From: Callorhinchus milii
Lineage: Eukaryota
NCBI RefSeq assembly: GCF_018977255.1
Contig: NW_024704742.1
Span: forward strand, 70,558,001-70,622,000
Direction of reading: 5' to 3'
DNA: 64,000 nucleotides
The translations under genes were made by a program, and so were the position numbers. The notes beneath the pieces are model-generated. The model searched no databases. It saw nothing but the letters and a program-made list of their open reading frames with translations, and was not told where the DNA came from. Below, one piece after another: positions 1-64,000 of the stretch. Within the stretch, counting starts at the first letter, position 1. Each line of letters starts with the position of its first letter.

Positions 1-340
1 CTAACTTCTCTAACCTCTCCTGATAACTGAAGTCCCTCATTCCTGGTACCATCCTGGAAAATCTCCTTTGCACCCTCTCCAATGCCCTGACATCCTTCCT
101 AAAGTGTAGTGCCCAGAACTGAACACAGTCTCGAGCTGAGGCCCAACCAGTGTTTTATATAAAGGTTCATCATAACTTCCTGACTTTTGTATTCTCTGCC
201 CCTATTTATAAAGCTTAGTGTCCCGTATGTTTTTTTAACAGCTTTATCTCCCTGTCCTGCCACCTTCAAAGATTTACTGATATGAACCCCCAGGTCTCTC
301 TGTTCCTTCACCCCCTTTACGATTCTACCATCGGCTTATA
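1..340 (-). mobile_element. CR1 LINE ORF2 C-terminal fragment (continues off window start)
   Basis: Minus-strand translation EQRDLGVHISKSLKVAGQGDKAVKKTYGTLSFINRGREYKSQEVMMNLY is typical CR1 ORF2 C-terminus; closely similar to 13720-14060 of the larger CR1 copy. Confidence 0.9.
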
Positions 341-547
341 TTGCCACCACCTATCTTACACACAAACTGCAACACTCTGATACACTCACAAATATTGCAA
401 CACTCTAATGCACACTCACATTGTAACACAATCTATTACACACACATTGTCACACTAATAATACACATTGTAACACATTGTAACACTATGATACACACAC
501 ACTGTAACACTCTGATACACACACCTTGTAACAATCTGATACAGACA

Positions 548-850
548 CTGTAGCTCAGTGGTTAGAGCACTCGCTTTGAGTAAGACACCTGGGTTCAATT
601 CCAGGAAGGGTGAAACCTTGGGAAAGTTTCCTTACTCCACACACCTAATAATAATCCCTCCAAAACAAAACAATAATAAATTGGTCATTTTCAATCCACG
701 ACTGTTTGTGGGACATTGCTGTGTGCAATTGGCTGCCGCGTTCGCCCACAAATATACAGTCAATTCACTTTACAGTCTATTCTGTGAAGTGCTTTGAGAT
801 GTCTCGAAGACATGAAAAGCACTATATCAAATGCAAGAATTATTATTATT
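548..850 (+). mobile_element. SINE family A (tRNA head + CORE-like + Deu-like 3' part + L2-type tail), internally deleted
   Basis: A-box TAGCTCAGTGG, B-box GGTTCAATTCC, ACCTTGGGAAAGTTTCCTTACTCCAC, tail ATCAAATGCAAGAATTATTATT; sits in the degenerate edge of the minisatellite. Confidence 0.9.
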
Positions 851-879
851 AACACTTTAATGCACACACAGATTGTAAC

Positions 880-3055
880 ACTAATGCACTCACATTGTAA
901 CACTAATACACACATTCTAACCCTCTAATACACACACACTGTGACACTCTGATATACACACACACTGCGACACTCTGATACACACACACACTGCGACACT
1001 CTGATACACACACACACTGCGACACTCTGATACACACACACTGTGACACTCTCATATACACACACACTGCGACACTCTGATACACACACACTGCGACACT
1101 CTTGATACACACACACACTGCGACACTCTGATACACACACACACTGCGACACTCTGATACACACACACTGTGACACTCTCATACACACACACATTGCAAC
1201 ACTCTGATACACATATTGTGACACTCTAATACACACACATTGTGACACTCTCATACACACACATTGTATCACTCTGATACACAGACATTGTGACACTGAT
1301 ACACACACATTGTGACACTCTAATACACATACATTGTGACACTCTCACACACACATTGTGACTCTAATACACACACATTGTGACACTCTCACACACACAT
1401 TGTGACACTCTAATACACACACATTGTGACACTCTGATACACACACATTGTGACACTCTCATACACACACATTGTGATACTGATACACACACATTGTGAC
1501 ACTCTAATACACACACATTGTGACACTCTCATACACACACACATTGTGACACTCTGATACACACATTGTGACACTCTGACACACACACACATTGTGACAC
1601 TCTCATACACACGTTGTGACACTCTAATACACACACATTGTGACACTCGTACACACACATTGTGACACTGATACACACACACATTGTGACACTCTAATAC
1701 ACACACATTGTGACACTAATACACACACATTGTGACACTCTAAAACACACACATTATGACACTCTGATACACACACATTGTGACACTCTAATACACACAC
1801 ATTGTGACACTCTAATACACACACATTGTGACACTCTAATACACACACACACACTGTGACACTGATACACACACATTGTGGCACTCTAATACACACACAT
1901 TGTGACACTCTAATACACACACATTGTGACACTCTGATACACACACATTGTGACACTCTAATACACACACATTGTGACACTCTGATACACACACATTGTG
2001 ACACTCATACACACACATTGTGACACTGATACACACACACATCGTGACACTCTAATACACACACACATCGTGACACTAATACACACACATTGTGACACTC
2101 TAAAACACACACATTATGACACTCTGATACACACACATTGTGACACTCTGATACACACACACATTGTGACACTCTAATACACACACACATTGTGACACTC
2201 TAATACACACACATTGTGACACTAATACACACACATTGTGACACTCTAATACACACACATTGTGACACTCTAATACACACACATTGTGACACTAATACAC
2301 ACACATTGTGACACTCTAATACACACACATTGTGACACTAATACACACACATTGTGACACTCTAATACACACACACACACATTCTGACACTGATACACAC
2401 ACATTGTGACACTGATACACAGACATTGTGACACTGATACACATTGTGACACTGATACACAGACATTGTGACACTAATACACACACATTGTGACACTCTA
2501 ATACACACACATTGTGACACTAATACACACACATTGTGACACTCTAATACACACACACACACATTCTGACACTGATACACAGACATTGTGACACTGATAC
2601 ACAGACATTGTGACACTGATACACACACATTGTGACACTCTGATACACACACATTGTGACACTCTCATACACACACATTGTGATACTGATACACACACAT
2701 TGTGACACTCTAATACACACACATTGTGACACTCTCATACACACACACATTGTGACACTCTGATACACACATTGTGACACTCTGACACACACACACATTG
2801 TGACACTCTCATACACACGTTGTGACACTCTAATACACACACATTGTGACACTCGTACACACACATTGTGACACTGATACACACACACATTGTGACACTC
2901 TAATACACACACATTGTGACACTAATACACACACATTGTGACACTCTAAAACACACACATTATGACACTCTGATACACACACATTGTGACACTCTAATAC
3001 ACACACATTGTGACACTCTCATACACACACATTGTGACACTCTCATACACACACT
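880..3055. repeat. Minisatellite, ~20-24 bp unit ACACACATTGTGACACTCTAAT
   Basis: Directly visible tandem array with variable (CA)n; degenerate copies also at 355-547. Confidence 0.97.
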
Positions 3056-3335
3056 GTAGCTCTGATATATATATACATACACTGAAGCTCAGTTCTCATA
3101 AGAAGTTTTATTTGTAAAACACACGATTCCCTGAAGATAAAAGTATTCACTGCTTCCAAATAATCACATGAAAAGCTGCAACGAGTATTTATTTGTCCCC
3201 CTCTCCTCCCCAAACAAACAAAATAACACAGCGACTTTCTCCACCCGGAACCCACAGCATTTATCAGCACTTTGTATCTCTTAGAAATTAATAAAATTTC
3301 ACAAGAACATGTACTGGATATCCAGATCACTGCTA

Positions 3336-3461
3336 TGGGGGAGTGGGTGGGGGGGGTAGTGGGGGGGGGAGTGGGGGGGGAGTGGGGGGGGGAGTGGGTG
3401 GGGGGGGGAGTGGGGGTGGGGAGTGGGGGGGGGGAGTGGGGGGGGGGAGTGGGGGGGGAGT

Positions 3462-3502
<41 letters not shown>

Positions 3503-3676
3503 GTGGGGGGGGGAGTGGGGGGGGGAGTGACGGGGGGAGTGGGGGGGGGGAGTGGGGGGGGGGGGGGGGGGGGAGTGGGGGGGGGGAGTGGGGGGGGGGG
3601 GGGGAGTGGGGGGGGGGAGTGGGGGGGGGAGTGGGGGGGGGGGGGAGTGGGGGGGGGGAGTGGGGGGGGGGGGGAG
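3336..3676 (+). repeat. Poly-G/(GnAGT)n tract, G-quadruplex-prone
   Basis: Runs of G separated by AGT; source of the Pro-rich and Gly-rich ORFs. Confidence 0.95.
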
Positions 3677-3899
3677 TAAACACTGTACAAGTAAGAGAGG
3701 AGGAGGGCTGGTGATCTGTGTCCTGGGAGTTGACTCAAGTGCCCGAGTGAAGGTGCTGTATAAATGCAAGTTGTTGTTGGTGATGAGATGACTTACTGTT
3801 CAGACTGTCCTCTCCAGCTCTGCCCACTGACATCCCGAGGACACTCAGCTCTATCTGCTTTTATTTTGGGGGAGGCAACAGATCCTTTTCTTTCAAATT

Positions 3900-4585
3900 T
3901 CTCTCTCACTCTCTCAGTCTGTGTCTGTGTCTGTATCTCTCTCTGTCTGTGTGTGTATCTCTCTCTGTCTGTGTGTGTATCTCTCTCTCAGTCTGTGTGT
4001 GTATCTCTCTCTCAGTCTGTGTGTATATCTCTCAGTCTGTGTGTGTATCTCTCTCTCAGTCTGTGTGTGTATCTCTCAGTCTGTGTGTGTATCTCTCTCT
4101 CAGTCTGTGTGTGTATCTCTCTCAGTCTGTGTGTGTATCTCTCAGTCTGTGTGTGTATCTCTCTCTCAGTCTGTGTGTGTATCTCTCTCTCAGTCTGTGT
4201 GTGTATCTCTCTCTCAGTCTGTGTGTGTATCTCTCTCTCAGTCTGTGTGTGTATCTCTCTCTCAGTCTGTGTGTGTATCTCTCTCTCAGTCTGTGTGTGT
4301 ATCTCTCTCTCAGTCTGTGTGTGTATCTCTCTCTCAGTCTGTGTGTGTATCTCTCTCTCAGTCTGTGTGTGTATCTCTCTCTCAGTCTGTGTGTGTATCT
4401 CTCTCTCTCAGTCTGTGTGTGTCTGTATCCCTCTCTCTCTCTGTCTGTGTGTGTATCTCTCTCTCAGTCTGTGTGTGTCTGTATCCCTTTCTCTCTCTGT
4501 CTGTGTGTGTCTGTATCCCTCTCTCTCACAGTCTGTATCCCTCTCTCTCTCAGTCAATGTGTGTCTGTGTCTCTCTCTCTCTCTG
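3900..4585. repeat. Minisatellite, ~24 bp unit CAGTCTGTGTGTGTATCTCTCTCT
   Basis: Directly visible tandem array, homogeneous core about 4140-4410. Confidence 0.97.
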
Positions 4586-4892
4586 TGCGTTTGCAGTGAA
4601 TTGACAATAAACCAACGTGCAGAAATGCACGTCTGTACCATCACTGCCCATCACTGTGGTCATGTGAGCTTAGACTAAACCCACCAGCTTATGGGGACTC
4701 CCACACAACCCCCACCCCCAGCACCAGCCCCGCACCCCTCCCACACACAGCACACAGGGAAAGTGACTGTAAGGGAGAGTCTCCAAATTGACAGCTGACA
4801 CAGCATCCATCTCTGACCTACATTTGGGCAGGGAATAATCCTTCACTTTGAAACAGCATCTGTAATAACATGAGACACACCCCAGCGCTTCA

Positions 4893-5589
4893 CAAGCTGT
4901 TCACAAAGTCCTGTTACGCCCCAACCCTGTGTTTCTGTTATATAATGTTTTTTTTATTTTCTGTTGCAGATGAAGTCGAGCGTAACAATGTCTGACGCCA
5001 GTAACTTCCTCCTCACTCCGTCCATCTTACAGACGATGTCGCACCAACTATGTTGACGGATCATTATCTGTCATGAAAATGATCCTCTGGATGTCTAAAT
5101 ACAGTTAAACACTTAATAATAATAATAATAATCCTTGCATTTGATATAGCACTTTTCACGTCGGGAGGACGTCCCAAAGCGCTTCACAGAACACACTGTA
5201 AAGTGAATTGACTGTATATTTGTGGGCGAACGCGGCAGCCAATTGCGCACAGCAATGTCCCACAAACAGTCGTAGATTGAAAATGACCAATTTATTATTG
5301 TTTTTGATTTTGGAGGAATTATTATTAGGCTCTGTGTGGAGTAAGGAAACTTGCCCAAGGTTTCGCCCTCTGCCTGGAATTGAACTCAGGTCTCTCACTT
5401 GCAAAGCGAGTGCTCTAACCACTGAGCTACAGGACTCCACGAATACAACAATACAACTTGTACTGAATACAATGAAATGCTTCTAAATACAGTTAGCATC
5501 ATTCTTCCACATGTTTCAGTAATTGGTCAGTGCCCTGTAGAAAATAAACATGGGGGGGCGGTGGATAACAGGACTTTGTGAACACCCTG
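4893..5589 (+). mobile_element. Non-autonomous Tc1/mariner element with transposase C-terminal remnant, interrupted by SINE A
   Basis: Left TIR CAAGCTGTTCACAAAGTCCTGTTAC (4893-4917); right TIR ATAACAGGACTTTGTGAACACCCTG followed by TA (5590-5591); 4970-5097 reads ..LTPSILQTMSHQLC*RIIICHENDPLDV*, resembling a mariner-type transposase C-terminus. Confidence 0.75.
5114..5440 (-). mobile_element. SINE family A
   Basis: Reverse-strand tRNA head GTGGAGTCCTGTAGCTCAGTGGTTAGAGC, B-box, shared body, (ATT)n tail. Confidence 0.92.
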
Positions 5590-5859
5590 TACTGTAGAAG
5601 TGTCAGCTTGGCTCAATCAGATTGTCTCTCAATGGAGATTTACTGGGATGATACCGGGGGTGAATGGTTTGTCCTATGAGCGAATTACTTTAAGGATCGC
5701 TCTTGAGGGAGCGGCACAAACACAATGGACCAAATGGCCTTCTTCAATGGTTCTTTCACTTGCGCTCTCATCACTGGGTCACAAGGCTGTGCATACAAAC
5801 TCCAATGTGGATTTTTGAGCTCACAGTCCAGGCTGATGCTCCAACACAGTGCTGGTTAT

Positions 5860-6410
5860 TTTTTGGTCATCTAAGTTCCTGACGCACGGGGAAACCTATG
5901 ACCATGCTTAAGAGTATCGAAACTGGTGGGAGTTCCACATCTGCATGTCACCCAAACATGGACGTTACTGTGTCTGGAATGGAATGCACAATCTCTCCTT
6001 AGGAGGACACATCCTGCTTAGCTAATTCCAGAGAGTATTGAGCGCAGGTTGGCAAGAGCCAAGGCTTGTGGACTTCATGTTATAAACTGTCACCTGACTA
6101 TGAGCTCAAAGTCCCCGACTTTGGGTTTGAACTCAGTGTGTTTTGGGGTAAGTGTTGAAGCCTAACTAGCTAAAACCACGTAGATTGCCATTGATATCAC
6201 TGTCTGGTAAGGTTTCCCACTGTGTGTCCAGCTCAGACCTACCCATTGGAGCCTTGGTTTGCAGGGTTAACAGGAGCTGAGTGGGATGACTCCCTGACCC
6301 CAGTGACTGGTCTGCCCTTCCAGATCCTGCCGATGAGCCAGGCTGGGCTGTGCTGTGATCGGCAGTGCCCTCTAATACTACAGATCCACCTGGCACAGGA
6401 ACCAGGCTAG
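5860..6410 (-). mobile_element. Retroposon family C (unassigned; possible LF-SINE resemblance), longest copy
   Basis: Aligns by eye with 16420-17100, 31600-31830, 34715-35020, 55265-55460 and 63185-63430; common 3' end ..GATGACCAAAAAA; small SINE B fragment inserted about 6085-6135. Confidence 0.8.
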
Positions 6411-6709
6411 AGACGGTCACAGAGTTAGATCACGGCTGTTTCTGGGACAGTGCAGGGGCACATTTACAGTGTTCACTGTGAAGCTTTTTGAGACATCTTC
6501 CCAAGGTGAAAGGCTCTCTGAAATGTAAGGATTGTGACCCTTGTATTTCTGAACAGTTTGTCACAAGATGAGCAAGTTGGAGATACTCCCTTGCGGCCAC
6601 ATTCATTATGTGGTGAGGGAACTTTCCCCAATCAAATCTGACCTAAGAGTTCCCATTCCCTGTAAGCCAAACTCTCTTGCTCTGTCACCACTCCATCCTT
6701 AACCCTGTT

Positions 6710-7212
6710 GCTAACAACAACAACAAATTACATTTGTATAGGCCTTTCATGTCGGGAGGATATCCCAAGGTGCTGGACGGACAGAGTTACGGACCCGAGC
6801 TGGGGGTCGGAGTAGGGTGGAGAGAGGAGGGCGGGGGGGAAGCAGGGAGATCGAAAGCACGAAGAGGAGGGTCTTGAGGTGGGTCTTGAAGGTGGCGAGG
6901 GAGGGGGCGAGACGGAGGGACTGCGGGATGGAGTTCCAGAGGGTGGGTGCAGAATGGCTCAAGACCCACCCGACGATAATGGGGCGAGCAAGGCGGGTCG
7001 GAGCCCACTGAGCGGAGGGAGCGAACAGGGTGGTAGGGGGTTAGGAGGTCGGAGAGGTCGGGGGGAGCAAGACCATCGAGGTCCCTGAAGGTGAGGACCA
7101 GGATCTTGAACTGTATCTTCTGTGTTGATGGGAAGCCAGTGGAGTTGAGCAAAGATGGGGGTGATCAGGTCACGGAGCCTAGTGCGGGAGAGGACACGGG
7201 CTGCAGAGTTCT
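6710..7212 (-). mobile_element. L2 LINE 3' fragment
   Basis: KIQFKILVLTFRDLDGLAPPDLSDLLTPY / APTLWNSIPQSLRLAPSLATFKTHLKTLLF; (TTG)n tail. Confidence 0.9.
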
Positions 7213-7229
7213 AACCCAATTTTAGCACA

Positions 7230-7422
7230 GACACCCGGAAGTTTACCAGCAGATAATTAATGACTGGAACAGGTTACCAGAAAGGATGGTTGAGGCCAGG
7301 ACACTGCGACTCACTTAAAAAACAGCTGGATGCTGTGAATCTGGGAATGGTAGGGTGAGTGTTCTGGAGGGAGGAGATCAGATGGCCCAAAGGGTATTCT
7401 TCATCCAGACTAATCCTGTGAG
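7230..7422 (+). mobile_element. Old CR1-like 3' end fragment
   Basis: WNRLPERMVEA-like coding end plus GATGGCCCAAAGGG..TTCTTCATCC tail; similar tails at about 11845-11890 and 58085-58180. Confidence 0.65.
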
Positions 7423-7756
7423 TTGGTCAATCAGCAGGAATGGATGTGGGGAGAGCTGGGAAGTGGAATTAATTTATTAATAGAAGGATAATAATCGCTC
7501 CAGAATAAAATGTGGTCACTCAATCCACGACTGTTTGTGGAACACTGTTGTGCACAATTGGCTGCCGCGTTTCACCCCCCAAATATACAGTCAATTCACT
7601 TTACAGTATATTCTGTGAAGAGTTTGAGACATCTCAATGATGTGATAGGGGTTGTATCAAATGCAAAGATTCTTACTATTATATAATGTGTTTATGATTG
7701 ACTGATTTGGGGCTTGATCTGACGATAAGTGAGAGAAAGACATTGGCATTGAGGTG

Positions 7757-7910
7757 ATCATAGAATCATAGAACCATAGAAGCACAGAAGGAGGCCATTC
7801 AGCCCATCGTGTCTGTGCCGGCTCTTTGAAAAGAGCTTCTAAATCAATTCCACTCCCCGCTCTCTCCCCATAGCCGTGCAAACTTGTCCTCTCCAAATAA
7901 TTATCTAAAG
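7757..7910 (-). mobile_element. CR1 3' UTR/tail
   Basis: CATAGAATCATAGAACCATAGAA..GGAGGCCATTCAGCCCATC is the reverse complement of the CR1 terminus seen at 14400-14476. Confidence 0.88.
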
Positions 7911-7945
7911 GCTTGTCTCATTTCAGCATCTCTTGATCTCTTGAC

Positions 7946-8386
7946 GGGAGGGGGGATTGTGCAGGGGGAGGGGGGATTGTGCAGGGGGACGGGGGATTGT
8001 GCAGGGGAGGGGGGATTGTGCAGGGGAGGGGGGATTGTGCAGGGGGAGGGGGGATTGTGCAGGAGGAGGGGGATTGTGCAGGGGGAGGGGGGATTGTGCA
8101 GGGGGAGGGGGGATTGTGCAGGGGGAGGGGGGATTGTGCAGGGGAGGGGGGATTGTGCAGGGGGAGGGGGATTGTGCAGGGGGAGGGGGGATTGTGCAGG
8201 GGGAGGGGGATTGTGGAGGGGGAGGGGGGATTGTGCAGGGGGAGGGGGGATTGTGCAGGGGGAGGGGGATTGTGCAGGGGGAGGGGGATTGTGCAGGGGG
8301 AGGGGGGATTGTGCAGGGGGAGGGGGATTGTGCAGGGGGAGGGGGGATTGTGCAGGGGGAGGGGGGATTGTGCAGGGGGAGGGGGG
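7946..8386 (+). repeat. G-rich minisatellite, 19-20 bp unit GGGGGAGGGGGGATTGTGCA
   Basis: Roughly 22 tandem units visible; G4-prone. Confidence 0.97.
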
Positions 8387-8718
8387 AGCAGAGTAGCCAT
8401 GAGGATGGTGGTCGGGATGTGGGAGGCAGGTTTGTGCAGGCTGGCTGGCTTAGTATCACATCAATAAGCAGCTAAAGCAGATCGTGTCTACATGCCGAAC
8501 AGCACGCACCCTGTTGTAGGTTATGCGAGGTGACCTCATTCTCTGCGATGGTGAACACAGACTGTGTTCTCTCTTAACCATTTCAGTGTCATGGCCCTGC
8601 CTTCTAGCCAGCACCACAGAAAATATACAATAATAATAATCCTTGCAATTGATATAGCGCCTTATCACGTCATTGAAACATCTCAAATCACTTCACAGAA
8701 TATATTGTAAATTTACTG

Positions 8719-9695
8719 TTAACAACAATAACAACAAAATTGCATTTATATAGCGCCTTTCACATCGGGAGGAGGTCCCAAGTCGCTGGACAGTCAGTGT
8801 TTCGGACCCAAGCTGGGGGTTTGGATCGGGGAGGGTGGAGAGTGGCGGGAGCAGGGTGACCAAAGGCATGGTCGAAGACGAGGGTTTTGAGACGGGTCTT
8901 GAAGGAGGCAAGGGAGGTGGTGAGGCGGAGGGCCTTGGGATGGCGTTCCAGAGGGTGGAGGCAGAGTGACAGAAGGCCTACCCGCAAATAGTGGGGTGGG
9001 CGAGGCAGGGGACGTGAAGCAGACCGTAGCCCACTGAGTGGAGGGAGCGGGCAGGTTGGAAGAGGGTTAGGACGTCGCAGAGGTAGACGGGATCAAGGCA
9101 ATGGAGGGCTTTGAATGTGAGGACCAGGATCTTGAACTGTATCCTCTGTATGATGGAAAGCAAGTGGAGTCAGGTGAGGATGGGGGTGATAGGGTCACGA
9201 AGCCTGGGCGGGAGAGGACATGGGCTGAAGAGTTCTGGATGATCTGCAGTGTATGTTGGGAGGAGTTGGGGAGGCTGACAAGCAGGGAGTTTGCATCGTC
9301 AAGCCTGGATGTTATGAATGCATGTATTATGAGGCTGCCTGCAGTATGAGACAGTAGCGGAGTCAGGCAATATTGCAGAGGTGGGGGAAGCCAGAGTGGG
9401 TCATGGCAGAGTGTTCTGGATAATCTGCAGCTTGTGGCGGGAGGAGTTGTGGAGGCCAACAAGAAGGGAGTTGTAATAAAGCCTAGATGTAAAAAATTCA
9501 TGATGAGGGTTTCGGCGGTCTGAGGGGTGAGGCAGTGTTGGAGCCGGGCGATGTTGTGGAGGTGGGGGAAGGCAGAGCGTGTCATGGATGGATGTGGGGT
9601 AGAAAGGATAGTTGAGGGTCAAACAAGACGCCAAGGTTCTGGACTGACTCAGTGAGGTGGAGTGTGCAACCATGGATGATGATGCCGTCAGCAAC
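8719..9695 (-). mobile_element. L2 LINE 3' portion with internal duplication
   Basis: Segment HCLTP..LIHAFITSRLD..NSLL..LQIIQN occurs twice (about 9230-9400 and 9410-9570); (TTG)n tail at 8719-8740. Confidence 0.88.
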
Positions 9696-10264
9696 TGAGG
9701 TGTTTTTTTGTAGGGATTATTACCCTCAGTAACACACACTGTGTTATTGTATAATATATAGTGTTATAGCCAGTAAAATACAATGAAATTGCTCCGTTAA
9801 TTGACTAGGAAACTTGTCTAAGGTTTTGCCCTAGCCAGGATTTGAAGCCAGGTCCTCTCACTTGTAAGGCGAACTCGCTAAACAATATGCTACGGGACTT
9901 CAATATATTTATTGTAACTTAATACGCTTGCTTACAAAACACGTAATCACTATTCTTGACAGTATATCATGTGAAGTGCTTTTAGGTATCCTCCCAATAT
10001 GAAAGGCTGGTATTAGACCTAATATAACGATTATTATTATTGTTGATATATAAACACAACTGGATGTGCTTTCTATTGAGTGTTCAGAGAAACAAAGTTT
10101 CAAGGCACATTTTTATCATTTGTTAAAAGAATAATCAATGTTAATCACTGTATTTGATACAGTGCCTTTCACGTCAGGAAGACATCTCAAAGAGCTTCAC
10201 ACCATTTACTGTTAAGGTAGCGACTGTGTATTTTGTAGGCGAACACGGCAGCAAATTAAACAAT

Positions 10265-10550
10265 CAGAGACTGTTATCCATGCAGTTGTCACGTCCAGGT
10301 TAGGTTTTCGCCAACTCTCTGCTCGCCGGATATCCCCAAGTGTTCCTTCCACAAGCTACAGACCATCCAGAACTCTGCAGCTTGTGGCCTCTCCCACAAT
10401 AATCTCTGTGAACCTATCACTCCCATCCTCGCCGGTTCCATTGGCTCCCCATCCCCTCGAGTTCAAGAACTTCATCCTGAATTTTAAATCCTTCCATGGT
10501 TTTGCCCCACCCCTTACCTCTGTGACCTGCTCAAATCCTACCAACTCGTT
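10265..10550 (+). mobile_element. Degraded L2 fragment
   Basis: VIHAVVTSRLGFANSLLAG..HKLQTIQNSAA-like, frameshifted. Confidence 0.75.
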
Positions 10551-10789
10551 CACAAGTATAACTTTTTCTTATTTATACAAATAATATTAATAACAATAAT
10601 ACTTCTTGCATTTGATACAGTGCTTTTCATGATGGTGACTTTCACAATTAAAAGCAGTCTACACCGGATTCAGGGTAACTAAGTGACTGTGTGTGGAGGC
10701 TAATGTCTCTGCACTCTTTATATTTGTTGGTTGAAACATGACTCTGCTGCCACCAAGTGTCCATCCTTTGTTAGTACACATTTATTCAA

Positions 10790-11180
10790 TCATGATCCTC
10801 ACATTTGATACAGCACCTTATCGCAGAACGTCTCAAGACACTTCACAGGAACTACCTTAATTTGCACACAACAATGTCCCGCAAACAGCCACAAAGCAAA
10901 TGATCATTTTATTTAATCTGTGGGATTGTCGGTTAGGACACCGGGAGAAAGAAACTCCCTTCTCTTTTCCAGTGGATCACTTTAACGTCTGCCTAAACTG
11001 ACAAATGGGTCCTCAGTTTAATGTGCCACCTGAAAGGCAGTGTCTCCGACAATGTAATGGACCCCCAAACTGTATTCAAGTGTCAGTTTAGACTGTGAGC
11101 TCAGAGTCCCCAACTTGGGGCTTGAACCCACAACCTTCTGCCTCAGATATGAGAGTGCTGCCAACTGAGCCAGGCTGATA
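10790..11180 (-). mobile_element. SINE family B (DeuSINE, SacSINE1-like)
   Basis: Reverse-strand head TCAGCCTGGCTCAGTTGGCAGCACTCTC..GAAGGTTGTGGGTTCAAGCCCC, Deu body, L2-type tail. Confidence 0.85.
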
Positions 11181-11224
11181 CCCTCATGGGAAGGTCTAGC
11201 TGTCTGATTTAAACACTCCTTCAA

Positions 11225-11890
11225 TGATGGAGTCAATCATCAGAAAGAAAGTGGAAGATTACCTATCTAAAAGTAATCTAATAAGTGACAACTAACCAAA
11301 CAGAAAGACTAGGTCTTGTCTGAGCAAATTCATATACTTTTTTATGAGGAGGTGACAACACAAATTGTCTATGAATTAGTCATATTTGATATCATATTTG
11401 ATATCATATACCCTTTGATGTAGGGTATCTAGACTTCCAAAACTTTTGACAAAGTACAACATGAAAGACTCCTCCACAAACTGCGGTCAGTGGGTATCAA
11501 AGGCAAGACATGGACATGGATTCAGAACTGGCCGAAGAGAAGGAAGTAGAGGGTGTTTTTAGGGGAGCTGGGTCACAATGGGTAGAGGGATTAAGCGGGG
11601 AGCCTCAGGGAATGTTTCGGAACCCCTCCTCTTCCTCATATATATTAATGACCTGGATTCAGACCTAGTGTAATGTAGTTACATTTGCAGATGGCACCAA
11701 GTTTGGGCGAATTGTGGAATCAGAGGAGGCAGGTCCTACAAAGAGAGTTTGATATGGTGTGAACACGGGCGGATAACTGGCAAATGTATATATAGGATCC
11801 AAGAATAGGAAACAGAAGTACTGTTTGAGATTGACGTCACATTGGAGGAGGTCAGATGGCCCGAACGATCTTCTTCTTGCGATCGTGTGA
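11225..11890 (+). mobile_element. Old CR1-like RT fragment with 3' end
   Basis: YLDFQ..DKVQHERLLHKLRSVGIKGKTWTWIQNW; LLFLIYINDLDS; VTFADGTK; many indels. Confidence 0.8.
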
Positions 11891-11951
11891 ATTTATTCTA
11901 AATTCAGAGGTTAAACCAAAAAAATGGTTAGAGACCTTAATACTACGTTAC

Positions 11952-11969
11952 TGCCAACAGATGGCGCTA
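11952..11969 (+). promoter_or_regulatory. Candidate CTCF site
   Basis: TGCCAACAGATGGCGCTA matches CCASYAGRKGGCRS with one mismatch; lies in unique DNA. Confidence 0.5.
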
Positions 11970-12121
11970 AAGCTAAAGGAAATGATGTTTCTGTCCGGTT
12001 GTTGGTGGGGGTGACATAGGTGCATTTATCTACACAGTGAAACACACACGTATAATAATAATAATCCTTGCCTTTGATATAGCAATTTATTACATCACCG
12101 AGACGTCTCTAAGAGCTTCAC

Positions 12122-14548
12122 GGGTTCAGTTAGCAGCACTCTCGCCTCTGTCAGAAGGTTGTGCGTTCAAGCCTCATACCTGGACTTTGAGCTCACAGTC
12201 CAGGCTGACTCTCTTGTGCAGTACTGGGTGTGCGTGTGTAGGGTGGGGGGGGGGGAGTTGTTGGCGGTGCCGTCGTTTTGATGAGATCTTAAACTGAGAT
12301 CCCGTCTGTTCCTGTTCGGGCTCACATTAAAGATCCCACGGTGCTATTAGAAGAGGGAAGGGAGTTTCCCTCTCCCAGTGCCCTGCCCAACAATCTCTCC
12401 CCACAGATAAAAAAAATGATCACTCACTTCACGGCTGTTCATGGGTTGTTGCTGTGCGTAAGTTGGCTGACATATTTGGAGTACTTATGGAAAGTTTAGA
12501 GTACTTATGGAACGGGACAAGGAGCAATCAAAGGTGAAGATACTCAACTGGAACAGGACAAATTTCAGTGAGTTAAAAAGGGACCGAGCCCTTAAGCGAT
12601 GGGAAGCCTTCAAGAAGAAAATAGTTCGGGGACAGAACAAATACATTCCCATAAAGGGGAAAAGTAGGGCATCCAAACCTCCCTGGATGAAAAAGGAAAT
12701 TGGGATTAAAATAAAACAGAATAAGAAGGCTTATGATAAATTACAGGTTCAAAATACAGAAGATAATCAAATAGAATATAGAAAGTTCAGAGGAGATTGA
12801 AAAAGGAAAAAAGAAGAACAAAGAGATTGTATGAGAAAAGATTAGTGGGTAACATAAAAGGGAGCCTTAAGGTATTTTATAAGCATATAAAGAATAAAAG
12901 GTTAGTCAAAGGTAGGGTGGAGCCAATTAGGGACCAAAGAGGAAATCTTTTTATGGAGAACAGATGCAAAGTACTCAAGGGGAAAAGTAGGGTATCTGTC
13001 TTCACAAAAGAAGAGGATGCAGCCAATGCCACAGTATCGGAGGAGAGGGTGAAGAAATTAGATAAGATAAGAATAAACAGAGAGGAGTTACTGAAAAAGT
13101 TGTCGGTGCTCAAGGCAGATAAGTCACCCAGTCCGGACGGGATGCATCCTAGGTTACTGAGGGAAGTAAGGGTGGAAATAATGGAGGCTCCGGCCACAAT
13201 CTTTTAATGCTCCTTGGACACTGGGATGGTGCCAGAGGACTGGAGGGTTGCAAATGTTACTCCCCTGTACAAAAAGGGGCAGAAGGATAAACCCGGAAAC
13301 TACAGGCCAGTCAGCCTAACATCAGTAGGGGGGAAACTTCTAGAAACTATAATGCGGGATAAAATAAATTTTCACTTAGAAAAATATAAGTTAATAAAGG
13401 ACAGACAACATGGATTTATTGAAGGCAAATCATGTCTAACAAACCTGATGGGTCATTTTGATGAAGTAATGGAGAGCTGGATGAAGGTAGCGCAGTTGAT
13501 GTATACGGATTTTTAAAAGGCGTTTGATAAAGTGCCACATAAGAGACTTGTAAGCAAAATAGAAGCCCAAGCTAAGAAAAGTAGTAAACAGTGAGGAGGA
13601 TAGTAGCAGACTGCAAATGGACAGAGACAGACTGGTAAAATGGGCAGAGACGTGGCAGACAATGTTTAATGTGGAGAAATGCGAAGTAATGCATTTTGGG
13701 AGGAAGAATAAGGAGAGGCAATATAAGCTAATGGTAGAATCGTAAAGGGGGTGAAGGAACAGAGAGACCTGGGGGTTTATATCAGTAAATCTTTTGAAGG
13801 TGGCAGGACAGGTAGATAAAGCTGTTAAAAAAGCATATGGGACACTAGGCTTTATAAATAGGGGCAGAGAATACAAAAGTCAGGAAGTTATTATGAACCT
13901 TTATAAAACACTGGTTAGGCCTCAGCGAGAGTAAGTGTTCAGTTCTGGGCACCACACTTTAGGAAGGATGTCAGGGCATTGGAGAGGGTGCAAAGATTTA
14001 CCAGGATGCTACCAGGAATTGGGGGCTTCAGTTATCAGGAGAGGCGAGAGAAGCTGGGATTATTCTCCTTGGAGCAGAGAAGATTAAGAGGAGACTGAAT
14101 AAAAGTTTTCAAAATTATGAGGAGATTCAACAGGGAGAACAAGGAGAAACTATTTCCACTGGCAGTTGGATCAGTAAACCGAGGGCACCGATTTAAAATA
14201 GTTGTTATAAAAAAACAGAGGGGAGGTGAGGAGAAATCGTTTCACACAGCAAGTTGTTCAGATCTGGAATGCATTGCCTGAAAAGGTGGTGGAAGCCGAT
14301 TCAGTAACACATTTTAAGAGAGAAGTAGATAATTATTTAGGGATAACAAGTTTTGCAGGCTATGAAGTGAGAGCGGGGGAGTGGGATTGAATTGGATAGC
14401 TCTTTTCAAAGAGCCGGCACAGACAAGATGGGCCGAATGACCTCCTTCTGTGCTGTATAATTCTATGATTCTATGTTCACCTACAAATTACACAGTCACT
14501 ACTCTTTATAGTGAAATCCCGTGAAGAGCTTTGAGACATCCTCCTGAC
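12122..14548 (+). mobile_element. SINE family B split by the CR1 insertion (halves 12122-12477 and 14477-14548)
   Basis: Deu body stops at ..AAGTTGGCTGACATATTT and resumes after the CR1 tail with TTCACCTACAAATTACACAGTCACTAC. Confidence 0.82.
12478..14476 (+). mobile_element. CR1 LINE, 5'-truncated 2 kb pseudo-ORF2 with deletion of the RT core
   Basis: KSPSPDGMHPRLLRE, VPEDWRVANVTPLYKKG..NYRPVSLTS, QHGFIEGKSCLTNL, YTDF*KAFDKVPH; jumps near 13570 to KVVNSEED, so PQGS and FADD are missing; ends ATTCTATGATTCTATG. Confidence 0.95.
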
Positions 14549-14747
14549 CCTTGGTACCAACACCTGGAAATGTACCTGTGTCTGGAATGGAATGTGCACT
14601 CTCTCTGTCTCTGTCTTTAGAGGGTGCATCCTGCTTACCTAAACCCAGAGCCTATTAGGCACAGGTTAATTTAGAAAGCAGTTTAATGCAGAGATGGGGA
14701 TGAGGGAGGGATGAGATCAGATAGCCAAAGAGTCTTCTTCAACTGAA

Positions 14748-15121
14748 AATAATAATTCTTGCATTTGATATAGTGCATTAAACATTGTTGAGACGTCTCA
14801 AATTGCTTCACAGAATATACTGTAAAGTGAATTGACTGTATATTTTGTGGGCGAAACGCAGCAGCCAATTGCGCACAACAGAGTCCCACAGTCGTGGATT
14901 GAGAGACCAAATTATTATTATTATTTTTTGAGGGATTATTACCCCCGCAAAAGTGATCTGCCGATCGACTAACTATTCCTACCGAGTTCTTACTTACTGC
15001 TCAGTAAACAGAAGTGTGTGGAGTAAGGAAACTTGCCCAATGTTTCTCCCTGCCCGGAATCAAACCCAGGCCCTCTCGCTTGTGAGGCAAGTGCTCTAAC
15101 CAGTAAATGACAGTACTCCAC
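14748..15121 (-). mobile_element. SINE family A, full length
   Basis: All modules present on the reverse strand. Confidence 0.9.
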
Positions 15122-15694
15122 AACTGATCTTGTGATCTTGACAGTGTGCCAACAACTGAGCCAGGCTGACACCTGTTTATGTATATCTAAGTAGACTTTA
15201 CAGCATAAAAAAGCCCATTCTGCCCAACCAGTCTGTGCTGGTGATTATTCCTCACTCCACAACTACAACAACTTGTGTTTGTATAGCACCCTTCACATGA
15301 GGTAGCATCTCGGAGCATTTCATGGTCTCACAAGTCCATGTGAGTCGAGCTGAACATCCAAACACCCACACACGAAGACAAGTCAGACGATACAACTCTC
15401 TGCTGCGTTTAGTATGAGTTTGTCACGTATGTTGGCTTCGTGTTTCCATGTCCCATAAATCTGAAAGGCAAATTGAGTTTGGGATGTAATGCTGCAGTCT
15501 TTAAAAGATAATGGTGCACAGATGATCATCTTTCAGAGTCAAACAGTCATTATTCCTTCCTTTGTGTCTGCCCGCCCGATCCATCAACAGCTCCCAGACA
15601 CTGACGAGGCTCCTGGGGTTGTGAATGTACAGAGAGTGGGAGGACGGTCAACCTCACAACAGCTCGAAGACGCTGTGATCCCAGGAGGTGACGA

Positions 15695-16205
15695 GATGGA
15701 GAGAGACTGAGAGAGAGAGAGAGAGAGAGAGACTGAGAAACAGACACACATACACACACACAAAACAGAATGAGAGAAAGAGACTGAGAAAGGGAGAAAG
15801 ATACACACAGACAGAGAGAGAGAAAGAGACAGCAGATTGACAGAGGTACTGAGAGAGATAGACAGGAAGACTGAGAGAGAGACAGACTAAGACAGAGAGA
15901 CAGACGAAGACAGAGAGACAGACAGACTGAGTAAGAGACTGAAAGAGAGAAGGAGACAGAGAGAGAAACAGACTAAGAGGGAGAGAAAGAGACAAACAGA
16001 TAGAGCCAGAGACAGACAGACACAGACTGAGAGACAAACTGAGACATACTGAAAGAGAGACATACAGACTAAGGGAGACAGACTGAGAGAGAGAGAGTCA
16101 CACAGAGACTGAGAGAGTGAGACACAGGCAGCCTAAGAGAGAAAGACAGATAGACTGAGATAGAAAGAGAAGAGATGGGGAGAGAGAGAGAGAGGCAGAG
16201 AGGGA
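15695..16205. repeat. AG/GACA-rich low-complexity tract
   Basis: Degenerate (GA)n/(GACA)n. Confidence 0.9.
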
Positions 16206-16419
16206 ATTTAACAATGCAGGTGGGAATTAAACACGCCCTGTGTTACTGGAGCCCCCGATTGCTGAAGGTGTATATATTTATTCAGTTCCTGAACACAGTT
16301 GGTTAGGGTTAGGTTCAAAGTAAAGTAAACATTCTGGCAATTGATAGCCCGCCTATCAAATCGAAACTTCTCAAGCACTTCACTAGGCATCACTGTCAAG
16401 CACAGTGACTGTGTGTTTA

Positions 16420-17100
16420 GTTTTGGTCATTGAGTGTCTGACCTGCGTGGAATCCCATCACTGTACTTAAGAGCGTCCAAACCAGACTGAGAGTTACACA
16501 TACCCTCATCCTGCTTACCTAATTCTTAAAAGGATTAGGCGCAGATGGCGAGAGCCAAGGCTTGAGGACCCCACAGTGCGTGTTGGGGAAACTGCTGGAG
16601 TCTTACCAGTTAAAACATCCTGCAACGTATTGGTTAGCAGGATCGCCTTACAAGTCAGAAGACCCAGGTTTGATTCCTGGGGAGGGCGAAACCTAAGGCA
16701 AGTTTCCTTATTCCACACCACTCTGTTTAGCCAGCAATAATTAGGAACCCAGTTGCTAGGTGATTAGTGGATTGCTTTTTGGGAGTAATAATCCTTTAAA
16801 CAAAATGGTCACTCATTCTATGACTGTTTGTGGGACACTGTTGTATGCAATGGTCTGCCGCATTTCACCCACATAACACACAGACAATCCACTTTACAGA
16901 ATGTTCCGTGAAGCGCTTTCAGACGTCTCAATGACGTAATAAGGCGCTGTATCAAATGCAAGGATTATTAGTATTATTATTATTAAAATGATACAGCTTG
17001 CCATTGAAAGCACTGACTGGCAAGCTTTCCAGCTGCTTGTCCAGCTAGGACCACCCTACCCGTTAGGGCTTGAGGGTTAACAGGAGCTGAGTGGGAAGAA
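16420..17100 (-). mobile_element. Retroposon family C split by SINE A (halves 16420-16615 and 16995-17100)
   Basis: Family C runs to ..GGAGTCTTACCAGTTAAAA and resumes AGCTTGCCATTGAAAGCACTG. Confidence 0.82.
16618..16984 (+). mobile_element. SINE family A, full length, nested in family C
   Basis: tRNA head, AAACCTAAGGCAAGTTTCCTTATTCCAC, Deu-like 3' part, (ATT)n tail. Confidence 0.9.
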
Positions 17101-18000
17101 TTACTGCTTCTCTTTAGAATTGAGAGTAGGCGAGAGAGAGAGCTGCTGAGTGAGCCAGACTTCGGCTAATCAGCCGTCACCATCTGTTTTGAGTACAATT
17201 AGTGATGGTGGTCTCTGCCTCCGGACAGCAGCATTCACACTGGGACCCACATAAGAATTGTCTGTTTCTCTGAGGAGGTCTGGGGTGAGGAGTATTGCTG
17301 GCCAGAGAGAGAGAGAGAGAACGAGGAGGAGGACATTGTTGACTTAAACTGGGAGGAGGAGAGAGTTTACCAGATGTCCTGGGGAATGATTCACATAGAG
17401 ACCAGCAAGAGAGAGAGAGAGAGTGTCAGATGGAGAGACGGAAAGAGAGAGAGAGCTACTGAGAAACAGACAGGCAGACAGACAGACAAAGAGAAAGCGA
17501 GAGAGACACAGAGATGGACACAGAGAATGTAAAAATCACTATTTTTCATACAGCGCTTTATTAACTGTGTCCCAGCCAGCAATCCCCCAAATTCATTCAC
17601 TTCATGATTGTCTGTGAGACATTGCTGTGCACCAACTGGCTGTCCCGTTCAACTACAGTCACTACACTTGACAGTAAAATCCAGTGAAGAGCGTGGAAAA
17701 GTTTGGACGTGATAAGACTCTGTATGAAAACAAACCTTTTTCGGAGTGTCAGGTTAGACTGTGTGAGCTCAGAGTTGTGAGTGGGCGTTTAGCCTCACTG
17801 GGGACAAGTACAGTGAGCAGATGGATTCAATTTGAGACAATACATAGATAGTGCTGCTGAGGTGGGGTGGGTCAGCTGTGCAGGAGCTATGCACACCCAG
17901 GGAACAGGACCACCAAGGAGATCAGAGAAGCGAAGCCAAGCTCAGTCGCTCCATCTGCCCCCACAGCACAGCCACAGTCCCATACCACAGCACACTGAGC

Positions 18001-18281
18001 TAATAATAATAATAATCCTTACATTTGATATAGCGCCTTATCACATTATTGAGACGCGTTTCACAGAATATACTGTAAAGTGAATTGACATGGCAGACAA
18101 TTGCCCATAAACAGTCATTGATTGAGTGACCAAATTATTATTATTATTTTTTTGTACGGAATACTACGCGCCAAGACTGTGGATTAAGAAAACTTGCCTA
18201 AGTTTTCTCCCCGCCCGGGAATTGAACCCGGATCCTCTCACTTGTGAGGCGAACGGGCTAAGCACCTCACTACGGGACTAC
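18001..18281 (-). mobile_element. SINE family A (internal deletions)
   Basis: Tail and head both recognisable. Confidence 0.85.
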
Positions 18282-18714
18282 AATCTCAGTTCAATATCTC
18301 ATTTGAAGGACGACACCTCCGACAGTACTGCGCTCCCCACCCCCCTCAGCACTACAGTGGAGGGTCAGCCTAGACTGTTTGAGCTCAAAGTCCCCCCAAT
18401 GTGTGTGAGATAAAGAACAAAGGAGAGAATTACACGGATAAGAGAAACTAATTTCAAAGTTGCAATAAAAAAAGGGAAATTGAAAAGGACATTTAGAATT
18501 AGATGTTTTATAATTGAAAGGATTAAATCAATTTGCGGTGTCTCATCCAGTTATGACTGTCACTGTGGCTAAACCTAGGGGGTAGTTTCTAGTCTATTTC
18601 CCCTCCTTCCCCCCTTCTCCCTCAGTGCTATCACATCTCAAACCCCTTCTCCTTCACAACGGCCAGAGCTTTTTGAGACCCAAAGCTTGTTGTCTTAAAA
18701 TAATAACATCATGT

Positions 18715-20310
18715 CCGAACGGTTGGTCCAGGTGAGGCCTCCAGCAGCACAATATCATCTGCAAACAGAAGCTCCACAATCCTATCAGAGAACAACAGAT
18801 ACACCAAACTCTTCCCCCTCGATGCCGTCCAACATGTCATTGACGAACAAATCAAACAGGGTGGGTGACAATGGACAGTCTTGCCTTACCCGCCATTCCA
18901 GAGGGATGGGCTCAGTAAGTCCACTGTCGACTCTTACACGGATCTTGGAGTGGGAGTACACATTCCGGATAAAATCCAGGATTCGGTCATGTACTCTCAG
19001 GTCTTCCAGTTTCATCATGAGGGCCTCATGAGGCAATGGGTCAAAGGCCTTGTGAAAGCTGATGAACACAATATAAATGGGTTTGCCTGATGACATTCTG
19101 ACCCACAACCTGTCCCACACATTCCTCATGAGAATGGAAAGGGAGCCCACCCTGTTCCTTCCTGATCAAACCGCGAGCCTCCAATGCGTGTGATACATGT
19201 ACAGTGACTACCCAAAGCACCACTTTAGCGGCCACTGAAATCAGCGAGCTCCCTCTGTAGTTCTCAGTCTCAATGGGGTCACCTTCTTGTGGATAGCCAC
19301 CACAATTGCACTCTGGAAGACTGACTCAGAGAGAATCCTGTTGACCAGTTCTAGGGAGCGCAGCTCCAAGGTGAGTTAGAGGTTCCTGTCTTGGACCTGT
19401 AAGATCCTCATCATTCTCTATCTCCTTCCTTACAGCAACTTTTTGGAACTCAGTATTAATGCTGTTCAACCAGCTGCCTTGCCATTGGCGCCAGAGTGTG
19501 GAGTCCACCTCCTTCTAGCAGATTGGGTCATTACAGGCCTTCAATGTCTCCCGTCAGCTCCTCCAGCCTCCATGCAGATGGATCTCTACTGTGGCCTGTT
19601 GGGTCAGACGCCAACTCCACCTAATGCTCCCTCCAAACCCCAAGGTTATCCTCATGGGTCTGTTGTAGACACCGGACTTGTCCAACACTGATACAGGCCC
19701 ATAGGGGCCCCTCCGGCCATGGCCGACAACAGACTTCAGCCAGCGGAAGGAAAGATTTGAGATCATTCTTGTATAGTTGCTCCCCCTTTTGGAGTGACGT
19801 CATCCATTGACCCTGCTTCATTTCCCTCATAACCATCCCTGGTTTGTGCCCTGCCTGCTATACGTTGCCTTTGCTGTAGTTCTAGCTTGCTCCAAGGAAG
19901 CTTCCAAAACTGCTTTAAATGACCTCTGCTTTCTCCTAATCGCTTTTCTTCCCTTGGCTACCAGGGATCAGTGCCTTGCAGGCTGTAGCTTCAGTTTCCT
20001 TATGACCTCAGCTGCAGAAGCAAGAAAGTCCTTGGCTACATTGTTGGTCATCGAGTCCGCGCTGTCACAACCTCACACAGAGTCCGGTGACATGTAAGCA
20101 GAGATCATTGCTATTGAAGGGTTTTGCTCCACCTTTGAAGAGCTGTTTTTAACATGATCCAATCTCCCATAAGGAGCAACTGACAGTCAGAGAACCATTA
20201 TGCGAGGCTATCCAGCAAAGTGCCTATAGCCTTAAGGATCCCCAAGCACTCGTCACAGTGCAGCTTCTGAGGAATGTACATTGATCCCACAAACCAGGGC
20301 GTAGATCTAC
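18715..20310 (-). mobile_element. Decayed APE-RT non-LTR retrotransposon, not CR1 or L2
   Basis: Minus strand: WFVGSMYIPQ..LLLMGDWI (APE motifs, about 20295-20155); WREH*VELASDPTGHSRDPSAW; KK-GDPIETENYRGSSLISVAAKV; KEQGG..EECVGQV; FISFHKAFDPLPHEAL; VRQDCPLSPTLFDLFVND; LLFADDIVLL (FADD at 18754-18765). Stops, frameshifts and deletions. Confidence 0.9.
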
Positions 20311-20529
20311 TAAATAATAATAATAATAATAATCTTGTATTTGATGTAGCACCTTATCACATCATTGAGAAGTCTCAAAGCTCTTCACAGGATATACTGT
20401 AAAGTGGAGTGACTGTGTGTTTTGTGGGTGAAATACCGCATCCATTTATGTACAGCAGTATCCCACAAAGTCTTGGATTGAGTGACCAATTTTATTTGGG
20501 GGATGGGGGGGTGGGAGGGGGAGAGAATG

Positions 20530-21000
20530 CTGTTTCGTGGGAGGTGTCATCCGCCTGATGAGACAAATAAGTTGAGACGAGGAATAAATCAGGGCACGTG
20601 ATATTATTCCATCCCGCATTTTAACCCACCCTGCTCGCTCCAGCCTGCTTTATTTTTATTAAAACAAAAACCTCTGACCATGATTCCCGCTGACAGGCCC
20701 CGCTAATTGGTGTAAATTAATTTACCTCTGGCAAACACTGGTACAAAGTGCCGGCTCCCTTAAATAAGTGATGATGGAAGTACCTGCATTAAGTCTGACT
20801 TTTTAAATCATTTAGCAGCACAATCTGTTAATTAGCTGGAGCAAGTCTGTGAGCTTTCACCAACAATTAAAAGCTGGGCCCTTTCAGCTGAGAGAAGTCT
20901 CTGTGACAAGCTGTCATTTATTCATTCCTTCAGTTTGCAGCCGAGGGAACAAGCAAGCAAGCGATGTGTGTCTGCGTTATGTTTGTATATTTTCTAACCG
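20530..21000. promoter_or_regulatory. Candidate conserved non-coding element (enhancer-like)
   Basis: Unique sequence with CTGACAG, CTAATTGG, TAAATTAAT, TTAATTAG, CACGTG and CTGTCA motifs; conservation is inferred, not tested. Confidence 0.55.
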
Positions 21001-21074
21001 CTGGGACCCCTCTTTCCCACCATCTCGCTTTCCACCCCCTCCCTCTTTCATTGTTTTTCTTGCACTCTCTCTTA

Positions 21075-21390
21075 TGGAGTCCTGTAGTGCTGTGGTTAGT
21101 GAATTTGCCTCGCAAGCGAAAAGACCTGGGTTCGATTCCCAGGCGGGTCGAAACCTTAGGCAACTTTCCTTACTCAACTTGCCTCAGTTTACCTAGCAGG
21201 AGGTAGGAATCCAGTTGTTAGTGGATTGTTGGATCGCTTCCCAGGGGTAATAATTGCTTCAAAAGAATAATAATTTTGTCACTCAATCCACAACTGTTTG
21301 TGGAACACTGCTGTGCAATTGGCTGCCATGTTTCACCCACTATACTGTGCATTTTGTGAAGCGCTTTAAGATATCTCAATGACTTATAAT
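21075..21390 (+). mobile_element. SINE family A
   Basis: Head TGGAGTCCTGTAGTGCTGTGGTTAG..CTCGCAAGCG..GGTTCGATTCCC; abuts a minus-strand SINE B piece (about 21390-21660). Confidence 0.88.
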
Positions 21391-21699
21391 GGAGGATGTT
21401 TGTGAGGATGTCTGAAACTGCTTCACAAGATTTTACTGTAAAGTGTAGTGACTGTATCTTGTAGATGAAAGCTGCATCCAATTTGCACACACAATGTCCA
21501 CAACCAACCATGAAGTGAATAGCCTGTTGGGGGGATTGTTTGGCCAGGATACTGGGAGAGAGAAACATTTCCAACAGAACAGCGGGATCTTTACCATCCA
21601 CTTGAACAGGCACAGACAGGACCTCCGATTAACATCTCATCCACCGGAAGGCATGTCCAATAATACAATACAATAATAATAATACAATAATACAACAAT

Positions 21700-22230
21700 A
21701 ATAATACAACAACAATAATAACTTGTATATAGCGCTCTTCACATGGAGCAACGACTCCAAGCAATTAACATTGCCAAGCCGGGGGGAGGTGACTGTAAGT
21801 ATGGTTGAAGAGAAGTCTTCAGTCGTGTTCTAAAAGAGGAAAGGAGGGGGCAAGATGGAGGGATTGGAGGAGAGTTCTAAAGCTTCAGGGCATAGTGGTT
21901 GAAAGTGTGTCTGCCGATGGTTGTGTGGAGGGGATGAGGGGCAAGCAGGGGGCCAGAGCCAGCTGAGTGGAGGCAGCGGGTAGTGGAGTGGGCAGATAGT
22001 AAGTGAGAAAAGTAGGGAGGTGCCAGGGCATGAAGGGATTTGTAGATAAATGAGAGAATCTTGAAATCAATCCATTCTGTGATAGGGAGCTGGGACTGGT
22101 GTGATGGGGGTAGGGAGTTTAGTGTGGGTGAGTATAAGGGTGGTGGAGTTCTGAATCAGTTGTTGTTTGTGGGTAGTGGAGCTGGGGAGACCGGTGTGGA
22201 GAGCATTGGATTAGTCGAGGCGGGAGGTGA
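21700..22230 (-). mobile_element. Old L2 3' fragment
   Basis: Reverse strand IDFKILSFIYKSLHALAPPYFSHLL; tail (TTG/TAT)n at about 21660-21725. Confidence 0.78.
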
Positions 22231-22387
22231 CAGAAAAATCACAAGATACTGAATCCAGGTCGTATCTGTGTCTTTTCAGGTGGACGTTGAAGATCATTGG
22301 TAAAGAGCCAAGGCAGTTTTTCTGGCCTGGTATCCTGGCCAACAATCCCTCCAGATTCAAAAATTGGTCACTCCCTTCATGGTACGA

Positions 22388-22754
22388 TAATTACAATAAT
22401 CCTTGCATTTGACACAGCTCCTTATCACGTCTTCGGGAGCCTCAAAGCGCTTCACAGAATATACTGTAAAGTGAATTGACCGTATATTTTGTGGGCGAAA
22501 TGCGGCAGCCAATTGCACACAGCAGTGTCCCACAAGTAGCCATGGATTGAGTGATCAAATTTTTTTTTTAAGGGATTATTACCTCTGGAAAAGCGGTACC
22601 CCAATCGACTAACAACTCGGTTCTTACATAATGCTAGGTAAATAGAGATGTGTGGAGTAAGGAAACTTGCCTAATGTTTTGCCTCCCCAGGAATCGAACC
22701 TGGGTCCTCTCGCTTGCGAGATGAGTGCAAGTCACTAGTCACTGCAGGACTCCC
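22388..22754 (-). mobile_element. SINE family A, full length
   Basis: All modules present; abuts a SINE B fragment at 22250-22385. Confidence 0.9.
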
Positions 22755-23555
22755 ATATGTCAATGGCAAGAATCATTCTAATTGCATGGTGGAAGAAGAA
22801 GATTTGAAGAGAGAGGGGGCACAAAGAGAGTTTAAAATCTATAAACAACGTGGATTCCCATAGTGTAATGGTTAGAGCACTTGCTTCGCAAATGAGGACC
22901 TTCTTCCATAAAACTCAGTCACAGAGTAAGTGAAGTGCATGATTAATCGCCCTCAGTGCTTCAGAGAATGGTGAACCACTGGATTATTTTCCATTACCCA
23001 CCAATTCCCCCACGGTGGGTTTGGGTTTAGAAAATGCTACTTTGTATAAGTACAGAAACAACCTGAAAGTTGCTTCAAATATTTATGGAGTATTTTCAAG
23101 CGAGACTGGTTTCTGACTAAAGAGAAGTGGTTCTCTCATGCGTTCCCTCCCTGCAGTCTCACTCTTTGTGGTCCCTGTGCAGATTCTAAGGAGCCAATGT
23201 TTTATGCATGGTGCATCCCCAATTGCACCTAAACGCTTTTATTTATGGTCCTTTTTCTTCCTTCTCTGTTTTTATCATGGCGAAACTCAGCCGAGGAACA
23301 TTTATTCTGCAAGTCCCCCCAACCTCTCCACTCCACTATCGGTGGCCATGCTTTCAGCCGCTACTCCCCAACCCTCTGGAACTATTGGCCTCAATCCCTT
23401 TGCGTTGCCCCCTCCTTCCTGTCTTCAGATTGCACCTGAAGACCTTCCTCTTCTGACCGTGCCACACCAAACCTGCATTAAACAGAATAAGCCTCTGTTC
23501 AGTTTTCTCCACATCTCATTATTAGTATCATTATTATCATCATTTTAATAGTAAT

Positions 23556-23892
23556 GTGGAGTCCCGTAACAAGCAAGAAGACCCAAGTTCAATTCCTGGC
23601 AGAGCGAAACCTTAGGCAAGTTTCTTTACTCTACATACATCTGTTTACCTAGCGGTAAGTAGAAACCTGATTGTTAGTTGATTGGCAAATTGCTTTCTGA
23701 GGGTAATAATACCTCAAAAGAAAAAAAAATGTGGTCATTCAATCCATGGCTGTTTGCAATTGGCTGCCATGTTTCGCCCACAAAATACACAGTCAATTCA
23801 CTTTACAATATATTCTGTGAAGCGCTTTGAGGCGTCTCAATGAAGTGAAAGGTGTTATATCAAATGCAAGGATTATTTTTTTATTATTATTG
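23556..23892 (+). mobile_element. SINE family A
   Basis: Head partly deleted; body and (ATT)n tail intact. Confidence 0.88.
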
Positions 23893-24036
23893 TCCAGTTT
23901 GCGATATTCCTAAATATATTCCTGAGTTTATTTAAGGAAAATGTTTAGGAACACAAGCAGTTGGCACTCCACTCCAGGTTTGCTTTACCAATCACGTCCA
24001 TTTTGTTTTGACTTGGACTAATCCTATTTGGAGTAC

Positions 24037-24880
24037 AGCCTGGCTCAGTTGGTAGAGCTCATCTCCAAATCAAGTTGTGGGTTCAAGCTCTCTCATTGGG
24101 GACTTTGAGCTCACAGTCTAGCCTGACACTCCAGTGCAGTGCTGGAGGGAGCGTTGCATTGTCAGAGGTGCAGTCCTTCAGATGAGAGGTCAAATTAAAA
24201 TTCCATCTGTACCTGTCCCACTGGACTTTAATGATCCTGTGACACTACTCAAAAAGAGCAGGGGATCCTTTTCAGGTGTCCTGGCCGACAATCCCACAAT
24301 CTCCCCCGAGATAAAATCGATCATTCACTTCATGGCTGCTTGCAGGATGTTATGGAGTACAAAATTAGCTGCTGGATTCACCTATACTCAACAACAAATT
24401 ACATTTAGACAAAGCCTTTCACATCAGGAGGAGCTCCCAAGGCGCTGGATAATCAAGGATTTGGACCCACGCTAGGGATTGCCATCACGAGGGGTAGAGG
24501 GCAGGGGGGCGTGGGGGGGTAGAAGAGTGACCAAAGATGCGGTCGAAGAGGAAGGTATTGAGACAGGCCTTGAAGGAGGCAAGGGAAGGGGCAAGGCAAA
24601 GAGATTGTGGGAAGGAGTTCCAAAGGCTGGGGGCAGAGAGGCTGAAGGCCCGACCACCGATGGTGGGCCGGGCAGGGGGTGTGGAACAGATCTGAGCCTG
24701 TTGAGAGGATTGAGCGAACAGGTTGTTATGGAGTTAGCAGGTCACAGAGGTAGGAAGGAGCAAGGCTTTGGAGATCTTTGAAAGAGAGGATACAAGTTAC
24801 CATATATCCTGTGAAGAGCTTTGAGACGTTTCAAGGAAGTGATAAGGTACATATCGATTGCGAGGATTATTATTTTCATT
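24037..24880 (+). mobile_element. SINE family B split by L2 (halves 24037-24388 and about 24790-24880)
   Basis: Head CAGCCTGGCTCAGTTGGTAGAGC; Deu body; tail resumes after the L2. Confidence 0.8.
24389..24785 (-). mobile_element. L2 3' fragment
   Basis: Reverse strand AFSLSAPSLWNSFPQSLCLAPSLASFKACLNTFLF; (TTG)n tail. Confidence 0.85.
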
Positions 24881-24893
24881 ACAATACCAAGCA

Positions 24894-25705
24894 TTGCTTG
24901 CGCCAGTACCTGCACAACTCAGGCACTGGCAGCATCAGCATCCATGAATGCACACTCCACCTCATTACATTTAGACAAAGCCTTTCACGAACCTAGGCTT
25001 CTTGTTCAACCTCAATTGTCCCTTCTCCCCCACATCCATAGCATGACCCGCTCTGCCTTCCCCCACCTCCGCAACATCGCCCGACTCCGCCACTGCCTCT
25101 CCCCTCAGACCACCAAAACCCTCATACATGCCTTCATTACAACCAGGCTTCACTATGCCAACTCCCTGCTTGTGGGCCTTTCCAACTCTTCCCTCCACCA
25201 GCTGCAGATCATCCAGAACTCTGCAGCTTGTGTCCTCTTCCGCAACAGGCTCTGTGACCCCCATCACCATCACCCTGCCTGGCTCCACTGGCTCCCCATC
25301 CCTCAGAGAATCAAAATTATCGTCCTCCATGGCCTTGCCCCCTCTTACCTTTCTGACCTGCTAACTCCTTATGAAACTGTCCGCTCCCTCCGCTCAGCAG
25401 GCTCCGGCCTGCTCCATGTCCCCCGCCTGGCCCACCCCACCAATGACGGTTGGGCCTTCAGCCTGTCTGCCCCCTCCCTCTGGAATTCCATCCCACATTC
25501 CTTTCATCTCACTCCCTCCCTTGCCTCTTTCAAGGCACATCTCAAGACTCTCCTCTTCAACTGTGCCTTTGGCTACCCTCCTACTTTTTCTACCCTCCAC
25601 CCTCCCTGATCTCCCCCAACCCCACTCGGGTCTTAATTCCTGACTGTTCAGCACCTTGGGACATCCTCCCAACGTGAAAGCGCGTTACAAATTTAATTTT
25701 GTATT
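24894..25705 (+). mobile_element. L2 3' fragment
   Basis: RSAFPHLRNIARLRHCLSPQTTKTLIHAFITTRLHYANSLL..LHWLPIPQRIK..APSLWNSIP; 3' UTR and tail. Confidence 0.92.
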
Positions 25706-25739
25706 GTATTGGATTATTATTATCATTACCCCCTCATAG

Positions 25740-26050
25740 TCTGTAACCTCTCTCGCTGTGGATTTGGTTCACACATGAGGAAGCATTGCATAATAATAAA
25801 GGCTGAACCAAATTGGCCTTTAAGTGAGTTCAGTTCATTTGATTTAAGTGAATATCAAGTAAATTACATCCTAAGTGAATTAATGTGAAGTACTTCTGGT
25901 GCGTTGCATCATACTTATTCTCATCTGCTGTCCCCTGTCGTCCATCATCTCAGTTCACCGCGATTCATCAAGGTGAAGCGAGTTCACGGGAATCCAGTTA
26001 GCTACTGGTGACTAAATTTAAATGGACATGCAGTGCTTAAATCACACCAA
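25740..26050. promoter_or_regulatory. Candidate CNE with clustered nuclear-receptor half-sites
   Basis: AGTTCA(25952) N4 GATTCA N3 AGGTGA N4 AGTTCA(25981); repeated TAAGTGA motifs; unique DNA. Confidence 0.45.
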
Positions 26051-26087
26051 TTATTAATTAATAATCATAGTAATAATCCTTGCTTTG

Positions 26088-27442
26088 CAAACTATGCGGT
26101 TTTAGCTGGTTAGACTCCAGCAGTTACACTCAACTCACACTATGGGGTTCCCAAGCCTTGGCTTTTGCCAACCTGCACCTAATGCCATCTCCACTTTGTT
26201 GCCTCTAATGGTTTCTCCTCCAGCCCCCGCACTGTTACATCTGGCATCCCCCAGGACTCTGTCCTTGGCCCTCTCCTCTTTAATATCTACATACTCCCCC
26301 TTCGTGACATCATCCGCAGACATGGGGTCAACTTCCATATGTATGTGGATGACACCCAACTCTATCTTTCCGCCTCCACTCTCAACTCCAGGCCCATTGC
26401 TGTCCTGACAGAATGTCTGTCAGACATCAAGTCCTGGATGAGGACAAATTTCCTACAGTTGAATGTGAACAAGACTGAGGCCCTCCTGATTGGCTCACGC
26501 CAACACCTCAGCACCTCAGGTTCTGGCAGCATCAATCTTCATGGTTGCACACTTCAATTCACCAAATCAGTCAGGAACCTCGGTGTCTTGTTCAATCCTC
26601 AACTGTCTTTTCTTCCCCACGTCCAAGCCATGACCCGCTCTGCCTTCCCTCACCACCGTAACATCGCCTGACTCCGCCACTACCTCACCCCTCAGGCCGC
26701 TGAAACTCTTGTTCATGCCTTCATCACATCTAGGCTCGACTATGCAAATGCCCTGCGTGTTGGGCTTCCCAACTCCTCCCTCCACAGGCTGCAGATAATC
26801 CAGAACTCTGCAGCCCATGTTCTCTCCTGCACCAAACTCCGTGACCCCATCTCACCTATTCTCGCCCAACTCCATTGGCCCCCGATCCTTCAGAGGATCG
26901 ATTTCAAGATCCTAGTACTCACCTACAAGCCTCTCCATTGCCTCGCCCCACCCAACCTTTGCAACCTCCTAACCCCCTACCAACCCGCCGTTCCCTCCAC
27001 TCAGCCGGCTATGGCCTGCTCCATGTCCCCCGACCCATCTGCCTCACCATTGGCGGGGGAGCCTTCAGCCACTCTGCCCCCAATCTCTGGAATTCCATCC
27101 TCCAATCACTCCGTCTCGCCCCCTCCTTAGCCTCCTTCAGGTCCCGCCTCAAGACCCCCCTCTTCGACTATACGATCAGCCACCCCCCTTTCCCCTCCCC
27201 TCCCTTCTCTCCTCCTGATCGCTGCTCAGGTCTGAAATGCTGTACACTGTCCAGCGCCTTGGGACATCCTCCTGATGTGAAAGGCGCTATACAAATGTAA
27301 TCTTGTTGTTGATGTTATTGTAAGGTATTAGGTAAACAGGCTGTGTCCCTCCAGGGAGAGAGCGCACATTCCATTCCAACAATCTATCTCTGGGATTTCC
27401 ATGTGTAGGTGGGATACATGGAATCCTCAGCTTGGTTTGGAG
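26088..27442 (+). mobile_element. Retroposon family C split by L2 (halves 26088-26182 and 27326-27442)
   Basis: ..CCAACCTGCACCTAAT | L2 | ATTAGGTAAACAGGCTGTGTCCCTCCAGGG. Confidence 0.82.
26185..27322 (+). mobile_element. L2 LINE 3' 1.1 kb including RT motifs
   Basis: GIPQDSVLGPLLFNIY, HMYVDDTQLYL, FLQLNVNKTEALLIG, VRNLGVLF; (TTG)n tail. Confidence 0.95.
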
Positions 27443-27900
27443 TATAGGGGGAGGAGAGGGGAGGTGAGGTGAGCTTGTTTTCAGACTGTGCCAGTGACTT
27501 GCGCCACTAGGTGGTCTGTGTGTACAGATGCTGACGGGCGTGGTGCTGTGTTAATGAATGGGTCAGAGAGGTGGTTAGCCACAGGAGAGGGTGTGGACAT
27601 GCAGTGTCACAGGTCACAGGGCAACACCCAGCAAACTGTAACCTCACTGTAATGTTTGTTGTTTCTCAGGAACATAATACATTCACAATGTCTTCGCCCA
27701 AAGACTGTCCTGCTTTAAAAATAACTTGATTGTTGGTAAGATGTGTCTATTCAAAAAAGAGAAGGGAATTTTCTCTCCCAGTGTCCTGATCAAAATAAAC
27801 TGCAGATAAATTTGGCGTTTGCGAGGACTTTGATGCATGCAAAATGGAATTTACCTTCACAAAAAATACAACCTATCTTTATGAAGCTTTGAGACTATAC

Positions 27901-28256
27901 AATTAATAATAATATTTACATTTGATATGCCTTTAACTACAAGTGGAAGTCTCAAAGCGCTTCACAGAAAAGTACTTTGAGACTTTCTCCTGTGTTCTCT
28001 AGGTGAACGCGGCAGCCAATTGTTGCACAACAAAATGCCGCAAGCAGCCATGAAATGAATGGCTGATTTTATCTGAGGGATTGTTGGCCAGGACACTCCC
28101 TTCTCCTTTTGAATAGCGCGGGATCTTTAACGTCCACCTGAATAGGGCACAGACCTGTAGCTCAGTTTAACGTCTCATCTGAAGGACAGCACCTTGAACA
28201 AGCAACGCTCCTCTCATCACTGCATTGGAATGTCAGCCTGGTCAATGAGCTCAAAG
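27901..28256 (-). mobile_element. SINE family B
   Basis: Deu body and tail on the reverse strand. Confidence 0.8.
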
Positions 28257-28260
28257 ATGA

Positions 28261-28640
28261 GTGGATTCCTGTAGTATATTGGTCAGAGCACTTGCCTCAC
28301 AAGCAAGAGAACCTGGGTTTGATTCCCAGGCTGGGCGAAGCATTAGGCAAGTTTCCCTACTCCACACGCCTCTGTTTACCTAGCAGTGAATAGGAACCCA
28401 GTTGTTAGTTGATAGGTGGATCGTTTCTCTGGGGATAATAATCTGTTCAAAAAAAAATAGTAATTTGATCACTCAAACCACAACTGTTTGTGGGACGCTC
28501 CTGTGCGCAATTGGCTTCCGTGTTTCGCCCACAAATATACAGTCAATTCATTTTACAGTAGATTCTGTGAAACGCTTTGAGACATCTTCAAGACATGATA
28601 AGGCGCTATATCAACTGCAAGGATTATTATCATATTATTA
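28261..28640 (+). mobile_element. SINE family A, full length
   Basis: All modules present; inserted near the head of the minus-strand SINE B, whose head remnant is at about 28645-28718. Confidence 0.9.
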
Positions 28641-28719
28641 TAAAGATCCGACTTGGGAGGGATTGAACCCACATTGGACTCTGCGGTGAGACGGGTTATC
28701 GACCGAGCCAGACTGACAC

Positions 28720-29260
28720 GTGGATAACCTATATATTCATCCAGTAATGAATAATCCTCCCTTGTTCCCGCTTTCCTCATGCCCCATTCGCTTTTCGCTG
28801 CCTTTAAATCGTGCCTGGTTCCAGGTCGTTTGGCGTCACCATCTGACGTGTCCCCCTTGCTCTCTAATAGTGGCCTAATGTTGCGAGCAGGTCTTCTCCC
28901 CTTGATGGGCTACGCTTCCTCACTCACCAAAGCAGAGGCTCCACGTGGGATATATTATCCCGAGCTCAGAGCTGGCATCAGATTCCTCAGCTCCCATTAT
29001 CTGGCGAGTGGGTCCGCATTTGCCAATTAAAGGGCTGCGGTTGGATGTTCATTGCACCTGGAATCTATTTGCCAAGTGAAAGAGCAGAGCTTGTCACCAC
29101 TTCATTACCTGTTGGAGGCCAATCAAGTTGTAACGCAGCCAAATGACTCAGAGTTGGACACAATTGAAAGGAGTAAAGGCTTGGAGCATAAATCATTGCA
29201 AATAACAAGTTCCTCAATAAATAACTGAGTTTACTATCTATCGGAAATCTTTAATCAATG
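28720..29260. promoter_or_regulatory. Candidate CNE/enhancer
   Basis: About 540 bp unique and CpG-retaining; TGACGT, CCAATTAA, CCAAT, AP-1 TGACTCA (29144-29150), CATAAATCA. Confidence 0.55.
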
Positions 29261-29266
29261 CATATT

Positions 29267-29488
29267 GTGGAGTCCTATAGCATATTGGTTAGAATACTCG
29301 CCTTGCAAGCGAGAAGACCCGGGCAGGACAAAACCTTTGTGGGACACTGCTGTGCACAATTCGCTGCCACATTTCAGCCACAAAATATACAGTCAATTCA
29401 CTTTACAGTATATTCTGTGAAACGCTTTGAGACATCTTAACAACATGATAAGGCGCTATATCAAATGCAAGGATTATTATTATTTATT
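29267..29488 (+). mobile_element. SINE family A, internally deleted
   Basis: Head fused directly to the Deu-like 3' part and tail. Confidence 0.85.
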
Positions 29489-29689
29489 ATGAAATGCTGC
29501 ACATCTGGATCTACATCTGAACCACCCACATTGACAGTGTTCAGCATCGGAGCCAAAGAGAGCAAAAGTCTCTGTGTTGGTGAACATGTGCAGAGGGAGG
29601 GTGGGGCAAGCGATTGAGACGTCTCTATGACATGATAAGGCGTTATATCAATGCAAGAATTATTATTATTGTATCTTTTCAACAAGCCT

Positions 29690-30125
29690 CTTAAATTATG
29701 AGGACAGGTTGCCTAAACATGGCTTGTATTCCTTTAAGTTTAGAAGGTTGAGGGATGATCTGACTGAGGTGTTTAAAATGATAAAAGGATTTGATAGGGT
29801 AGCTATAGAGAAACTATTTCCTCTGGTGAGGGAATCCAGAAAAAAGTGGCATAATCTTAAAATTAGAGCTAAGCCATTTAGGAGTGAGATCAGGAGGACG
29901 TTTCTTACCCAAAGGGTGAAGTCAGGAAGTCTCTCCCCCATAAGGCTGAGGATGCTGGAACCATTCACATTTTCAAGATTGAAGTGGGTACATGTTTGTT
30001 ATGATAAGGATATCAAGGGATATGGGGCAATGACTGGTAAATGGAATTGAAGTACAGATCAGTCATGATCTAATAGAATGGTTGAACAAGCTCGAGGGGC
30101 TGAATGGCCTATTCCTGTTCCAGTA
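29690..30125 (+). mobile_element. CR1 3' end (second subfamily)
   Basis: GLYSFKFRRLRDDLTEVFKMIKGFDRV..HNLKIRAKPFR; ends GGCTGAATGGCCTATTCCTGTTCC. Confidence 0.9.
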
Positions 30126-30334
30126 TTTTCTCTCTCCCTCTCGCTCTCTCTCATTTCAACTCACTTATTCTCGCCTCTCAGCCTGGTTCGGTTGGTAGCC
30201 CTCCTTGCTCTGGAGATAGAAGTTTGTGAGTTTAAACCCCTCAGTCAGGATCTCTGAACTCACAGTCTAGGCTGACGCTCCAGTGAGGTGCTGGGTTGAG
30301 AGGTGGGAGGCAGCACCACATTGTCAGAGGTGCC

Positions 30335-30963
30335 ACATGTATGTGGATGAGACGCAACTCTATCTCTCTGTTTCCACCCTCAACTCCACCCACTGCTGTC
30401 CTGATGGAATATTTTCAGACATCAAGTCCTGGATGAGAGCTAACTTTCTACAGTTGAACATCAACAAGACTGAGGCTCTCCTGATTGGCTTCCGTCAGCG
30501 CCTCCACACCTCAGGCACTGACAGCATCACCGTCCATGGATACACACTCCACCTTACTAAGCCAGTCCAGAACCTTGGGGTCTTGTTTGCCCCTCAACGG
30601 TCCTTTAAACCACAATTAATTCCTTTCCCCCTCTCTTTCCTTTATCTATCGAGTTTGTTTGTACCCTGGAATGAATCGTCGCCTCTCAGCTTTGCTCTTT
30701 ACTCTGTCAACACTCCCCTGAATCTGGTTTCCACCATGTTCACAGCTCTGGTCAAAGTTACTAATATTCTCTTTGTCTGTGATCTGTCTCTCTCTCCACT
30801 CTTGTGTCCTTGTGCCTTTGACCTCTCTCCTGCCTTTGATACAATCAACCATTCTATCCTTCTCTACCATCTTTCCTCTCTGCTCCATCTTTTCTTTCTT
30901 TCTTTGCGTCTTGCGTCTCCTCCCGACGTGAAAGGCTCTATACAAATGTAATCTTGTTGTTGT
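30335..30963 (+). mobile_element. Rearranged L2 fragments
   Basis: HMYVDETQLYL..NLGVLF (30335-30610) lies before the normally upstream TALVKVTN..DLSPAFDTINHSILL (30720-30890); L2 tail at 30915-30963; preceded by a SINE B head (30178-30335). Confidence 0.8.
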
Positions 30964-31599
30964 CTTCCTTTCTTTCTCTCTTTTTCTATTTCTCTCTTTC
31001 TATTTCTCTCTCTTCTATCTTCCTTCCTTTTCCTCTCTCTCTCTGTTGTTTTCTATCGAGTGCCTTTGTACGCCACTTGGGACTGGGAATGTGAGTGCTG
31101 TAAAACTCCACATCAGCTCTGAGAGCCTCTGCTTCCCAAGATGAGTCTTTTTAATGAATCTGCAATTTGATGGTTTCATCATAAGAAATTAATGTAGGGA
31201 AAAAAAATTAACTTTTTATTCCACTAAAGCTACAGATACATCACCATCCAAAGTGACTTAATAGACTGGATCCAGGCCACAAAATGATTATTTTCCTAAT
31301 GATCACAACATACAAGAGCAGTACACACGAACTCCATCACCCATACTCCACTATTAAACATATTAGTGAGTTATCTGTCTAATAAACACTCCAGCGCAGG
31401 GGTGGGGGGAGCCCTGCATTGTTGGAGGTGCCACTGTTTGGATGAGATGAGATGTGTCAGCCTGGCTCAGTCGTAACACGCTTGCCTCTGAGTCAGAAGG
31501 TTGTGGGTTCATGCCCCACATGCGTTTGAGAGAGAGAAAGAGACCAGGGAAGTTGACGAGTGAGAAGAAATTGGCAGAGCGAAGGAGGAAGGCCCTGAC

Positions 31600-32770
31600 T
31601 TGTCCAGACCTGTAATCCCACATATATTTACCACCTACACATGGAAATTCCCATGTATTGGAATGGAATGTGCCCTCTCTCCCTGGAGGGACACATCCTG
31701 CTGACCTAATACCAGAGAGTATTAGGAGCAGATTGGTAAGAGCCAAGGCTTGGGAACCCCAGAGTGTGTATTGGGGTAACTGCTAGAGTCTAACCAGCTA
31801 AAGACACATAGCTTGCCATGGAGAGCATTGTGTGGTGTGATAGACATCATCTGTTACCTGATCCATATGCGGTGGGGGATACGGAATTGGTGGTGATGGT
31901 GGGAGGATGGTAGGCGCGCACATAGGTAATGTTGGCGAGTGCGGGAGGCGAGAGAGGAGGGAGGCCTGAGGCCTTGACGCTCTGGCCGCACATGGGGATT
32001 GATTTTCTGCCAAAAGTGAGCAGGGGTCACGTGAGGGAAGTCTGATTGGTTGGTTAGTTGCCCACAGTTGATGGGGAGGAGGTTCTGACAGTTTTTTGGT
32101 CTGTAAGTGGTAAGTCAGTTGGTGGTGGGGTGGGGGTGAGGTGAGGGTGGGTTGAAGTGAGGGTGAGGGTGGGGTGGGTTGAGTGTGGGGTGAGGTTGGG
32201 GTGGATGAGGTTGGGTGAGGTGAAGTGAGGGTGAGGTGGGGGTGAGGGTGGGGTGGGTGAGGTGAGGATGGGGTGAGATGGAGTGAGGGTGAGGTGAGGT
32301 GGGGTTGAGGTGGGGTGGGGTGAGGGTGTGATGAAGGTGGGGTAAGTGTGGGGTGAGGTAAGGGTGGGGTGAGGGTGGAATGAGGTGAGGGTGGGGTGAG
32401 GTGAAGTGAGGATGAGATGGGGTGAGGGTGGGGTATGGTGAGGATTGGGATAAATGTTGGGTGTTGAATTGGTTGATAAGCTAATAGTTTTGTAGTTGAT
32501 ATAGAACTTGGGTCAGTATAGAGCAAAGGTGCTTGTGTTTGGTGTTAGTGTTGTGAGGTCTTGTATTGTAAGGTGTTAGTGTGGAATTGCTGAGGTTATG
32601 ACAAGACAATATTAAAATTAAATATTTACTTTGATCAAAGTACTTTATGTGAGTGTAAACAGAGGCCACCCGAGAAGGTGCATACCGTCACACTGGCAAG
32701 CTTGTGCAGCTAGGTGGCCTTTGCTTGGAGGTTTAATGGGAGCTGAGTGGGATAATTCTTTGCCCAGTGT
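31600..32770 (-). mobile_element. Retroposon family C split by an 860-bp insertion
   Basis: Family C runs to ..GCCATGGAGAGCATTG (31830) and resumes CTGGCAAGCTT..GGAGCTGAGTGGG after about 32691. Confidence 0.8.
31831..32690. mobile_element. Putative solo LTR or other TG..CA-bounded insertion
   Basis: Starts TG and ends CA; flanked by CATTG/CACTG; contains CACGTG and ATTGG boxes and a degenerate (GGGTGA)n tract at 32120-32435. Confidence 0.55.
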
Positions 32771-32811
32771 CCCACTGAATGCTTAATTTAACTGTTTAGG
32801 AACTTAACATA

Positions 32812-33168
32812 TAGCTAGGCTTCCCTCCCGACCTCTCTGACCTCCTCTCTCCTCACAACAGTGCCCGTTGCCTTCGTTCCACCGGGTCTGGCCTCCTCCT
32901 CGTCCCCTGAATCCTCCGCTCCACCCTCAGCGGCCGTGCCTTCAGCCACTATGCCCTGAGGCTCTGGAACTCCCTTCCTCACTCCCTTTGCCTCGCCCTC
33001 TCTTCCCACTTTCAGGTCTCAGCTGAAGATCTTTCTTTTCGACCGCGCCTTCGGTCACCTTCCTCCCCCTCCCCCTGGCTCGGCCCCGGGATCCGTAACT
33101 GTGAAGCGCTCTGAGACGCCATCCAGCGTGGAGGGCGCTATATAAATTCAAGTTGTTGTTGTTGTTGC
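32812..33168 (+). mobile_element. L2 3' fragment (second subfamily)
   Basis: AFSHYALRLWNSLPHSLCLALSLPTFRSQLKIFLFDRAF; ends ATAAATTCAAG(TTG)n. Confidence 0.88.
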
Positions 33169-33619
33169 TCTAGGAAGAACAACAGCATCTTACAGTTATA
33201 CAGAGCCCTTTGTGTAAAGATTTAGAATAATGACTCGGAGTGTGTCTTCATTGTGGGACAGATCTGTGCGGGGGGGAGGGGGCAGACAGGAAACAGGGAG
33301 GTGTCCATAGGTGGAGTCATGGAAGTAAGTTTAAAGGTGATTACACAGAGAGGTGGTGGGTGAGGGGTGGGGGAGCAGAGAGCTGGGGAGGGAAAGAAAG
33401 CAGCCTCTTTGAAAGAAAAAAAAGAGTAGGTGAGAGAGATTGAATTATACATTTATCAGCCGAGCACTTAAGTGGCATCAGAATTCGAGACCCATCGTTC
33501 TGTTCTGAGAGGCCGTGGTTTTATAATTTATGTTTTAAATGGTAATTAGACCCGCTGAGAGGGGCTCAAGGAACTTTGAAGGAACTGTGATTTGCTGAAG
33601 GAATAGGCACAGACCCCAT

Positions 33620-34048
33620 GTGTCAGCCTGACTCGGTGGGTAGAGCTCGCATTCAGAGGGTTGTGGATTCAAAGCTCCACATCAGGACTTGGAATCACAT
33701 AGTCTAAGCTGACACTCCAATGCAGTGCTGGGGGGCTGTTGCCTTGTCGGAGGTGCCGGCCTTCAGATGAGACGCTAAACCGAGTCCCGTCTTTTTGTTC
33801 GGGTGGATGTTAAAGATCCCATGGCGCTATTCGAAAAGAGAAGGGAGTTTCTCCTGGTGTCGTGGCCAATAATCCCCCAGATACAATCAATCACTCACTC
33901 CATGGCTGTTTGAGGGGCATTGCTGTGCACAAACTGGTTGCTGCGTTTTGCCCACAAAATACATTCAATCCACTTTACAGTGTACTCTGTGAAGTGCTTT
34001 GGGATAAATCGATGATGTGATAAGGTGCTCTATCAAATGCAAGGATTA
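33620..34048 (+). mobile_element. SINE family B, full length
   Basis: tRNA-like head, GTCGGAGGTGCCGGCCTTCAGATGAGACG..GGTGGATGTTAAAGATCCCATGGC (Deu domain), tail. Confidence 0.9.
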
Positions 34049-34346
34049 GGGGGGAATTTGCGTCATTTTGTAATTAAAACAAGAAGACTACGTAGACTTC
34101 ACACCAATAAGGTACGTCCCGTCCTTTGCTAGAAAGAGCCAAGGATCTCTCTGAGTTAAAGTTTTGTGGTCTTGCCCTCTCCCCCCCTCCCCCCCAGAGA
34201 ATCCTCACTCCACCCTTCCTCCCTCTGCATGTATTCACTAACACCATCAGGAGAAAGATAGATGCTTCCTCTCCTTGGCTCCAACGCTTAACACTGTCAA
34301 CGTGGGTGGTTCAGCTGTCAATGCAGATGTGCAGCATTTCATAATA

Positions 34347-34720
34347 TTAATAATTCTTGCATTTGATATAGTGGCTTATCACAGCCTTCAGATGTCTCAA
34401 AGAGCTTGATAGAAAATACTGTAAAGTGTAGTGACTGTTTATTTTGTTGGCAAATGCGACAGCCGATTTGCACACAGCAATGTCGCACAAACAACAATAA
34501 AGTGGCCACCTGATTTTATCTGTGAGATTGTTGATCAGGACAACAGGAGAGGGAAACGCCCTTCTCTTTTCCAACAGGATCTTTAACATTTACCTGGACA
34601 CAGATAAGGGGCTCGATTTAACTTCTCATCCAATGACGACAATGCATTGTTCCCGCAGCATTGAACTGGAGCATCAGCCTGGACTGTGAGCTCAAAGTCC
34701 TGATGTGGGGCTTGAACCCT
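34347..34720 (-). mobile_element. SINE family B
   Basis: Deu body on the reverse strand. Confidence 0.82.
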
Positions 34721-35130
34721 AACAGATAGGGTAGTCCTAGCTGGAAAACCAGTGGAAAGCTGCTTGTCCTGCTCTCAATGGCAAGCTATGTGGTTTTAGC
34801 TGGTTAGACTTCAGGAGTTACCCCAATATACACTCTGGGGTCCCCAAGCCTTGGCTCTCACCAACCAGCGCCTAATATTTTCTGGAATTAGGTAAGCAGG
34901 ATGTGTCCCTCCAGGGAGAGAGCGCACATTCCATTCCAACCATCTATCTCTGGGATTTCCATGTGTTGGTGGGATACATGGAATCCTCAGCTTGGTTTGG
35001 ATACTGTTAAGTATGGTTTACACCTGGCTGACCTCTCAAAAAAATCCAAACACAGGGAAATTTCCATGTATAGGTGATGTATATATTGGAACGCTCAGTC
35101 TGGTTTGGAGACTCTTAAGCACAGTGGGGT
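34715..35130 (+). mobile_element. Retroposon family C, with a second 3' fragment at 35045-35130
   Basis: Well-preserved body TTTTAGCTGGTTAGAC..CCCCAAGCCTTGGCTC..CCCTCCAGGGAGAGAGCGCACATTCCATTCC. Confidence 0.85.
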
Positions 35131-35138
35131 TGTGTGTA

Positions 35139-35172
<34 letters not shown>

Positions 35173-35604
35173 TGTGAGACAGGGAGAGGGAGAGAGAGTG
35201 TGTGTTTCTGTGAGAGAGAGAGAAACCAGGTAGAACATCCCTCCAGAACACCCACCGTCCCCCGATCATAGCACAGAGCTGTTTAAATGTGTCCTAGCCT
35301 CAACCCCCCCCTTCCTGATAACCTTTTCCGGTCGTTATTTACCCTCTGGGTAAAGACCACTTGGTTCCTATTAGAGACAAGTGGGATGTTCACTTATGGA
35401 CCATAATTCACAGACAGAGAACGACTGAGATAAAGGCTGACAGACAAAGAGACAGAAAGTATGACTGAGACAGACAGACAGACAGACAAGGGAAGATGGA
35501 GAATGAGAGAAAGAGAAAACAATTGTAAGAGAGAAGGAAAGAGTGAGCGAGAGAGCCAGAGAGAGCGAGAGACAGCCAGAGAGATGCAGGGGGGGGGGGG
35601 GAGT

Positions 35605-35885
35605 TCAAAATTAAAAGCAAGTTAACAAAATCATTTAAGCGTAGTGTAACAAATGCTGATGAATGCGATCCATATGCCGCCAATAAAAATGCAAACTGAC
35701 ATAAGCATCTAACAGCTCCTTAATCCATAAACAAATAAATTAAAATGAACACAGACACGGCTTTAATGAGGGGGGTGCGAGGCATCCCACAAAACGCCTC
35801 GTTACGAAGCTCGTCTGCCTAAAAAATGTCACCGTCCTTTACAGTGTTTAAAAGCAACCAGCTGGCGAGATTGGATTATATATCA
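35605..35885. promoter_or_regulatory. Candidate CNE
   Basis: Unique; CAATAAAA, CCATAAA, TAATCC, GGATTA and TGACAT motifs with retained CpGs. Confidence 0.45.
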
Positions 35886-36270
35886 CTGCCTGCCGCCTCT
35901 CTCTCTCCTTCTCCACCCCACCCCCCCACATTCTTCGCTCCCCCCCCACCCTCTCCTCACAGGTCTCTTAACTGCGCAGGAGAATGTGTTTCCTTCGTGT
36001 AGATACCAGATGGAAATTCGTTCCCCCCCCTCCACCCACCCACACACACACAGACACACAGCCCCCTCCTCGAGTCTTGAGAACGCTCTGCACATCTGTT
36101 GAGCCCAGCTGCTTAATGAGTACACACTAAAGCGTGGCTAAACAGACACTGCATTAATAGTGCAGAGCGAACGGGCGGGGGGTGGGGGGGCAGAGATGGA
36201 GAGAGGAGAGAGAAGGATGCATGATTCTTGTCCATTGGAAAATCTCCGCTGTTCGTGTTGTAAATTGTTA

Positions 36271-36558
36271 ATAATAATAAGTTATATGACAATAATCTTT
36301 GTATTTGATACAGCACCTTTTCATGACATTGAGGCATCTCAAAGCGCTTCAAAGGGTACACTGTAAAGTGAATTGACTGTGTATTTTGTGGGTGTAACCT
36401 CTGGAAATCGATCCGCTAATCTACTAATAACTGGGTTCTTAATTATTGCTGGATAAACAGAGGCGTGCGGAGTAAGGAAATTTACCTGAGGTTTTTTCCT
36501 GTCCGGGAATCGAATATGTATCCTCTTACTTACTCTAACCAATACACTACAGGACCCC
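36271..36558 (-). mobile_element. SINE family A (deleted)
   Basis: Tail, CORE-like block and head are recognisable. Confidence 0.82.
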
Positions 36559-36994
36559 TATGTAATTTGTTAGTGGGACGTCCTCCCGACGTGAAAGGCG
36601 CTCTATAAATGGAATCTTGTTGTTGTTGTTGTTGTTTCCCACTTGCAGCCAAGTCGCAGATGAATTCACAGACCATGGAGTGGCTGCTAGAGGGAAGGGA
36701 ATTGACCAAATGCTCAGACTTTCACGCTTTCATGGCACCACCTGGATCTACCCTTGATTTTCCACAGCCACTCTGAGGAAATGTTACACCCATTTTATTT
36801 CATGGAAATTTGGGTGAGGACCAGCTCTTGGTGGACGGGCAATGACCAAATTTCCATTCCTCATTACGTCACTGTATTGTAACTCCCACTCTGCCTCAGC
36901 ACAGAGAGTGACGGGAAGAGAGCCCCAGCGGGAGGGATTAGGCAGAGTGGAGAGCAAAAGGGTGGGCTGATTCGATGGGCTGTAGCTAAGCCCC

Positions 36995-37345
36995 TATCTC
37001 TCTCACTCAATCTCTCCCTCTCTCACTCACACTCTCACTCGCTTTCTCCCTCTCTCGTTCCCTCTCCCTCTCTCACTCTTCCTCCCTCCTACTCGCTCTC
37101 ACCCTCTCTCACTCCCCGCACACTCTCTCTCACTCTCTTTTTTTCACTCTCTCTCTCGCTCGTACTCTCACTCACTCTCTCATTCTTGCTCAAGCTCTCA
37201 ACCACAGACTCACTCTCTGTTGCTGTCTCTCTCACTCTTTCTCACTCTCTTTCTCACTCTCATTCATGCTCTCACTCTTGCTCGCTCTCACACTCTCACT
37301 CATGCTCTGACTCTTGCTTGCTCTCACTCTCTTACTCTTGCTCAC
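36995..37345. repeat. CT-rich low-complexity tract
   Basis: Degenerate (CT)n/(CTCA)n. Confidence 0.9.
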
Positions 37346-38050
37346 CTCGATACCCTTTTCTTTGTCTTTTTTTCATAGCAACCTCTTTCATTAACTCTAT
37401 CATGTTCTCTGTTCTCTTTCCTACTGTCTCGCGAGTCAGCCTGCAGCCTGGCTCAGGTGGTTGTGGGCTCAAGCTCCATGTTAGGACTCAGAAACCATTC
37501 AGTTCAAGCTGACGCCCCAGTTCAGTGCTGAGGAAGCGCCTCATTGTTGGAGGTGCCGTTCTTCAGATGACGCATTAAACCGAGGTCCCGTCTGTGCCCC
37601 GTTTGGATGTTAAAGATCTTGCAACGCTATTCAAACCGCGAAAGGAGCTTCTCTCTCCCGGTTTCCTGGCTGACAATCCCCCAAATATAATCGCTCACCC
37701 AATTCACGGCTGTTTGTAGGACAGTCCTGTGCGCAGTTATCATCCCTATATGGGTCAAAAGTCCCGAGGCGGGTCTTGAACTCACAACCTTCTGACCCAG
37801 AGGTGAGAGTACCACCAACTTCTCTCTCTCTTGTTCTGTGGTGTCTGTGTCACCCTAAAGCTGCTTTTTGGGTGTCTCTCAAGTGTCTGCCACTGGAGGG
37901 AGCCACCTGGGTCTACCCTTGATATCCACAGCTGCTCTGCAGGAATGTTACACCCATTTTATTCCTCTTTCTTTGCAAAACTGTATGTAAAAAGATAAAA
38001 GTCATGAATTCATGTTCAAGAATGTGGCATAAACCCACTCTCGGAAATAT

Positions 38051-39143
38051 GTCAGCCTGGCCCACAAGCTTCTGACTCTCATCTCTGAGTCAGAAGGTTG
38101 TGTGTTCAAGCCCCACGTCGGGTCTCAGAATCGCATAGTCTAGGCTGATACCTCAGTGCAGTGCTGGGGGTGTTGCATTATCGGAGGTGCTGTTCTTCGG
38201 GAGAGACGTTAAACTGAGGTCTTGTCTGTGCCTGTTTAGGCGGATGTTAAATATCCCGCGACACTACAACAACAACAACAACAACAATAAGATTCCATTT
38301 ATAGAGCACCTTTCACGTCGGGAGGACGTCCCAAGGCGCTGTACAGTTGGGTCAGGACCCGAGCAGGGGGGAAATGGTCAGGGTGAGGGGAGGGAAGGGA
38401 GGGAGCGAGGAGGGGGGAAATGTCAGGGTGAGGGGAGGGAAGGGAGGGAGCGAGGAGGGGGAAATGGTCAGGGTGAGGGGAGGGAAGGGAGGGAGCGAGG
38501 AGGGGGTAGAGAGTCGAGAGGGGAGCTGAAGGCACGGTCAAAGAGAAAGGTTTTGAGACCGGCCTTGAAGGAGGAAAGGGAGGAGGCGGCGAAGGCACTG
38601 GGGATGGAGTTCCAGAGTCTCGGGGCTAAGAGGCTGAAGGCCGGGCCACCGATGGTAGGGCGGTTGGGGCGGGGGATGTGGAGCAGACCGGAGCCAGAGG
38701 AACGGAGGGTACGGGCAGGTAAGTAGGGGATAGTAGGTCAGAGAGGTAGGAGGGAGCGAGGCCGTGAATGGCCTTGTAGGTGAGGATGAGGATCTTGAAA
38801 TCAATCCTCTGGGGGATGGGGAGCCAGTGGAGGCGAGCGAGGGTGGGAGTGATGTGGTCCCGAAGCCTGGTGCAGGACAGTACACGAGCTGCAGAGTTCT
38901 GAATGACCTGCAGCTTGTGGAGGGATTCACTATTCGAAAAGAGAAGAGAATTTCTCTCTCCCGGTGTCCTGGCCAACATTTCCGCGGATATAATCAGTCA
39001 TTCACTTCATTGTTGTTTACAGAATGTTGTGAAAACTGGCGGCCTCATTCGCCTACAAAAGTCACTATATACTCTGTGAATGCCTTTGGATATCCTCCTG
39101 AAGTGAAAGGCGCTGTATCAAATGTAGGGATTATTATTGTTAT
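38051..39143 (+). mobile_element. SINE family B split by a young L2 (halves 38051-38266 and 38928-39143)
   Basis: ..ATCCCGCGACACTA | L2 | CACTATTCGAAAAGAGAAG; TSD CACTA. Confidence 0.88.
38267..38927 (-). mobile_element. Young L2 3' fragment with TSD CACTA
   Basis: HKLQVIQNSAARVLSCTRLRDHITPTLARLHWLPIPQRIDFKILILTYKAIHGLAPSYLSDLL; CpG-rich; 3' UTR carries a triplicated ~44 bp unit. Confidence 0.95.
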
Positions 39144-39901
39144 TATGCTCATCCAAAATCACATCAGGAAGACGTCTCAAAGTGTTTCCTTCACACAGTG
39201 ACTGGGAGCTCGACCAGTGGGGACGGGGTGAAACTGGGGCAAAACATCCAGATGAACAGGCAGATGGGATTTTGTTTTTTTACATCTTATTTGAAGGGCG
39301 GCATTTCCAACAATGTGCACTCCCCCAACACTGCACTGAAATGTCAGTTTAGACTATATGCGTTCCATTGACAATGTGGTGATTATTCCATTATTATTAT
39401 TATTATAGTGGTCCTGTCCATCTCCATGTCTCTTGTCTTGTTTCCTCTCCTGTGTCAGTGAGTTCCTGCTATCTCTCTGCAATTCCTTCCCTGATATCCT
39501 GCCAGCACATGCGTGGCCCTCACAGCTGTTTGCCGCTGCTGTTGTCTCTCCCTCCTGTCCTCCGGAGACTCTCCTTTCCTTTCTATCTCATTTCCCAGCA
39601 ATCTGGCTTCTTTGGGGACCCTCCATCCATTTAGGATCATAAAATGTTTACAGCTCAGGAGGGGAGCGCTCAGCCTGCCTGTGCCCATGACGTGCTGCTT
39701 TCACCCACTGGAGAGCTCTCCTCCTATCCCACCCCCCCCACCCACAACCCCACCCCCGGCCTACTATTTTCACCCTTTGGTCATCTTTCCCCATTGCCCC
39801 CCTCCCAACGCCCCCAGGCCCTTGTTCTCATTCACATCTCATGTGCGCACTGTCAAGCACTTTGAGATGTTCTCCCAGTGTGAAAGGCGCTTTTTAAATA
39901 T

Positions 39902-40275
39902 TAATAATAATCCTTGCATTTGATATAGCGTCTTATCACGTCATCGAGGTGTCTGAAAGCGCTTCACAGGATATACTGTAAAGTGGATTGATTGCATATT
40001 ATGTGAATTTTTATTATTTAACAAATGCTGCACTCGAATTGTGCACAGCAGTGTCGCACAAACAATTGTGGATCGAGTGACCAAATTATTTTTTGAAGGG
40101 ATTATTACCCCTGGAAAGCGATCTGTCAATCGATATACAACCTGCTACACACTGCTAGGAAAATAGAGGCATGTGGAATAAGGAAACCTGCCTAAGGTTT
40201 TGCCCTGCCCAGGAATCAAACCTGGGTCCTCTCGCTTGTGAGGCGAATGCGCTAACCACTACACTACGGGACTCC
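39902..40275 (-). mobile_element. SINE family A, full length
   Basis: All modules present; tail-to-tail with an L2 tail (about 39735-39900). Confidence 0.9.
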
Positions 40276-40344
40276 CCTCTCTTTTCCAATAACGCCAGTA
40301 GTCTTTAGTGTAATGGGTCACCTGAACAATGGCACCTCTGGCAG

Positions 40345-40955
40345 TGCCTCAGCCGGTAGCGCTCTCATCTCTGAGTCAGGAGGTTGTGAGTTCAAAGCCT
40401 ATAAACAACAACAACAACTTGCACTTATATGCTGCTCTCCACGCAAGGTAGTGTCTCAGATCTCTTAAAAGTGATGGAGCCTATCGTCAGGACTTTGAAC
40501 TGATAGTCTAGGCGGACGCTCCAGTGTAGTACTGGGTGGAGCGCCACATTGTTGGAGATGTCATCCTTCAGTTGATGTGCCCTGTCCAGGTGGGAGTCCT
40601 GCAGCCCAATTCGTAAAGGAGGTTTCTCTCTCCTGGTGTCCTGGCTGACAACCTGGGTTTGATTCCCAGGCAGGGCAAGTCCTTAGGCAAGTTTCCTTAC
40701 TCCACACGCCTCTGTTTACCTACCAGTAAGTAGGAACCCAGTTGTTAGTTGATTGGCGGATCACTTTCTGGGGGTAATAATCCCCTCAAAAGAAAATTGA
40801 TCACTCAATCCACAATTGTTTGTGGGACAATGCTGTGCCAATTGCCTTTCACCCACAGAATACACAGTCACTACACTTTACAGTATGTTCTGTGAAGCGC
40901 TTCGAGACGAATCAACGACGTGATAAGGCGCCATATCAAACGCAGGGATTATTAC
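40345..40955 (+). mobile_element. SINE B 5' part (40345-40650) joined to SINE A lacking its A-box (40651-40955)
   Basis: Deu body ends CCTGGCTGACA, then ACCTGGGTTTGATTCCCAGG (family A B-box); small L2 tail at about 40405-40480. Confidence 0.78.
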
Positions 40956-40984
40956 ATATGTATTTATATTTATACCTTTCCTTT

Positions 40985-41195
40985 TCCCGCTATAAAAGTT
41001 TAATTGGAATTTACAGATCCATTGGAGACGGCAGCCACTTGGATCCGGACGTGTTACCGCGGTAACAATATTTGTGCCATTTCTATTCCAGCGTGCTGCT
41101 TTCTGAGCTCCATTTAGAGCTGAGAAGATGGCAGCGTGTTATATCGTTAGCAGCTGCAACCAGGTGCAGAATTACATTAACACCTCGCACATGTT
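40985..41195. promoter_or_regulatory. Candidate CNE
   Basis: Unique and CpG-retaining; CTATAAAA, TTAATTGG, AAGATGGC, CAGCTG, CAGGTG. Confidence 0.45.
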
Positions 41196-41554
41196 TAGAG
41201 AGGGAGAGAGAAACCGAGAGAGGGAGTGGGGGAGAAGGGGGGGGGGGGGGGGGTGGCAAAGAGACAGACAGGGAAAGTGGAGAAGAGGGAGAGAGAAGGC
41301 TAGAGAGAGAAAGGGGGGGTGCGGGGAAAGAGCTAAAACGAAGGAAAGCTCAGCGGAGATGAGAGAGGAAAAGCGAGCAAGAACGAAAAAGTGAGAGCAA
41401 AAGAGAGAGGGGGAGAAGAGAGGGGTGGGAGAGAAATGAGAGCGAGAACGAGGTAGGGAGAAAGAGTGAGAAAGAGAAAAACACTAAGAGAGAGAGAGAG
41501 CAAATCAAAGAACAATGGAGAGCAAAAGAGAGAGAGAATATGAAGAAACCTGCA

Positions 41555-41872
41555 TAGAGGCGGTTAAAATGATTGCATTTGTAGGGGAACGCAGCAGACA
41601 ATTTGTTCAGAGCAATGTCCCACAAACAGGGGGATTGCCGGCCAGGATACCTGGAGAGAGAAACTCCCTTCTCCTTTCCATTAGCACTTTGGGATCTTTA
41701 ATGCCAACCTGAACAAGCACAGACTCAGTTAAACATCTCATCCAAAGAACGGCACCTCACACAATCCAGCACTCCCCCCAGCACTGCTTTGGAGCGTCAG
41801 CCTAGACCGTGAGCTCAAAGTCCCAACCTTCTGACTCCGAGGCAAAAGTGTGAGTGATTGAGCCAGGCTGAT
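41555..41872 (-). mobile_element. SINE family B
   Basis: Deu body and head on the reverse strand. Confidence 0.8.
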
Positions 41873-41875
41873 GCA

Positions 41876-42196
41876 ATTTTCACAATATATTGTGAAGTGA
41901 ATTGACTGTATATTTTATGGGCTAAATGTGGTGGCCAATTGCACACAGCAGTGTCCCACAAAACAGTCGTGGATTGCGTGACCAAATTATTATCGTATTT
42001 GTTGTTTATTGGAAGGATTATTAACTCCAGAAAGCGATCCGCCAATCGATTAACAACCAGGTTCCTACTTACTGCTAGGTAAACAGAGGTGTGTGGAGTA
42101 AGGAAATTTGCCTAAGGTTTCGCCCTGCCTGGGAATTGAACCCGAGTCCTCTCGCTTGTGAGGTGAGTGTGCTAACCACTACACTACAGGACTCCA
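41876..42196 (-). mobile_element. SINE family A (tail lost)
   Basis: Head, CORE-like and Deu-like parts intact. Confidence 0.88.
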
Positions 42197-42424
42197 ATTT
42201 CTGCGTAGAAAGTCACAGGTATGCGGCTGGTAAGGGGAAACAGTGAGCTGGCAGAGATTGCCCGGTGACCAGGCCAGTCTCACAGCAGGAGGCAGTCTCC
42301 CAGCCCACAGCCCCCAATCCTCACACTGCACAGGAACACCCACTCAGTAATTTGCTCAATTATTTTCCAACATCAGACCACTAATTAAGGTTGAGTTTAT
42401 CTGCTGTGGAAAGAACAGGCTATC

Positions 42425-42845
42425 TTCTCTCTCACTCTCTCTCCTCTCTCCCCTGCTCTCTCTTGTCTCTTGTTTGATCACTCGCTCTCTCTCTTGCTCC
42501 ATCTCACTATCTCGCTCTCTCGTGCTCTATCTCACCTTCTCGCTCTCTCTTGCCCTCTCTCTTGTTTTTTTCTCTCGCTCTCTCCTTGCTCTCTCGCCTT
42601 CTCTCTTACTTCTCTCTCTGTCTCTCTTTTAATTTCTCTCACTTGCTTTCTCTCTCCCCTTTGCTCTGTCTCTCTTGTTCTCTCTCAATCTCTCTCTCGC
42701 TTTCTTGCCTTCTCATCTGCCTCTTTCACTCTCTCTCTTGTGCTCTCTTGTTTGTACTCTTTTGCTCTCTCACACTTTCTCTTACTCTCTCTCTTTCACT
42801 CTCTTCTGCTCTGTATCACTCTCTCTGTGTTGCTCTCTCACTCAC
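42425..42845. repeat. CT-rich low-complexity tract
   Basis: Degenerate (CT)n. Confidence 0.9.
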
Positions 42846-42959
42846 AGGTATCAGTCACAGGTATCTCCCTCAGAGGGACAAACAGAAAAGGTAATAACAG
42901 ATCTCGAGGACAAGAATCCTGGGCTCCTAGAGGCTCTAACATATCATCAGGTCTCCTAG

Positions 42960-43190
42960 ATCCATAGACTTTCACAGCACAAAAGGAGGCCATTCGGCCT
43001 ATTGAGTCTGCACCTGCTGTCAGAGAACTGCCCTGCTCTATCCCCACACTCCCTTCAAATCTCTCTTCTTCATATACCCGTCTACCCTCCTAAAAACCGC
43101 AATGGACTCTGCCTCCACCACCTTACTTGGCAGAGCGTTACAAATCCCAGCAACTCTTTGTGCGAAAAAATGTCTCAGCTTTTCTTTTGC
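42960..43190 (-). mobile_element. CR1 3' tail fragment
   Basis: CATAGAC..ACAGCACAAAAGGAGGCCATTCGGCC; remnant of the reverse-strand WN.LP..VVEA coding end. Confidence 0.75.
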
Positions 43191-43207
43191 TCTTCTTATA
43201 ACTCTTC

Positions 43208-43584
43208 GTGGAGTCCTGTAAGCTCAGTGATTAGAGCTCTCGCCTCGTAAGCGAGAGACCTGGGTTCGATTTCCGGTAGGGCAAAATGTTGGGCAAGTTT
43301 CCTTACTCCACACGCCTCTGTTTACCTAGCAGTAAGTAGGAACCCGGTTGTTAGTCAATTGTCGGATTGCTTTTCCAGGGATAATTATCCCTCAAAAAAA
43401 AACAACAATAATAATTTGGTCACACAATCCATGACTGGTTGTGGGACACTGCTATGCACAATTGGCTGCCACATTTTGCCCACAAATATACAGTCAATTC
43501 ACTTTACAGTATATCCTGTGAAGCGCTTTGAGATGTCCCGAAGACATGATACGGTGCTATATCAAATGCAAGGAGTATTATTAT
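43208..43584 (+). mobile_element. SINE family A, full length
   Basis: GTGGAGTCCTGTAAGCTCAGTG..CTCGCCTCGTAAGCGAG..GGTTCGATTTCC; complete body and tail. Confidence 0.92.
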
Positions 43585-43629
43585 CATAACTATCTTATAA
43601 CCAATGCGACTATTTTGCTTATTATTAAT

Positions 43630-43964
43630 AATAACAACACTGACATTTGGTATAGTGCCTTTCGTGACATGTCCCACAAACAACCATAAGTGAATGACTG
43701 ATTGTATCTGGGGAATTGTCAGCCAGGACATTGGGAGAGAGAAACTCCCTTCCCTTTTCCAATAGCACCGCGGGATCTTTAAGGTCCACCTTAAAGGTGG
43801 AGAGACGGGGAGTGAGGTTTAACGTCTTACCCAAAGGACGGCACCTACCCCCAGCACTGAGCTGGAGCATCAGCCCAGACTGTGAACTCAAAGTCCCCAT
43901 CTCGGGGACTTGAACCTACAGCTTCTGACTCAGAGGTGGGAGGGCGTCCAACTGAGCCAGGCTG
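43630..43964 (-). mobile_element. SINE family B
   Basis: Deu body and head on the reverse strand. Confidence 0.8.
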
Positions 43965-44534
43965 AAACCTTTAATTGATGAGTGATGCATTGAAGAACAA
44001 CAACTTGAGTTTATATAGCGACCTTCACACCAGGCTTAAGCCTCTGAGGCACTATCCTGTGTGAAAGCCGCTAAGTAAAGGTGAGTTGACGCTGGGTGGT
44101 ATATATCTCTGTCTGCTGTAGAGATGGTCTGCCCCAGCCTCAAACTGTTACTATTTCACTATTCCATTTTCAGCTGCCTGAAACCATAGTAACATGTTTC
44201 ACACACAGGGGATTTCTCCCCAGTCAGAACACACCACAAGAAGTGTGATCAACATCATGTCACCTCTCCATCCTATCCCGAACTCCAACACTCCATCATC
44301 TCTCCTACCTTCACCTCTCCTCCCCTCTCCCCCTCTCCACTTCCATCTCCTTCCCTCTCCTCCCCTCTCCCCGTCTCACCCTCTCCTCCCTTCCCCTCTC
44401 TCCCTCTCCCATCGCTTCTCCTCTCCTCCCCTCTCCCTTCAACCGAAGTCCCACCTGTAAATACGAGGTATCCCCACAGCAGGAGCTCAGATCTGTTATC
44501 GCTGCCTGAGCTATGGTGATAATTCACACACACC

Positions 44535-44709
44535 TAAGAGAGAGAGAGAGAGAGAGGGACCAGTGAGAGAGACTGACACAAAGTGATAGAGAGAGCAACA
44601 ACAACAACAAAATGACATTTATAGAGCACCTTTCACGTCGGGAGGACGTCCCAAAGTGCCAAGAAACAGAGAGACTGAGAGAGAATAGAGAGTGACTGAC
44701 ATAGAGACT

Positions 44710-44749
<40 letters not shown>

Positions 44750-44995
44750 CTGAGAGTAGAGAGTGACTGACAGAGAGAAAGAGAGAGAAACAGAGACTGA
44801 GAGAGAGTAGAGAGTGACTGACAGAGAAAGAGAAACAGCGAGAGAGAGAAACTAACACAGACAAAGAGACTGACAGAGAGAGAAAACGATTGACAAAGCA
44901 AGAGAGAGAAATAGAGACAGAGAGAGAGAATAGAGAGTGACTGACAGAGAGAGAAATAGAGACAGAGAGAGAAAGAGAGAGACTGACAGAGAGAG
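44535..44995. repeat. GA/GACT-rich tract containing a short L2 tail (44596-44660)
   Basis: Degenerate (GA)n; CAACAACAAC..TTTCACGTCGGGAGGACGTCCC matches the young L2 tail. Confidence 0.85.
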
Positions 44996-45169
44996 CTCAT
45001 CTCCCTTCGGCTCGGTGTCAGGCTCCATCACTGTTAAGTGCTCCGACACACTACTCCGCGTGAACGGCGCTGTATAAATGCAAGTTGTTGTTGTTACCCA
45101 CAATTCTGGCCCATCTGAAGGGAATTTTAAGGGAGAAGGTCTCCCAGGCTGAGACTAGGTAGAATTTAT

Positions 45170-45435
45170 ACAATAGAATCAAAGAAACCTACAGCACAGA
45201 AGGAGGCCATTCAGCCCATCGTGCCTGTGCGGCTCTTTGAAAGACTTACCAACTAGTCTCACTCCCCCGCTCTTACTCCATAAAACTACGATTTGTTCCT
45301 TTTCAAGTACCTTTCTAATTCCCTATTGAAAGCTACTATCGAATCGGCTTCCCCAGCCTTTCAGACAGTCTATTCCAGACCATAACAACTCGCTGCGTAA
45401 AAAAAAATTCTTCTCATCTCCCCTCTGGTTCTTTA
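45170..45435 (-). mobile_element. CR1 3' end
   Basis: ATAGAATC..ACAGCACAGAAGGAGGCCATTCAGCCCATCG; reverse strand FFTQRVVMVWNRLSERLGK. Confidence 0.85.
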
Positions 45436-45757
45436 ATAAGATATGATTACAGAGAACCACAGTCATTTGCAGTACAGAAGAAGGCCTTTCTGCCCATCAT
45501 GTCCTTGCCGTCTCTTTTAAACAGCGACCCTTTCAGTCCCTCTTTGATTCCCTCCCGCTGTTTATCTTCAAAAACATCCAGTCTCTGAGGGTGCAAACCA
45601 GATATTTCTGCCTCGGGTTTTGAATGATGCTTTCATTGAGAATCATCTTCACATTGCTGCACACTACACTCACTAGAGGGGGAGAGTGTGTGGGTGGGGG
45701 GGGCATTCATAATGAGAATCTCTGGTACAGCTTTACAGTTCAGTGTGGGGGCACAGT

Positions 45758-45930
45758 GAGTGAATGAGCGAGCGAGTGAGTTAGCGAGCGAGCAAGTGAG
45801 TGAGTGGGTGAGTGAGTGAGTGAATGAGCAAGTGAGTGAGGGAGGGAGTTAGCGAGTGAGTGAGGTGGGGAGGTAGTTAGCGAGTGAGTGAGTGAGTGAG
45901 TGAGTGAGTGAGTGAGTGAGTGAGTGAGTA
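45758..45930. repeat. (GTGA)n microsatellite
   Basis: Directly visible. Confidence 0.92.
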
Positions 45931-46435
45931 AGGGAATGAGAGAGTGAGGAAGGGAGCAAAAGCCAATGAGTAAGTACGTTTGCAAGCGTGCAAGGGGTTA
46001 ATCTCAGACACAGAGGGTAGGTGTGTGAAGAGGTAATCTCTGAGACACTGCGTGGATTTCAGTGAAGGGGTTAATCTCTCAATAACACCGGTGACAGTTC
46101 TCCACAGAGGCACCAATTAACCTCTTCACATTACAGCAATTAGGTGGCTCACCCAACCCAAACATTGGGGGGGTAGTGAGAAGAGGGGATGTGAGGGGCA
46201 GAGCACGGAGTGAGGGGTGGGAGAGAGAGGGAGGAGGAGGGAGGGAGGGGAATTGGGGCAGATGTTATGAAAGCAGCTTTGAAAGACTGTCGCCATCTGG
46301 GTCTCACCGTGTGGTGAGCGAGAACCGAGATCCACCCTGATGCTCTCTCTCTCTCTCTCTCTCTTTCTCAAGCAGAATCTACAGCTTCATTAAGGCTCAA
46401 ATTAAAATTTGTTTTAATTAACTCGTTGAACAGGC

Positions 46436-46900
46436 AGCGAGGCTCAATCACTTGCGCTCTCGTCTCTGAATCACAAGGCTGTGGGTTCAAGCCTCCCCAT
46501 GTCAGTGGGGGGAGGCTTGAACCCACTTTGAGCTCCCAGTCTAGGCTGACCCAGCACTGGGGGGGGAGAGAACGCCGCATTGCCAGAGTCGCCGTCCTTC
46601 AATCCCCATCTGTGCCCTGTTCAGGTGGATGTTAAAGACCCCATGGCGCTACTGGGAAAGCGTTAGGAGTTTCTCTCTCCCGGTGTCCTGGCCGGCAATC
46701 CCGCCCCAGATAAAACTGGTCACTCACTTCATGGCTGTTTGTGGGATGTAGCTGTGTGTAAACTGATTGCCGCCTTCGCCCACAAAATTGCACAGTCACT
46801 GCAGTTTAAAGTAAATGCTATGAAACGCTTCGAGACGCCCTCCTGACATGAAAGGCACAAGGATTATTCAAATGCAAGGATTGTTATTCTGGTTACTATT
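46436..46900 (+). mobile_element. SINE family B, near full length
   Basis: Head, Deu domain and tail present. Confidence 0.85.
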
Positions 46901-46955
46901 ATTGAAGTGCAAGTTGCTGTTTGGAATGAAGGTCATGGTGTGTAGTGACATATTA

Positions 46956-46974
46956 TGTCCACCAGAGGGTGCCA
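46956..46974 (+). promoter_or_regulatory. Candidate CTCF site
   Basis: TGTCCACCAGAGGGTGCCA is a near-consensus core in unique DNA. Confidence 0.45.
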
Positions 46975-47007
46975 TGGGGCAAGTTTGCCAATCGGTTCAC
47001 ACTAAAG

Positions 47008-47358
47008 ATAACAATAATCCTTACATTTGATGTGGTGCCTTTCTCATTGGGAGGATGTCTCTAAGCGCTTCATAGGATTTACTGTAAAAGGTAGTAACTG
47101 TGTGTTTTGTAGGCGAACATGGCAGCCAATTGGCGTACAGAAACGTCCCACCAACAGCCAGGACCGATTTTTATTTGGGAGATTGTCATCCAGGACAGAG
47201 GGAGAGAGAAACTCCTTTCTCTTTTTGAACAGAGCTGCGGGATCTTCAATCCCACCCGAACAGACAGAAGGGACCTCGGTTTAATGTCTCATTCAAAGGC
47301 ACCTCTGACAATACAGCACTCCCCCAGCACTATACTGGAGTGTCCACCTGGACCGTGA
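47008..47358 (-). mobile_element. SINE family B
   Basis: Tail and Deu body on the reverse strand; followed by a SINE A 3' part (47377-47565). Confidence 0.82.
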
Positions 47359-47858
47359 GGCTTTATAGGGGCTTTATAATAGTAATAATCCTTGCATTTG
47401 ATATATCACCTTATCACATCATTGACACGTCTCAAAGCGCTTCACAGAATATACTGTAAAGTGGATTCAATTTGTATTTTGTAGGTGAAACACGGCAGCC
47501 AATTGCGCACAGCAGTGTCCCACAAACAGTCATGGATTGAGTGACCCAATTATTTTGTTATTATTAACTTGCTGACCATACATAAAACAAACCGAGAGAG
47601 AGAGAGAGAGAGAGAGAGATAAGGAGGTGGTAGCTGATATCCTCCGGTTAGATTTTCAAGCTAAATCCCGCAGACGGTCCCCCTCCTGTGTTGTGGAGGC
47701 AGCACCCACACTCTCACATTGTGCTAACAAGGCGTTGACAGTGCGTTGACATCACACAGATGTTTGCATCCAAAGCTTGGACTTTGTAATTAATAATTAA
47801 AATGACACTGCTGTTCGCTGCTGTTTTAAAATTATGGCAGACACAAAAAAGAGTGGCA

Positions 47859-48229
47859 GTGGAGTCCAGTAGTGTAGTGGTTAGTGCGCTCGCCTCGCAA
47901 GCGAGAGGGCCAAGGTTCGATTTCCGGGCAGGACAAAACCCTAGACAAGTTTCCTTACTCCACACCGCTCTGTTTATCTAGCAATAAGTAGGAACCCGAT
48001 TGTTTAGTTGATTGGCGGATCACTTTTCCGGGGATAATAAGCCCTCAAAAAACATGTGGTCACTCAATCCACGACTGTTTGTGAGACACTGCTGTGTGCT
48101 ATTGGCTGGTGCATTTCGCCCATAAAATTCACAGTCAATCCACTTTACTGTATATTCTGTGAAGTACTTTGAGTCGTCTCAAAGATGTAATAAGGCGCTA
48201 TATCAAATGCAAGCATTATTATTATTATT
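47859..48229 (+). mobile_element. SINE family A, full length
   Basis: Anticodon arm CTCGC-CTCGCAA-GCGAG (CGC, Ala-like); B-box GGTTCGATTTCC. Confidence 0.92.
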
Positions 48230-48349
48230 AAGTGATGGCGGCTGACATTTTTGCTGTCAGTGATGTTTGGTGTCTGGATCAGGAGGTTGTCTGGGGGAGT
48301 GCCTCACTGTCCTTTAGATGAGACGTTAAAACCAAGGTCCCATGTGTGC

Positions 48350-48665
48350 TCTATTTAGATGGGCAGTCACAGTGTATGTTGTAGGCAACTAGTTTGTGCA
48401 CAGCAACATCCCACAAACAGCCATGAAGTGATTGCCCAATTTTATCTGGGGGATTGTTGGCCAGGAAACCAGGAGAGAGAAACTCCCTTCTCTCTTCCAA
48501 AAGCACCGCGGGATCTTTAATGTCCACCTGAACAGAGCACAAATGCGGAGTAGATTTTAACATCTCATCTGAAGGACGTCACCTCTGGGAATGCAGTGCA
48601 CCCTGTTGTACTGCACTGGAGCCTCAGCCTAGACTGTGAGCTCAATGCCCCGACTGAGCCAGGCG
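48350..48665 (-). mobile_element. SINE family B
   Basis: Deu body on the reverse strand. Confidence 0.78.
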
Positions 48666-49058
48666 AGCGATGTTTCGAAAGTGATAGAAAGCGGAGAGAG
48701 GCAGAGCAATGAAGGGGGTAAAGCGGTGGCAGGCAGGGAAGAAAGGCAGGCTGGTCGGACATAAAATACCCCTCCCCCCTCACGTGCACAACCTCCCCAC
48801 CCCCTCCCCCCCAGCCCCCACCCCTGAGGAAAAGCTATTAGCCCACAGATTTGTGTAGTCTCTCAAGAACAATTTGTCAAACTGTTGGCAGAGGGCGAGC
48901 TGAAGAGAAAAGCAATACCATGTGTGGGTGATTAGCCTGGGAAGGCTCAGCGTGTCTGGGCTCTATACTTCCACAAGTGCTTTAAGATGTTTTCACTCGC
49001 CCTCAAACCCACCATTACAATTCGGTTGGTTAACTCTGTAATGTCTTTCTGGAGTGGA

Positions 49059-49419
49059 GTGGAATCCCGTACCGTAGTGGTTAGAGCACTCTTCTCGCAA
49101 GCGAGAGGACCCGGGTTCAATTCCTGGGCGGACCTATAGGCAGGTTTACTCACTCAAAATGCCTGTTTACCTAGCAGTAAGTAGGAACTTGGTTGTTAGT
49201 TGGTTGGCGGATCTCTTTCTGGGGGTAATAAACCCTCCCCTTCAAAAAATTATTCACTCAATCCACGACCGTTTGTGGGACGCTGTTGTGCGCTATTGGC
49301 TGCCATGTTTCGCCCACAAAATATACAGTCAATTCACTTTTCAGTATATTCTGTGAAGCGCTTTGAGACGTCTCAACTACGTCTCAAGGCGCTATATCAA
49401 ATGCAAGGATTATTATTAT
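49059..49419 (+). mobile_element. SINE family A, full length
   Basis: All modules present. Confidence 0.9.
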
Positions 49420-49774
49420 ATTTCTCTGTACTGCATCATTATTGAATCTTTTCAGTACCTCAGGGTTGTGGTGGACACTAACTTCAGACTGGACACTGTC
49501 CTGAAGGACAGTGCTGAGAAGGGGTGTCAGGCAATCTGGTCATGCTCATCCCTCCTCAAGGATTCCCTTCGGTTTATAACACATCATTGCCCCAAATCCT
49601 GGATTACTAGTTACAATTGTTGCATTTAGGCATTTTTGGGGGGTCGGACAGGTGTCTGACACCCACGAAAACTCACAGAGTCACCAAACCCAGCTGAAAG
49701 TTCCACATTTGCCACCTACACACAGGAATTTCCCTGTGTCCAATGGGGGGGGAGGGAGTCTGTTTTAAGCGGGA

Positions 49775-51225
49775 ACACCACATTGTCGGAAGTGCCATTC
49801 TTTGGATGAGATGTTGAACTGAGCTCCCATCTGTGCCCTGTTCAGGCAGATATTAAAGATCCTGTGGCGCTGTTGGAAAAGAGAAGGGAGTTTCTCTCTC
49901 TCGCCCGGTGTCCTGGCCAACAATCCCCAGTTAAAACCAGTTGATTACTTCACTGCTGTTTGTGCAATGCATAAAACCTGCCTGCAACACAGTCACTACA
50001 CTTGACAATAAATCCTGCAAAGTGCTTGAAGACGTCCTGCTGACATGAAAGGCCCTGCATCCAATGCCAGAATTATTATTTTAAATCTTTAAAAATTAAC
50101 TCCCCCCTCCCCCACCCGCGAGTGTGATTTATTAGAAGGTGACTGAGGGTGTTCTGTACAGCTGGATATTTTTTTTACGTTAAACAGGAACAGATTTGTT
50201 ACTTTGGAAAACTATCAAACATAAGTGGAAATTTCCTCTACTCAGAACAGGGCTTATAAAGTTTCGCCCCACATATGGTTCCCTCTTCTGGTCTAATGGG
50301 ACTTTACAGTTCCTACAGGATGTTACAGACTGAGTGAGAAACCCATGCTCTTTCCCTCCCATTTTCCCTGTTTAAAATTTAACTCTTTCTCCTCTTTCCT
50401 GGCTCAGTCGGTAGCATTCTCATCTCTAAGTTAGAAGGTTGTTGGTTCAAGCCCCAGATCAGGACTTGGAATCACATAGTCTGAGCTGACACTCCAATCC
50501 AGTGTTGGGGTGTGGATTGCATCATCGGGTGCCGTCCTTCAGATGAGACATTAAACTGAGGTCCCATCTGCCTGTTCAGGTGGATGTTAAAGATCCTATG
50601 GCACTATTCGAAAAGAGAAGGGAGTTTCTTTCTCCCGGTTTCCTGGCTGATAATCCCCCGAATAATTTAAATGGCTGTTTGTTCGACAATGCTGTGTGCA
50701 ACGTTTCACTCACAAAATACAGTCAATCCACTTTACAGTATATCTCTCTCTCGCTGTCCTGTACTGAATCCCTCCCGCCCCTTATCCAAGGCCCGTCTCA
50801 AGACAGTGGGAGGGGGGAGAGAGGGAGTTGCCCTGGGATCTAACCCTCATGATGGCCAAATAGGTTTATTTTTAATCAGACGTCTGATCCGAAGGTTGTG
50901 GGTTCAAATCCCACATTGTCGGAGGAGCCGTCCTTCAGATGAGATGTTAAAATAAATTACCTGACTATGCCCTGTTCAATTGGACATTAATATCCTGTGG
51001 CGCTAATCTAAAAGAGAAGGGTGTTTCTCTCTCCTGGTGTCCTGGCTGACTAACCTCGATAAAATCAGTCGTTCACACCATGGCTGCTTGAGTGGAGGTC
51101 GCTGGCCTCAACTCAGCTGCTGCATTCATCCCCAAAACACACAGTCACTGCACTTTACAGTAAAATCCTGTGAAGCGCTTTGAGACATGGTAAGGTAGTG
51201 TATCAAATGCGAGGATTATTATATT
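49775..51225 (+). mobile_element. Three same-orientation SINE B copies (49775-50080, 50397-50742, 50880-51225)
   Basis: Each carries the Deu motif GATGAGAYRTT(A/G)AA..CCTGTTCARG..TTAA; a family C 3' end lies at 49633-49745 (-). Confidence 0.8.
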
Positions 51226-51669
51226 TTTGATGAAGCAAGAGGGTTAAAGGCGGGGGCTGGGGGAGGGGAAGGGGGAGGGAATGAGAAGCGAGTGCAGTTG
51301 TAGAGGAAATTCTATCCACTGAATTTTTGTTGTTTAGTGCCCAGGGACCTCAAAAGCACAAGCGATCGCACACGCAAAGCCTCTCCCAAGGGGTGCTTAT
51401 TTATGACGGTAATATAATTGTCTTAATAAACTCCATATCCCGGTCAAAAGAAAACAAATAAGTGGCATATTTATTAGACACTGAACGACAGGGTTTGGCT
51501 GGGAGCCCGGTACTAGGTACGCAGGTGTGACCGGGTACTAACACAAGCAGCTTTTAATTGTCTGTGGTCGGGCCCTCCTGCCTCTTCTCCTCCCATTCAC
51601 CAGAATTTTTGTGGTTGCTTCTTCTCGGCAGCACAGGAACTGAGGCTGTGGGGCAATCTTTTTATTCTG

Positions 51670-52128
51670 TCTTTCCGCAACATCGCCTGGCTCTCCTGAG
51701 GCCGCCAAAACTCTCATCCACACATTTATCACATCTAGGCTCGACTACACCAACTCCGTGCTTGTCAGCCTTCCCAACGCTTCTCTCCACAAGCTGCGGG
51801 TCATCCAGAACTCTGCAGCTCGTGTCCTCTCCTGCACCAGGTTCCGTGACCCCATCATCCCCACCCTTGCCCGGCTCCAATGGCTCCCCATCCCTCAGAG
51901 GATCGAGTCCTCGTCCTCACCTTCAAAGCCCTCCATGGCCTTGACCCGCTAACCCCTTATCAACCTGACCCCTCCCTCCGCTTAGCAGGCTCTGGCCTGC
52001 TCCATGTCCCACGCCTGGCCTGCCCCACCATCAACGGCCGGGCTTTCAACCTCTCTGCCCGCACCCTTTGGAACGCCATCCCACATTCCCCTTGCCTCGC
52101 TCCCTCCCTCGCCTCCTTCAAGGCACAA
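51670..52128 (+). mobile_element. L2 fragment joined to a SINE 3' part (52128-52335)
   Basis: LIHTFITSRLDY..HKLRVIQNSAARVLSCTRFRDPIIPTLARLQWLPIPQRIE..ARTLWNAIP. Confidence 0.88.
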
Positions 52129-52699
52129 CTTTTTCCCGGTCCCCTGGCCAACAATCCCCCCAAATAAAATTGGTCACTCACTCCTCAGTCGTTTGTAGGA
52201 TATTGCTCTGTGCCGCATTTCGTCCACAAAATTACACAGTCACTCCACTTAACAATATAATCTGTGAAGCTCTTTGAGACGACTCAATGATGTAATGAGG
52301 CGCTATATCAAATGTAAATGCAAGGATTATTATTTCAGGGAGACATGGGTCAGAGGTTAGCAGAGGTCACATTCAAAGCAGTCAATAGAGTGTTTAATAC
52401 TCAATGGAGAGAGGAATGTAGTGTAGATTGTGTATGTGTTTGGTGGGGGGGGGGCAATGAATTATGGCACATTTCATTACTGGGTGTTGTCTTAGCAGCA
52501 TAAGAGAAGTGGATACACATAAATAATAATAATTAATAGTGATAATAATAATAATCCTTGCATTTGATGCAGCCTTTTCATGTCGGGAGGGCATCTCAAT
52601 GCACTTCATAGGATATTCACCAAAGTGTGGTGACTGTGTGTTTTGTAGGCAAACTCAACAGATGACAGATTTAAAGGAAGACACTTTCCCTGGAGATTA

Positions 52700-53235
52700 A
52701 CAAACTCAGATAGTGGACACAGCTATCAGGAGAGAGTGGACAAGTCAGAGCTTTTCTCTCTGGAGTTGAGAGGATTGATAGGGGACCTGATCGAGAGCTT
52801 TAAGGTTATGAAAGGATTTGATAAGGTGAACGTTGATGGGCTGTTTGCACTTGATGGTGAGTCTATAACTAGAGGCTGTAAATATAAGCTCAACAACAAC
52901 AACAACAACAAGATTCCATTTATTGAGCGCCTTTTAAGCCGGGAGGACGTCCCAAGGCACTGTACAGTTGAGTCAGGACCCGAGCAAGGGGGAAATGGTC
53001 AGGGTGAGGGGAGGGAAGGGAGGGAGCGAGGAGGGGGTAGAGAGTCGAGAGGGGAGCTGAAGGCACGGTCAAAGAGCTCATCAGTAACACATCTCATAGG
53101 AAGTTTAGGAAGACTCCTTCACACAGAGGCTGGTGAGAATGTAGACTTCACTGACCAGAGCTGTGGTTGAAGCAGAAAGTATTGACGTATTTAAGAGGAA
53201 ACTTGATGCACACATGAGGGAGAGGGGAATAGAGG
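52700..53235 (+). mobile_element. CR1 C-terminal fragment split by a young L2 tail
   Basis: LFSLELRGLIGDLIESFKVMKGFDKV..TRGCKYKL; resumes FRRLLHTEAGE; followed by ~29 bp tandem repeats at 53220-53345. Confidence 0.82.
52893..53074 (-). mobile_element. Young L2 3' UTR with TSD AGCTCA
   Basis: Nearly identical to 38267-38545 but with a single copy of the ~44 bp unit; AGCTCA at 52887-52892 and 53075-53080. Confidence 0.92.
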
Positions 53236-53759
53236 AGTGTAGGCGAGGGTAATAGAGGGTTGTAGAAGAGGGGAATAGAGGGGTGTAAGAGAAGGGAATA
53301 AGGGGGTGTAGCAGATGGGAATAGAGAGGTGTAGGAGAGAGTGAGGTGGAGGCGGGGGGAGTGGACAACGCTTCTCTGGTGCTCAGTCCCCAGGAACAGG
53401 CAGACTCCATTCCCATCGTCAGTCTCTCCTTTTACTGCTCGCTCACCATTGGTATAAAATATTCATTCATCACCTTACTGAGGTTCATGACAAACAAGAG
53501 GACACCTGTGGAACACTCCCCAATCATTTTACACTTTAATCTCCTGCACATTGTGGAATCCTGTAGTGTAGTTGTTAGAGTACTTGCCTCACAAGTGAGA
53601 GTACATGGGTTCGATTCCCAGGCAGGGCGAAACTTTGACTTCTGCTGTTGACTTTTGCCCTCAAAACACATAGCCACTACATTTTGCAGTAAAGCGCTTT
53701 GAGCCATGATAAGGTGCTGTCCCAAATGAAACGATTATTACCGACTTTCTCCCAGTCAC

Positions 53760-54320
53760 AGCGCTCCAGCTGCAATAATCACACAGTGCACCCCTATTAT
53801 AACATGGCTGTCTGGGTCCAATATCTCAGATGCGTTATAACACAGCGAGAAAGATGGCCGACATCTGGGTCAAGAGGCCGCCAGAATTGTCACTTCCTGT
53901 GGCAGGGAGCGCTAAGGAGTGCCATTGATGTCACTCCCGCCATAGATATTATTAATAATAATAAATACTAATAATCAACAGCGAAAGATCAATGTTTTTT
54001 GAGAGCCGCTTGCAACCATTGCCTTTTCCACTTGAAACTAATTACACTGGGCTCCCTGAGATAGACCCGGGGGAAGGGCAGGCAAGGACTGTCATGCTGG
54101 AGTTCTCTAAAAAATACAAACAATCATTATACGCCCGCGCTGTAAAGACACTGGCCCTTTTCTTGTGTCTCGACCTTCTGTAATTAATACCCCAGGGCTC
54201 TGCTTTTGGAAAACGCTTGTCCTTTGGGTGCGTCCAGCTCTCGCCCACTAATTATAAAGGGGAAGGTAATGGACGAGATTGACAGCAATGGTTGCACTGT
54301 TAATTGTTTGTTCAGGCAAC
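53760..54320. promoter_or_regulatory. Candidate CNE/enhancer
   Basis: Unique and CpG-retaining; CTAATTA twice, TAATTAAT, TGACAG, AAGATGGC, TGTTAATTGTTTG. Confidence 0.45.
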
Positions 54321-54330
54321 ACCTGAACTG

Positions 54331-54687
54331 CGGAATCCCTGAGCATAGTGGTTAGCACGCTCGCCTCACAAGCAAGAAGACCCGGGTGGGGCGAAACCTT
54401 AAGCAAGTTTCCTTACTCCACACACCTCTGTTTACCTAGCCGTAAGCAGGGACCCGGCTGTTACTTGATTGGCGGATCGCTTTCCGGGGGTTATAATCCC
54501 CCCCAAAAAAACGTTTGGTCACTCAATCCATGACTGTTTGTGGGACACTTTTGTGTGCAATTGGCTGCCGGGTTTTGCTCACAAAGTATACAGTCAATTT
54601 ACTTTACAGTATATTCTGTGAAGCGCTTTGAGATGTCTCAAAGATGTGATAAGGCGCTATATCAAATGTAAGTATTATTATTGTTAT
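54331..54687 (+). mobile_element. SINE family A
   Basis: B-box partly deleted; body and tail intact. Confidence 0.88.
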
Positions 54688-55264
54688 AACCTGAAGACCA
54701 TAGGGAACCCTTTTCAAAGTCCACACCATCTCCTCTGCGTGGGGCATGGAGGCTTCCCCTCCCTCCTACCCCCTCCCCTCCCTCCACTATCTCCAAATCT
54801 TGAGATAGCACATGCTGGGGGAAAGTTGCATTGTCAGAGATGCCATCCTTTGGATGACACATTAAACCAACATCCGTCTGTGCCCTGTTCGGGTAGACGT
54901 TAAAGATCCTGCGGCACTATTCAAAAAGCAAAGGGAGTTTTTTTCCCTTCACTTCTGTTTTATGAGACATGGCTGTGCACAAATTGGCTGCCACAAAGTG
55001 CACAGTCAGTCAGACAGTCAATTGCAAGGACATTTGGACAGTGGGTCAGTCAGCGCTGTGGTTGAATTTTTGCAGATTTTGAGTGTCTAAGGAAACCATC
55101 CCAGGCGTTGCCCTGAGCCCTCCTGTGTGGAGCACAATCTTTCTGCGTGTGACACTCTGAGCAGGTCTGGAGAAATTTAAAACTGCGTTGATGACTGGAG
55201 ATCAAAACCTTAACCCCTTCACACAGAGCTGGGGTTGGGTTCGATTCACTGTGTTGCCACCCTT

Positions 55265-55460
55265 CACCTAATACTCTCCAGAATTAGGTAAGCAGAGTGA
55301 GTCCCTCCAGGGAGAGAGAGCGCATATTCCATTCCAACAATCTATCTTTGGAATTTCCATGTGTAGGTGGGATGCATGGAAATGTCAGTTTGGTTTGGAT
55401 ACTATAAAGCATGGTGATGGGTTTCCGCATGTGTCAAACAACCCGGTTGATCCAAAAAAA
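55265..55460 (+). mobile_element. Retroposon family C 3' end
   Basis: CCTAATACTCTCCAGAATTAGGTAAGC..GGTTTCCGCATGTGTCAAAC..GATCCAAAAAAA. Confidence 0.82.
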
Positions 55461-55536
55461 GTTGTGTTGACATGAGTGCCGAGTGGGGAAAAATCGACCA
55501 ATGTTACGGGACACTAGCAAGGACAACTGCACACAT

Positions 55537-55920
55537 GATTCTAAAATGCATGTTGGGCTAATTGCAATGGGCTATCAGTCCACCTCCCCTTTCAAATCTC
55601 TCTCTTAGCTACAACTATTGTTAAAACGCATATCCATTTTATGGGGTCTAAGCTGTGGCTTGCCCAACGGGATATTAGCCCAAAGCGCATTTTAAACCCT
55701 ATGTCAGTGTTAAGTTAAATCTTCTAATAGTTCAGTTTAATGGGCTATAAGCCCACGAGATATTAACCCAAAGTACATTTTAATCCCTCGTGCTTCAGTT
55801 TATCATGTCTCAAATGTGATTGGAGCTATTACCTCATAAAGTAGCATTGCTTCATTATTTTGAGTTTTAACTTAATACCCATAGGAACTGTTAGCCCAAT
55901 CCACATTTTAGACCCCGTAA
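55537..55920. repeat. Array of ~5 degenerate ~25-30 bp motifs in both orientations
   Basis: TTAGCCCAA-N4-CATTTTA-like units at about 55672, 55760 and 55889; inverted units at 55537-55563 and 55639-55662. Confidence 0.75.
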
Positions 55921-56046
55921 GGTTGAATTATATTCCGGTTTCTTGTAAGACGTTATGATAACAATAATAATAACTGAAGTATCCTCCTGGCACGGATGGC
56001 TGTATCAAATGCAGCGATTAATATAGTTTTAACAATAGTTATAATA

Positions 56047-56478
56047 TAAATAATAATATTCCTTGCATTTGATATAGCACCTTTCACATCGGGATGATTT
56101 ATTGTGAAATGCAATGATTGTGTGTTTTGTGGGCAAACACAGCAGCCAATCTGGGTGCAGCAATGTCCCACAAACAGCCATGATGTTGATGTGAATGGCC
56201 AATTTTTTATGGGAGCATTGTTGGCCAGGACACCGGTAGAGACAAAACTCCCTTCTCTTTTCGAATGGTGCCATGGGATCTTTAACGTCCAACCGAACAG
56301 ACAAACAGGACCTTGGTTTAATGTCTCATCAGAAGGACGGCACCTCCAACAATGCAGCGTCCTACCCAGAGCTGCAGCATTGCACTGGAGCGTCAGGGTA
56401 GACTGTGAGCTCAAAGTCCTTTGGAGTTTCAAACCACAACCTTCTGACTCAGAGATGAGAGTGCTATCGACTACAGTT
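56047..56478 (-). mobile_element. SINE family B, full length
   Basis: Tail, Deu domain and head on the reverse strand. Confidence 0.88.
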
Positions 56479-57282
56479 CTGGTGACATAAGGCCCTACAG
56501 GTAGTGCAGAGAAGAGCAACAAAGATGATCCCCAGAGGGGACTTTATAGAGGTGTATAATATTTTTTATGGGTTTGAAAAAGTAAACCCAGATCAATACT
56601 TTAGGATGTATCCTGACAGTAGAACAAGAGGACATAGGTTTAGAGAATTAACATGCAACTTCAGTAAAATCCTGTGATGTGCTTTGAGACATCCTCTCGA
56701 TGTGAAAGGTGTGTATCACATGGAAAGATTACTATTATTTATTTTATAATTATTATCATAACTATATTAATCCTTGCATTTGATACAGTCTTCCGCTTCA
56801 GGAGGACACTTCACATGGTTTACTGTAAAGTATAGTAACTATGTATTTTGTAGGCAACTTAGCTGGTGTATTTTAATATTATAATTAGAACTAAACTATT
56901 TAGTTTCACTGAGAAATATGATGCAATACAAATTTACACTTACCATACCACCTTTCACATCGAGAAGACCTCCCAAGGCTTGGTACCTGAGCTGGAGGTG
57001 GGAGCTGAGGGGGAGGGGAAAGATGAACAAAAGCATGGTCAATGAGGAATAATAACAATAATATTCCTTGTATTAGATATAGCACGTTTCACGTCTTCTA
57101 GACGTCTCAAAGCGCTTCATGCAATACACTGTAAAGTCAATTGACTGTACATTTGTGGATAAAACGCTGTAGCCAATTGCACTCAGCAGTGTCCTACAAA
57201 CAGTCGTGGATTGAGGGACCAAAGTATTATTGTTCCTTTTGAGGGATTATTATCCGCGAGAAAGCTATCCGCCAATTGACTG

Positions 57283-57550
57283 GCCTCCTGCTTGTCCCTT
57301 GTCCCCTCCGCTCCATAGTCGTCAGACGCTCTTTCAGTTACTACATCTCAAAGCTTTGGAACTCTCTCCCTCAGTCCCTACGTCTTGCCCCCTCTTTTAG
57401 ATTATGACTGAAGACCTTCCTCTTCGACCGTGCTTGCAGTTACCTTCTCCCTCAGCCCGGCTCAGGATCAGGCTCCGCCATGGTTAAGCGCTCCGGGACA
57501 CTGCCCTGCGTGAAGGGTTCGATAAAAATGCAAATTGTTATTGTTATTAT
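57283..57550 (+). mobile_element. L2 3' fragment (second subfamily)
   Basis: KLWNSLPQSLRLAPS..LKTFLFDRA; tail; preceded by a SINE A 3' part at 57048-57280 (-). Confidence 0.82.
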
Positions 57551-57823
57551 AGATCTTGAGACAGGACTTGAACAAGGGGAGGAAGGAAATCCTTCACATT
57601 GTAAACCACTAAGAGTTAACTAGAACTCTGAGAAGGAGTTGAGTGTCGTGTGCAATAAGATATCTCTTCAAAGCCCACAGAAGAAATGTGGAAAGTGTAA
57701 AACCCAAACAAAGGGCCTCTTGTGAAGTCATTGACATTTTATTGTTAAGATATATGTATAAATTTTGTTTGAAAAAAAGACTTTTTCACGTATCGCGAGC
57801 ACGTTTGAGGAGCCTGAGGCGTA

Positions 57824-57837
57824 AGTTCAAAAGTTCA
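57824..57837 (+). promoter_or_regulatory. Perfect DR2 nuclear-receptor element (RARE-like) in unique DNA
   Basis: AGTTCA-AA-AGTTCA. Confidence 0.45.
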
Positions 57838-57934
57838 CTCACATCGGTATTTTAATGGTCAGCCCGGTGTGTCAGTGGCAGAAATTCCTGAGCATTGAAT
57901 GTCTGCGTAGTCTGTTTCACTCAAATATATTGTG

Positions 57935-58083
57935 CAGGGTGTCCACAAAATCCCATTACCCTCTTTTATTTTCTACAGTGCATTAACCAACAACTGAAGC
58001 ATGTGGGAGAATGATGATAGTCATATTTAGAGGTACTTAATTGTATTCAGTACAGAGGGTAACAGGACTTTGTGGATACCCTG
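57935..58083. mobile_element. Tc1/mariner-type MITE, 149 bp
   Basis: 30-bp TIRs CAGGGTGTCCACAAAATCCCATTACCCTCT / AGAGGGTAACAGGACTTTGTGGATACCCTG; flanks TG and TA; interior homologous to the reverse complement of 5460-5550. Confidence 0.85.
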
Positions 58084-58207
58084 TACTTAAATGCTGTGAT
58101 GGGAGGTGATAGGGTGGATGTTCTGGAGGATGAAATCAAATGGGCCAAGGATCTTCTTCATCCAAATCAATCTCATGGCTTTGTATAATCAAAGGGCCCT
58201 ATGTCAC

Positions 58208-58588
58208 GGGGTCCCGCAGTTTAGTGATTAATGCACTCGCCTCGCAAACAAGAAGAGCCGGGTTTGATTCCTGGGCAGGGTGAAACCTTAGGCAAGTTTC
58301 TTTACTCCACATGCCTCTGTTTACCGAGCAATAAGTAGGAACCCAGTTGTTAGATGATTGGTGGATCGCTTTCCAGGGTAATAATAAGTAAATAATACGT
58401 AAATAATAATAATTTGGTCACTCAATCCATGACTGTTTGTGGGACACTGCTGTGTACAATTGGCTGCTAAATTTCACACCTAAAATACACAGTCACTCCA
58501 CTTTATAAAACAGTATACCCTGTGAAGCTCTTTGAGATGTCTCAACAAGGTGATAAGACGCTGTATCAAATGCAAGTATTATTATTAT
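58208..58588 (+). mobile_element. SINE family A, full length
   Basis: All modules present. Confidence 0.9.
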
Positions 58589-59148
58589 GTGTGTGGGCTG
58601 GGCCTGTGTTTAGGCTGGAACGTGTGTGTGGGCAGGTCTCAATGAATAAAAACATTTGTTGGTTCAAACAGCTTCATGAGTTCATGAGACAAAGGGATGA
58701 GAAGTTGAACGAACAGCGCGACTGACGTTATAAAGTCTAATCCTTCCATTGTTCATCGAAAAAAATCTCATAAAAGGACACAAGAGGATATTAGGGCCTG
58801 TCGGGCCCATCTCATCGCTGAACGATTTTCTGTCAGGTTTGCATCAAATTAACAACCATTGACAACAGAAGCCTCTCGCTGGGGTGAACTTACACTTCAG
58901 GTCAGCAGAAATCCAATAGCAGCATCTTCCTCACAACAATGCGCAAGTTTTTTGGGGGAGTGGGGGGCGAGTTGTGAGGAGGAGGACGGGTTGTGGTGGG
59001 GCGGGGGGGGAAACATTGGCCAGATTGAAAAATCTTTCGGAAGTTAGTTTTGCAGGTTAGCCACAGTAATAATAGTAAATAAGTTGTGTGTAATGGCCAT
59101 GGGATTCGATTAATCACTTCTGGGTGAGTAATCCTTGCATTCGATATA

Positions 59149-60303
59149 ACAACAACAACAATTTGCACTTATTTAGCGCCTTCTACGCCCAGCCATGTCT
59201 CAGAGCGCTTAACAATGGTGGAGCCTGATGCCGAGCCAGGGGGAGGGGAAGGTGACCATAGGCACGATCGAAGAGGAAAATCTTCAGCCACAACCTGAAA
59301 ATGGGGAAAGAGGTGGCACGGTGAAGGGATTGAGGAAAGGAGTTCCATAGGTTTGGGGCATAGGGCTGAAGGCACAGCCGTCGATGGTGGAGCGGAGGAT
59401 TCGTGAGACAAAGGAGGAGGCCGGATCCAGTAGAGGGGAGGCAGCGGGTTGTGCTTTGAGGAGAGAGGTGGTTGGAGAGAAAGTGGGGAGCCAAGATGTG
59501 GAAGGATTTAAACACTAGAGTGAAGATCTTAAAGTTGATTCACTCTGTGACAGGGAGTCAGTGGAGTTTGGCAAGAACTGGGGTATTCGGGTTGTAGGGT
59601 TTAGTGCGGGTGAGAATGGGGACGGCGGAGTTTTGGATGAGCTGAATTTTGTAAATAGTGGAGGAGGGGAGACCAGCAAGGAGGGTGTTAGAGGAGTCCA
59701 GCTGAGAGATGACGAATGCGTGGACAAGGGTTTCGGCAGAATGAGGTATTATCGGATACGGGTAATGTGGCGGTGGTGGAGGAAAGCGGTGCTGGTCAGA
59801 GACTGGATGTGAGGGAGGAAGGGTAACTGGGGATCGAACCTGACGCCTAAGTTGCGCACGGGTTCAGAGAGTTTTAAGGACAGATTGCCTAGGTCGAAGA
59901 GTTCGGTACCACAGGACAGAAGATGTTGATGGGAGCCAAAGAATGTGGCTTTCATCTTATTGACATTTAACTGCAAAAAGTTTGAGCTCATTCACGCCTT
60001 GTCTGTTAGACAAGTTGTCAGAACATCAGAGGACTGGGGGTCGCAGCTGGAGAAGTAGAGTCGAGTGTCATCCACATACAGGTGGAAATTAATCCCATGT
60101 CTGACATCACCGAGAGGGAGCATATAGAAGAGGAAGAGAAGGGGACGAAGGATGGAGCCTTGGGGTAGCCTGCAGGTGACCAGGTCGGGGCGAGAAGAGA
60201 AACCTTTTGCGGAAATGTAGTGCTAGTGGTTTGTAAGGCATGACTCAAACCAAGCGAGTGCAGTCCCACTAAGGTGGACGATAGAGGAGAAGCAGTGCAG
60301 TAG
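59149..60303 (-). mobile_element. L2 LINE 3' 1.15 kb nested in a SINE A tail
   Basis: GYPQGSILRPLLF, HLYVDDTRL, NFLQLNVNK, VRNLGVRFDPQL; the SINE tail is split at GATATA (59143) / GATACA (60304). Confidence 0.9.
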
Positions 60304-61060
60304 GATACAGCACCTCATCACATTATTGAGGCATCTCAAAGAGCTTCACAGGATATACAGTAAAGTGGAGTGACTGTGTATTTTGTGGACGAAATGCCGC
60401 AGCCAATTTCTTTAGATAATACCTACTTGGGTTAGAGTGGGAATGAGACTTGTGTGTGTTTGCCCCTGGGTGTGTAATGTAGAGAACAGCTCTTTTTCTC
60501 TCTATCAGCATCCACCTGTCTGCACCGGGTCTGGCCTGCTCTCTGTCTGGGGGTTCTGGCTGCCTTCAGAATCTCACCCCTCCCCTTCCCAATGAGTAGC
60601 CATTGCCCATTGTGAACCTTGTCAGTGAGTGTTGGCAGGTCACAGTGAAGCCTAACCTCTCCCCACACAGCTGCCACACATACACGCACTACACCATTGG
60701 CACTGCCTCCTCTCAATACGCTATGCTTCAATGTCCAGATGAACAGACACAGACGGGCCTTGGTTTAACGTTTCATCCAACATTTAATTCCCATTTAAAA
60801 GCTATGATGAAATTGTTGTGTCCTCTGGTCCTTCTGAGCCCTCCATCACGTCTCTACCTTGACCAAGGAGTAGAAATCTTCACAGTCCCTGTAACAGTCT
60901 TTTTAAAATATTTTTCCAGCCGACAGGAAGAGAAAATGAGGACCAGATGGGTTTGTTTTCACCTTCCTTCTTCCTAGTTCCCACCCTCCTTCCCTCCCTC
61001 CATATTTCCTACAGCTAGGTGGAATGTGACAGTTCTTTGGGAGCGGGGCAAGAGAAAGAG

Positions 61061-61286
<226 letters not shown>

Positions 61287-61879
61287 GGAAGTAAAGGAAG
61301 GTGAGAAAGAAAAAATGAAAGATAGAGAGAATGAAATAAAAAGAAAGAAAAAGGGAAAGACGAAGAGAAATAAATAAATAAAGATAGCGATACACCAATA
61401 TAGAGAGAGATACAGAGAGTGGGAGAGATACCGATAGATAGACAAAGAGAGAGAGAGAGATTCACTGACACAGCGAGAAAGAGACACCAATAGACACAAA
61501 GAATAATGTACACAAAGAATAATGAAATGAGATCTTTAATGTCCACATGAACAGGCAGACTAGACCTCAGTGCAACATTTTTATAAAGGACATTAAAGAT
61601 CCACGGCTCTATTAGAAAAGAGAAGAGAGTTTCTCTCGCACTGTGTCCTGGCCGACAATCCCCCAGATAAATCGTTCATTAGCTTCGTGGCTGTTCGTGA
61701 TACATTACAAATTAGTTAACAGGTTTGCCTACAAAATACACAGTCACTACACTTTACAGTGAATCCTGTGAGGTGTTTTGAGACGTCCTCCCAATGTGAA
61801 AGGCACTGTGTCAAATGCAATGATTATTATTGTCAGTTTTATTATCGGTTCCAGCAGGTCTCTGGGTGTCAAGTCTCCA

Positions 61880-62380
61880 GACAAGAGAGAGAGAGAGAGT
61901 AAATCCTGTTAGAGTCTGAGTGAGAGGGAGTGGGCAAGAGAGAGTGAGAGCAAGAGAGAGGAAGTGAGTGTGAGCAAGAGAGAGTGAGGGTAAGAGAAAA
62001 CAAGTGAGAGAGAAAAGGATAGATTGCTCTCCACAGCAGATAAACACAAGTAGCAAAAGAGAGCAAGGGAGAAAGAGCGAGAGAGAGAGGGAGAGAGACA
62101 GAGAGAGTGAGAGAGAGAAAATGAGAGAGAAAAAGTGAGCGAAAACAAGAGAGAGTGAGAGAGAGCAAAAGAGTGAGTGTGAGTGAAAGAGACAGAAAGA
62201 GAGAGAGAGAGAGAAAGAGAGAGCATGAGTGAGAGAAAATGAGAGAGCGAAAGCGAGCAAAAATAAGAGAGTCAGAGAGAAAGCAAGAGAGTAAATGAGG
62301 GTGAGAGAGAGAGAGAGAGCAACAGAGAGAGAGAGCGAGAGAGAGAGAGTGCAAGTAAGGGCAAAAGCGAGAGAGAAAAT
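61880..62380. repeat. GA-rich low-complexity tract
   Basis: Degenerate (GA)n; preceded by SINE B pieces at 61520-61832. Confidence 0.9.
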
Positions 62381-62384
62381 AAAA

Positions 62385-62700
62385 CCTCAATAAAATTTTA
62401 ATCATAGCAAACGCCGGCAGTTGTGGGGAGCGGGGCTAAGGACAAAACATCTGGCCAGTTCGGCTCGAGCTGCGCTAACTTTTCTCCAGCGCCATAAAAG
62501 TCATTAATTTTTCATGAAATTGTATGAGCTGAGCGTCCCAGCCCAATACCTCTGTGGCCAAAGCTGCATAATTTAATCTCTTCGCGTTGCCAGGAAAATG
62601 TCCTCCCATCTCCTAATGAACACTGGTTAATTAGAGCAGGGGATTGGGGAAACAGTTGGCATCATGAATGCACTTTATACCACACATGTGGATTTCACAG
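62385..62700. promoter_or_regulatory. Candidate CNE
   Basis: Unique and CpG-retaining; GCCATAAAA (62491), CATTAATT, TAATCT, CTAATGA, TTAATTAG. Confidence 0.45.
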
Positions 62701-62804
62701 GAGCAGCTGAGATCTGTTCGCATTTTACTCTCTTCTCTCTCTCGTTTGCTCTCTCTCTCTCTCGCTATCTTTCTTGTTTCCCGTCAGGGAGGGGGAGGAG
62801 AAGA

Positions 62805-63170
62805 CAACAAGAACAAGAGCAACAAATTGCATTTATATAAGCGCTTTGAGACATCTCAACGACGTGATAAGGTGCTGTATCAAATGCAAGGATTCTTAAT
62901 ATTATTATATCGTGTCTTTCATGTCAGCAGGACATCCCAAGATGCTGGACAGTGAAATGTTTGCACCCGAGCTGGGGGTTGGGATCAGAAGGGGTGGAGG
63001 GCAGGGAGAGTGGGGATAGAAGGATGACTGAAGGCCTTGAAGGAGTCAAGGGAGGAGTCGAAATGGAGGGGCTCCAGGATAGGTTCCCAGAAGGTGGGGG
63101 CAGAAAGGCTGAAGGCCCGACTGCTGATGGTGGAGCAGGCAGGGCAGGGGATATAGAGCAGGCCAGTGCT
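62805..63170 (-). mobile_element. L2 3' fragment with a SINE A tail inserted (62840-62905, +)
   Basis: Reverse strand AFSLSAPTFWEPILEPL; tail interrupted by AAGCGCTTTGAGAC..ATCAAATGCAAGGATT. Confidence 0.8.
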
Positions 63171-63184
63171 AGAGTCCAACCATC

Positions 63185-63430
63185 TAAAGCTGTGGATCTT
63201 GCCATTGAGATTACAGTCTGGTAAGCTTTCCCGCTGCTTGTTCAGCTAGGACCACCTTACCCGTTAGGGATTTGGCTTGAAGAGTTAATGGGAGCTGAGT
63301 GGAAAGAGTGCCTGCCCCAGTGACTGGTCTGACCTTCCAGGTCCTGCCGATGAGCCAGGCTGGGCTGTGCTGACATTAGCAGTGCCCTGGAATATTGTGG
63401 ACCCACCTGGCTTAGGAACTGGACTAACAA
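63185..63430 (-). mobile_element. Retroposon family C 5' body
   Basis: Aligns with 6170-6410: GGAGCTGAGTGG..CCCCAGTGACTGGTCTG..CCTGCCGATGAGCCAGGCTGGGCTGTGCTG. Confidence 0.85.
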
Positions 63431-63459
63431 GATTTTTGTTTAGATGAATAGGACAGTTA

Positions 63460-63755
63460 ATTGAGGCAGCATCAGACACGCTGTCCTTCGGATGAGATGT
63501 TAAACTGAGGTCCCATCTGTGCCTGATCAGGTGGGTATTAAAGATCCTGCTGTTTCTCTCTCCCAGTGTTCTGGCCATTAATCCCTCAAATAAAATCTCA
63601 TACTCACTCCATGGCTGCTTAGGGTGACGTTGTGTGCAAATTGATTACTACATTGCCTACAAAATACATAGTTACTCCACTTTAAAGTGAATCTTATGAA
63701 GTGCTTTGAGAACATCTTGACACAAAAGGCGCTATGCCAAATGCAAGGATTATTG
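63460..63755 (+). mobile_element. SINE family B
   Basis: Deu body and tail. Confidence 0.8.
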
Positions 63756-64000
63756 AAGGTTTAAACTCAAATAATGGGATGGGGGGATGGGGAAAGGGGA
63801 GGAGAAGGAGGGTCTGTTGGGAGGCAAACTGATGTGAATTCACTCAGCATGAACCATCTTTGGCTTCTCAGCTCTTGGCTTTTCTCCATTGACTCCTGCG
63901 GAGCTGGGAGACTTTTCAGCTCTCAGACCAAGCACATATTTTATTCCAATAAAACATCTGTGAAAACCATTTCCTGTGAGCCTAGAAGTGTTCAGGAATG

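What the first reader, a model, noticed from the sequence alone, without database searches (positions are those of the whole stretch)
18715..20310. Out-of-place APE-RT LINE resembling fungal/microsporidian elements: candidate horizontal transfer
Seen: one decayed minus-strand element with APE motifs (GSMYIP, LMGDW) and RT motifs (NYRGSSLIS, KAFD, RQDCPLSP, FADD). Its RT is of the RQGCPLSP type, whereas the CR1 and L2 elements here are PQGS-type. It also carries WREH*VELASDPTGHSRDPSAW and KEQGG..EECVGQV. From memory these match W..HF..LA.D.TG.SR...W and EQAGFR..EEC..Q motifs of LINE RTs in gut fungi (Harpellales) and microsporidia rather than typical vertebrate LINEs. Inference: a rare lineage, possibly acquired from a parasite. 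It sits among host SINEs and is mutationally decayed, which argues against simple contamination.
Basis: partly seen in the sequence, partly recalled or inferred. Interest (0 to 1): 0.72.

Follow-up and report, generated by a model that had tools for sequence, protein, structure and literature searches.

The report
Non-animal-type LINE fossil in vertebrate
This is a broken piece of an old, multi-copy jumping gene in a vertebrate genome whose named relatives come from fungi, algae, ferns and gymnosperms, not animals; it likely entered by an ancient transfer between kingdoms, but nothing points to a fungal or microsporidian parasite as the donor.

Summary
All quoted motifs lie on the minus strand at 20311-18742, in an internal fragment of an endonuclease-reverse transcriptase LINE (profile score 268 bits, shuffles 16-22; 8 frameshifts, 2 stops).

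It is not contamination: contigs of four samples bridge its 3' junction, and 786-845 contigs per run, about 15% diverged, show a family of roughly tens of copies.

It falls in a mostly single-ORF lineage marked by W..H...LA.D.TGHSR...W and EQAGFR..EEC..Q (branch support 95-99). Grouping it with unnamed RTE-X-like proxies is rejected (AU p=0.0006).

Of 240 listed relatives, 84 carry an organism or gene-set name and none is an animal. They are chytrids, Harpellales, one metchnikovellid microsporidian, brown and red algae, a fern and gymnosperms. Most of the closest hits are unnamed environmental contigs.

The parasite-donor idea is not supported. The element has no sister in the tree, identities are flat (40-50%), and gut-fungal and microsporidian members rank low. 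Annotators appear to file this lineage loosely under RTE-X; Repbase and other vertebrate genomes could not be searched. Verdict: a dead copy of an unusual LINE lineage; horizontal origin is plausible but unproven.

The parts
20129..20311 (-). Remnant of the apurinic-type endonuclease (GSMYIP...LMGDW), profile positions 175-234 of 1227, with one in-frame stop. The first ~175 residues of the ORF are absent.
   Evidence: 38.9 bits vs shuffle max 15.4; hmmsearch iE 4.4e-8
19966..20128 (-). Poorly matching stretch. About 150 profile positions, including the DH and SDH catalytic motifs, must fit in about 160 nt, so an internal deletion of roughly 290 nt is inferred.
   Evidence: depth dip at 20068-20130
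19567..19965 (-). Linker before the RT, ending in the lineage motif WREH*VELASDPTGHSRDPSAW (19635-19570)
18742..19566 (-). Reverse transcriptase from the pre-RT region to FADD, including NYRG, KEQGG..EECVGQV, KAFD and RQDCPLSP; broken by frameshifts and a stop
18728..18741 (-). 3' break of this copy, just after FADD. 27-35 contigs per run continue past 18728 into family sequence that this copy lacks. Thumb, CCHC finger and 3' UTR were not found anywhere in the window.
   Evidence: table 7
20313..20502 (-). Host SINE/L2-like 3' tail ending in (ATT)n, directly abutting the 5' edge of the fragment; up to about 40 matching stretches elsewhere in the window
18400..18727 (.). Single-copy host flank, joined to the element on contigs of four samples
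18001..18390 (-). Host SINE-like repeat downstream of the element

Best explanation
This is a dead internal fragment of a multi-copy endonuclease-reverse transcriptase LINE family that belongs to a lineage whose named members are non-animal eukaryotes, and it likely entered the host lineage by an ancient horizontal transfer from an unidentified, probably aquatic, microbial eukaryote or alga. Shown: domain order, decay, integration in host DNA, multi-copy state and lineage membership. Inferred from how APE-RT LINEs are known to work: the active ancestor made one protein of about 1250-1450 residues (endonuclease, RT, CCHC finger), nicked host DNA and copied its own RNA in by target-primed reverse transcription. 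It amplified to tens of copies, then died. Inferred for this copy: it lost its 3' third and part of the endonuclease after insertion, and decayed by methylation-driven C-to-T change like its host. Inferred and weakest: the horizontal origin. The host is taken to be a cartilaginous fish from its CR1/L2/tRNA-SINE landscape, which is recalled, not tested.
For: Lineage: 112 of the 150 best phmmer hits carry Q.GF..E[EC]. The element lies in a 49-row branch (SH-aLRT 95, stem 0.64) and a 22-row branch (99). Grouping with five RTE-X-like RTs is rejected (p-AU 0.0006) and with two fish RTs weakly (0.04). RT identity is 40-50% to lineage members and 29-34% to the four outgroup RTs compared. Range: 84 of 240 listed relatives are named, none an animal (12 of 120, 72 of 120), although fish and arachnid proteins are in the same collection. 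Residence: the junction is bridged in 4 of 4 runs laid. 786-845 contigs lie on the element in 3 informative runs, mostly under 95% alike; 11 long ones differ by 11-18%. CpG observed/expected is 0.34 against 0.39 for the window, while five intact relatives have 0.63-0.89. 57 of 130 listed differences in X3 are of the kind C-to-T or G-to-A in this copy.
Against: No donor is identified: there is no sister group and the best identity is about 50%. A position as sister to the whole lineage is not rejected (p-AU 0.52). Identities are flat across kingdoms (42-57%), and brown algae, land plants and Harpellales each form their own clade; both fit a very old lineage inherited with many losses. Only 240 of 1110 hits were listed. 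Decayed animal copies would not be annotated as proteins. An earlier unchecked note (e1-9361380) mentions a relative in a nematode assembly. The host sequence used in trees was read through with the lineage's own profile, which favours membership; unrepaired pieces give the same ranking, clearly for the upstream piece and less so for the downstream one.
Confidence: 0.52

Rival explanations
1. Vertical relic: the lineage is very old, was present in early animals, was lost or died in most of them, and stayed active late in this slow-evolving fish lineage. Its absence from animals would be a sampling effect.
For: Star-like tree with host-congruent subclades. Sister-to-lineage placement not rejected. 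Flat identities. Frith 2022 (PMC9004415, passages) shows that several patchy LINE clades, RTE-X among them, were present in early vertebrates.
Against: No animal among 84 named rows of 240, although annotated animal proteomes are well represented in such collections. Copies only about 15% apart show activity long after animals arose, which would need an unbroken active line with no visible animal relatives.
Confidence: 0.3
2. One reading: the element was acquired from a fungal or microsporidian parasite or gut symbiont.
For: The lineage includes Batrachochytrium salamandrivorans, Synchytrium, Smittium, Zancudomyces and Amphiamblys. Pairing with Amphiamblys (p-AU 0.65) or B. salamandrivorans (0.53) is not rejected. 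Microsporidia-metazoan exchange of DNA transposons is reported (PMC4202319, abstract and passages).
Against: By blastp of the unrepaired RT piece against 489 sequences, Amphiamblys ranks 279, Smittium 310 and Zancudomyces 374, against Taxus 12 and Ascophyllum 25. RT identity is 40-43% to fungal and microsporidian members and 48% to Taxus and Ascophyllum. Pairing with Harpellales is close to rejection (p-AU 0.064). Fungal and microsporidian members need 3 label changes on the tree.
Confidence: 0.13
3. An ordinary animal RTE, RTE-X or Tx1 element whose odd motifs come from decay.
For: Curators appear to label such elements RTE-X by best hit (PMC12477816 supplement; PMC9926174). RTE-X fossils exist in vertebrates. 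My RTE-X proxies were unnamed.
Against: The motifs are shared letter for letter with intact non-animal members. AU tests reject grouping with the RTE-X-like proxies and, weakly, with the fish RTs.
Confidence: 0.04
4. Assembly contamination from a fungus or protist.
For: Named relatives are non-animal.
Against: The junction is bridged in four samples from two studies. There are many diverged copies, host-like CpG loss, frameshifts and adjacent host SINEs.
Confidence: 0.01

Closest known systems
Ectocarpus RTEX-1_Ec32 / RTEX-2_Ec32 (curated LINE/RTE-X; PMC12477816, passages and supplementary table rows seen, FASTA libraries not readable)
   Same: Single endonuclease-RT ORF and 5.5-5.9 kb length, like intact members of this lineage. 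Ectocarpus, Pylaiella, Laminaria and Ascophyllum proteins fall in the lineage.
   Different: I could not confirm that the curated families are these proteins. They are complete with C-rich ends; the window copy is dead and 42-48% identical in RT to the brown algal proteins. Their RTE-X label rests on a best blastp hit.
[quoted passage not shown]
   Same: Many B. salamandrivorans RT proteins carry the EEC motif and lie in the lineage.
   Different: 41% RT identity and no special closeness in the tree. Which named family they match was not checked.
Unnamed LINE proteins of Smittium culicis, Zancudomyces culisetae, Synchytrium endobioticum, Amphiamblys sp., Galdieria yellowstonensis, Taxus chinensis and Adiantum nelumboides
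   Same: Same lineage motifs and the same supported branch.
   Different: 40-48% RT identity; none is sister to the window element.
Canonical RTE-X (RTEX) clade, including vertebrate L4/L5 fossils (PMC5753468, passages seen)
   Same: Endonuclease plus RT, C-terminal CCHC finger in intact relatives, GxRQG-type motif. The mechanism is expected to be the same.
   Different: RTE-X-like proxies have Q.GF...ST.DH instead of EQAGF..EEC..Q and lack TGHSR..W. Identity is 29-30% and grouping is rejected. No Repbase reference was available.

Membership tests
APE-RT non-LTR retrotransposon (LINE) | Apurinic-type endonuclease upstream of an RT in one ORF | tested here: met
APE-RT non-LTR retrotransposon (LINE) | Dispersed copies, more of them at the 3' end | tested here: met
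   Summed contig depth rises from about 60 at the 5' edge to 800-1400 over most of the RT in X3, against 12.5 on the flank. Depth is only a rough guide to copy number.
APE-RT non-LTR retrotransposon (LINE) | 3' tail and target-site duplication | tested here: inconclusive
   This copy lacks its 3' end.
Unnamed TGHSR/EEC lineage (fungi, algae, ferns, gymnosperms) | W..H...LA.D.TG[HN]SR...W before the RT | tested here: met
   19635-19570
Unnamed TGHSR/EEC lineage (fungi, algae, ferns, gymnosperms) | EQAGFR..EEC..Q in the RT | tested here: met
   KEQGG..EECVGQV at 19160-19107
Unnamed TGHSR/EEC lineage (fungi, algae, ferns, gymnosperms) | RT falls on the lineage's branch | tested here: met
   SH-aLRT 95 and 99; the bootstrap run did not finish
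Unnamed TGHSR/EEC lineage (fungi, algae, ferns, gymnosperms) | Single long ORF with CCHC finger, and a conserved 3' UTR hairpin motif | tested here: inconclusive
   Single ORF in 5 of 6 full-length loci, tail motif in 4 of 80 loci; both regions are missing from this copy
Canonical RTE-X (RTEX) | RT groups with RTE-X-type sequences | tested here: not met
   p-AU 0.0006; the proxies were chosen by motif and are unnamed apart from one Chlorella protein
Canonical RTE-X (RTEX) | Placement among Repbase RTEX references (RTclass1) | not testable with these tools
   No Repbase or Dfam access
CR1 / L2 | PQGS-type RT motif and tree position | tested here: not met
   RQGCPLSP type; PQGS-type RTs lie far outside
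Horizontally transferred element | Patchy distribution, absent from related hosts | tested here: inconclusive
   0 animals among 84 named of 240 rows; only one organism holds near-identical DNA; other vertebrate genomes could not be searched
Horizontally transferred element | Supported nesting in a donor group, or similarity too high for the hosts' divergence | tested here: not met
   No sister group; best identity about 50%, flat across kingdoms

The most novel reading that the evidence does not exclude
An unnamed, pan-eukaryotic LINE clade, distinct from RTE-X and spread across chytrids, gut fungi, microsporidia, red and brown algae, ferns, gymnosperms and many uncultured eukaryotes, crossed kingdoms into the germ line of a cartilaginous fish and amplified there. 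It would be a rare case of a LINE moving from a non-animal eukaryote into a vertebrate.
Probability: 0.45. Interest if true: 0.68.

Novelty: new member of a known kind. Interest (0 to 1): 0.42.

Why it matters
The vertebrate transposon transfers in the passages I read are between animals. A LINE from an algal or fungal type of lineage that colonised a vertebrate germ line would extend that route across kingdoms. The family also shows that the working label RTE-X probably hides a separate, widespread, motif-defined clade that needs a name. If the family turns out to be vertical, it adds one more LINE lineage to the ancestral vertebrate set. The copy itself is dead and shows no sign of a host function.

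Tried and rejected
No whole genome was held, so copies could not be counted directly. A word-indexed protein search with the decayed RT piece found nothing among 480 candidates. No relative was found in viral contigs in 2 scans, so there is no evidence for a viral vector. ESM Atlas gave only generic RT clusters; their Mollusca and Chordata labels are not evidence of kinship. PDB gave only L1, R2 and AP endonucleases. Rfam found nothing in 15 related loci and only six tRNA-like SINE heads in the window, none at the element. The unique stretch 20500-21075 upstream of the SINE is not part of the element (12.2 bits vs shuffle mean 13.0; single-copy depth). No second copy, no C-terminal remainder and no 3' tail motif was found in the window. 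Run X7 was uninformative (6 contigs laid). The bootstrap tree did not finish in two runs, so only SH-aLRT and AU values are given. I considered that the many 4-5 kb contigs might be extrachromosomal elements and set that aside: close cluster members sit on contigs of up to 1.2 Mb and on a 680-Mb Taxus record. Nine literature searches showed no paper describing this lineage in a vertebrate; the library lacks Repbase Reports and most subscription journals.

Full report
OBSERVATION. Every motif quoted is present on the minus strand, in order, over three frames. The stop-free piece 18785-19162 matches Pfam RVT_1 (E 2.2e-9). Aligned with frameshifts to a profile of 24 intact relatives (alignment A1), the stretch 19965-18742 scores 268 bits against 16-22 for three shuffles, with 8 frameshifts and 2 stops. 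The endonuclease remnant 20311-20129 scores 38.9 bits against a shuffle maximum of 15.4. The copy covers profile positions 175-801 of 1227. It lacks the N-terminus, probably about 290 nt inside the endonuclease (inferred from lengths), and everything after FADD. No remainder lies elsewhere in the window. A host SINE tail abuts its 5' edge.

RESIDENT AND MULTI-COPY. Six of 13 listed runs, from two studies of one organism, hold words of the stretch. Contigs of all 4 runs laid cross the 3' junction into single-copy flank (X3 18223-18925, X4 18223-18798, X5 18406-18770, X1 18532-18863). In the three informative runs, 786 and 805 contigs lie on 18430-20300 at 80% likeness or more, mostly under 95%. 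Up to 53 contigs share one variant site, and summed depth over the RT is 20-110 times that of the flank; the tool warns that depth is no copy number, so I read this as tens of copies. Eleven longer contigs from other copies differ by 11-18% (mean 15%, censored at 20%). SINE copies in the window are about 70-86% alike, so the family is of similar age or somewhat younger. 27-35 contigs per run continue past 18728, so the 3' truncation belongs to this copy. CpG observed/expected is 0.34 against 0.39 for the window. Contamination is excluded. That the host is a cartilaginous fish is my inference from its repeat landscape (recalled); earlier AI notes say the same but are not evidence.

WHAT IT BELONGS TO. 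phmmer with the unrepaired RT piece against 1.84 billion proteins returned 150 best hits, of which 112 carry Q.GF..E[EC] and 54 carry [TS]G[HN]S. Intact relatives are endonuclease-RT proteins of about 1200-1500 residues with a C-terminal CCHC finger; 5 of 6 full-length metagenome loci have a single long ORF. Two searches with intact relatives listed 120 of 571 and 120 of 539 hits. 84 of these 240 rows carry a name: B. salamandrivorans 56, Smittium 12, Adiantum 4, Taxus 2, Ectocarpus 2, and one each of Pylaiella, Laminaria, Galdieria, Synchytrium, Zancudomyces, Amphiamblys, a gene id Gb_02072 (read as Ginkgo from memory) and a bacterial MAG (taken as contamination). Ascophyllum was added. None is an animal. 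The other 156 rows are unnamed, mostly 4-5 kb contigs. Ten more distant hits were looked up: they include two fish, an arachnid and Chlorella; those named four lie outside the lineage.

TREES. FastTree on 266 sequences and IQ-TREE on 64 and 31 selected rows put the element on the lineage's branch (SH-aLRT 95 with stem 0.64, and 99). The bootstrap run did not finish. AU tests on the 31-row set: grouping with five RTE-X-like RTs is rejected (p 0.0006), with two fish RTs weakly (0.04), with Harpellales not quite (0.064). Not rejected: sister to the whole lineage (0.52), with Amphiamblys (0.65), with B. salamandrivorans (0.53). In those three tests the constrained tree scored slightly higher than the free one, so the inner placement is unresolved. 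RT identity is 40-50% to lineage members and 29-34% to four outgroups, and 42-57% between members from different kingdoms. The read-through used the lineage's own profile, which favours membership. As a control, two unrepaired pieces were ranked by blastp against 489 sequences. The upstream piece puts every outgroup that it hit below the named lineage members. The downstream piece is less sharp: three RTE-X-like proxies outrank Amphiamblys, Galdieria and the Harpellales. The best named hits for that piece are Taxus (rank 12) and Ascophyllum (25); Amphiamblys is 279, Smittium 310, Zancudomyces 374.

HOW IT WORKED. By established knowledge of APE-RT LINEs, the ancestor copied itself by target-primed reverse transcription; the rise in depth toward the 3' end fits the usual 5' truncation. 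It then went extinct and decayed. The origin is the open step. For transfer: activity recent enough that copies differ by about 15%, and no named animal relative. For vertical descent: a star-like tree with host-congruent subclades (brown algae 95-98, land plants 96, Harpellales 96), flat identities, and poor sampling of decayed animal copies. I put transfer from an unidentified non-animal donor at 0.52, a fungal or microsporidian donor at 0.13 and vertical descent at 0.30.

COMPARISON WITH PRINT. Ectocarpus RTEX-1 and RTEX-2 are curated as single-ORF, 5.5-5.9 kb RTE-X by best blastp (PMC12477816: passages and rows of one supplementary table; its FASTA files could not be read, so identity with my proteins is unconfirmed). 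B. salamandrivorans LINEs are labelled LINE or LINE/RTE-X (PMC9926174, passages), and Saccharina has an RTEX-1 (PMC4421812, passages). RTE-X fossils exist in vertebrates (PMC9004415 and PMC5753468, passages). Passages of PMC4202319, PMC4350176, PMC7070016 and bioRxiv 10.1101/2025.06.16.659975 did not mention such a family. Nine searches listed no description of it in a vertebrate, but Repbase, Dfam and most subscription papers are outside reach, so it may already be catalogued under an RTEX name. It works like RTE-X; membership of canonical RTE-X was not met against proxies and could not be tested against references.

EARLIER NOTES. Four AI notes from this genome describe what seem to be other copies of the family with the same verdict. 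They fit the multi-copy result but are not independent support. A sequence look-up found no look-alikes.

VERDICT. A real, dead copy of an unusual LINE lineage otherwise seen outside animals. Cross-kingdom transfer is plausible and testable with whole genomes, but unproven, and the parasite donor is unsupported. Interest 0.42.

Noticed in passing
L001:5378, L003:4469, L005:5338, L012:1613: Four of 80 loci, all lineage members, share a 3' UTR motif of about 25 nt after a T-run that folds as a 5-bp stem with a 7-nt loop in two of three folded. It may be the RNA handle that the RT recognises. It is absent from the window.
   Followed up: partly
L002:4701-4812, L003:4624-4695, L005:5778-5931: Three full-length contigs end, after an A-run, in a 72-154 nt repeat of sequence from their own 5' region. 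This could reflect tandem or nested copies, circular forms or assembly joins.
   Followed up: no
L017:1638-2688, L013, L015: Divergent members with related motifs occur on gut-metagenome contigs; L017 sits beside a 1706-aa Ig-like repeat protein. A gut protist host is a guess.
   Followed up: partly
L008:104-2044: One lineage member has a 647-aa upstream ORF with no Pfam match, overlapping the start of the RT ORF, unlike the single-ORF majority.
   Followed up: no
window 12471-13720 (+): Decayed CR1-like element with an RT remnant.
   Followed up: no
window 26183-27130 (+) and many other places: L2-like RT and 3' fragments, plus dozens of tRNA-headed SINE copies with (ATT)n tails; six heads pass the Rfam tRNA threshold.
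   Followed up: no
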